Below, in pieces: positions 1-64,000 of a stretch of DNA of 64,000 bases. A program made the position numbers and the translations under genes. This DNA is from Selaginella moellendorffii (lineage: Eukaryota; Plantae; Lycopodiophyta). The number at the start of each line of letters is the position of its first letter. The first letter of the stretch is position 1. The DNA lies in NCBI RefSeq assembly GCF_000143415.4, contig NW_003314331.1:560164-624163 (forward strand), given 5' to 3'. The notes under the pieces were generated by a model. The model made no database searches, was not told the DNA's origin, and saw only the letters and a program-made list of their open reading frames with translations.

Positions 1-487
1 GCTCACAATACAACTAATAGCCTTGTAAAAATGATTCATCTTTCTCTTCTTGTAAACACGATTTCTCTCTTATCTAGAAAACTTAAAAGAGAATGAATGA
101 GCGGGAATTTAAATGAAGTGGGAGTCTAGTAATGACAAACAATTCAAATTTGTTCCATATTCATAGGTAATAATCACTTGCATCTTTATTAATATCTCTC
201 ATAAGAATGTGAACTTAAGGGATTTTTTGATTCATAAGAGTGGAAAATTTTGATTATTTACCAAAGATTGGTAAGAAAAGCTTTGATATGGCTTGCAAAT
301 GCTGTAAAATCTAATGTCCATGATAATAAACCTAAAATTAGAATATAATCTGATCATTCTTAATTTGGCATTGAACACAAAGAATATGTATATAACCTTA
401 TATTCAAGAATATTTTAGTCAAATAGTCAGTAAAAGGTAATAAATAAAATGGTGTTTCAAGGATTGCTATGGGTATTAATTATTTGA

Positions 488-1556
488 ATGATGTTTTGTC
501 GAAAGGGAATATAGAAGAGTTTAATCAAATTGTGCTTTCTAGAGTTAACAGATTTGCCAACTATCCTCCAGTGCCAAGGCATATGCAAATTTTGGAAGCA
601 GACTATCAATCTTGCATTGATGTACTCTGACCCCACAAGAGGAGCCATGGGTGTTGATCCACAAGAACAAACGACCACAAGTTTGTAGTGTGGTGCCCCA
701 TCTCTGGCCGATGCTTCGACTTCCCAAGCTTTGGATGCATCCCAGCAGCAGCCAGCACATGCACCGCCAGGTTTGTGGCCTCGTCCACAGGGCTTGTTCT
801 CAGCCTTGTCGACCACGGGCGGAAGATGGTGGCGTGGAGTCCTTTGTCCGGCGCCGTGGAGGAGCTGAATCCCAGCACGACTGAAGGCTTCGAGTCGAAG
901 ACGATCACACGACAGCAGGCTTTCTCGGATGAATTCCTGGTGATCCACGACTCGGTCGCTGGCTGCTGCAGCGTCTTCAATCCCCCAACAAGGTTTCTGG
1001 CCCAGAGATCCAGAATTGTGGTGGCGGACGAGGGGGTGACGAGCGCGACACATATCGGGACTAGCAATGGGCGGCGGATTGGAGTGTGTATCAATCACCG
1101 GGAGATTGTTGTGCAGGAGTACAAGGAGAAGACGACATTGCGGAGGAGGTGAGGCAGTGGCAAGAGTCGGAGATGAAAGAGGCCGCGAAGCTAGAGAGAA
1201 TGGATAAGAAGCTATGGGAGATAGTGGCACGAATGAGCGACGAGGAAGTAGAGGAAGCCAGGAAACGAATGGAAGTGCGGGAGCGTGAGGAGATGAATAA
1301 TTGCGAGGAAGACGAGGAGGAGGAGGAGGAAGCGTACAAGATCGAGGAATTGGGAAAGCTGGAGTTTGCAAAGGATCTCAAGGAGCATCCCTGTACGATA
1401 CATGTTGCAAGCTTGGAGAATTTGATCTTGATCTCTAGAGGGGCGCTGAGTAGTAGCACTGCTCTAGTGTTTAACCTGGAGGATTTGACACGTGAGCTCA
1501 ATTTTGAGCTCGCGAGCTCAAAACACTGGAGCCTGCGTTCATATCTAGCTATGTAA
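488..1556 (+). pseudogene. F-box (kelch/interaction-domain type) pseudogene, frameshifted
   Basis: F-box-like motif LTDLPTILQCQGICKFWKQTI near 545-607. It is followed in other frames by PWVLIH..., VWCPISGRCFDFP, VASSTGLV...AWSPLSG and LWEIVARM, segments typical of plant F-box proteins. The pieces lie in different frames with stops. Confidence 0.55.
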
Positions 1557-1591
1557 TGGAAGTGCTGACGCTAAGGTCCAAGTTCAGTCTT

Positions 1592-2956
1592 TCAGCGAGA
1601 GGGAGGTTTGAAGCTCATATGTCCAGCTCTAAACGCGTTCTCTACTTTGTCACTCGAGCCTTGGAGCGGTGGAAACGCCGCGGCTGCCGGGGGAGCAAAG
1701 TTTGATATGCTGCTTGCGTTTGGATTCGTAGAAGACATCTACAAGATGAAAGAAAGGAGACACTGCTGTGACAGCCGCGAGATAATAAGAAGTTTGTACC
1801 TGTGGATTCATTTGGAACGAACTTGGATTCGCAAAGCCGGTGGCGGATGGCGCTCCCCGGGGATCAAACTCGTCAAAACCATCGTCCACTGGAATGGAAG
1901 ATCGCATGGCTTCCTCGTAACTTGGTGGAGGTCCTCGGCTGCTGGCAAAGTTTTCAGGAGATCCTCCCTGTGTTGAAGTAGAACTCGATGATTGTTGAGA
2001 CCACTCTTGTTGCTGCATTGGCTTTTGCCAATCGTCGTCTTCTAATCGACCGGAAGGTTTCTCCGCGGCTGGATTTGATCCAACGCCTTGGTACCTGAAA
2101 TGACAAGTCTAGTGTAGCCGAAAGTATAAAAGGAGGAGAAAGAACTTACTTGTTCTTGTTGGCCGCGGCTTTTTTACGAACATCGTTTATCCTCTGCCTG
2201 TCATTTAGCAACGCAACCATGGTTTCTGCCTTTTTTCTCACATTGATCCCCTGATCTTTCCCACTTGGCTGCTCAACGTATTGGAATTCCGTAAGTGGCT
2301 GCTCTGGAATAAAAAACGAGGATGATTAATCAGAAACTGGGAGAAAGAGAAACATGGAGTCATAAATTTCCTTGCCATAAGCTGAGACAAGAAGCTGATA
2401 ACACTCTCGACTGCTTGCGGTGATCCGTTTGCGACCAGAAACTCCATAACCGTCATGCTCTGGAATATCACAAAGTTTTAGCCGTCATGGAGCCGTGGAA
2501 AAAACCGAAACAAAGAAAAACAAAGAAACTCAACCTTGTAGACATGCCTCCAGTTTTTCCCTGTGTCGAGAAGGCGCTTTTGAAGAACTCCCATTATAAG
2601 TTGTAGCTCATTCCTGGAGGAGAAAGTAAACGAGCACACTCCTTAAGAAAGAAAGGAGAAAGAATGGAAGCTCTTCTTACGGGTCAACAGTGGCATCAGC
2701 TATTTCAGTCATGAGAGATCCATGCGGTCCCCAAGGCTCATTGCTCGTAGCTTCTTGGACCTCCAATCGAGCAATCTCTTCAGAAAATCGCTGCCAAACG
2801 GAGAAAAATCCCTACCTTGATCTCGATCTCGGGCAGCATAAACTTGTTCACCTCTCTCTTCCTGCGTAGCGGAGCTCCATCAAGGAGGAGAAAAATCGCG
2901 TAAAAGAATGCTTACAGCTCGCGCACCGTCTGACCGAACGCCTTCTTGAACGCCAT
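1592..2956 (-). CDS. ENTH-domain clathrin interactor (epsin-like), multi-exon
   Basis: Spliced minus-strand exons give [14 protein letters not shown]..., [40 protein letters not shown] (ENTH signature), then PPPSYEEA and [14 protein letters not shown] introns. The 3' end is inferred from an intron at 1739-1799. Confidence 0.88.
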
Positions 2957-3120
2957 CGCGGCGATCGAATGGAACCCTAGGCGCTCTCTCCCGTCGCACG
3001 TCTTTCCCCCAAGGCCACAAGAAGCAAAAATAGAATTTCAAAGCAACGTGACCGTTCAACAAGCCCTAGAAAAGCAAACGTGGAATCTCACGGGTATATT
3101 CTCCCATCCATCACCGCAAA

Positions 3121-3193
3121 GCTCTCGTGGCCTAACGGACAAGGCATTTGACTTCTAATCAAAGGATTGTGGGTTCGAATCCCACCGGGAGTG
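3121..3193 (+). tRNA. trnR-UCU: tRNA-Arg (anticodon TCT)
   Basis: Acceptor stem GCTCTCG/CGGGAGT; D-arm TGGCCTAACGGACAAGGC; anticodon arm TTTGA-CTTCTAA-TCAAA; T-loop GGTTCGAATCC. Confidence 0.93.
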
Positions 3194-3248
3194 AGTGGCC
3201 TGGCCTTCCAATGAAATAAAGAATCTATTTGGTTGTTCTTCGTCTCTT

Positions 3249-3921
3249 TTATTTACTCTTGCAGCACTCTTGGATGTTGGAACACGACTTTGATCGCCCC
3301 AGCGTATTGGGCGCGGCCTTCCATTTCCCAGCTTTGTCCCTCCTCGCTCGTGATGCCTCCGCCTCAGCATAAGACTCTGCAAGAAAATCCATCGATCATG
3401 AGCAAACAAATGAAAAATTCCTCCACGAGTTCCCCAAGAACAGAGCATCCCAAAGAACCCAAGACATTTCGATCGAGAAGAAGCCTACCAGTGAAATCAT
3501 CCACGCCAGGATCCGTGACGAACGTCTTGGTCCTTCCATGCCAAGGCCCGGGCTCCGTCTGATTCGCTGGGTGCGATGGAATGGGCAGCCGGAGCATATG
3601 CGTCACGTCCGATCCACACACCGGGTGATAGAAATTGTCGTCGGGATTGACCCGCTTGATCTTGGGCTGGATCCAATCCGTGACATTGCTGGTCCGGAGG
3701 CCATAGTATGGATCGGGGGCGTCCTTGAGCTTGGGATCGTAGGCGTGGCTGGGCGTGGGGAGATGGACGTAGCTGGTTACCTCGGTGGTGGAGATCCCAT
3801 GGAACTGGTTCTCGTGCCGCCGATCCACCTTGGGCTCCACTTGCTTCATCCGCGGCTTCTGGTGCGAGTAGTCTGTCACGGCGGATTTCTGGCGGCACAC
3901 ATTGCCGCTGCTGTCGCCCAT
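3249..3921 (-). CDS. Orphan two-exon protein with internal repeats (SxVTD / LPxPSH units)
   Basis: ORF from ATG at 3921. Donor ACTG|GTAGG near 3488 and acceptor TTGCAG|AG near 3376 keep the frame open to TAA at 3249. No family recognised. Confidence 0.6.
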
Positions 3922-4219
3922 TGCTATCAATTGATCGCGCGCGCGCTCCGCGCCGCTCGCCCGATCGATCGATCCTTGGCTGGATTCACGGACTCGCTCG
4001 ATTCCTGTTCTTTCTCATCGCTTTGCCCTAAACCGGTGCCGCCCGGCGCATCGCCGCCTTCCACCAGTCTGTTCTGTGAACTAAATTTTGAAATCGAAAG
4101 GGCGCCGCCATCGTGGCCCTACAAGTGGACGGTGGCCGCTGGCCTCGAATGAAAACCCGCCACGTGTCATAGAGGAATGACACCCTGGTCGAAGCATATT
4201 TTGTCGAATATACGCTAGG

Positions 4220-4229
4220 TTTAGGGTTT
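4220..4229 (-). promoter_or_regulatory. Telo-box (AAACCCTAA) upstream of RPL30
   Basis: TTTAGGGTTT lies ~45 bp before the ATG. Similar motifs precede RFC (4945-5017), mL46 (~22110), LIP1 (~60041) and lie at 25878-25893. Telo-boxes are typical of plant translation and replication genes. Confidence 0.6.
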
Positions 4230-4270
4230 CTAGCAGCCGGCACCAGAAAGAACAGCAGCGGAGATCCAAG

Positions 4271-4829
4271 ATGGTGGTCGCCGGGAAGAAGCAGAAGAAG
4301 ACCCAGGAGAGCATCAACAACAGATTGGCGCTGGTGATGAAGAGCGGCAAGTACACGCTGGGGTACAAGACGGTGCTCAAATCGCTGCGGAGTGGAAAAG
4401 GTGTGTGAAATCCCTCTTTGTTTCTCTTGCGATTGATCCAGTGGCGCATTGGGTGCGCAGGGAAGCTTGTGCTCATCTCCAACAATTGCCCGCCCCTTCG
4501 CAAATCGGAGATCGAGTACTACGCGATGCTCTCCAAGACGAACGTCCACCACTACAGCGGAAGTAAGTTTTCTCGAAGAAAAAGAGGATTTTTCTCTTCC
4601 CTCTCGTTCTAGCTCCAATGCTCGAAACTTTCTAACATTGATCTTCCATTCCTTGCAGACAATGTGGAGCTTGGCACCGCTTGCGGGAAATACTACCGGG
4701 TTTCGTGCCTCACCATCACAGACCCAGGTGAGAATCCTTGGATTGATTTGGAGTTCTTTTCCATCGATTTTCACGGCAATTCTCTTGTCAGGCGATTCGG
4801 ACATCATCAAATCTATGTCTGCCGAGTGA
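4271..4829 (+). CDS. RPL30: 60S ribosomal protein eL30, 4 exons
   Basis: [34 protein letters not shown]...[22 protein letters not shown]...[26 protein letters not shown]. Exons approx. 4271-4400, 4461-4562, 4659-4727, 4792-4829. Confidence 0.97.
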
Positions 4830-5031
4830 AAGGAAAATCTATCAATCAGCGCAACTCCATTTTGATCCTTGTAGCCCCTCTTACTCTCGAGAAACATGGA
4901 AATCTAATGGGAATTTTCGTCAAATGTGGCCAATAACTTTAAAGAACCCTAAAACTAAAGTTAGCGAAGAGCCCTAAAATCAAGAACCCTAATTTCTCCC
5001 TTCTAGGTTTAGGGTTGAGGGCTTAGCGAGA

Positions 5032-6682
5032 ATGTTGTGGGTGGACAAGTACCGCCCCCACACTCTGGACGAGGCGATCGTCCACCAAGAGCAAGCGCAG
5101 CGCCTCAAGAGCCTGGTAAAGATCTTCGCGTTGCATTGGCGTTTCCTTTTGGAGTGATTCAATCAATGTGTAGATAGCCGAAGGAGATTGCCCGCATTTG
5201 CTCTTCTATGGGCCCTCTGGCGCTGGAAAGAAGACACTTATCATGGCTTTCTTGCGAGAGCTCTTTGGAGCTGGGGCTCAGCAGGTCTTAGAAAAAAAAA
5301 AATTTCTCGCTTCTTCTTCATTTGGTCTATGTTTCCGCAGGTTCAAGTTGAGAACAAGGCCTGGAAAGTCGAGGTGATTCTTTCTCTTTTACTTCTTGGT
5401 TTTTGGTTCTTTTAGTTCTTGGTTCACTAATGTGGAGGGACGTAGGCCGGAACGAGGAAAATCGACGTTGAGCTTACCACAGTGGCGAGCAACTATCACG
5501 TCGAGCTTAATCCCAGCGATGCGGGATTTCAAGATCGGTATGTGGTTCAAGAGATCATCAAGGAGATGGCCATGAGCAGGCCTCTTGATCTGGGTGTTGA
5601 CATAAGTTTCAAAGGTAAAAAAGCTTGGTTTTGTTACTGCCAGTTTCACTTGCTTGTTGTGGAACAGTTCTCGTCCTTAACGAAGTGGATCGCCTCTCGA
5701 AGGAGGCGCAGCATTCACTCAGGCGAACGATGGAGAAGTATAGCGCCGCCTGCCGATTGATCCTTTGCTGCACAAGTGCTTCGAAAGTTATCGAGGCTGT
5801 TCGATCGCGATGCCTCAACGTGCGGATCAATGCTCCATCTGAAGATGAAGTGAGTTCTTCGCGCGCTTGTATTTCGAGTGTTTTTTATTCTTCCTCCTCT
5901 CGCAGATCACTAAAGTGCTCCAGTTCGTCGCTAAAAAGGAAGAGATACGTCTTCCACCGGCTTTTGCTGGTCGAATTGCGTTACATTCGAACAGGAACCT
6001 ACGGCGAGCCATACTTTCATTGGAGGCCTGCAAAGTCCAACAGTAAGTTCTCGAAACATTTCAATCAATCCCTCTCTTTAAAAATTCTTTTTCTACTATC
6101 CAGGTATCCGTTCACAGAGAATCAACCTGTTCAGACCACTGATTGGGAGCAATATATTGTAGAGATCGCATCGGACATAGTCAATGAACAGAGCCCGAAG
6201 AGGTTTATTTTCTCTTTCTTTCTTGCTCTTGATAAATTCTCCATGCTTGCAGATTGTTCATCGTGCGTGGAAAGCTATACGAGCTGCTTGTGAATTGTAT
6301 CCCTCCTGAAATAGTTTTAAAGGTCAGTCGTGACTCCAGCTTGTAGCAGCACAATGAAGACAAAGTCTTTTGGCTAACTCACATTTCTTATTCCAGAGGC
6401 TACTTGTTGAGCTAATGAAGAAACTAGATTCGGAGCTAAAGCACGAGGTGTGTCACTGGGCAGCCTATCACGTAAGTAATTTCAAGCGCTTCTTGCTTTT
6501 GTTCCGTGCTGAAAGTATGAACACAGGAACATCGTATGCAACTTGGACAGAAGGCTATTTTTCATCTCGAAGGTATGCAAAACGATCAAAGAAACTTCGT
6601 GACTGATCCGTGATTTCGTCCAGCCTTTGTCGCCAAGTTTATGAGCGTTTACAAGAAATTCCTGATAGCAACCTTTGGTTAG
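5032..6682 (+). CDS. Replication factor C small subunit (human RFC3 / yeast Rfc5 orthologue), multi-exon
   Basis: MLWVDKYRP; Walker A PHLLFYGPSGAGKKT; LNPSDAGFQDRYVVQEIIKE; NEVDRLSKEAQHSLRRTMEKY; SRC motif; C-terminal AIFHLEAFVAKFM. Confidence 0.95.
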
Positions 6683-6759
6683 TCGCAGTAAGGCATTGTT
6701 CCATAGGAAATCGCTTCTTACACATTGATTGTGCCACTTAAAGTTCTCTTTTTAAGAAG

Positions 6760-7430
6760 GAAGGAACCTTTGGCTTGGCCTGAATCGCGACAACAACCTC
6801 CTCCGGCGAGTCATACTTTCATTGGAGGCTTGCAAAGCCCAACAATAAGTTCCCTTATGATTCTTTTCTATTCCTCTCACATAAAAAAACTGTTTTCCGG
6901 CTTTTCAGATCTTCCGAGAGAATCAACCTGTTCAGGCCACACTGATTTATAATACAAACCTCAAATCGCATCCGACAAGAGGTAAAGGGAAACAGGTGTG
7001 TAGCTTAAGTTCCTCTATGCATGCTTGCGGATTATTCCTTGCGTGGAAAGCTCTACGATCTCCGCGTGACTTGTAATGGTTTTTGAGGAAGAAGCTCAGT
7101 CGAGATTCCCGTTCCAATGGAGACAAAGGCTCGCAATCTCACAACTACCTCTCTCTTTTCTCGATTTTGATGTTTCCAGAGGCTACTCGTCGCGTCCAGG
7201 TGCTAGCTAAATCGTGAGCAGTCACAAACGTAAGTTACTTGAGATCCTTCTTGACTTAGCATGCTAAAGCAAAGAACTTAATTCCAGGAACATCAAGATA
7301 AGAGGCCATTAAGGTATGTGTAAGATTTTTGTCCTCCATTCTTTTCATAGTTTTTTTCCAGACTCTGCTCCGTGATTCCGTGGGGCCTTTGTATCGCCCA
7401 CAAGAAATTCCTGATGCCAAACTTTGGAAA
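6760..7430 (+). pseudogene. Degenerate tandem copy of the 3' half of the RFC gene (introns retained)
   Basis: GGCGAGTCATACTTTCATTGGAGGCTTGCAAAG, AGAGAATCAACCTGTTCAG, GCGTGGAAAGCT, TTCCAGAGGCTACT and CAAGAAATTCCTGAT recur in the same order as in 5960-6680, with deletions. Confidence 0.8.
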
Positions 7431-8109
7431 ACATAAGTATAGGCTCGATTCGATCAAACAAAAAGGTCCACGCCATTGATCTCAGTGCGAGAGCGATACT
7501 TTAAAATATACGTTTTGATCGAACAGAGCTCCCTCTTATCTTAAGATCAGGGCGACCGGAATCCAAAGTATTCGCGGGGGGAATATTTCTTTTCTCTCTC
7601 CGTCCGTACTATCATGAAACCCGTGACCCACAGGGAGGTTTGAAAATTACAGGGGGTAACAGTTGACAGACAGTGTTGCCAGCGGACAATGATATTTACA
7701 CAAATCATTGATAATTTTTTTTCACCTTGGGGGAAAAGAAACCGGCGGCGGTGGTACGGTATGACATGACAAGCGTTGACGTGGCCAGAAATTCGCCCGA
7801 AGAACAAACAAGGTCTACCCTGGCGTTATACTCTGAGAGGGAACAAAAGAGCAAGAAAGAAACGGCTATAGAAGAGAGGGATGAATGATCGAAGAATGCG
7901 TGTCTCTTCCGGGCAAGATTCTTGTCCATGGCGATGGCGCTCGCGCTGATTTGTTATCTTCCCTTCTTCTGGATGATTGATCGCGGCCCAGTCGCAGACG
8001 CAACGACGAGCTAGGCGGTGACGCTTCTGGATCATCGCATTCCTGTGGAAAGCGATCGGCCGATTCCATTTATTTCGAGCTCCTCCTCGGCGCAGCGCTC
8101 GGATTATCG

Positions 8110-11100
8110 ATGTCGGCAGCGCCCCGGGCGATCATCCAGGTCTATTCTCTCGTTCTTTCCCTCTTCCTGGTAGCGGCAGTGGATGAATCCGCCGTAGCGG
8201 CTCACGGATCATCCTCCCAGACGTGGTGCAAGGCCGAGGAAGAGGCGGCGCTCTTGGATTTCCGGCGCTCTTTCGCGTCCCAGCCCGGCGAGGTCTTCGA
8301 TTCTTGGATCCTCTCCAGGACGTGCTGCGCGTGGCGAGGGATCCAATGCAGCTCTACCAAGGACGACGATGATTCGCGGCGCTTCACGGCTCTCAGCGAT
8401 GGCTACCGGGTTCGTGTTCTTTCCCTCCCAGGGCTCAAGCTCGCGGGCGAGATCCCGCCGTCCATCGCCAGACTCCGGGCGCTCGAGGCCGTCGATCTCT
8501 CCGCCAACCAGATCTCCGGCTCGATTCCTGCCCAGCTCGTCTCCCTCGCCCACCTCAAGCTCCTCGATCTCAGCGCCAACAATCTCTCGGGCGCTCTCCC
8601 GCCGGCCTTCCGCCAGGGATTTCCAGCGATCGTCCGCCTTAATCTCTCGGACAACCTCCTCGAGGGCCCGATCCCGCCGATGCTGTCCTCGGCATCGATC
8701 GAGTCGCTCGACCTGAGCTACAATTTCTTCGCCGGCGCGCTGCCCAGCCCGATGATCTGCGCTCCATCCCTCAACGTCTCCAACAACGAGCTCTCGGGCC
8801 CCGTCCTCGCCGCGCTCGCGCACTGCCCATCGATCCAGTCGATCAACGCCGCCGCAAACATGCTCAATCGCTCGCTGGCAGCGGCGCCCGAGGTGGATTT
8901 CTTCGCGAGCCCGGCCGCCAGGAGCATCAAGCTCCTGGATCTCTCCACCAACGCCATCCCGGGCGGCATTCCTGCGGCGATCGGCCGCCTCGCGGCGCTG
9001 GAGGAGCTCTTCCTCGGCTACAACAGCCTCGGCGGCGAGATCCCCAGCTCCATCTCCAACATCTCGGCGCTGAGGATCCTGAGCCTCCGCAACAACGATC
9101 TGGGCGGCGAGATGGCGGCGCTCGACTTCTCCCGCCTGCCAAACCTCACGGAGCTGGACCTTTCGTACAACCGCATCTCGGGGAACATTCCGTCGGGAAT
9201 ATCCCAGTGCCGCCACCTGACGTCGCTGACGCTGGGCAAGAACGAGCTGCGCGGGGATATTCCGTCGTCACTTGGCGCGCTTCGCAAGCTCGAGACGCTC
9301 TCTCTCTCCGGGAACGAGCTCGGCGGTGGAATCCCGGCCGAGCTCCAGGAATGCGAGGCGCTCGTCATGCTGGTGCTCTCTAAGAACAGCTTCACGGAGC
9401 CTCTGCCCGATCGGAACGTCACGGGGTTTCGCAATCTCCAGCTCCTGGCGATCGGGAATGCCGGGCTCTCGGGATCCATCCCGGCGTGGATTGGCAACTG
9501 CAGCAAGCTCCAGGTGCTGGATCTCAGCTGGAACAGGCTCGTCGGCGAGATCCCCCGGTGGATTGGAGCTCTGGATCACCTCTTCTACCTGGATCTCTCC
9601 AACAATTCCTTCACTGGGTCGATACCCCCGGACATCCTCGGCATCCGGTGCCTGATCGAGGACGAGGACGCGAGCAGCAGCGCCGCGGATGATCTCCGCC
9701 CAGTCGCCAACACGCTCTTCGTCAAGCACCGATCCAACTCGAGCGCTCTCCAGTACAACCAGGTGTCGGCGTTCCCTCCCTCGATCATCCTCGCCAGCAA
9801 CAATCTCTCTGGAGTGATCCCACTGGAGTTTGGCAAGCTGAGGAAGCTGGTGTCGCTGGATCTCAGCAACAACAAGCTGGTTGGATCGATCCCGGCGTGC
9901 CTGGCCAACGCGTCGGACCTGGAATCGCTGGATCTCTCCTCGAATGGGCTCTCGGGCAGCATCCCGCCATCGCTGGTGAAGCTCACGTTCCTCGCGGCGT
10001 TCAATGTGAGCTTCAATCGGCTGTCTGGGGCGATCCCTTCCGGGAACCAGTTCGCGAGCTTCTCCAATTCCTCCTACATCGCGAATTCCAGGCTCTGTGG
10101 CGCGCCACTCTCGATCCAGTGCCCGGCGGCGGCGATGGAGGCGACCTCCAGCTCCTCGCGGGGCGGCGGCGGCGATCAAAGAGGTCCCATGAATCGCGGC
10201 GCGATAATGGGGATCACCATCAGTATCAGCCTGGGTCTCACGGCGCTGTTCGCCGCGATGCTCATGCTGTCCTTCTCGCGCGCGCGGGCGGGGCACCGGC
10301 AGGACATTGCGGGGCGGAATTTCAAGGAGATGAGCGTCGCCCAGATGATGGATCTGACGGTCACCATGTTCGGGCAGCGCTACCGTCGGATCACCGTGGG
10401 CGACCTCATCAAGGCCACAAACAACTTCGACGCGACCAACATCATCGGCTGTGGTGGCTTTGGGCTGGTCTTCAAGGCCAACCTTCCGGACGGGAATGTG
10501 GTGGCGATCAAGCGGCTCACGAGCGAGGATGGAGGGCCACAGATGGAGAAAGAATTCGACGCGGAATTGTCCACCCTGGGGAACATTACGCACCCCAACC
10601 TTGTCTCCCTGGAGGGCTACTGCCGGCTGGGAATGCGTGACCGGCTACTGGTCTATTCCTACATGGAAAACGGCAGCCTCGACTACTGGCTCCACGAGCG
10701 ATCCGACGGCGGGAGCCGGCTCACGTGGCGGCATCGCCTGGCCATTCTGCGCGAAACGGCCAGGGGATTGGAGTACCTCCACCGTGGATGCAACCCACAC
10801 ATTGTCCACCGGGACATCAAGTCGAGCAACATACTCCTGGACGGCGATCTGCGCGCACACGTGGCGGATTTCGGGCTGGCGAGGCTCATGCTGCCGTCGG
10901 ATACGCACGTGACCACGGAGCTGGTCGGGACGCTGGGGTATATACCCCCGGAATATGCGCAGTCGTCCGAGGCGTCACTGCGCGGGGACGTGTATAGCTT
11001 TGGGGTGTTGGTGCTCGAGGTGTTGAGCCGGAGGAGGCCGGTGGACGCTTGCCGGAGGGGTGGGATTCGCGATCTTGTGCCGTGGGTGGAAGGGATGCAA

Positions 11101-11310
11101 GCTACCGGGAGGGGGATCGAGATTGTGGATCCACTGCTGCTCCAGAATTACTCCGAGGTGGATGCCTTGGAGGAGATGCTGCGGGTGTTGGATGTGGCTT
11201 GCTACTGCGTGGATTCTTGCCCCCAGAGGAGGCCTGGGATTGAGGAGGTTGTGGCATGGTTGGATGCCGTGGGATCGAGCAGGCTCAAGGTGGGATTGGG
11301 CAAACCTTAG
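8110..11310 (+). CDS. PSKR: LRR receptor kinase, phytosulfokine receptor (PSKR/PSY1R, LRR-Xb) family, intronless
   Basis: Signal peptide; CCAWRGIQC cap; about 20 plant LRRs; island motif LFVKH...LQYNQVSAFPPS; TM helix; kinase motifs IIGCGGFGLVFKA, HRDIKSSNILLD, DFGLAR, GTLGYIPPEY. Confidence 0.93.
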   Translation: MSAAPRAIIQVYSLVLSLFLVAAVDESAVAAHGSSSQTWCKAEEEAALLDFRRSFASQPGEVFDSWILSRTCCAWRGIQCSSTKDDDDSRRFTALSDGYRVRVLSLPGLKLAGEIPPSIARLRALEAVDLSANQISGSIPAQLVSLAHLKLLDLSANNLSGALPPAFRQGFPAIVRLNLSDNLLEGPIPPMLSSASIESLDLSYNFFAGALPSPMICAPSLNVSNNELSGPVLAALAHCPSIQSINAAANMLNRSLAAAPEVDFFASPAARSIKLLDLSTNAIPGGIPAAIGRLAALEELFLGYNSLGGEIPSSISNISALRILSLRNNDLGGEMAALDFSRLPNLTELDLSYNRISGNIPSGISQCRHLTSLTLGKNELRGDIPSSLGALRKLETLSLSGNELGGGIPAELQECEALVMLVLSKNSFTEPLPDRNVTGFRNLQLLAIGNAGLSGSIPAWIGNCSKLQVLDLSWNRLVGEIPRWIGALDHLFYLDLSNNSFTGSIPPDILGIRCLIEDEDASSSAADDLRPVANTLFVKHRSNSSALQYNQVSAFPPSIILASNNLSGVIPLEFGKLRKLVSLDLSNNKLVGSIPACLANASDLESLDLSSNGLSGSIPPSLVKLTFLAAFNVSFNRLSGAIPSGNQFASFSNSSYIANSRLCGAPLSIQCPAAAMEATSSSSRGGGGDQRGPMNRGAIMGITISISLGLTALFAAMLMLSFSRARAGHRQDIAGRNFKEMSVAQMMDLTVTMFGQRYRRITVGDLIKATNNFDATNIIGCGGFGLVFKANLPDGNVVAIKRLTSEDGGPQMEKEFDAELSTLGNITHPNLVSLEGYCRLGMRDRLLVYSYMENGSLDYWLHERSDGGSRLTWRHRLAILRETARGLEYLHRGCNPHIVHRDIKSSNILLDGDLRAHVADFGLARLMLPSDTHVTTELVGTLGYIPPEYAQSSEASLRGDVYSFGVLVLEVLSRRRPVDACRRGGIRDLVPWVEGMQATGRGIEIVDPLLLQNYSEVDALEEMLRVLDVACYCVDSCPQRRPGIEEVVAWLDAVGSSRLKVGLGKP

Positions 11311-23417: not shown

Positions 23418-25871
23418 TTATACATTGACGAACCATAGCTGGAAGTCGTCATACTCTTCCTTTTTCACCCTCTTAGCTCTTAAAGAGGTGCTTGACGATA
23501 AATCCTTATACGTCTTGTAGTCAGGAAAATCAGACTTGATCGCTGCCAAGAAGTCGCATAGCTCAGAGGAAAAAATCTCTTTGACCTCATCTTTCCCCAA
23601 GTAACCCACCAGCCTCCTCGTGAGCCACCTTGGAGCCTTTGGATCAGAAGCTGGATAAGCGACCACCAAAGATATGCAGCCGTGAAAACAAGCCTCTTTG
23701 AGTGCTGGAATAGCTGCCGTCGACACTTGTTTGGACGTCCGCCTGTACATCTTCGACGGGTTTGTTGTCCCCTCCGCCTGATCCCACTGCACCTGCCGTC
23801 TTAGCTTGAGCTGGAGGAATACGGGGACGAGCAAGTCGCCCAGCATGACGAAGAACATGATGTCCGGGCCAGACAATGAGGAAAACATAAAGAACATCGG
23901 ACGCTGGCCTGGAGGCAACTTCAAGTATGCAGAAAGAGGCGCAGCTGGAGTCTCCCTCCACACCTGCTTGCGAAGCCCAGCTAACTTAGGCACGCATACA
24001 CCCCAGTTCCGCAGATCTAACCCCTTAAAGCATGGCCAACTGTTGAGCGGCTTCTGGCCATCCAAGAAGCGGGGGATATGAATCACCACGAGCTTCTCCC
24101 ACAGGTTTCCACTTGCTGCAGGATCGTCGGCCAGGCTTTGCATCAGAACTTGGAGATGCCGCTCGAGATGATCATTGTCGACGCAGTAGTTTGTCATAGC
24201 CTCCAGTACCATGGGCTCGCTGATCTCGTATGAAGACCTGGTCTCCCAACTACGAACCCTCTCACACGAGCCCAGGCCACTCACGAGTAAATGGGCTTCA
24301 GCCGAGTCGAGAACAAGTCCTGCCCTGTTTGAGAAGCAGTAATGACTAACTGCTCTCATAACTAGCTCTCTCGCCGACAAGTCCCGTCCCCGGAACCTGA
24401 ATGTGCCCTTGCCTGTTTGGAAGAAACTGGCCACCATGGAATACAGGGACATAGAGAAGTCGCTTGAATCACCAGTGGTCAGGTCCGCATAAAAAGCATC
24501 GACAGTCTCCCTCTTCCAGCAGCAGCCATTGCGGAGCAACTCCTCCAAACACGTAACCAAGCACCGCTTCCGACCTTTGAACTTGCTAGAGAGAAGAGCA
24601 CAATTACGTACAGTGAGCCCCAGCACTGGCAGGTACTTGATACAGAAGTCGTATACTTCACCAGGCTTCTCCCATTTGTCAAACTTGATCACGTAGAGTG
24701 GTAACCTGGCACCCCTCATCTTTCCCACTAGCGAAAGGATATCGTTTTCCAGTTCTAAGAAGTTGATCCCAGTTCCCGATGCGAAAACCGGTGCAGCCAA
24801 CTGTACGTCCATTAGCGCCTTCATCACGGGAGAGAACCTGGCCCTCAGCTGGTGACTCTGAGGGGATTGGAAACACCGCATGCCGTTGAGCGTCTGCACC
24901 TCATCCATGACAAAGATGGGCTTGCAGGACAGCATTGAGCAAACTGCATCCCATAGACGGATCAAGTCACCCTGCTGGAACTCGTAACTGCTAACCAGCA
25001 TCATGGCGAGCCTTTCGTAAGGGTCCTCCGTCCCACAAAAATGGTTGAACTCCGTCTGGAGGATAAGCCACTGCTCTGGTGTCAAGTCTGGTTTGATGCT
25101 GAGGACTTGTTGAAGAACCAACAAACGAGCCAGTATCAACTTCTTCATCTCTATGACAGCAGCAAAATGTTTGCGGCATTCGGGATCAGAACCAGGCTCC
25201 GTGTTCCCGACTAGTGCCATATCCTGAGACCCCCCATTCCGTTTCGATGAAGCTGTCCAAAAAAAACCCCAGTTGGCTGCCAGAATCTCGAACACAGTGC
25301 GAGTTTTCCCGCATCCGCTAACCCCCATGAGCGGAATACAGCCCGACTTCTTCGACCGTAGTGTATAATCCAGCAGCTTCCACGCATCCGAATCCCTAGT
25401 CCATCTATCCTGCAACTTGTGAAACAAAATCGACGGGCGACCATCGAAGCCCACCGGAACTCCCCACTGTGGCTGCAACCCAAGGCCCCCTTGCTGCAAG
25501 AACTTCGTGATAAAATCTCCATACGCAAGCTTCCACTCGCCAAAAATCGCATCCAAGGAGCGACTGCTTGGCACCGAAGGTGGCGGAGCGATCTCAACCT
25601 TGACATAAATTACCGGCCCCTCGGGCAGCTCTCCTGCAAAGTATGCCCAGCCCTGTGTTGTGAACTTTCCGAAAGTGAATGTCCTCAAGTAGCTGCAAGT
25701 AGAAGAACCACTGGGAAACCCTGGCAGAGTCGACACAAACCCCTGCAGCGAGCCGAAGTCGTCGACATCAGGCGGAAGTACCGACATTTGCCCCCGAGTA
25801 CGAAGATCAGCTTCATCCGTGCTGAGACTTGAGCCAGCGGGCACAATCGACACGCACACGCCCCGGCTCAT
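23418..25871 (-). CDS. Intronless Crinkler/CR-like protein: N-terminal header + P-loop NTPase + PD-(D/E)XK nuclease
   Basis: Open frame of 817 codons from ATG 25871. Header ends FAGELPEGPVIYVKVEIAPP (HVLVxxP-like). Walker A GVSGCGKT; Walker B IFVMDEVQ; SGTG; KGRKR; nuclease motifs GNLWE...GPDIMFF...VFLQLK. Confidence 0.75.
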   Translation of the reverse strand: MSRGVCVSIVPAGSSLSTDEADLRTRGQMSVLPPDVDDFGSLQGFVSTLPGFPSGSSTCSYLRTFTFGKFTTQGWAYFAGELPEGPVIYVKVEIAPPPSVPSSRSLDAIFGEWKLAYGDFITKFLQQGGLGLQPQWGVPVGFDGRPSILFHKLQDRWTRDSDAWKLLDYTLRSKKSGCIPLMGVSGCGKTRTVFEILAANWGFFWTASSKRNGGSQDMALVGNTEPGSDPECRKHFAAVIEMKKLILARLLVLQQVLSIKPDLTPEQWLILQTEFNHFCGTEDPYERLAMMLVSSYEFQQGDLIRLWDAVCSMLSCKPIFVMDEVQTLNGMRCFQSPQSHQLRARFSPVMKALMDVQLAAPVFASGTGINFLELENDILSLVGKMRGARLPLYVIKFDKWEKPGEVYDFCIKYLPVLGLTVRNCALLSSKFKGRKRCLVTCLEELLRNGCCWKRETVDAFYADLTTGDSSDFSMSLYSMVASFFQTGKGTFRFRGRDLSARELVMRAVSHYCFSNRAGLVLDSAEAHLLVSGLGSCERVRSWETRSSYEISEPMVLEAMTNYCVDNDHLERHLQVLMQSLADDPAASGNLWEKLVVIHIPRFLDGQKPLNSWPCFKGLDLRNWGVCVPKLAGLRKQVWRETPAAPLSAYLKLPPGQRPMFFMFSSLSGPDIMFFVMLGDLLVPVFLQLKLRRQVQWDQAEGTTNPSKMYRRTSKQVSTAAIPALKEACFHGCISLVVAYPASDPKAPRWLTRRLVGYLGKDEVKEIFSSELCDFLAAIKSDFPDYKTYKDLSSSTSLRAKRVKKEEYDDFQLWFVNV

Positions 25872-25973
25872 ACGCACAAACCCTAACCCTAAAAGAGCCG
25901 ATTTGCCCTAGTTTTTCGTTTTGCCTTTTTTGCTATTATATCTGCTTGGAGGATTGTGCCCTATTCCTTTGCG

Positions 25974-26680
25974 ATGGAACGCCAAGAAGTAAGTCTTTTG
26001 ACTCACTACATGGAAATACTAACTTGGGCTTCCAGGTGATAGATGCGCTGAGGAGAACCCGTGATGACTTTGACCTAGATGATGGTGTAGAGGATGTTCT
26101 TGATGTTCATCCATGTCAGGTGCGTATTATTTAGGATTCAAATTCCCTTATTCTTGTATCTGACTAAAAAGTGCAGATGAGTGGAGTATTGGGTCGCTAT
26201 GTCTACCCCATTACATACAAAAGGCAAGAATATATTTTTTTTTTGTTTTTTTCTTTATGTAACAGTTTCAATGTAGTGTTTGTCCGAGATATTTGGATGG
26301 CTACTTGGTAAAGTTGGAGCGCTCTGAGTATGTCCCTCCCACTGAAAAGGGTTTATTTATGGTCAGGCATATATGGGAAGGGCAGGAACAAGTAATCCAG
26401 GTTGTAATTTTTAAAATTTTTTTTTAGTTGTTATGTGATTGATTTCGTTTGTGGGTTACAGAAGTATGTGGTCCGGAGCGCAGATGAAATTGTAGAGAGG
26501 AGGACAATATTCACCAATCTAGAGCCGGAGGTATTGTCCATGATCAATTGGGAGAAGTTTGAAAATGCCATCAAGAGTTCCAAGATCTCAGACAAGGAAA
26601 AAGCTATCAAAGAGAAACAGGTCTTACAGCTTTTAGAACAGAGACCGGAAGCGTTTGATGAAATTGTTGAGTTTGATTAA
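25974..26680 (+). CDS. Orphan 5-exon protein (~162 aa), divergent from the CR-like gene
   Basis: Exons 25974-25988, 26036-26119, 26177-26223 (GC-AG donor AG|GCAAG), 26277-26400 and 26462-26680 splice into one open frame, MERQEVIDALRRTRDDFDLDDG...PEAFDEIVEFD. No family recognised. Confidence 0.5.
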
Positions 26681-27597
26681 ATTGCTTGTACTGGCACATA
26701 GCATTGATTTTAAATGTAGAGTTAATTTTTTAAAATGTTCTTTGAGAGAGGCCAAAATTGCTTGTGGGAGCATTGGTTTTACTGCAGAAACAATTCTTTT
26801 CTCAAGAGGTACTTTTAGTGGAATCAAGCAAAGATGACCTTCCTAGTGTTCTTGAAGATGTTTTCAACAAGTCCTGTATATAGAAAATAAGAGCTTTAAC
26901 GCGTTTGGAAACCAAAACACCGAAGTTCCTTCCTGAAGGAAAGGTGATCATTGCAAAGATTTTCGTGGCTGAAGCGGATATCATCAGCGGGCTGGCTCTG
27001 GGAGAGAGTGGCTAGTATTTGGATGACTATTTGCTCGTCAAGGCGGCGTTGCAGTCGCGTATCGCCTGGCTTGGTTTTGAAATCCTTCGATTAAGTATGA
27101 GGACTCTGATATAGCTACTTGTTTCCTTTTCGAGGATGAAGGCTTACAGCAGCAGCAGCAATGGGCACCACAAGAAGGCTTATGGTGGCAGCAGCAACGG
27201 GCAGCACAATGCATTCACAAAGGAAAAGCCGAAGGAGGTAGACATTTATGCAATCGAGAGCTCTGGCGAACGCATACGAGCAAGGTAACCGAGATTTTGC
27301 TTTTGTTTGTAGCAGGTACGAGATCATAGGAACTCATCGTCCCGGTGAGAAGGAGGGATTACTCGTCGACCAATGCAGAAAATGTAAGCAGAGAGGCCAT
27401 TGGGAAAGAAACTGCAAGGGGGTAAGAAAGCTCACTTATTCTGAATTTTCCAGATTTGACTTCGTGTTTTTTGTTTTAGCCTGAAGTGGATCCTTTTGCT
27501 TGTGAACAAAAGAAATGCTACCTCTGCCTAGCGAAGGGACACGATACTTATCACTGTTCAAGAGATCCCCTGCGAAATGAGGACTGGGCAGAGAGGA

Positions 27598-27749
27598 AGA
27601 AAGAAAAGCGGAGCAAGAACAACGGATTTCACTTTAACACACGTTGATTCATATATGGCTGTATATATATACAACTTCAATCAAATCGGAAATCACCAGA
27701 GATCTGATCACGATTCGGACTGCTTGTCGTGTTCATCATTATTCCTACA
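27598..27749 (-). repeat. 3' LTR (152 bp)
   Basis: Matches 31952-32105 except for one substitution and one TA unit. Confidence 0.95.
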
Positions 27750-27757
27750 CTCCCCCT

Positions 27758-28825
27758 TCAAGCTGAGGGTGTGCTTGACACTCCAAGTTGATTCCTCAGC
27801 TTGATGAATGTGAGCTCCGAAAGTGGCTTGGTTAGAAGGTCCGCCAACTGATACTGTGAAGGAACGTATTCCAGGTGAAGATCTTCGGCTGCTACATGTT
27901 CGCGAATGAAGTGATGCTGCACGTCTATATGTTTCGTACGAGCATGAAACACAGGATTCTTTGACATGGCGATTGCACTTTTGCTGTCGCAATGCAGAAT
28001 GGTCGCATCTGATTGCTGTTGATTGAGTTCTCCAAGTAATCGACGAAGCCAGATGATCTCCCTTGCTGCTGTACTGGCAGCTACATATTCTGCTTCTGCA
28101 CTGGAAAGAGCAACTGTCGTTTGCTTCTTGCTTCCCCATGAAACCGGAGCACCGGCAATTATGTAGCAAATTCCAGAGGTTGAATGTCGTGTATCCAAGT
28201 TGCCAGCCCAATCTGCATCGCAGTATGCTTGAAGAACAAGTTTGGATTGATCTGAGCATTTGTAAACCAATCCATGAGCAGCCGTTCCTTTCAAATACCT
28301 CAAAACTCTCTTCGCCATCTGCCAATGATAACAACTCGGAGACTGCATGCATCGGCTGAGGAGACCAACGGCAAAGGAGATGTCGGGGCGAGTCATGTTG
28401 GCGAGGTAGAGTAGTCCTCCAACAAGCGATCGGTAGACCGAGGGCTGATCAAATAAATCATCCATCTTGCTTGTGAACTTGATGCCAGTGACGACTGGTG
28501 TAGCCACAGATTTGCAACTTGTCATGTTGAACTGGTTGAGAAGCTTCTTCACATATTGGCACTATGTGAGGGTGATTGTCCTGTCTGCTTCATCCTTGTC
28601 AACTTCCATCCCTAACAACTGCCGCACAGCTCCTAAGTCCTTCATCACAAACCTGTTCATAAGCTTGATCTTCACATCCTTCAAAACAGTGTGATTGTTG
28701 CTGACAATCAAACAGTCATCCACATAAACTGCTATCACAACAAAGTGATCACCTTGCTGAAGAAGATATAAATTTCCATCACTGTTCAACCTCTGCATAC
28801 CGAGATCCATAAGAAAAGAATCCAA
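27758..28825 (-). pseudogene. Copia RT C-terminus + RNase H (element orientation)
   Basis: VIAVYVDDCLI; MKDLG; YRSLVGGLLYL; TRPDISFAV; YCDADWAG; SSAEAEY; RTKHID. In-frame stop near 28562. Confidence 0.9.
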
Positions 28826-28829
28826 ACAT

Positions 28830-30590
28830 CAATGTCAAGTTCTTGCAAATGGCCGTCCATTACTGCATTTTCCCAGATGTGGTAACCTGTTTGAGAAGGA
28901 GATAGCTTCTGGAGAAAAATCGAATGCTCCTGAGATATGCATGACTGCAGATAGTTCTCTCTGGCATTCTCGACTTGCACATGCCAATCCCCCTCTCATC
29001 AGGCGTATGCAGAAGCAGGAGCTTGTGGATGGCTTCAACGACCACATTCTTCAAAGTTCAGCAAAATGTCACACTTGCATTCTTGGCAAGCAAACCCGTC
29101 GTACTTTCAAACCTGCTGTGACCAGAAGCACTCGTCCCTTGCAGCTCATTCACTCAGATGTTTGTGGACCCATGCGACTGTTTGCTCAGAATGGCACGAA
29201 GTATTTTGTGACATTTACAGATGATTTCTCCAGGCACACGGACGTCTTCTTTCTTCGTCACAAAGATGAAGTCTTTAGCAAATTCAAGCAATTCGTAGTA
29301 GAAGCCGAAGTGAAAACTGGTCAGAGGGTTGGTTGTTTACGTACTGATTCAGGAGGGGAATACGTCAACAAGTCCTTTCAGCAGTTCTGTGCTGAACGAG
29401 GAATTCTTCATTAGCGCTCTTGCTCTCATACCCCTCAACAGAATGGAGTCTCTGAGCGCAAGAATAGGACAATCATGAACACAGTTCGGTGCTTCCTTCA
29501 AGAATCAGGACTACCAAAATTCCTCTGGGCTGAAGCAGTTGGATCAGCTGTGCATGTTCAAAACCTTCTCCCTCATTCTCGCAATCCCAACAAGATCCCA
29601 GAAGAGCTTTGGACTGGTCAAAGACAATCGGTGGTGCATCTCAGGCGTTTTGGTTGTTTAAGCTTTGCAAAAAGGGTGGATGAGCATCTTGGCAAGTTGG
29701 AGAGCAGAAGCAAGCTGGCCTTTCTTGTTGGATACGATTCCAATTCAAAAGGATATCGCCTGTACCAACCTGGTAATCATCAAATTTTTGTAAGCATTGA
29801 TGTTCATTTTGATGAAGGAACACTCTACAAAGATCATGTTCAAGAAGAAGGAAGCTCAGATCAGAACATGAATTGGACTCCAGAAGAATGGAGTTGGGAT
29901 GGTGTTGAAGACGGTGATGAAGATGACGATGATCTAACAATCATCTATCCCTCATCTCCTTTAGCAGATGATCATCCAACACCAGTCTCTGGATCTTTTC
30001 TTCCTGAAGAACAGGGCGATGCTACTCATCGTGCACGAACTGGAGAAGTCAACAGGCTCACACGTGATCTACCATTCAATGTGGAGAACTATGGGTGGAC
30101 ATCATCTGGACGATCAAGCAGAGCACCTCATCCCAAGCAATGGTCTTTTGCAGCAACAGAAATAGCTTCTGAACCAGTCAACTTTGAGTAGGCAATTCAA
30201 GCTCCTGATGTAGATAAGTGGATTTCAGCAATGCAAGATGAGTTGAATTCTCTTGATGAGAACTAGACTTATGACTTGGTGGAAGCTCCTAAAGGACGTG
30301 AAGTTGTTGGATCACGCTGGGTGTTCAAGCTTCACAGAAATCCTGATGGATCGGTACAGCGTTACAAAGCAAGACTTGTTGCTCAAGGATATTCACAAGT
30401 TCCTGGAGTGGATTTTGATAAGACGTTCTCACCAATTGTGAAGCAGACAAGTATTAGAATGCTTCTGGCTTTTACAGCGGAGTTTGGTTTGTGCGCACAT
30501 CACATGGACATAAAAATAGCCTTCTTTAATGGGAACTTGAAGGAGGAGATATTTATGCGGCAACCCCCAGGCTTTGAGCTTTTTGGATCA
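28830..30590 (+). pseudogene. Copia GAG-pre-integrase + integrase + RT N-terminus, inverted relative to the element
   Basis: On the + strand: LWHSRLAH; CHTC; LIHSDVCGP; LRTDSGGEY; PQQNGVSERKNR; RYKARLVAQGYSQ; MDIKIAF. TAG stops at 29412 and 30189. Confidence 0.9.
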
Positions 30591-30609
30591 CGGTGCTCTG
30601 AACTCACTA

Positions 30610-31906
30610 TCTTTGGAACATACCATGCATTCTTCAAGAGCAGAGACTTTCTTCCTAGTGGAATTCGCACATCCCCAGTTGCGTGAACAGGTAAAATGCT
30701 TCCATCTCCCACACGAATGCACTTCCGCAACTGCACAAAGTTCGACCCGCTTTGCATCAGGTGTCTCTCTGAACCTGAATCGATGGTCAGTTTTTCAGAA
30801 ACGTTTGGAACTGCTACCTCAGATGATGCCGCAAGTTCCTGTGTTTCCCCTTCCTGAGCATTTGCTGCAAGCCCTATGTTCATGCGCTGCAGCCAAGCTG
30901 CAACTGGGCAATCCTTGGAGTAGTGCCCTGGCATCCCACAGGTCCAGCATTCCTGTTTGTTCTTGCCCACAAAACAATCCCGAACTGCTGTTTCTTTACC
31001 AGAATTCCCTGAATTCTGCTGCTGCTGCGGATTTCCCCTAAACCCGCGACCTCTACCTCGTCCTCCTCTTCCGCGGCCTCCTCTGCCTCGATGATTTCCA
31101 GCCCACAGAGCTGAATCAGTCCCTGACTGATTGCTTGATGCAGAAGCATTTGATGTAGACTGTGAGATCAAAACATGGGAAGGCCTCTGATCAAAGTCCA
31201 CAATCAAACCTCTCGCAGCCAGCTCCGAGTGTAAGGTTTGCTCAGCTTGTTCAAAGTTGAGCGACATCATGCAAACGGTAGGGACGAAAGAACTAAAAGA
31301 AGAATCTTGCATGGCCTCGCAAAGTGCCAGAACTTTCTTGCTTTCGTTGAACGCTGCTGGACTGCCTTCAAGCTCCATCCACAGATCTTGCATCTTGGCG
31401 AGGAACTCTTCAAAGTTCTCGCCTGGATGAAAACGGGTCTCACGAATGCAAGTCTCGACCATGCTAATCTTGGAGAGGGAAAGAACAGCATACTTGTTGT
31501 GGAGATGAGCCCAGATCTCACAAGCACACTTATGACGCAAACACATCATAAGGGCATCTGCAAGCTTAGAAAGAATCAATCCTTTTGCTCGAGATTCCTT
31601 CTTCTCCAGCGCAGCTTGTTCCCCTGGATCAAGCTGTTGTCGAGCTGCTGCAACAGAGGCACGAATTGCCTCTTCATCCACGACTTCTCCTTCCACTGAA
31701 GTTGAAGCTCCCAACGCAGCAGGGGCTCGCCGCGTACGAGCATCTGCAGCGATTGTTGGTGGTGAAACGATTTCCCAGAGTTCTTCCATCTGCAACACGC
31801 GCATCATTTTCTCGGACCAAGTGTTGAACCCTCTCCTCCCATCAAAGGCAGTGACTCCCTGAAGCAAGATCAATCCAACTTTGCTGCAGCTCATGATGTG
31901 AGGCAC
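30610..31906 (-). pseudogene. Copia gag + aspartic protease
   Basis: FDGRRGFNTW...LWEIV; RGG tract; CWTCGMPGHYSKDC; IDSGSERH; VGDG; NAWYVPKI. Confidence 0.88.
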
Positions 31907-31951
31907 AAAGAAAGGAGAAGAAAGAGTTCAGAAACCAGCGCTCTGATACCA

Positions 31952-32105
31952 AGAAAGAAAAGCGGAGCAAGAACAACGGATTTCACTTCAACACACGTTG
32001 ATTCATATATGGCTGTATATATATATACAACTTCAATCAAATCGGAAATCACCAGAGATCTGATCACGATTCGGACTGCTTGTCGTGTTCATCATTATTC
32101 CTACA
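31952..32105 (-). repeat. 5' LTR (154 bp)
   Basis: Directly adjacent to the tRNA-iMet PBS. Reads TGTAGG...TTTCT on the minus strand. Confidence 0.95.
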
Positions 32106-33242
32106 GAGGACTTACGCTGGAGCAATGAAGAGAATTCGTCTTGAGGTTTGTATCACTTTCTATTCTCTGTTTCTTTATATTACGTTTTCAGGAAGGTTAT
32201 ATCGTTCAGGTCAATATCATCCTCGTTTCTGCATTCAACGGATTGAATACGAAAACCTCAAACGGATCTGCAAAACATCCAGACTTGGGAATCTTTATCG
32301 TGCCTGAGCCACCCCGCCCTCTTACATCTCAAATTTGGGACGCTTTCCAGCATCTGGGTGGACACAGGCTTCGAGTTATACAAATCCGATGAAGAAATGC
32401 CTCCAGGGTATAACCGTTATGCAGCTGCACATGAAGCATTGATTGAAGAATTGAAAACCGAAGCGAAGCATTGAAAAGGCGATGTGTTTTAATAAAGTAA
32501 TTGAAGTATACTGCGTGCCTCCGGAAGACTCGTGCTTTTGTGTGCTTTGGGATGCACTAGAAAAGCTTGTAGCGAGGAAGTTAAACACAAACCAACAAAA
32601 CTAAATTATAAATAAAATGTGCATTGTCGACAATCTTAGAGCTCCATGACATATTCAGAGGGATGTCGCATACTTTTCTCTAAGAACGTACCGGCTCCAA
32701 AACTTGTGTGGCCCAAGATTCTGGGAAAGAAAATTCTCATACCACATTTGCTTGTATCATTTGCATGAACAGTGATATAATTTAGAAATCCAGACTGGCT
32801 CTTGCTCGATGGCTTGCTGAAGCTGTTACGGCTTGGAATCAACGGGACATGGTCTTCAGACGTACCGCCCGCTCCAACTTTATCTTTCGCTACCTGGCTT
32901 TCAAGCGGATTGTCGGCTGACTATTTTGCTCCTCAAGGCGGCGTTTCAGTCGCAGTATGCCTTGCAGCCGCTGAGGACCTGGGCGTGGAGGTTTTATGCC
33001 GTTCGTTCGATATTGTACTTAACGTCCACCAGATCGGTCATGATATTTGTGCCGATCGCGTTGCTCAATCCCCTCTTTGATACGGTAAGTAATCTTTTCA
33101 GGGATTCTTGCTGATCTGGTATTGCTATATCGCCTTCCAAAGCTCTTTGATTCGGTCTTCCAGGTAACGGATCCTCTATAAACAGGATGAATTAAAGCTC
33201 GTATCTGAATACAGCAAGCTGCTGCACTTACTCTTGTCGGTC

Positions 33243-34050
33243 TGAAGGCTTACGGCGGCAGCAGCAGCAACGGTCAGCACAAGAAGGCTTACAACGGCAG
33301 CAGGGAAGTTCACAAAGGAAAAGCCAAAGCAGGTGGATTTTTTTGCAATAGAGAACCCTTTCAATCGTGTGCAGGAAAGGTAAAAGCAAAGTTATGTAAC
33401 TTGGTGTTTACTTGCTTTTGTTTGTAACAGGTACGAGATCATAAGAACTCATCGTCCCGGTGAGGAGGAGGGATTACTCGTGGACCGAAGATGTAAGCAG
33501 AGAGGTCATTGGGAAAGACACTGCAAGGGGGTAAGAAAGCTCACTTATTTTCCAGATTTGACTTTTTGTTTCTTCTTTTAGCCTGGAGTAGATCCCTTTG
33601 CTCATGAACAAAAGAAATGCTACCTCTGCCTAGCGAAGGGACACGACACTTATCACTGTTCAAGAGATCCCCTACGAAATGAGGACTGGGCAGAGAGGAC
33701 TTACACTGGACCATGGTCTTCGGGTTTGTATCACTTTGTATTCTCTGCTTCTTCATATGTTTATTTCTGCGTTTTCAGGAAGATTATATCGTCCAGGTAG
33801 CAGACTTCCGGCAATACCATCCTCGTTTCTGCGTCCAACGAATTAAATACGAAAACGTCAAACGGATCTGCAAAAAACATCCAGACTTGGGAATTTTTAT
33901 CGTGCGTAAGCCACCCCGTCCTCTTGCGGTCCTTATCTGGGAATGTTTTCAGCGACTGGATGGAGTTTTATACGAAGCAAGCCTAGGCTTCGAGATCCAA
34001 GGAAGAAGTGCCAGATGAAGCATTGATTGAAGAATTGAAGAATGATGGAG
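33243..34050 (+). pseudogene. Two-CCHC zinc-knuckle gene, copy 2
   Basis: Collinear with copy 1. Start reads CTG instead of ATG, the first knuckle is partly deleted, and there are further deletions. Confidence 0.8.
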
Positions 34051-34469
34051 AACTGGATGAGTTTCAATATGCTTCTCTTCTAAACAGTATACAAATGAAT
34101 GAATGAATTCTTGGTGAGACCTTGTATGTGAATAGGTTAGTTATAGCCCTAGGATTATTACTAATCCCATACTAATTAATTATACTTAGTTTAAAACAAA
34201 GCATGATCTTGACTTTGTTTTGGTCACGAGCACATTTTAGCCCTTTCACAACTATAATCTTTGGCATGGTTAACTTACCAATGGTAATCATAGACACGAG
34301 ATTAATTCAACTGTTGACGGTACATGTAAAGTAAAAAATCTTTAATGAAATTGATAAAATTCTTAACCTCCTTAATGTCAGAACCTTAAAAATATGGTGA
34401 CCTTACTACACAATGACATCATCAAGAGTTGATGCCTATGGGGGGAATGGATAAGCCTGGTATTTACTT

Positions 34470-34735
34470 GTCAGGTAGAGGCCATGGAATAAAAGAAACC
34501 TATGCTCTTCATACGACCAGACTTTTATGTGAAGCTCTAGTGGATTTTTGGTCGGCTTTAAGTCAAGAGACAAGACGGTCCGTTTTGAGGATGAAAGAGG
34601 AGGACTTCATTGAGAGACTTAAGTTCAGGTACATCATTTTTTTTCCCTTTTTCGTTTGAGTATGTTCAGAGATTTAACAACAAAAGGTTTTGTAGGGATT
34701 GTTGATGCAATATCCTTCGCAAGTTCAAAGAATCT
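34470..34735 (+). pseudogene. Fragment of a conserved plant uncharacterised protein (At3g58050-like)
   Basis: GHGIKETYALHTTRLLCEALVDFWSALSQETRRSVLRMKEEDFIERLKFR / FNNKRFCRDC*. Only two exons remain. Confidence 0.65.
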
Positions 34736-34989
34736 CTTCCTCATCATCATAGTCATCATCACTCATGCTATATTAATCATTAAGATTTATATTCTGTTCA
34801 TTTGCCATCCCTAAAAAGAGAAATACTAATGAAATGAACAAAGAGCAAACCCTAGGCCAACCTTTAAAGCATTACAAGAATATTCTTGGAATATTTTTAT
34901 GGTTCATGTCAATTGAACTGGTATCTGAAACGTACTAGAAAGATATTTTTTGCAACAAATATCTCTGAGATGTCTTTGATAATACCATG

Positions 34990-37480
34990 AATCAGGTAGA
35001 ATTGTCAAAGCAAGCTATTTTATATCCACAGACTGGGATGACAATGCTGGAGCTTACGGCAATCAGTCAAAGCTCCGCAACTCAAAGAGGGCACAGAGTG
35101 CTAGAGTCTGCTACAAATTGTACAGCGATGAAGACTTTGACGACATGGCGTTGCTGAGGACATCTGAAATTTCCATTCTCACATGGGGATAGTTCTCAAG
35201 CTTCTGGCACTAGGCGCACAGGACGTGGAAAGCTTTGACTTCTTGGAGCCTCCCAGCATCAGCACTATCAGTCATGCAATGACGAGTTTGCAGCGGCTGG
35301 ATGATGAAGTGAAGAATTGGGAACTTTGATTAACACCAAGAACATTCTCGACGGTTGTGGTCTGTTCTCATTCCTTTGATATCATCTTCGACGACCATCT
35401 TCTTCCAAGCCGGCTCTGAAGAAGACAAGCTCCTGGCAGACCGTTGAAAACTCCGCTTCTGTCATTGGCATGGAGACCTCTTGGACGTGTACCAGCACAG
35501 AACAGCATCAACGCAAAGTCACTGAGGAGCTGCCAGCAACAGATAAGAGACCTGGAGTATGCATTGAATGTATGGACTCCTACAGATTGGTCATCGTCTG
35601 CTCAAAGTGACGAGACAATCAGGAAGATCGTCACGTCGGCTTTTATGGAGAACGTGGCTTCACAGAGCGGTCATATCAAACTTGGGGAACACTCTCATGG
35701 CTAGAGTTTGCGGCAAAAAACAGAGCGGACTAGCTTTGCTACAAAAGCAGCTCGAGGCTAAAGGTGGCAGCCAAACAAGGTCCAGGATTGAGAGCCGCAT
35801 GAACGAGCTGCACGTATATGCCAGGCAGCGTCTGGTGGTGGACTGTCATGGCAACTGTGGCGAGACAGAAGCACTGGCTTCAGAACGAGCGCATCGAAAC
35901 GAGTGCATCGAGAAGCAGCTGGGATTCCGTGACTCTGATTGTGTCTGGAGACAGTGTTTGACGAGTGCGGTGAAGGCATCTCCAGATTTTGGAGCGTCAC
36001 CTCAGACAAAGTGGGGTTTGGTCACAGCTTCTGCCCAACTTGTGCTGAAACTCGACACTTTCGAGGCCGGCGCGTTTGCTGCATCGTTGCCGTGATACTT
36101 TCAAGCACAGGAAAGTGATCTGCGGCTCATACGTCACGTGTAAAGTCAGCCAGCGCTCACAGCCCTGTGTGTTATCTCCGTCTTCACCAACTATGATCTA
36201 GATCCCGTGCAAGACTTGGAAGCTTTGAGTGGGAAGACGATGACGAAGCTTATCGTGATTCATGAGAAAGCTGCGGGTGAACGCTCTATAAGTGAGTACC
36301 AGCGGGTCCTGGAGACCAAGGTCCGGGAGTATGTTCCAGCAGACAGGTTTGAGGTCGAGGTGATTGGGAGGTTTGTCGGCCAAAGCTTGGTTCAAGTTCA
36401 ACGGGAATGATCATGAGGCTGAAATGCTCTTGCTGGCCTTGAGGGACGATTCTCGATGTCTGTGGGGAAACTCCACATGCAAAGCGGAGTTTCTCTTCCC
36501 GTCTACATTTTACTCTTGGCTGATATCGCCAAAGGAATGGAGCAGCTCAAGGCGGATAACACACTAGGTGCGACGTTGAAGGTATGCTACTCTTATTCAA
36601 TTTTAATTTTCCACTCGGAAACCACCGTGTGAAGGTATTTTCAAAGGCGTACGAGAAAGGTGTGGCTCGGTGCAAGGCAGAAGAACTGGTGGAAGGCTCT
36701 CCTCTCAAAGGGCCTGCTGGATAAAGCTGCAATGAAGATCCTGTCCGGTAAAGAAGATTGAAGAGGAAACCGGCCTTGGTTAGATGCAACCAGAAGATCT
36801 CTGAGCTCCTCTTGGGATGATGAGAGCTCTGATTGGGTCGACTTAGCTGGGCTGGAAAAATCAGTGGGAGCTGCAGTGAGCATGAACCACCGGTGGCATT
36901 CCTTGTGCGTGCATGGGGACGAGGAGTGCTTGGAGAAAGCAAAGCACGAATTGTCAGCATCTGGAAGAATGAAGTAATCCAGCAGTAGCAGTGGCAATAG
37001 ACGCAGCAAAGGATTGTTTGGTGTGTCTATGCCCAAATCGTCAACGAGAAGAAACTTGAGGCTTGAGGCCACAGCTTTTGCCGCGACTGCGTTGCTAACC
37101 AGCTTGGAACAGGGATGGACTTGCGCCACCGAAGGCTGCCAGGAGGTGTTCCCGTTGTCGACTTCGTGGCCTAGTTCATAGTGCAGCAGATGGACGAGCT
37201 ATGCAAAGCTTCCATGGGAGTTTTCGTGGCCTCGAGCAGGGGGAGCTACAGGTTTTGCCGACTGCCTCAAGAGCTCATTTTCTTCATCTTCGTTGATGAT
37301 ATTAGTCTGTGGCGCTTGAAACGCTCGGCTACGTACATACTCACGGAGGCTCGGACTGCGACTTACAGAAGATACAGGCAGAATCCAGATGCTTCCCTGA
37401 TCGAGTGGAGAGAGCTGTGGCTCTTGTCAAGAAGCAGTACATGTGCTGGGTTTTCTCAATTCGAAAGCAGCGAAGCCTGA
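34990..37480 (+). pseudogene. DEAH11/12-like RNA helicase-RBR ubiquitin ligase pseudogene (helicase C-terminus to IBR)
   Basis: Across frames: ISQSSA; CYKLYSDEDFDDM; NSINAKSLRSCQQQIRDLE; SAFMENVA; RING CLVCLC...LEA*GHSFCRDC; MDELCKASMGVFVASSRGSYRFC; YRRYRQNPDASLIEW. Many stops and frameshifts. Confidence 0.75.
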
Positions 37481-38744
37481 AGCTTGTATTGATCAATTAG
37501 CCATCGATTAAATTAAACCACTACAAGCCTATATACCTAGCCTCTCGTGGCGCCCTAGCCTCTGGTTCTCTCAGTGGGGAGGTTCAACAAGATAACAAGA
37601 TAATAAGCACCTTTGTCCGGGAAAAATCCCTCAAACCTCTAGGAAGCTTTCCTCTGGCTTCACTGATTGAGGAGGTTGCTTTCAATCTTCTACACATATA
37701 TATGGTAGATTATGATGTCATTCTGCCAATGCAGATGCCAAATGTGTCGAAGTAAAATGCACGTGCATTGGAACACATAATATGGCATTTTATTATCTAG
37801 CATTTTCGATTTATAAGTTATCTTTTAAGGAATGCTCTGCAAAATTATAGTTTTTATAAAATTCCAAGGGAGTTTACTTTTAAAAGGGACTCTTGCCCAT
37901 CTTATAGAATTGTCCACTAGAGTAATATATCCTTTTCAATAAAGCTACTTATAATGCCAAGGTCCAAAAGATTAAAAATGCATACCAAATGAAGATATGT
38001 GGGATTTTGAACACAAGGATCAAGTCTACAAAAAAATTATAATGACTTAACTCAAGACTCTCATAGAGAGTCATGTGGGTGTTCTTCAACTCCACGTCAT
38101 TGGGGCTCCTAAGCAACATATAGGCTAAGTTGAGACTCAGTTTGACAGCCTGTACATGGTTGATTATCATGGGTGAAGGTTGTTGCCTTTCTCCACAGAT
38201 CGGTGCCCAGGAAATCCCTCTCTTTGGGATGTGATGGACCACGGTGGATATTACAATTACACAGTTGCGATGAACAAGTTGGAAGCTTGCCATGTCTTCA
38301 AGCATCCTGCCTGCAGACAACAGTAGCCTAACAGCATTTATTAAGAGCATGCTCTCTCTCTACTGTCAAGAAACATCATAAAGTTAATGTTATCCTTAAG
38401 TAATTAGCAAGCGCCTCAGCAATACAGGTCTTGACAAGTTTGATCTTTTCACTTTCCATGGTATGGTTCTATTTCTAGTTCTGTCAGCAAAGTGCATCTA
38501 TCTCCAGGTCCAAAGGAATTCTAGCAACGTTTTGATGACTGCAAGCTTAAGGTGATAACATTTTCCTGTTGAGCTTCACAAAGTTTGGTAGCTTGAAGAC
38601 AATGGTCGTCAGGTACACAAGTTTCATGACCTTTGTCTGACATTTTTGTTTTCTTCCCTTCATCAGGAACTGAAAGGATCCAATGGCTACATGCAGAACT
38701 TGATGCTTATTCTTGAGATCAGCCAAGGACAATTAAGATTGTAT

Positions 38745-39465
38745 GCAAGCAAGGTAAGCAAGGATATGGTTTGATCTTTACTTGCTTTTGTTTGTAACAG
38801 GTACGAGATCATAGGACTTCATTGTCCCGGTGAGATTACTCATCAACCAATGCAGAAATTGTAAGCAGAGGGGTGATTGGGAAAGACACTACAAAGGGGT
38901 AAGAAAGCTCACTTATTTTCCAGATTTTACTTTTTATTTATTTCTTAAACCCAGAGTGGATCCTTTTGCTCATGAACAAAAGAAGTGCTACCTCTGCCTA
39001 GTGCAGGGGACACAATACTTACCACTGTTCAAGAGATCCCCTGCGAAATGAAGACTGGGAAGAGAGGACTTACACTGGACCAATGAAGAGAATTCATCTT
39101 TCGGTTTGTATCACTTTCTATCTCTGTTTCTTTATATGTTTATTTGTGTATGTTTTCAGGTGGGTTATATCGTTCAGGTAGCAGACTTCCCGCAATACCA
39201 TCCTCGTTTCTGAGTCAAACGGATTGAATACGAAAACCTCAAACGGATCTACAAAAAACATCTAGACTTGGGAATCATGATTGTGCATGAGCCACCTCGC
39301 CCTCTTGCATCTCAAATTTTGGAAGCTTTTCAGTGACTCCATGGATTTCTCATCACAGGCCTAGGCTTCAAGTTATACAAATCCAATGAAGAAATGCCAC
39401 CAGGGTATAACTGGTATGTAGCTGCAGATGAAGAATTGAAGAATGAAGTGGGAGTTTTAATAAAG
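38745..39465 (+). pseudogene. Two-CCHC zinc-knuckle gene, copy 3 (5'-truncated)
   Basis: CRNCKQRGDWERHY and CYLCLVQG... are collinear with the other copies. In-frame TGA near 39211. Confidence 0.8.
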
Positions 39466-39569
39466 TAGCCTTTCAAGGTATTTTGTGGTATAACTTTTTG
39501 AACCTCAAAGGGTTATTTTCTTAACCACATCTTAGTGAATAATCATGGTGATTTGCATGGTGGACAGAT

Positions 39570-40160
39570 CAACCCCTGAACCAATGGGAGGTTGCCAATT
39601 GCCGGTGAGAGAAGAAGGTGTTGTACATGTAATGTGTTGACCAAATTCTAGGGCATTGACACAACCTTTTGCATTCTGCCATAAAGTCAGTGGAGGTTTG
39701 CTGTGTCACTTGAGAGTGCTGAACCTTCTTCTCTAGGGTTCCAAAATGCCCGATCACAGATGCTAGATTTGCATCTCTTTGATTTTCTTGCTAGATTGCT
39801 TCTAGAGTGCCGTGATTCTTAGCTCCCCAATCTCTTTATTGCTACCAACATGCTCTCACAGGATTCTAGGGCATTCTCTAGTGGCATCAGGTGAAGTCAA
39901 GTGCCAAAATTAATGCACTGATATCTATTCTTGAGCAAATCAATGATATCAAGTTGATTAAGTTGGTAGTGTCTCCCGGTTCCCCACTATGCTCAAGCTC
40001 ATTGAGAGGCCACTCCAAAAGGCTGGTTTCAAGGTTGAGATTGGCATGAGCAGCAACACTCACTAATTGTTTTTCTCAGCCTCAAGGTTACTGGAGTGTG
40101 ATGGCATCCACAATGTTTTCATGATAGATCCTTGGTGGAATTTGTAGCCATGGTTTGAGT
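39570..40160 (+). pseudogene. SNF2/RAD5-HLTF-like helicase C-terminal fragment
   Basis: Across frames: SAKINALISILE; SRFPTMLKLIERPLQKAGFK; FLSLK; NVFMIDPWWN. Confidence 0.55.
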
Positions 40161-42249
40161 TCATGCTTGAGGTAAATTCCAAAGTTTAAAGTTTAAGAAA
40201 TGGTTATATAATTTGACTTCTAATCCTAAGCTCCAAACAAAGTGATAGGTTTAAAGTTCTTAAGAAATAAATTGGCTTTCTTTGTATGCAATCCTAAGCT
40301 CCAAACAAAGTGATAGCAAGATGTTCTTATGTTGATTGTCAAATTGCCCATACCAAATGAAGAATATCTTTAATCAGATGCTTAATTTAGGACCTCTTTA
40401 TAATGGCTACGGCATTTAGCAACTCTAATTTAGGGCTTGAAGACCAGTGATCAATCATTGTTAGACAATTTCTCTTCACAGCAACAAATTGAGCAAGTTC
40501 TAAATGATGTAGAGGTAGTGGTTCAAGTGAAAGTCTTAGTGCTTGATAAAATGGAATGCAATTAATTTCCTTTCCAAGAACTATATACCCTACACAGTTT
40601 AGTACTTCATGTATTCCAATTTAGGTTTTGCAAGCCTCTTGGCTGCTTTAGTAGATACTAGAATCCCATTGACTGGATTTCCTTTGTCTTTTAACTGTAT
40701 TTGTGCAGACATAGCAAATCTTATGGCATTTTATGAGGTAATCAATGCTTTATATATGTGTTTATAATGGGATTTTATAGTGATATAGACTTTGGCTTCC
40801 AGAATCTAAGAGTTTCCTCTAAGGAAATACAAGCTATTCTAACTTAGTTTTCAATGTAATAAAACTATAACAATAAAAAATAGTGTTTACTAACTAGGTG
40901 TAAAACATAAATCCTTAAGTCTTGAAATCAAGCCAAAGGCGTATTACATGGCAATGGCTAAAGTAAACGTTCAACAAATGTAACAGATTTGGATTAAAGT
41001 TTCAACTTGTGTCACTCCTCGCAATGACACATTAATGAAGTGGAGAATCATTGCCACCTAGCCTCGTCATTAGCCTCGTTGGTGACCTCTATTAGAACTT
41101 CTACCAACATCCTAACCCAAGGTTGCCTACAGGTTGGATAACTCACATAGATTCGTTGATCTTGAGGAATCTTCACTATGATGTGCTCCTCAAATGCTTG
41201 TAGTCGCCGCTGCAATACTAACCTCCACTTCACATGCTCTAAGGTTGTTACATGAGGCATCCTTCCAAGAAACTTTTTTTTTATTCCACTCCTTTCACTC
41301 TTATATACATGCTATACCTGGAAAATGGTCATTTGCCCTCTCGTCAACCTCTGGCACCAAGGGACACACCCCCTTTCCAACTGAATATTCCCTTATTCCC
41401 CCACTATAACCAAAAAAGAAGGAAAAACTCCTAACTTCAACCAAATCTTATTCTTAAGTTAGCTCTAGCCTTGACAACTTGAAAAATAGCAAGTAGGAGA
41501 GGAACTTCTAAATAAGCACTTGAGGAAAGAGCATAAAATGATCAATAAAAGTCTTTAGAAAGGAATAAAAAAATGATTAACACGTGGCAAGTGTTATGAG
41601 ATGAGGAAGTGTCAAGACTCAGATTAAAACCAAATCTAAGATCAAGTTTGAAACTGAGTTCTATATATCAAAGGGTAAAAGCCCAAAGTGATTGTCTCCT
41701 AAACCTTGGAGGGTTTGGTAAGTCTTTATAGGATAATAGGTAGAGGACTTCAAAAGAATTAATATGACTAAGGAAAGTTATACCCATATGGTGGTATAAA
41801 TAATCAAAGAGAATGATTTGAGAAATGATCCATAAAAGTTCAAATAGGGGCCTATGAATAATAATGCACTCCCTTTTCCAATTAGTTAAGGGTCTTGGGA
41901 TATTTGGGGTACATAAGTTTCTATATGTAAGTCCAAGATATAATATTTTATTTTTTAATAAAAAATTAATTCTTGTATTACAAAAATAAAGGTAAATTAT
42001 ATTTAAGAGGTTTTGTGCCAATAGTCTAAATACTTTAAATTCATATACTTTATTTTGAAGTAGTTTATATTTATGGCCAATATTTGGTGTGGATCTAAGT
42101 GAATATATAAATACTTATGGTCCAGATTGAAATTAATCTAACAAGTACCAAAATCCCAATATGTTAATATTAGTATTTGGCATTGTAGCCATACACTTGG
42201 ACCTCACATCATCTCCTCCTCTAGGAATGATGAAAGACCATCAAGATTT

Positions 42250-44330
42250 TTTTATAGATGGGCCAGGATTTTGAGGAACATCACAACGAGGCATTGATGA
42301 ATTTGTAGGTAGTGGTAGAGTATTATGAGCTTGGCACAAATATAACCACAAACATACCAGAAAACATCACATTGTATCTTCGGCCAATAAAAAGATTTAT
42401 ACAACTTCTCTATCACATGACAATGTCTTATATACCCATATAAAATAGGAGAATCATAGTAAGCATGGAGGAAGCATAGAATAAAAATTGAAAGCACCAC
42501 TAATCATAAATGATCATTAGGATTTGTCCTCACAAAATAAAGAAGATTATTTTTAAGCCGATATTAAGAATGTAAATGCCAAAATGACAAGTCATTAATA
42601 AGTAATATAGGATTCTTAAATCTATTGCAAAGCCTTTAAATCCATGGCTCAATCTTTTAAGCTTCGCAAACTTCATCAAGAGAAGGTAAATTTTGTTGTA
42701 CACTTTATGGATACTGACATCAAGTGCAACAACTGCCGATGACATAGAATCCTCATCAAAAAAATCCATAGATGCTGGAATAACAAATTCATAAAAAACA
42801 TAAGAAGAAAGTGAAGAAGGAAGAAGAGTTTGAAAAAGGGCATTAGCATCAGCCATAAAACTCCTTGAGTAATAAACAACATTAAAATTATATATTTGAA
42901 GCTTCAAAGCCCATTGAGCAGTACGACAAACTAAATTCTTCTATTTCAATAATGAAGTAACTACAACATAATCACCTTTTAGTAATGTTCGAGAACTATA
43001 TAGATATGTATGAAGTTTCTCAAAACCCCAAACTATTGCTAAACACTCCTTTTTTATCATGGAGAATTTCACCTCCATAAGTTTTAATGTACAACTGATA
43101 TATGTAATAGGATGGCACACTTAAGCTCTCTTACATTAACACACCTCCAAGACTGATATTAAAAGTATCCATATGTAAAATAAAAAGTTGAGTATAGTTA
43201 GGATACACCAAAATTGAAGGAGTCGTCAAAAGCTCTTTGAGATTCGTAAACACCGCTCACAGTTTGCAAACCAGATGAAGGATGATGTTGATGACTTCAG
43301 TAACACTCACAACGGTGTAGTGTGATCAGAAAGATGATCAACAAAACGATTAAGATACTGCACTTTCTCTATAAAACACTGCACATCATTTACACACTTT
43401 AGAGTAGGGAATTTTAGAATAGCCACAAGTTTGTCAAAATCAACTTGCAAACCCTCACAAGAAATACGGTACCCAAGATAACTTGTGTCTTTGGACCTAA
43501 ACACGCACTTAGACTACTTCAGCTTTAAACCCACTTCCCGTATCCGATCCAACACGTTATGAACATCATGAACGTGTTCTTCCCACGTCCCTCAAAGTAG
43601 ATTAAAACATTATTGATGAAGTCAGTAGTCATTTATAGCATATTGCAAAGAACCTCCTCCATTATGCGATGGAAAGTTACTAAGGTATTGTTCAAACCAA
43701 ATAGCATTACCAAGAACTCATATAAACAAAATAGTGTACACAAAATAGTTTTAGAAATATCTTCTTTGGCTATTGATACTTGCCAATATCTAACAACTTC
43801 TCCCTAGACAATCTAAAATATCAATAGTGTGAGGAAGAGGGTACACATCTGGGATTGTCATTTTATTTAATGGACGATAGTCGATGCAAAAACAAATATT
43901 CTCATTAAAATTTATCACAAAATAAAGTTCATATGCCCAAGGACTCCATGACTTTCAAATAACACCCTTTTCCAATATCTCTTTGATGTTTGCATATAAA
44001 ATTTTGATATCTTTGGGTGACTGACGACAAACTAGAATCTTGATTAGACAAGCATCCCCAGTTGATGAAAATATAAGAGGAAGTAATAAAGAGACAAAAG
44101 TGATGAAAACAAGGTAGAAGTAGAGGGATAAAGAAGTATAGAAGTGAAAGGAATGGAAGAAATATAAAGAAGTATAAGATCAGGAGGAGAAGCCTTAAAG
44201 TCACATTTGGCATGATTGTGCTATAACCATTCCATATCAAGGATGAGGTTAAAAGTTTGACTTAGCACTATTGCCTAAGTTTAAAGACAAGGATGAAAAC
44301 ATAGTCGTGGCCATGATATCCATTGTTGGA
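42250..44330 (-). mobile_element. Degenerate Ty3/Gypsy pol remnant (RT, RNase H, integrase zinc finger)
   Basis: FCIDYRPLNKMTIPDVYPLP; MLFGL; YLGYRISCEGLQVD; WALKLQIYNF...ADANA; LYKSFYWPKIQCDVFWYV. RT-RH-IN order. Heavily mutated; boundaries approximate. Confidence 0.8.
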
Positions 44331-44585
44331 CATATGATGAAGTTAGTCATATTTATCAGTGTTGTTAGCATTTTCCAGATTGGTGACCTCCATTTTCTTA
44401 AGTGGAGAACTTGGCATCAATAACGTCTTGTTGGTGCTACTGTAGTGGAAGATCTGAACAATGAGATGCATCTAGGAAAAGAGGAGTCACACGAATAATG
44501 GAAAGACCTTGCGTGAATAAGTCAATGACCCTTTTATCTTTCTTTTTAGAGTATTATTAAGGGTTCATTCGGCACTAGTTCTTTG

Positions 44586-44666
44586 CATACATATACATAC
44601 ATACATACATACATACATACACATACACATATATACATATATACATACATATACATACATACATAT

Positions 44667-44699
<33 letters not shown>

Positions 44700-44764
44700 T
44701 ATATATACATATATATACACATATATATACATATATATACACATATATATACATATATATATAC

Positions 44765-44845
<81 letters not shown>

Positions 44846-44883
44846 CATATATACATATACATACATATATACATATATACATG

Positions 44884-44934
<51 letters not shown>

Positions 44935-45070
44935 ATATGTATATATGTATGTATATATGTATATATGTATATATGTATACTTGTTTATATATATATACAT
45001 AAACCCTAAACCCTAAACCCTTACAAACCATATATATAAGGTTTGTAAATATATGTATGTATATATATGT
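44586..45070. repeat. Compound (CATA)/(TA)/(TATG) microsatellite with about 3 telomeric CCCTAAA units at 45000-45021
   Basis: Directly visible. Confidence 0.95.
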
Positions 45071-46423
45071 ATCACACTGACTAAGTAATACATTAATTTT
45101 AGTACTATACCATATGGACCATTCATTTGGGACTAAATTTAGTTCATCCATTTTTGTATATAACCAAAAGTTTAAACTCCAATTAATATATTTATTCTTA
45201 TATCCACATTAGTAGAGTTGAGGGGCATTGTAATTTGTCCCTGAAAGGCAAAGTTTTTTGGTAGTGCTTTGCTCTAGTGTTCAACCCCCCAGCACCAAAA
45301 GTTTGATCCAATAGAGCAACATTAACCACCTCAAATGACATACTTTTTGATTGATGATAGCATGGCATGGTAGAAGAAGAGAATGTGATGAAGATTAGAA
45401 GAAAGAGTAGATTTAAGCACAACAATAGCTAAAATTCTAGATTTTGTAAAAAATTAATATAAATCTAGATCTAAAAGAGAATGAAGGAATAAGAACAAAA
45501 AGCTTAATCTTTGATCATGTTGGTTGTGTGCTTATCCTTGATGTATTACTGTCTCCAACTTTTGTGGGATGTGATTACACAGCTTGTTTTGTTCTTGGTG
45601 TTTTGCTATCTCTTGTTGATGTGGAGCATGATTATGATATCAATTGAAAAGTTATAGATGATACAATTTAGTTTTTGGAGAATGTTCAAGGATTGAGTTT
45701 ATGGGAAGATAATGTGTATGAGGTTAAATGGATTCCAGATTGTTTTGACAAGCTTGATTATTATAGAAATAGTTGTGGAGATGAAATGAAGATTTTACAG
45801 GGTAAGTGTCAAACCTTTAATCTAATCCTTTCTCTTTACCTTTTGCTTTCTCCTAACCTTCTTATTTCTCAATTTGACCTTCTCATGTTTTTAATATTTT
45901 TTCCTCATTTGCAGTGTTTTCTTCTTCTGACATGTCAATCATTTGTGACTCTTATGATTCTCAATTTCAATCAAGTATTGAGTTAAGTGTTTTATGTCCT
46001 CTTCATACTAATCTGGATGTTGTGTATGTGCATGAATTTGAGAATTTTACTTTTGTTTCATTAGCAAAGTCTTTAATCAATTTTGGTGTTGAGTATTCCC
46101 CTATTCCAAAAGTTAAATCACTTTAGCCAGAGTTTCAATTTGAGTGCATGTCCTTAATTATAAGTGTTATTAAGAGCCTTTGTTTTACCATTGTTATTGA
46201 GGAGTTTATATATTCCCTTAAAAGTATAAATGTTATTATTAATTTTCCCATCTCAAGTGTTGAGTTGTGTGTTAAGAAGGTTGAGTAGTGTGAATCTTTT
46301 ACTTATATTGTGGTGGCCAAAGTATTTTTCCAAGCTTTAAGAACATATCTTTTTTTTATTTTCTTATTTATGCATTGCCAATTACTGTAAATTCCTCTTT
46401 TGATGCTTCTTTATCCACTTTTT

Positions 46424-46596
46424 ATGTATGTATATGTATGTATATGTATGTATATGTATATGTATGTATATGTATATGTATGTATATGTATATATGTATG
46501 TATATATATATGTATATGTATATATATGTATGTATATATGTATGTATATATATATGTATATATATATATATGTATGTATATATATATATATGTATG

Positions 46597-46656
<60 letters not shown>

Positions 46657-46683
46657 TGTATGTATATATATATATATATATAT
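46424..46683. repeat. Compound (TATG)/(TA) microsatellite
   Basis: Directly visible. Confidence 0.95.
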
Positions 46684-48016
46684 GCATTGAAAAAAATTTA
46701 TATTGAAAAGATGATTTTGTGAATCACACAACAATTCAAGCACATGTTTGTTTTAATTTCATATATCTTGCAAGCTTATACATTTTTTTTATTAGGCCAC
46801 CCACTCTAGATATGCCTCCTCTTGGGAGGTGTACCTCCCCCAAAACTTGCAATCACAAATTGTTTGTTATATATTATACATGTAAATGATAGATTAATTA
46901 TATAAATCTTATACAATCTAGTTAGACATATTTATTGTATAATTATTTATGTTATTGTGTAGCATATTCACAAAGGAAAATTACTTGGTCCTTAGGTTTG
47001 AATAATACTAGGCTAGGTGACCTCCTAGGAAGTCCAAATCGAGGATCTTACATTTGGTATTAAAGGAGTTTCGAGTTTGATTCTATTGGTTGGCAAAGGG
47101 AATTATACCATATGTTAAAATTTACATTTTTCAAGTTCAGTTTGCTTTGGCTAGGCTCAACCTAAGGGGTAGGGTGTCCCAAGAGCCCTGCTCTCTCTTT
47201 CGTTCACGAGGGCATAAACTTTGGTTTTCACTCTTTATTGTATGGTGATTTACTATAGGATAACCACAAAGTAGAATTTAAACCTTTCATATGCCATATG
47301 TTATATACCATATGCCACATGCCATATATTTAAAGGACAGTAGAGTGAAACATAAGTTTCATGGCCTTAGGCCACTGAATGAAAGAATAGAGCTAAACTC
47401 CTAAACATGGAGCTAAAGAGCGACGAAATTAGAGCATAGAGCAACTCCTAAGCATACAGCCCAAGGAGTGAAGGGACAAAGGCATGAAGTGACTTAAAAT
47501 AATCCTAGAGTATTTAGCATTTCAGTGCTAGGACTAACACATAAAATAGGAGCGAAATGGAGTGTAGCACTATTTGAACATATTAATGGCCTAACATGAC
47601 AATATAGATACTCCATTAACTAGCATGGTGTGGAACATAGGCTTAAGCCCAAACCAAACACAGAACAAAAATAAACATGCAAATAGGAACTATATTATGT
47701 TTTAGGTTGGTCAGCCATACCCATGAATAGGATTGATTTGTAACAGTAAAAGATTAATTATTAGGAAAATGTATTTAAAACCATATATATTTGCAAAATA
47801 TATTGTAAATTCAAATATATAAAAATCTATATATAGGTTCATAACAGGACAAAAAATTATTAAACTACATTTATAGCATGACCCAATTTAAAAAAACATT
47901 TCCAAAACCATAAAAGTGGCATATAGATTTTTCTTAGTGACAGCCACATAGTTTTGCAACTAGTGATCCATATTGACAAGCTAGCTGTGTTCTACAACCT
48001 CAGCGAGAAGCTCTCC

Positions 48017-49830
48017 TCATGTCTCATGCTGGCAAACGCCTCCACAGCCTTGGCCTCGTCTCTTGCCTCGATGTACCCCATAACACCATGCTGTGGAAAG
48101 GCAAACAAACGTGCATGTATGTGTTGCACTTGACTTTGTGGCCTGTGAGTGAACGGTCTTGCCTTTGTCCAGAGTAAAAACTTTCACGAGCTTCCCGTCA
48201 ACCTGTCTCGCTTCTTCCTTAGCAGCCAGGCCGATGGCAGCTTTGGCCACCACAACGAAAGTTAGCATGTCTGGCTCANNNNNNNNNNNNNNNNNNNNNN
48301 NNNNNNNNNNNNNNNNNNNNNNNNNNNNNNNNNNNNNNNNNNNNNNNNNNNNNNNNNNNNNNNNNNNNNNNNNNNNNNNNNNNNNNNNNNNNNNNNNNNN
48401 NNNNNNNNNNNNNNNNNNNNNNNNNNNNNNNNNNNNNNNNNNNNNNNNNNNNNNNNNNNNNNNNNNNNNNNNNNNNNNNNNNNNNNNNNNNNNNNNNNNN
48501 NNNNNNNNNNNNNNNNNNNNNNNNNNNNNNNNNNNNNNNNNNNNNNNNNNNNNNNNNNNNNNNNNNNNNNNNNNNNNNNNNNNNNNNNNNNNNNNNNNNN
48601 NNNNNNNNNNNNNNNNNNNNNNNNNNNNNNNNNNNNNNNNNNNNNNNNNNNNNNNNNNNNNNNNNNNNNNNNNNNNNNNNNNNNNNNNNNNNNNNNNNNN
48701 NNNNNNNNNNNNNNNNNNNNNNNNNNNNNNNNNNNNNNNNNNNNNNNNNNNNNNNNNNNNNNNNNNNNNNNNNNNNNNNNNNNNNNNNNNNNNNNNNNNN
48801 NNNNNNNNNNNNNNNNNNNNNNNNNNNNNNNNNNNNNNNNNNNNNNNNNNNNNNNNNNNNNNNNNNNNNNNNNNNNNNNNNNNNNNNNNNNNNNNNNNNN
48901 NNNNNNNNNNNNNNNNNNNNNNNNNNNNNNNNNNNNNNNNNNNNNNNNNNNNNNNNNNNNNNNNNNNNNNNNNNNNNAGCAGTCTGTCGTATGGCCTCCA
49001 GCATACAAAGCCATGGCCTTTCTCCAAACTTGCCAGCTTCACGGCCCTCCCGTCGATTTTTCTGGTGACTTCTTTTCCTGCGACGCTGGTGCAAGCCTTC
49101 AAGGTGGCAACGTACGATTGAGAGGTCGGAGCACAGCCCCTGGAAGTTTTCATGCTGTCGAAAAGCTCCAACACGGTCCCTGCCTCTCCATACTCGCAGT
49201 AGCCAAACATGAGAGCGTTCCACGCCGCGGCCTTTTGACACTCCATGCTGTCGAAGACTCTTCGAGCATCCGTCATGCTCCCACACTTGGTAGAAATCCA
49301 CCAGTGTGTTGGCGAGCACAGCCTCCGGATCATCGATACTTGAGCGTGTACTCTCGTGCCTCGCTCAAAAGCCACCACCTTGACGAGCCTCCCGTGAACC
49401 TGCCTTTGATCTTCTCTCGCTGCAAGGCTGGAGCGAGCCTTGAGCGCAGGAGCGAAAGTGTCTTCTCGCAGCTCACACGCTCAAACAGCTCGAGAGCGAC
49501 CCTCCCCCCCCCCCCCCCTTCTCCATTCCCATTCCAGAACACGACCGTGTGAAACTCCATCCTGTCGAAAGCTCCCCGATCCCCCCGAATCATTCCTTTC
49601 TCCAAAGCACTGAGCTTGACTTTTCCACTGCCGATGACGATCGTGCTCTCTTCACTGTCAGCCATGGAAGAGCACGCCTTGATTGCTCCTAGGAAAGTCC
49701 CCGCATTGGGACGCAAGCCGCGGAATAATTCCAGTGTCCAATCTCCTCTTCCATTTTCAACGTATCCCAGCAGCAGCGAGTTCCAAGTCATGACGTCATA
49801 CTGTGGAATTCTTTCGAAGATCTGACGAAT
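48017..49830 (-). pseudogene. PLS-type PPR gene remnant(s), frameshifted, spanning an assembly gap
   Basis: IFERIPQYDVMTWNSLLLGYVENG; ANTLVDFY; KCGSMTDARRVFDSM; WNALMFGY; PDMLTFV; spacer DGKLVKV...KGKTVHSQA. Confidence 0.8.
48279..48977. other. Assembly gap (699 N)
   Basis: Run of n. Confidence 1.
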
Positions 49831-50211
49831 CAAAATCCTTGCTGCTGATGGATTCCAGATACCCGGCCATGATCGCCATCCACACTGCGGCAAGCATGGT
49901 GTGCGCATCCGTGACGCTGCAGCATCGCGGTTTGTTCTCAAAAATGTTCTAATGATAATCCCAGCCCTTTGAAGTAGCACAAATACTGCCCAGCCAATAT
50001 AAATTGCCTGGAACATACCATGGCATAACATAACAGCCCCATGAAGAGATTGGTGAATCATTCGATCTAAGCCATGGAGATGGGGCAGCCTCTTGCGTTG
50101 CAACATGAGAATTCTAACAAAGGGCGAAGTAGAGCTATCAATTCTCTGCTTTGAAAGGTATAATCCATTTCAAATTATTAAAATCAAACCTTCTCTAATA
50201 CAAAATATTTA

Positions 50212-51745
50212 TTACTGAGTGCTTGCATTTGTTAGCCTTGGAGTTACACGAACTTGCAGTGGTGACTCTGGCCAAGTTACTGCTCCAAAAGTCTCATCAA
50301 AACCATAGCTTTTCCCGGGAACATGATGCCAATCAAAGCCGTGGAGCAAATTTCCAAGAGTGAGATAGACAGTTTTGAGACCCAGTGCCATGCCTGGGCA
50401 TATTCTTCTCCCAGCTCCAAATGGAATCAGCTCAAAGTCTTGGCCTTTCACATCGATTGCCGACCCCAGAAACCTCTCGGGCCAAAACTTTGTAGGATTC
50501 TCCCAAACTTTCGGATTTCTGCCAATGGAGTAAACGTTGACAATAGTGGTGGCACCTTTGGGAACGTGGAATGATTGACCCAATACACAAGCTCGAGTTG
50601 ACATCCTCGGCACCAGCAATGGCGCTGGAGGGTGCATCCTGAAAGTTTCCTTGACAATGGCCTCAAGATATGTCAGCTTTGGGAAATCAGACTCTGAAAC
50701 CATGCGATCTCCACCCACGACAGCATCGAGCTCTTCTTGTGCTTTCCTGATGATCTCTGGATTGTTGAGAAGTTCTAGCAAAGCCCACTCTACTGTGCAT
50801 GGGCTTGTGTCTGTTCCTCCTGCAAGGATTTCCTGTGGCAAAACATTTCCAGAGTATGAATTATTAATGTTAGAGTGATTCTCCGCTTACCATTAAGGTG
50901 GCTCTGACAACTTCATGGTCGCCTCCTCTATGCTCAAGCAAGATATCCATGAAATCCATTGTGGGACGGGATTTGTTGACTTTGTGTTCGTCGATGATCT
51001 TCTGGAGGAATTCATTCTGCTTGGCAGCTACTCGTTTAGCCTGTGGTATGTTCCAGTCGATCCATTTGAGCCAAGATGGTACAAACTCACTTATATGGAA
51101 CTGGAGAGAAAACTTGACTGACTCATCGATCAGTTCCTTGAACACTTTGGCTTCTTCTAGCTCGTCGCCACTCAGGTTCTTGCCTAAAAACCTCTTACTC
51201 ATAAGGACCCGTGTCTGTACGTTGAATGCAAAAACAGTGAGGTGTTCTCGCAGATCTACAACACTTCGGTCTTTGCAAGCTTGGGCAAGTGATGACATCA
51301 AGTAAGAAAGCTCCTCCAGTCTAACCCACAAGAAAGAATCAATGCGTTTGACTGTGAAGAGCTCGGCGGTGCAGATCTTTCTCATGCTCTTCCAGTGATC
51401 GCCACTAGCTAAAGCCATTCCCTTGAAATTGTTGCCACTGTGCTCTCCAACCAACAAGTATGGCCTGAAACTAAAAGTTGAGTCTTCAGTCTTGAGCACT
51501 TGTTTTGCTAGAGCTGGACTGGAGATCACAATTGCTGGGATCATCCCCAATTTGAGATACATAATCTCTCCAAAATTCCTGGACAGCTTTTGCAATGAAT
51601 GGTGAGGCATTCTTCCAATGAGATGGAGGTGACCAATGAGTGGCAAGCCCCATGGAGATGGGGGCAGCCTGTTGCTTGGCAACAACACATTCTTGAAGAG
51701 ATGGAGCAAGAGTAGAAATCCAAAGAAGTAGAGAAGGAACTCCAT
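50212..51745 (-). CDS. Cytochrome P450, CYP71 clan (A-type), 2 exons (51745-50891, 50832-50212)
   Basis: Membrane anchor; LPPSPWGLPLIGHL; I-helix AGGTDTS; KETFR; WPERF; heme motif PFGAGRRICPG; single phase-0 intron. Confidence 0.93.
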
Positions 51746-53543
51746 CTAGTTTGCCTGAATAATGATCATAGACTATAATCATGGTCTATAAATAATGATC
51801 TCATTGTGATGCAATTTGTAAACACAGGTTAGGTTGAAGTATGCTTTTTCTATGGCTAGGCATATTCTTTATCCTGCCAACCATTCCATGGATCGAATGA
51901 CCGGTATAATCTCTTTGTTTCTTAAGCAAACTTGTAGGGGGAGTGTAGGAATTTAAGTATGGCAATCAATATGTGATTACACATGGGAGAAGTATATATT
52001 TACATATGTGTGAATATATATTTGTTTTCAATTACACACAATAATATTATGCACACAATTATAATAGCAATTGAAATGTGATTGTGATATGCCATGTGCC
52101 TGGGGGCATGCCATATGCACAAACATTTCATGCCACATCTACATTTGAGTATCAATTGAATTCCACAATCCATAGAGCTTGGCATGTACAATATTGCATT
52201 GAAAAATATTTTGAGTAATTACTGAGTGACTTTTCTATGGTTTTCTTGGCTTGTCAAGATTTTGAGACATAAACTAATCACATCATGGAGTGAGCACGGG
52301 AGGTTAGGCATTAGGATGGAGCTATGTCAAGAGATTGTTGCTCAAATCCAGCTATTATAGTGTCGCTAGGAAGAAGATTGATGGAGGGATATGGTTGGAG
52401 AGGCTGTTTCACTAAGAACAAACTCTTAATAGGTGGTGATTCTGCATAAAGTATGATTGCTGATCAAGACTTAAATAGAAATTTGTGAAGAGGCAACTTG
52501 CTAAACTACCACCAAATAGTGTATAAAAATCAATTCTCCCCATAATCTTGCTTATTTCTTAATGCTAGATGACAATGAATGGATGAGTTGGGGCTTGAAG
52601 AATTTATATATGGTGCATGGTGTTGATGTATCATGCTTGAAAAACATAGCACTGAAAAAAAGAATTTAAGCATATATATTTTTAATTGATATATCTTAAA
52701 GTATAATACAATTTTTTGCCACACCACCCACTCTAGGTCTCTAGAGATGTCCTAAAACCATTATTAACTCAATTAAATCTATACTACCTACTATATTTAT
52801 TCCAATATAAATCCTAGACTTTTTAAAATAGTTAAATGGATATCTGATACTATAAAATAATGATAGAACCAACCATAACTCTTCAAGCAGTTATTTAGTT
52901 TCTTAAACTATCCAATCCATGAGTGGTCATCCTATGACCACTCTTAGCATATTTAGAAGATTGTAAGCAATTAAATTGTTCATTCTTCTTTAGTCACTTA
53001 AAAATGTTTATGACCACTTAAAAAAGTTTCATTCACAACCTCTATAAATTTTTATCCTAGCTTGTTAGAAGAGTTTCACTCACAACCTCTATAAGTCTTT
53101 ATCTCAATTTATGACCACATTTTGAAACACTTGTAGTAACTTTATAAGTAGTCTCTTACCACTAGGGTGCCTTAACCACGTGGTTAGAGTAAAATTCTAA
53201 TGAGCCACTCAAGGTATTTAAGTAAGTAATCTCACCTATACTTAAATTAAAAGCATCAACCATTTTATCTCTTAAAGGAGTTAAAAGTTAACATTCACCA
53301 AGTCATTATATCTATATTCATTTTAGTTTTGGACTTTTTATTATTTGTTTTACTTTCACAAGAAATCCCAAGTTATATTATCACCCATTTGTAAGCTCTT
53401 GAGTTTGGATTTCCCAAAAAGTCATCTAACCTAATATATTTTCTAATAAATATTATATTCCACATTTTTTTAATATGGGTCTTAGCAATACATTGAAATA
53501 AGATAAAAATTACTCCTACTACTTTATTAAAACACATCACTTT

Positions 53544-54392
53544 TCAATGCTTAGCTTCGTTTTTCAATTCTTTAATCCATGCTTCTTCTGTAGCTGCATA
53601 TGGGTCATACCCTGGAGGCATTTCTTCGACGGATCTGTATAACTCGAAGCCTAGGCTTGCTTGGTATAAAAGTTCATCCAGTCGCTGAAAATATTCCCAG
53701 AGAAGGGGACGAAAGATTCCCAAGTCTGGATGTTTTGTGCAAATCCGTTTGAGGTTTTCACATTCAATCCGTTGGACGCAGAAATGAGGATGGTATTGCA
53801 GGAAGTCTGCTACCTGAACGATACAACCCACCTGAAAACATACACAAATCAACATGTAAGATAGAAGGTGATACAAACCTGAAGACGAAGTCTCTTCATT
53901 GATCCAGTGTAAGTCCTCTCTGCCCAGTTCTCATTTCACAGAGGATCTCTTGAACAGTGATACGTGTCGTGTCCCTTCGCTAGGCAGAGGTAGCATTTCT
54001 TTTGTTCATGAGCAAAAGGATCCACTCCAGGCTAAAAGAAGAAACCAAAAGTCAAATCTGGAAAACAAGTGACCCCCTTGCAGTGTCTTTCCCAATGGCC
54101 TCTCTTCTTACAATTTCTGCATTGGTCGACGAGTAATCCCTCCTTCTCACCCGGACGATGAGTTCCTATGATCTCGTACCTGTTACAAACAAAAGCTAGT
54201 AAAGATCGAACTCAATCTTGCTTACCTTGCTCGCATGCGTTCGGCAGGGTTCTCCTTCGGCTTTTCCTTTGTGAACACATTGTGCTGCCCGTTGCTGCTG
54301 CCGCCATAGGCCTTCTTGTGCTCCCCGTTGCTACTGCTGCCGTCGTAAGCCTTCCTGTAGTGCCCGTTGCTGCTGCTGGTGTACGCCTTCAT
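53544..54392 (-). pseudogene. Two-CCHC zinc-knuckle gene, copy 4 (most complete; CGA>TGA stop)
   Basis: Three KAY..SSNG.H units, CRNCKKRGHWERHC, CYLCLAKGHDTYHC, then GAT CCT CTG TGA where the other copies have CGA. Intron 2 is shortened to 42 bp. Confidence 0.8.
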
Positions 54393-54559
54393 CCTCAAAA
54401 CGTAAAGTTCAGAACCCACAGGTAGCTATACCCCGTTCTTGTCCCTGCTGTATTGAAAACATACAGAAAAGCAGAAAAGACACGAGCTTTAATTCCAGGA
54501 TCCCTTACCTGGAGAACCGAAGCAATGCAATCAAAGAGGAGAACACGATGTAGCTCCGT

Positions 54560-56370
54560 AGCAGTGCCACAAATAATTAGGTTTCCATGAGCATCTGGGC
54601 GATACCTTGACCACCCTGCCGCAAAATCTACAGTTATTGACATTGTTTTCCCACTTGCGTGTGTTGCACGCACCAGAGACAAAGATTGCCGATGAAGACA
54701 AAGGAAATAACCTCTTGCACTCGTCCCGAAGTCGACGACGAGGAACGTGTCCTGGCAGTGATTGGTAATCCCTGTTACTGCTGCTCGGTTGGCCGCTTGT
54801 ACTCGTTGACGATCGGGCATAAACACACCGGACAATCTTTTGCTGCTTCTACTGCCATTACTACTGCTGGACTGCTTCGTTCTTCCAGGACGCTGACTTC
54901 CTGCCTTGCTTCGCACTCCTCGACAAGGAATGCCACCAGTGGTTCATGCTCGCTACAACTCCCACGGATTTTTCCAGCCCTGCTAAGTCGACATCACCCA
55001 AAGAGGAAGTCCCTTGACCGTAAACTCCTGCCGAGCAACTGTAACGCCGGTCGCACCAGATAACTGTTGTGAGTTTCCTCCTCAATCTTCTTTGCCAAGC
55101 GCTCTCTCGAGAACAGGATCTGCTTCATATAGCAGGCCATCTCGCCTTCCACCAGTTTTTCTAGAGCTGCCTTGCACCAAGCCACACCTTACAAGCTCGA
55201 GGATGAGATCTCGATTCGCTTCATACCTTCACCAAGTGGCTTCCGAGTGGAAAATGAATGAAGCATAGCAGCATGCCTTCAAAGTCGCACCTAGTGTGCG
55301 AAACACGGCTTTGCATGTCAATTTCTACCACTCCTCACAGCCATCGAGAGTCGTGCCTTCAAGGCTAGCAAGAGCATGCGCTGCAGCGTCGTGATCATTC
55401 CCGATTCAAGCTTTGGTCGACAAGCCTCTGAGCGCATCAATCACCTCCTCACCAAGTCCAGCTGGTACTCACTTGCAGAACGTTCACCCGCGGCTTTTCC
55501 ATGAAGCACGATAACCTTCGTCATCTTCTTCCCACTCAAAGTCTGAGCAGTGCCATTGTGTCGCTTGTCAACGCTCGAACCAAGCCCGACTGGATTTCCA
55601 AGAACATGAAACGGGGGCGGCTCCACAGATTTTACTGGCTCAGGAGAGTTCTTGCTTCACCTTCTCAGGATCCAGATCAAGGTTGATGAAGGGAGATGAA
55701 CACACCTGACTGTGAGCGCTGGCTAACTTTACACGAATCATCATGTGTGCACTTGGACAAGATAAACATAAGGTAAGAACTTTTATATATATCTTGATGA
55801 GCATCCTTAGCTTGGGACGTATGTGACGTATGGGCCACAGACGACTTTTCCCGTACATGAAAGTATCACGGTATCCATGTCTCCAGGATCGCACTCGGCA
55901 ACCACGAGGCCTCTATCTCGTAGACGACGCCATAAGATAAGAAAACGCAGCTCGCTGGTTAGCTTTCTTCACGGAAGTGATAACCAGACTCTTGCCGGCC
56001 TTACATTGTGCGTCTGGGGCCCCGAGTTTCAGCGCAAGTTGGGCCTTCACCGCACTCGTCAAGGAGAATGAGCAGCTCGTTGTCAACCAGCTTCGAGGTG
56101 TCTGCATAGCGGACCTCCACGCTCGTGAACGATCCAGGCGCCAGTATTTCTTTCACCTCCGCCCAGAGTCACGGGCGTTCGAAATCCCAGCTGCTTCCAC
56201 TCGTTCTGAAGCCAGCGCTTCTGTCTCGCCACGGTTGTCATGACAGTTTCCACTGCCATGGCTTCTGTAGCATATACGTGCAACCTTGTGTAGCTTAGCC
56301 TCGAGCTGCTTTTGTAGCAAAGTTAGTCCCCTCTAGTTTTTGCCGCAAACTCTAGCCATGAGAGTGTTCT
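54560..56370 (-). pseudogene. Second DEAH11/12-like pseudogene, inverted paralogue of ~35685-37260
   Basis: Reverse complement of 56295-56370 matches 35685-35760. Shared peptides LSGKKMTKVIVLHGKAAGERS and VDLAGLEKSVG..SMNH.WHSL. Confidence 0.75.
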
Positions 56371-56439
56371 AGGCCATTCTTGGCCTATTAAAAATGATCC
56401 AGTCGGCTGTTGTTCATCCCCGACAGATCCATTTAACTG

Positions 56440-56616
56440 AGCTTCCAGTGTATCTAACGAGGATGGAAAGTTTGAGACGAGTCCCTGTAGCAGCTTCCAC
56501 TGAACGATCGATTCTTGCAGCTCCTGCTGGACTTTTTCCCACTGGTGTAGTGAAAGTTCTTACCTTTGCTGTTCCTCCTCGAATGCTTGAAATTGTGCTG
56601 CTCCTTCATCATCTTT
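56440..56616. repeat. 177-bp direct repeat, copy A
   Basis: Identical by eye to 58387-58563. Confidence 0.92.
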
Positions 56617-58387
56617 CTCGCAAGAGAGTTCGTGCTGCCTCCTGAAGTGTGCGATTCATTCGCTCTGCTACACCGTTCTGCTGCTGTGTGTCAGGGATTG
56701 AAAATTGCCGCTGTATTCCAGAGGAAATACAAAAACTGGCAAATTCCTTGGATGTATACTCCCCACCTCCATCACTTCTTAGCATTTTGATTCTCTTTCC
56801 TGTCTGCAACTCCACCTGAGCCTTGTATTCCTTGAATTTCTGGAAGGCTTCTGACTTGAGCTGGAGGAACTTCACTGCTACGATTCGTGAGTAGTCGTCT
56901 ATGAAGGTCACGAAGTATAGCTTCTTGTCTCTGGAAAGTGTGGGCATATTGCCAGAGAGATCAGAATGAATCAGTGCTAGAGGTTCTTTAGCACGATTAG
57001 TGGCTATCTGTGGAAAAGGGAGCCGGTGATGTTTACCGAGTGCACACGGCTCGCAAAACTTCATCGCACTTGATGAAGTGATGCTCAAACCTTTTACCAT
57101 CTCTTTTGCCGCTAGTTCTTTGATGTCCTGTAGGTTGGTGTGGCCGAGTCTCCTGTGCCATATCTGGAGGTCTGCTGCTTTTTTCGTCCCAGCAAAAAAA
57201 GCTTTTACTGGCTGCACCACCTCGGCATTAAGTTGATAGAGACCAGCCTGTCTACTCCCACAAGCTATTCCATTTCCATTCACGTCTGTGATTGCACACA
57301 TCTTTTTTGTGAATGTGATCTCCAGATCACGATCAGCAATCTTTCCCACTGAGAAGAGTGTCTTGTTCACTCCAGGAACATAGTAAACATTCTTCACGCT
57401 GGCAATCTGTCCTGTTGGCAGCTTGATGTCGATCGTCCCAACACCCTCCACCTTGTATGAGTAGTCGTCGCCAAGAAAAATTCGTTTATTTCCTGGGACC
57501 TTCTTCAACGTGGTGAAAAATTTCCTGAGGTGCGTCATGTGTTTGTTTGCCCCAGAATCAAGGTACACCACTTCTGCTTCTGTGCCAAGAGTGTTCTTTG
57601 CAACCTGCTGGATACTAGTGGCCATGAACAAGCTGCCATGGTCGTCCACATCCTCCTGGTTGTCTTCCTCGCTACTTTCTGCTGTCCTGGCAAAGTTGGC
57701 CGACTTGTTCTTTCTTGCTGCCAGTCTCTTTGCCTCAGCTTTTCGCGCCTCCTTAGCTTTCTTGGCCTCTTCATCTGTGCAATCTCGTGCCCAGTGCCCT
57801 GGTTTCTTGCAAATGTTACAGCGATCATTCTTCTTTTTCTTCTTGAACTTTTCTGGTTTGCTGCTCTCGCCCTGAGCGTTCATTGGTCCTAGTCTGTCCC
57901 ACACTGTGACAGATCGTTTCCCCTTTCCTGCGAAGAGTGCCAATTCTTTCTCATTTGAGCTCGCTTGCCCTGACTTGAGAAAACCCTCCAACGCTGTGAG
58001 GTCGGCTACGATCTGGCTGAAAGTGTTACTGGAACTTAAATGATGCGACCTTGCGAGTTGCATTGGTCTGCTAAGCCCCTTGAAGAACGCTGTGATCAGC
58101 TCATCTTCATCGAAGTCTTTCATTTGAACTGCATCGATGGATTCTGTCTGAAGAGAAGAGAGCGGCCCTGAGACGCTGACAAAGGCAGCGCCATCGTCCC
58201 AGGATCTGAAGCCCTCAGGGCTCCGATACCATATTCGGGATAGAAATCACGAATGTACTCTGGAATGCCAGCCGCTGCTGGCGCTACGCCCGGGGCCTGC
58301 CGGGCGTCTCTCTTATTGACTATAAGAACTGAACAGACACGACGGGTCAACTTGACCCAAGAGGGAATCACGAATATTCCCTCAATA
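56617..58387 (-). mobile_element. 3'-truncated Ty1/Copia element (putative 5' LTR, PBS, partial gag, protease, integrase)
   Basis: ORF 56609-58123 has CNICKKPGHWARDC, YLDSGANKHMT, IWHRRLGH, CEPC, IHSDL, LRSDGGGEY and QQNGVAERMNRTL. PBS-like TGGTATCGGAGC at 58220-58231 (-). Candidate LTR 58232-58387. Confidence 0.88.
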
Positions 58388-58563
58388 GCTTCCAGTGTAT
58401 CTAACGAGGATGGAAAGTTTGAGACGAGTCCCTGTAGCAGCTTCCACTGAACGATCGATTCTTGCAGCTCCTGCTGGACTTTTTCCCACTGGTGTAGTGA
58501 AAGTTCTTACCTTTGCTGTTCCTCCTCGAATGCTTGAAATTGTGCTGCTCCTTCATCATCTTT
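58387..58563. repeat. 177-bp direct repeat, copy B
   Basis: Identical by eye to 56440-56616. Confidence 0.92.
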
Positions 58564-59369
58564 AGGACACCCTCTAACTGCGTTGCAGCTCCTTGGCAAC
58601 TGATGTAGGCTGTGAACACAGTTCTAATCTTTTCACTCTTGCTCATACCACTGCTCCAAATGAGTTACCCTGGTGATCCAAGCGCTCTTCACTCGAAGGT
58701 GGAGTTTTTGGGCAAAAACTTCACGAAAGAAAGTCTATTGCCGCAGCCTTGTCGAGGTAGCAGAGCTTTGGACTGCAGTTGGAATGACAGCCACCGACGC
58801 CTCATGAAGTATGTGAGTGGACAGGTTGCCTCATGAAGCATGTGAATCAGCTCGATGAAAGCATAGGCCCATGGATTGCTGTTCTGCCCAGGCACAGACA
58901 CAAGAGCTAGTTTTCCACCATGAGCGGCGAGCAACGATTCAGATAATTCTAATGCCAAGATTCAGGCCAGAAAATCTCACAAAATGCAGTCTTGCCTCTT
59001 GTTCGCCCGCTGCTCAGTAGCGCCAATGCGAACCTTAAAACGTTTGAGGGGGAACGAGGAGTTCTACCTTTCCAAAAAGTACAGCATGGCCACCATGCCA
59101 AAGCTAATCATCCATGGGGAACTAGCCACTCCCTCCTTTCGATTCTACAGCGAAGCACCTTCTCTTCCCGCTTATTGAAGAGCCATGGTTCTAAACAAAA
59201 CTTCGAAGGATTGCTAAAAATTTCTAGAACTGCCTTTTTTGCAGCTCAACGGATTACTTTTCAAAGAAAGGAGTATAATTGAAGTCTGAGAATTTCCAGG
59301 ATAAAAATCCAATTATCACAATCTAAAAGTCACCTGAAAAAAACATTCAAAAGGTTTTTATGAGTTACT

Positions 59370-59500
59370 CAACAAGGAGAAGTTCAAGAATTTCAAGGTC
59401 TCACATAAGGAACTAGCTATTAAGTTCTTAGAGATCAAACTTGATGAAATTGTTGAGTTTGATTAAATAAATTGCTTGTACTCACAGAGAGCATTGCAGA
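59370..59500 (+). pseudogene. Decayed copy of the last exon of the orphan gene at 25974-26680
   Basis: TTGATGAAATTGTTGAGTTTGATTAAA...TTGCTTGTACT is shared with 26655-26691. Upstream GGAGAAGTT...TCTCA.A.AAGGAA..AGCTAT is also similar. Confidence 0.6.
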
Positions 59501-59585
59501 TTGAAGCATACAAGAGGTAAAATGATCAAGATCTGATGATCTTCCATCGTTAGGAATTTGAAAATCATCGTAACCTGGATTCTGG

Positions 59586-59942
59586 CTAAGAGCGCTTGCT
59601 TTGATGGACTTGCAAAGCCTTGTCACGCTCCAAAGCAACCTTGGCTCTCTCGTCCTCGGGAATCTGATAGTAGTTGTCGCTATCCTTGGTGTTCATCTTC
59701 ACAGCAATTTCATACACCTTTCTCTTGTAGGCAATCTCCTGCTCCTCCCTCTTGCTCAGCTTCTCGCCCTCAAACAAGAATTTCTCGTCTAACAAACTGT
59801 CTCTGAGCTGCGCCACTATTTTTTCTTGCCTAGTCTTGAGATACTTTTCACGAGAACGAGCCCTCAATGCCTCTATCATTCTCCGTTTAATCTCTTCCTC
59901 GTGTTGGGACATGTCTGCCTCCTTCTTTGAAGTGTTCACCAT
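59586..59942 (-). CDS. 118-aa intronless ORF matching only the N-terminal charged region of the DHX16/Prp2/ESP3 splicing helicase
   Basis: LRARSREKYLKTRQEKIVAQLRDSLLDEKFLFEGEKLSKREEQEIAYKRKVYEI...YQIPE resembles the conserved LR..SR..YL.KRE....L...I.DE..LF....LT..E segment. No helicase core follows. Confidence 0.6.
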   Translation of the reverse strand: MVNTSKKEADMSQHEEEIKRRMIEALRARSREKYLKTRQEKIVAQLRDSLLDEKFLFEGEKLSKREEQEIAYKRKVYEIAVKMNTKDSDNYYQIPEDERAKVALERDKALQVHQSKRS

Positions 59943-60078
59943 TTTCTTGCAACCCTAGAACTTGGAATCCCTTAAATAGTTTGATCCTGGCCTTTTGAAG
60001 AGAATATACCTAGAATATGCTCAAGCTATCATTTTGGAAATTAGGGTTCTTCGCATTATTTTCTCCTTTTTTGTGGCC

Positions 60079-61792
60079 ATGGCTCGCTGGCTGCGCAGGC
60101 TCAATCCACTCATGTCCGTCGCGCAGTCCGAGGCGGCCTCTCCGATCCCGATCTCTCCGGCGCTGGCGGCGTTCCGAGAGCGATTGGCAAGCGATGCGCC
60201 GGAGCTTAAGGATTTCGTGAGCGAGGGCTCGGGTGTGGAAGGCTACTCGGTGGCGGTGGGGACGCGGGAGGATCCGCGGCGCAAGCCGGATTGGATGAAG
60301 CGGATCATTCCAGGTGGGGAGAAGTACACGAGGATCAAATCGCAGCTGAGGGAGCTCAAATTGAATACCGTGTGTGAGGAGGCCAAATGCCCCAATATTG
60401 GAGAGTGCTGGAGCGGTGGCGACACGGGCACGGCCACTGCGACGATCATGATCCTGGGGGATACGTGCACCAGAGGCTGCCGGTAAGCTTTCTTCTTTCT
60501 TGCTAGTTTGTTCTTGGATGCATTGCTGGTTTGCTGGACAGTATTGGTTTTTCTTCTTGGTACTCTAGATCTTTTCTTTCTCAACATACTAGATCATTGC
60601 TCCATTTTTTTAGATCTTTTCTTTCTCAGCATACTCGATCATTGCTCCATTGTTTCTTTCTTTGTACTCTTTCTCGACATACTAGATCTGGTTTTGTCTT
60701 GGTACTCTCTTCTCCATTGTTTCTTTCTTGGTACTCTTTCTCAACACATTGTTTTTTTTCTTGGTAGTTTGCTTGCTCTAACTAGATAACGTTGAGTTCT
60801 TCACCACTGCTAGCTTTCTCTTGCGATTCCATGCTGGTTTGCTTTCTGTTTATTTTGCGTGAAGTTTCATTGTTAGTTTTTTCCATTCCTTTGTGAAGCT
60901 ACTTGTACACTTTTTTTCTTTCTCGTGTTAACATTTTTCTCGTTCCTGACGTGCAGATTTTGTGCAGTGAAGACATCGCGAGCTCCACCTCCACCTGATG
61001 CAGACGAGCCAGCCAAAGTTGCTGAAGCGATTGCCTCTTGGGACCTCGAGTATGTGGTGCTCACGAGCGTGGACCGGGATGATTTACCCGATCAAGGAAG
61101 CGGGCACTTCGCCGAGACAGTGAGGAGGATCAAGCAACGCAAGCCGGGCATGCTGGTTGAGGCCTTAGGTGAGCTTATGCCAGCATCTGGAGGAACTAAC
61201 GTCGTCTTCTGTCGCAGTTCCCGACTTTCGAGGCGATCCCGACTGCGTGGAGAAAGTGGCCACCTCTGGACTGGACGTCTTTGCGCACAACATAGAAACC
61301 GTGCAAGAGCTACAGAGCTCGGTCCGAGACAGGCGAGCAAACTTCCAGCAATCCATCAACGTCTTGAAGATGGCCAAGCTGACAGGTCCTCGCGGGGTTC
61401 TCACCAAGACCTCGATCATGCTGGGCTGTGGCGAGACATCTTCACAGGTTTTGGAGACCATGGCCAGAGTGAGAGACGCCGGCGTGGACGTGATGACTTT
61501 CGGGCAGTACATGCGACCGACGAAGAAACACATGCCAGTGTCCGAGTACGTGACTCCGGAAGCGTTCGAGAACTATCGAAGAATCGGAATGGAAATGGTA
61601 CGTTTTCGAAGTTTCGAAGTGTTTTTGTTTTTTTTTTTCCAGCTGAAGCGTGAAAATCTCTTTTTCCTTTGTTTCTTACAGGGATTTCGATATGTGGCTT
61701 CAGGCCCAATGGTGAGATCCTCCTACAAAGCTGGAGAGTTTTACATCAAAGCGATGCTCGACGCAGATAGAGAGGCAGCGATGGTTTCATAG
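60079..61792 (+). CDS. LIP1: Lipoyl synthase, mitochondrial type (radical SAM), 4 exons
   Basis: [13 protein letters not shown]; CTRGC-RFC; TSVDRDDL; AHNIETV; TKTSIMLG; [12 protein letters not shown]. Exons approx. 60079-60482, 60958-61168, 61219-61597, 61682-61792. Confidence 0.96.
60550..60790 (+). repeat. Degenerate ~41-bp minisatellite in LIP1 intron 1
   Basis: TAGATCTTTTCTTTCTCA.CATACT.GATCATTGCTCCATT is repeated, with partial TTGGTACTCT units. Confidence 0.7.
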
Positions 61793-62036
61793 AAAAATAT
61801 TAAAGGTATGATTCTTTCGCGCGGAGATTGATTCCGATTTAAGAAGAGCCGTCGGATTCTCCACGTCACCGATTCCCGCGGCGGAGGATCGTGCGGCCTA
61901 GCGGCGCCCCTCCAGATCCGCCGCTTGGCCTCTTCCTCTTCGAGTGTGACTCTTGGCCACTTTGGCCAAAGAGTCGAGCTCTTGAAGAAGAGGAGGAGGA
62001 AGAACTTGGGCGATCGAACAAACGAAGTAGAAGATC

Positions 62037-62483
62037 ATGGCTCGACGGAGGAAGAGCCGGAGCCGGAGCCGGGGTGGCAAGAAAGTCCGCGTGCCAAAGA
62101 TGAAACTCGCGGTGCGCGATGCTCTGGCGTCGCTCAAAGCCAAGAGAGGTGTCACAGCTGCGGCGGTGGCCCGGAAGATCAAGAAGAAGTATGGAAACGA
62201 TCTCCCCAAGCGCTTCCAGGCCCAGGTGGGGCGATCGCTGCGCGGGCTGGTCCGAGCGGGGCGGCTGGAGCGTGTGCGCGGCCGCTTTGCGGTGGCCACT
62301 GGCAAGAGTGGACGAGGCGGGCGACGTAAAAGAGGTGGACGGTCGAGATCGAGATCGACGTCGCGGAAGGGCGGGCGGCGCCGCCGCCGTCGCCGCCGCC
62401 GCCGCCGGGGTGGACGGCGATCGCGATCGCGGTCGCGGTCGAGGAAGGGCGGGCGGCGCCGCCGGCGTCGCAGACGCCACTAG
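62037..62483 (+). CDS. Arginine-rich linker-histone-derived protamine-like protein (H15 winged helix + RS/poly-R tails)
   Basis: H1 globular-domain pattern PKMKLAVRDALASLKAKRGVTAAAVARKIKKKY...LPKRFQAQVGRSLRGLVRAGRLERVRGRF. Flanked by ARRRKSRSRSR and GGRRSRSRSRSRKGG-polyR. About one third Arg. Intronless. Confidence 0.85.
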   Translation: MARRRKSRSRSRGGKKVRVPKMKLAVRDALASLKAKRGVTAAAVARKIKKKYGNDLPKRFQAQVGRSLRGLVRAGRLERVRGRFAVATGKSGRGGRRKRGGRSRSRSTSRKGGRRRRRRRRRRRGGRRSRSRSRSRKGGRRRRRRRRH

Positions 62484-62724
62484 AAAATGGTGCGGGCGCA
62501 TATTCCTTTGACTCGTTGGTTATTTTTGTGGTTCTTTTACGTGTTTGTGGAGGTTTTTGGTGCAGGAATCAGAGACGCATTCGATGATGAGATCCATGAC
62601 ACGAACATCCTTTAATTTTTTCGAAAATGCCACTACTGTGTTCTTTTGACGAATAAAATTTTGAGATTAGATCCGACCTCGAGCTTCTTCCTAATTTCTT
62701 CTTTAACTCCTCCGACTTTTTTTT

Positions 62725-63165
62725 TATCCACGCCCGCCCCATCCGTTTGGAAGTTCCGCTCTAAATTCAGCAACGAATTCATTAGTTTTCGCCTTGCATT
62801 GCAGCAAGAAAGGGAAGCAAATCATCGGAGAGGCGGGGCTTTTCGAGCGAAGTAGGTCGTCTCGCGAGCCGACTCTGCGCACTAGACAATTACACACAGT
62901 GTTTCGAATTAGAGTTTTCATGAAGAACTTGCAAACTTTGGACTGGGCTGGTGCTTGAAAGGAAAAAAGTAGAAAGAAAGATTGTGATTTCAATGGACCT
63001 CATGTCGTCCAGTGTCTGCTGGCATTTCAGGTAATGAAAAGACGACGTTTAACTTTGAAGCAGCGAACTCTATCTACGACTATGTTCCAGCGCTTCTACT
63101 ACAGATCCCACTTCATTGCGACCAAAAAAGTGGCAGCGTCCAAGGACTGGTATCCAGGGATGAGT
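62725..63165 (+). pseudogene. Scrambled mL46 pseudogene with an internally inverted middle
   Basis: 62725-62835 matches 22241-22373 forward. ~62838-63028 matches ~22385-22855 as reverse complement with deletions. 63034-63165 matches 22883-23048 forward. Confidence 0.8.
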
Positions 63166-64000
63166 TCACAAGCACGGAAAGACTTGAAATTGTAACCCAT
63201 CATCTGGTAAGAAGCTGCAAGGATGATCCCTCTGCGACTAAGGCGTCTGCTGTGGTTAAATTGGAGTTTCGAACGTCCAAGGAGAGTACTGGTAGTCTGG
63301 GCGCCCACTCCCCGGCCTCCACACCAGATCCGATCTGGCTCATTTGGTTCGTATGAATACTGGACGGCGTGCTTGAACGACGTCTCTGGGTACATTCTGG
63401 AAAACTTTTCATGGTGAGGCTTATTGCATTGATTCAAGAATTGTTTTAATAACTGGGAAGGAAATTTTGACCTCGTTAAAGTGGATTGTAGAATTATAAA
63501 TTTTTATTAGAGATTATTATCTAAAATAAAATGTACTTTTTATAATAGTAAGATAGAATTGGCTGAAGTAAGAACAGTATAAAAAATAGTTGTGTTTATA
63601 CAGAATTTATAATAACTGCAAGCAAGGTGCTTTAAGTTTTTATGGAAGTAAAATTGCATTTTATGGTATATTTGGTAGTAAATACAAAAATATTTTTCTG
63701 TTATATAGTTTTTTGGGGGTTTAAATATAAATGTAATATAATAAGAATACAGTCAATTTAACCTATTAAAACTCAGTATATAGTATTTAGAAATATTACT
63801 TGATAGGCTGATATAACATTTGAAGTTTTGCTTAATTTTCAAACATTTCAGAGTGATTTTTTCTAAATGTAATGTTCTATTTATTCTTTTATAATTATAT
63901 ATAAATATATTCTTAAACAGCTCAGTTCTATGCAAGTTGATGAGATCCCTTAAAATATTAACCATCCAATTAATAGGAAGCTAGAACTTCTTACATCTTA

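What the first reader, a model, noticed from the sequence alone, without database searches (positions are those of the whole stretch)
62037..62483. H1-to-protamine intermediate: Arg-rich winged-helix protein with a duplicated protamine-like tail
Seen: a 148-aa protein with an H1 globular domain carrying many Arg at basic positions, an N-terminal SR tract, and a tail of two near-tandem units (GGR[R]SRSRS[T/R]SRKGG followed by R11 or R8). The tail has no PKKA-type somatic H1 repeats. Established knowledge: protamine-like sperm nuclear basic proteins derive from H1, and liverwort sperm protamines arise by cleavage of such H1 variants. Inference: a sperm-chromatin protein of a plant with flagellated sperm, possibly cleaved to release a ~60-aa protamine.
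Basis: partly seen in the sequence, partly recalled or inferred. Interest (0 to 1): 0.75.

Follow-up and report, generated by a model that had tools for sequence, protein, structure and literature searches.

The report
Spikemoss H1 gene with protamine-like tail
The spikemoss Selaginella moellendorffii has a small intact gene that joins a linker-histone (H1) DNA-binding fold to a very arginine-rich, protamine-like tail that public gene models splice away; it is a credible but unproven candidate for a sperm-chromatin packaging protein in a vascular plant.

Summary
Window 62037-62483 (+) is a 148-codon ORF. Residues 20-92 match Pfam Linker_histone above its curated cut-off and model as a winged helix whose best PDB matches are H1/H5 globular domains. 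The rest is an N-terminal R/S tract and a 56-residue tail that is 59% Arg, made of two 75-nt units.

The window is Selaginella moellendorffii scaffold GL377635.1, a plant with flagellated sperm. The public model SELMODRAFT_424901 (112 aa) removes the whole tail as a 240-nt intron. Composition argues that the tail is coding: GC drops from 0.77 to 0.43 exactly at the long ORF's stop, and all six Arg codons are used. The second haplotype keeps the frame with a 15-nt in-frame deletion. None of this is proof.

The globular domain is very divergent. An exhaustive search of 1.84 billion proteins found its nearest non-self relative to be another Selaginella H1-like protein with an R/S-rich tail. No ortholog was seen outside the species.

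I found no RNA or protein evidence, so the sperm role and the proposed cleavage stay inference by analogy with Marchantia. This scan had already noted the other haplotype's allele and reached the same reading. Verdict: new member of a known kind (H1-derived protamine-like proteins), moderately interesting.

The parts
62037..62483 (+). Full uninterrupted ORF (148 aa plus stop): H1-fold protein with a protamine-like tail
62037..62093 (+). N-terminal basic R/S tract, aa 1-19 (7 R, 3 K, 3 S)
62094..62312 (+). Globular winged-helix domain (GH1), aa 20-92
   Evidence: Pfam PF00538 35.4 bits. AF2 model is helix-helix-helix plus beta-hairpin, pLDDT 71. Foldseek top hits are all H1/H5 globular domains.
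62313..62333 (+). Junction RGGRRKR (aa 93-99). The annotated splice donor (GT at 62326) lies here. It is also a conceivable processing site.
   Evidence: the processing site is inference only
62334..62408 (+). Tail unit 1: GGRSRSRSTSRKGG + R11. The (CGC)n run at about 62379-62407 is 15 nt shorter in the other haplotype.
62409..62483 (+). Tail unit 2: GGRRSRSRSRSRKGG + R8 + H + stop
62326..62565 (+). The 240-nt GT..AG 'intron' of public model SELMODRAFT_424901. Its first 158 nt are the Arg tail (GC 0.77) and its last 82 nt are UTR-like (GC 0.43).
62566..62615 (+). Annotated second exon (…IRDAFDDEIHDTNIL). GC is 0.42, like the downstream non-coding DNA. It carries one non-synonymous haplotype difference at 62602.
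62652..62657 (+). AATAAA, a candidate polyadenylation signal about 170 nt after the long ORF's stop
   Evidence: read

Best explanation
This is a real, single-exon Selaginella moellendorffii gene. Its product is a 148-aa (143 aa in the other haplotype) linker-histone derivative.

Proposed mechanism: the divergent, Arg-shifted H1 winged-helix domain docks on nucleosomal or linker DNA. The 56-residue tail carries Arg blocks of 8-11 separated by Gly and RS repeats. It neutralises DNA phosphates and drives extreme chromatin condensation, as protamine-like (PL) sperm nuclear basic proteins do. The RS dipeptides would be phosphorylation switches for deposition and removal. The tail may be cleaved off near RGGRRKR as a free protamine, as reported for Marchantia.

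Shown here: the ORF, the H1 fold, the tail composition and duplication, its conservation in both haplotypes, and the host organism. Inferred: that the tail is translated rather than spliced out, expression in spermatids, DNA condensation, phosphorylation and cleavage.
For: H1 fold:
- Pfam match above cut-off.
- A profile built with this domain hits H1.0/H5 in PDB at 5e-11.
- The AF2 model and Foldseek top hits (5nl0_Z, 7xvl, 7k5y, 7xvm) are all linker histones, TM 0.7-0.8.

Tail is coding:
- GC is 0.67 (exon 1), 0.77 (tail), then 0.43 directly after the long ORF's stop. The annotated exon 2 (0.42) is indistinguishable from downstream non-coding DNA (0.41), and a true neighbouring intron is 0.34.
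- All six Arg codons are used in the tail. Amino-acid entropy is 1.75 bits in this frame against 2.40 and 3.38 in the others.
- The two units differ mainly by synonymous Arg codon changes, dN/dS 0.27, P about 0.07.
- The N-terminus, which is coding in every model, carries the same RSRSRS-GG motif.
- The haplotype allele keeps the frame with a 15-nt deletion.
- The nearest paralog, XP_024539071.1, is a single-exon RefSeq model with an R/S-rich tail.

Sperm reading:
- The host has flagellated sperm.
- Marchantia protamines derive from male-germline H1s, as cited in PMC10858212 and PMC12849711.
- Language-model look-alikes are mollusc H15 proteins (0.91) and an arthropod 'protamine-like' cluster (0.88).
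- The globular domain sits on a very long branch.
- No RefSeq model and no assembled transcript was found for the locus. That fits expression confined to a rarely sampled cell type.
Against: - No RNA or protein evidence of any kind was obtained.
- The public models of both haplotypes splice the tail out, using a usable donor (GTAAAA) and a good acceptor (TGCAG|G).
- The region is open in nearly all frames because of its GC content, so ORF length proves nothing.
- The unit-versus-unit dN/dS test is not significant, and frame +1 scores similarly at 0.36.
- The 15-nt indel lies in a (CGC)n microsatellite that would slip in multiples of 3 anyway.
- No ortholog was found in any other species, so there is no comparative support.
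- One canonical GH5 DNA-contact position (the R94 equivalent) is Ala, by manual reading across.
- Absence of transcripts fits an unexpressed ORF equally well.
Confidence: 0.45

Rival explanations
1. The public 112-aa spliced model is the true or main product: a short, tail-less H1-like protein. On this reading the Arg-rich stretch is intronic GC-rich microsatellite-like DNA.
For: GT..AG boundaries with a good acceptor and a 240-nt length. Both haplotypes are annotated this way. The (CGC)n run is length-polymorphic like a microsatellite. The dN/dS test is not significant.
Against: The first 158 nt of the 'intron' have GC 0.77, higher than the exon, while a real intron next door has 0.34. The annotated exon 2 has UTR-like composition, no relatives, and a non-synonymous haplotype difference. 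The tail repeats a motif found in the undisputed N-terminus. The JGI model of the paralog was also truncated to the conserved domain (P0003, 70 aa), whereas RefSeq gives a 238-aa single exon with an R/S tail. That suggests the JGI models here systematically lose low-complexity tails.
Confidence: 0.2
2. The 148-aa protein is made but does not work in sperm. It would be an Arg-rich H1 variant for another compaction or nucleolar task, for example chromatin in dormant or desiccated spores, meiosis or stress.
For: Nothing ties the gene to the male germline. Poly-Arg and RS tracts also occur in nucleolar and RNA-associated proteins (own knowledge). No DUO1-type MYB site (AACCGYC) lies near the gene, although that test has low power.
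Against: The combination of an H1 fold with Arg blocks of 8-11 split by G/S is the signature of PL proteins and protamines. The nearest feature-space clusters are animal sperm-type H1s. A highly expressed somatic gene would probably have a RefSeq model and assembled transcripts.
Confidence: 0.2
3. It is a non-functional, untranscribed relic or a young orphan ORF derived from an H1 duplicate.
For: No transcripts or orthologs were found. The globular domain sits on an extremely long branch of 3.8 substitutions per site. One conserved DNA-contact residue is lost.
Against: The ORF is intact in both haplotypes, with an in-frame indel only. The Pfam score is still above cut-off, and the hydrophobic core residues and the fold are retained. 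The start context is optimal and AATAAA lies downstream.
Confidence: 0.12

Closest known systems
Marchantia polymorpha PRM: male-germline H1 histones processed into sperm protamines (D'Ippolito et al. 2019, J Biol Chem 294:16364; paper not held, known here through citations in PMC10858212, PMC12849711 and PMC13251019)
   Same: A land plant with flagellated sperm. One polypeptide carries both an H1 globular domain and an Arg-rich region. The tail has a protamine-like size and Arg content.
   Different: No sequence relationship beyond the generic H1 fold was detectable. No Marchantia protein was among the five hits at E<=1e-3, and I could not fetch the PRM sequences for a direct comparison. Expression, cleavage and C-terminal modification are unknown for the Selaginella gene.
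Animal protamine-like (PL-I type) sperm nuclear basic proteins of molluscs, arthropods and tunicates
   Same: A winged-helix H1 domain with Arg-enriched tails. The closest ESM-Atlas clusters are a mollusc H15 cluster (0.91) and an arthropod 'protamine-like' cluster (0.88).
   Different: This is resemblance of features only, with no alignment-level homology beyond PF00538. The kingdom is different, so any similarity of the tails is convergent.
Selaginella moellendorffii XP_024539071.1 'histone H1-like' (P0007, 238 aa, GL377602.1)
   Same: It is the nearest relative: 37% identity over the globular domain, BLASTP 3e-13. It is single-exon, its globular domain is Arg-shifted (R/(R+K) 0.39), and its tail is R/S/K-rich with RSRS repeats.
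   Different: It is longer. Its tail is mixed K/R/S/P without long poly-Arg blocks. It has a non-basic N-terminus and sits at a different locus.
Canonical somatic plant H1 (e.g. the Lupinus and Papaver H1s retrieved)
   Same: PF00538 domain with the plant-type short wing loop, and a tripartite layout.
   Different: Somatic H1 tails are K/A/P-rich, with overall R/(R+K) of 0.05-0.19. Here it is 0.76, with no S/TPKK motifs.
True protamines (vertebrate P1 and fish types)
   Same: Arg clusters separated by G/S residues and RS phosphorylation-type sites (own knowledge), in a tail of about 56 residues.
   Different: No Pfam protamine family matched. The tail is attached to a folded H1 domain, and there is no cysteine.

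Membership tests
Linker histone H1/H5 (PF00538) | Sequence match to the globular-domain profile above the curated threshold | tested here: met
   35.4 bits against a cut-off of 22.4, aa 20-92. The hapB allele gives 35.5 bits.
Linker histone H1/H5 (PF00538) | Three-helix winged-helix fold with a beta-hairpin wing, superimposable on solved GH1/GH5 | tested here: met
   The AF2 model with a 7-sequence alignment has pLDDT 71, helices H9-20, H28-42, H47-61 and strands E64-67, E70-73. Foldseek ranks 1-11 are all H1/H5, e.g. 5nl0_Z at rmsd 1.5 A and TM 0.71/0.81. Caveat: the alignment used was made of H1s.
Linker histone H1/H5 (PF00538) | Basic DNA-contact residues of GH5 (K40, R42, K52, K69, R73, K85, R94) | tested here: inconclusive
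   Read by hand across. Five positions stay basic (K34, K36, R46, R69, R81). The K69 equivalent is Gly, and is also non-basic in the plant H1 consensus. The R94 equivalent is Ala, with Arg two residues earlier.
Canonical somatic H1 | Long Lys/Ala/Pro-rich C-terminal tail with S/TPXK motifs | tested here: not met
   The tail has 33 R, 3 K and 0 P in 56 residues.
H1-derived protamine-like SNBP / protamine precursor (Marchantia PRM type, animal PL-I) | H1 globular domain joined to an Arg-dominated tail with Arg clusters | tested here: met
H1-derived protamine-like SNBP / protamine precursor (Marchantia PRM type, animal PL-I) | Expression restricted to spermatids or the male germline | not testable with these tools
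   No exact product appears in transcript-derived assemblies. The expression-atlas supplement is truncated and the gene was not found in it.
H1-derived protamine-like SNBP / protamine precursor (Marchantia PRM type, animal PL-I) | Presence in mature sperm nuclei, with or without proteolytic release of the Arg-rich part | not testable with these tools
   Needs proteomics of sperm nuclear basic proteins.
H1-derived protamine-like SNBP / protamine precursor (Marchantia PRM type, animal PL-I) | Orthology with Marchantia PRM genes | tested here: inconclusive
   The exhaustive phmmer search gave only five hits at E<=1e-3, none of them Marchantia. The PRM sequences could not be fetched for a direct tree.
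True protamines (Pfam protamine families) | Match to a protamine profile | tested here: not met
   Only PF00538 was reported at E<=10.
Plant GH1-HMGA / GH1-Myb (TRB) proteins | AT-hooks or a Myb domain beside GH1 | tested here: not met
   No Myb or AT-hook family was found, and there is no RGRP motif in the sequence.
SR splicing proteins | RRM domain plus a long RS domain | tested here: not met
   No RRM was found. The RS runs are only 8-10 residues long.

The most novel reading that the evidence does not exclude
This gene would be the precursor of the Selaginella sperm protamine and the first sperm nuclear basic protein gene identified in a vascular plant. It would have arisen within lycophytes from a local H1 duplicate through a K-to-R shift and tail replacement, independently of the Marchantia and animal cases. 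A further twist is possible: the whole protamine module sits inside a 240-nt GT..AG 'exitron'. Splicing could then give a tail-less form in somatic cells, and intron retention could give the condensing form in spermatids.
Probability: 0.35. Interest if true: 0.72.

Novelty: new member of a known kind. Interest (0 to 1): 0.52.

Why it matters
Protamines in seedless vascular plants are known only from 1980s biochemistry (Reynolds and Wolfe 1984, as cited in PMC10858212 and PMC12849711). The only plant genes known for such proteins are the Marchantia PRMs. A recent Cycas study states that no protamine types have been identified in cycads.

A lycophyte candidate gene would make three questions directly testable:
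- whether the H1-to-protamine route was taken repeatedly in plants;
- when it was lost on the way to pollen;
- how sperm chromatin is condensed in vascular plants with swimming sperm.

There is also an annotation problem. The public Selaginella models cut Arg-rich tails out of this gene and truncate its paralog, so proteins of this kind are invisible to protein-database surveys.

Tried and rejected
1. Whole-protein word search. It was swamped by poly-Arg words and returned only the self model.
2. Word searches restricted to the globular domains of this gene and of P0007. They returned only the haplotype alleles.
3. phmmer of the whole protein against PDB. No H1 was found, only a spurious restriction-enzyme hit at E 0.63. 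A profile search was needed.
4. Single-sequence AF2. The model was poor, pLDDT 57.
5. Exact look-ups for transcripts encoding the 148-aa, the 143-aa or the antisense 211-aa product. Nothing was on record. This is uninformative rather than negative.
6. A script enumerating GT..AG introns of the upstream lipoyl synthase gene, to get local intron statistics. It gave many non-unique, clearly spurious solutions and was dropped. Only the one intron evident from the reading frames (61598-61681) was used.
7. dN/dS between the two tail units. It was suggestive only, and frame +1 scored similarly.
8. A tree of the ten available GH1 domains. It was unresolved and showed only the very long branch.
9. ESM-Atlas search with the tail alone. 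No usable hit.
10. DUO1-type motif scan. No site lies near the gene.
11. Looking for the unannotated paralog of note s1-411696 in the 20 kb around P0007, which also has an OVATE neighbour. It is not there.
12. Literature. No paper holds the gene identifiers or links Selaginella to a protamine gene. D'Ippolito 2019 is not held.
13. Rejected readings: the antisense or other-frame ORFs as genes (no Pfam), an RNA family, GH1-HMGA or TRB, and an SR protein.

Full report
**What is there.** Window 62037-62483 (+) is an uninterrupted 148-codon ORF. An in-frame TAG lies 9 nt upstream of the ATG. The start has an A at -3 and G at +4, and AATAAA lies at 62652-62657.

The protein is 34.5% Arg, 10.8% Lys, 13.5% Gly and 9.5% Ser, with only three acidic residues. 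It has three parts:
- aa 1-19: a basic R/S tract (ARRRKSRSRSRGGKK…).
- aa 20-92: a globular domain.
- aa 93-148: a tail with 33 Arg in 56 residues.

The tail consists of a short RGGRRKR junction and two 75-nt units. These are GGRSRSRSTSRKGG + R11 (62334-62408) and GGRRSRSRSRSRKGG + R8-H-stop (62409-62483).

**The fold.**
- Pfam Linker_histone (PF00538) matches aa 20-92 at 35.4 bits, above the curated cut-off of 22.4.
- The single sequence is too divergent for phmmer to reach any H1 in the PDB.
- A profile of this domain plus its few relatives hits H1.0 and H5 at about 5e-11.
- AlphaFold2 with a seven-sequence alignment gives three helices and a beta-hairpin at mean pLDDT 71.
- Foldseek ranks linker-histone globular domains in the first eleven places: 5nl0_Z at rmsd 1.5 A and TM 0.71/0.81, then 7xvl, 7k5y and 7xvm.
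- I read the register by hand across. Five of seven classical GH5 DNA-contact positions stay basic. One is Gly, as in the plant H1 consensus. One (the R94 equivalent) is Ala.
- The domain is Arg-shifted. R/(R+K) is 0.52, against 0.07-0.13 in the angiosperm H1s retrieved.

**Where it comes from.** The only close database match is SELMODRAFT_424901 of Selaginella moellendorffii, on scaffold GL377635.1. The gene lies 245 nt downstream of a lipoyl synthase gene on the same strand. The same arrangement is found on the second haplotype scaffold, GL377629.1.

**The annotation conflict.** The public model of both haplotypes (112 aa; P0001, P0002) is identical to the ORF for 97 residues. It then splices from GT at 62326 to AG at 62565, which is 240 nt. 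This removes the entire Arg tail and appends 15 unrelated residues from 62566-62615. The splice sites are usable (GAC|GTAAAA and TGCAG|GA), so this cannot be dismissed out of hand.

Evidence that the tail is coding:
- GC content is 0.67 in exon 1 and 0.77 in the tail. It falls to 0.43 immediately after the long ORF's stop. The annotated exon 2 (0.42) is like the downstream non-coding DNA (0.41). The one unambiguous intron next door (61598-61681) is about 0.34.
- The tail uses all six Arg codons (CGC 12, CGG 9, CGA 4, AGA 4, CGT 3, AGG 1). It is far more uniform at the protein level in this frame: 1.75 bits, against 2.40 and 3.38 in the other frames.
- The two units differ mostly by synonymous Arg codon switches (AGA/CGA, AGA/CGG, CGG/AGG, CGC/CGG). 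dN/dS is 0.27, but P is only about 0.07, and frame +1 gives 0.36.
- The same RSRSRS…GG motif occurs in the N-terminus, which is coding in every model.
- The nearest paralog has an R/S-rich tail in its single-exon RefSeq model, whereas its JGI model was cut down to the 70-aa conserved domain. That suggests these early models systematically lose low-complexity tails.

Evidence that is not informative:
- The region is open in almost every frame.
- The haplotype difference in the tail is a 15-nt deletion (R11 to R6) inside a (CGC)n run that would slip in threes anyway.
- The alleles are too similar for a dN/dS test. Differences are V17I at 62085, the indel, one change in the annotated exon 2 at 62602, and a 9-nt indel further downstream.

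I put about 0.75 on the tail being translated in at least one mRNA form.

**Relatives.** I ran an exhaustive phmmer search of aa 14-98 against 1.84 billion representative proteins. It found five hits at E<=1e-3:
- the gene's own model;
- a Selaginella 'histone H1-like' protein (P0003/P0007, XP_024539071.1), at 37% identity and BLASTP 3e-13;
- ordinary H1s of Lupinus and Papaver;
- an unnamed 121-aa protein.

Word searches found nothing else. No ortholog outside S. moellendorffii was seen, and no Marchantia protein appeared in the list. In a small GH1 tree the domain sits on a branch of about 3.8 substitutions per site, against a median of 0.06. The tree is otherwise unresolved. Fast evolution suits a reproductive protein, but it also suits a decaying one.

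P0007 is itself unusual, with a tail of 16.8% R, 16.0% K and 12.6% S containing RSRS repeats. I could not fetch it, and it is not within 10 kb of P0007. Selaginella may therefore have a small family of Arg-shifted H1 variants.

**Function.** Nothing I could run bears directly on expression.
- No product identical to the 148-aa, 143-aa or antisense ORF is on record in the assemblies collection.
- No RefSeq model for the locus turned up.
- The Selaginella expression-atlas supplement is held only in truncated form, and the gene was not found in it.
- No paper names the gene or a Selaginella protamine.

The sperm reading therefore rests on architecture and analogy:
- H1-derived protamine-like proteins are the accepted route to protamines.
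- Marchantia protamines are cut from male-germline H1s (D'Ippolito 2019, as cited in the papers).
- Pteridophyte sperm contain protamine-type proteins by biochemistry (Reynolds and Wolfe 1984, as cited).
- The ESM-Atlas places the protein nearest to a mollusc H15 cluster (0.91) and an arthropod 'protamine-like' cluster (0.88). This is a lead only.

The mechanism I propose has four steps. The GH1 domain docks on DNA. The Arg blocks condense the DNA by charge neutralisation. The RS sites are phosphorylated for controlled deposition and removal. The tail may be cleaved near the RGGRRKR junction. None of these steps is shown.

**Rivals.** There are three, each with its test in the structured fields:
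- The spliced tail-less protein is the real product (0.2).
- The protein is an Arg-rich H1 variant with a non-sperm role, such as spore chromatin or the nucleolus (0.2).
- It is an unexpressed relic (0.12).

Other frames, the antisense ORF and RNA families were excluded. A DUO1-type motif is absent, but that test has little power.

**Novelty and verdict.** The kind is known from Marchantia and many animals: an H1-derived protamine-like protein. A lycophyte or vascular-plant gene of this kind is not in the literature I could search, and the public models hide it. The same scan had already flagged the allele on the other haplotype (s1-398826) with the same conclusion, so this is not a fresh discovery within the scan. 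I rate it a new member of a known kind. Interest is about 0.5.

The spliced model was handled only as the database protein P0001.

Noticed in passing
L003:4001-4717 (+) = GL377602.1; protein P0007 / XP_024539071.1: A second Selaginella single-exon H1-like gene has an Arg-shifted globular domain and an R/S/K-rich tail (RSRS and SKSRSK repeats, 16.8% R). Its JGI model (P0003) is truncated to the 70-aa domain. Its haplotype allele P0010 differs at 5 of 149 residues, which looks like relaxed or diversifying selection.
   Followed up: partly
window 60079-61792 (+): A lipoyl synthase gene (LIAS_N + Radical_SAM, 368 aa, several short introns) ends only 245 nt upstream of the H1-like ATG. That leaves a very short promoter region. 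The arrangement is the same on both haplotypes.
   Followed up: partly
window 61866-62511, both strands: Because of the high GC content, ORFs of 130-211 aa are open in several frames, including a 211-aa antisense ORF. None has a Pfam match. They are compositional artefacts that could mislead gene callers.
   Followed up: yes
window 63400-64000 and about 40000-54000: There are abrupt AT-rich blocks (GC 0.29-0.35 at 40-54 kb, and a very AT-rich stretch from about 63420) next to GC-rich genes. They are possibly repeats or transposon remnants.
   Followed up: no
window 62326-62565: The annotated intron is exactly 240 nt, a multiple of three, and lies inside an otherwise continuous coding frame. 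This is the layout of an 'exitron', so alternative splicing between tail-less and tailed isoforms is conceivable.
   Followed up: no
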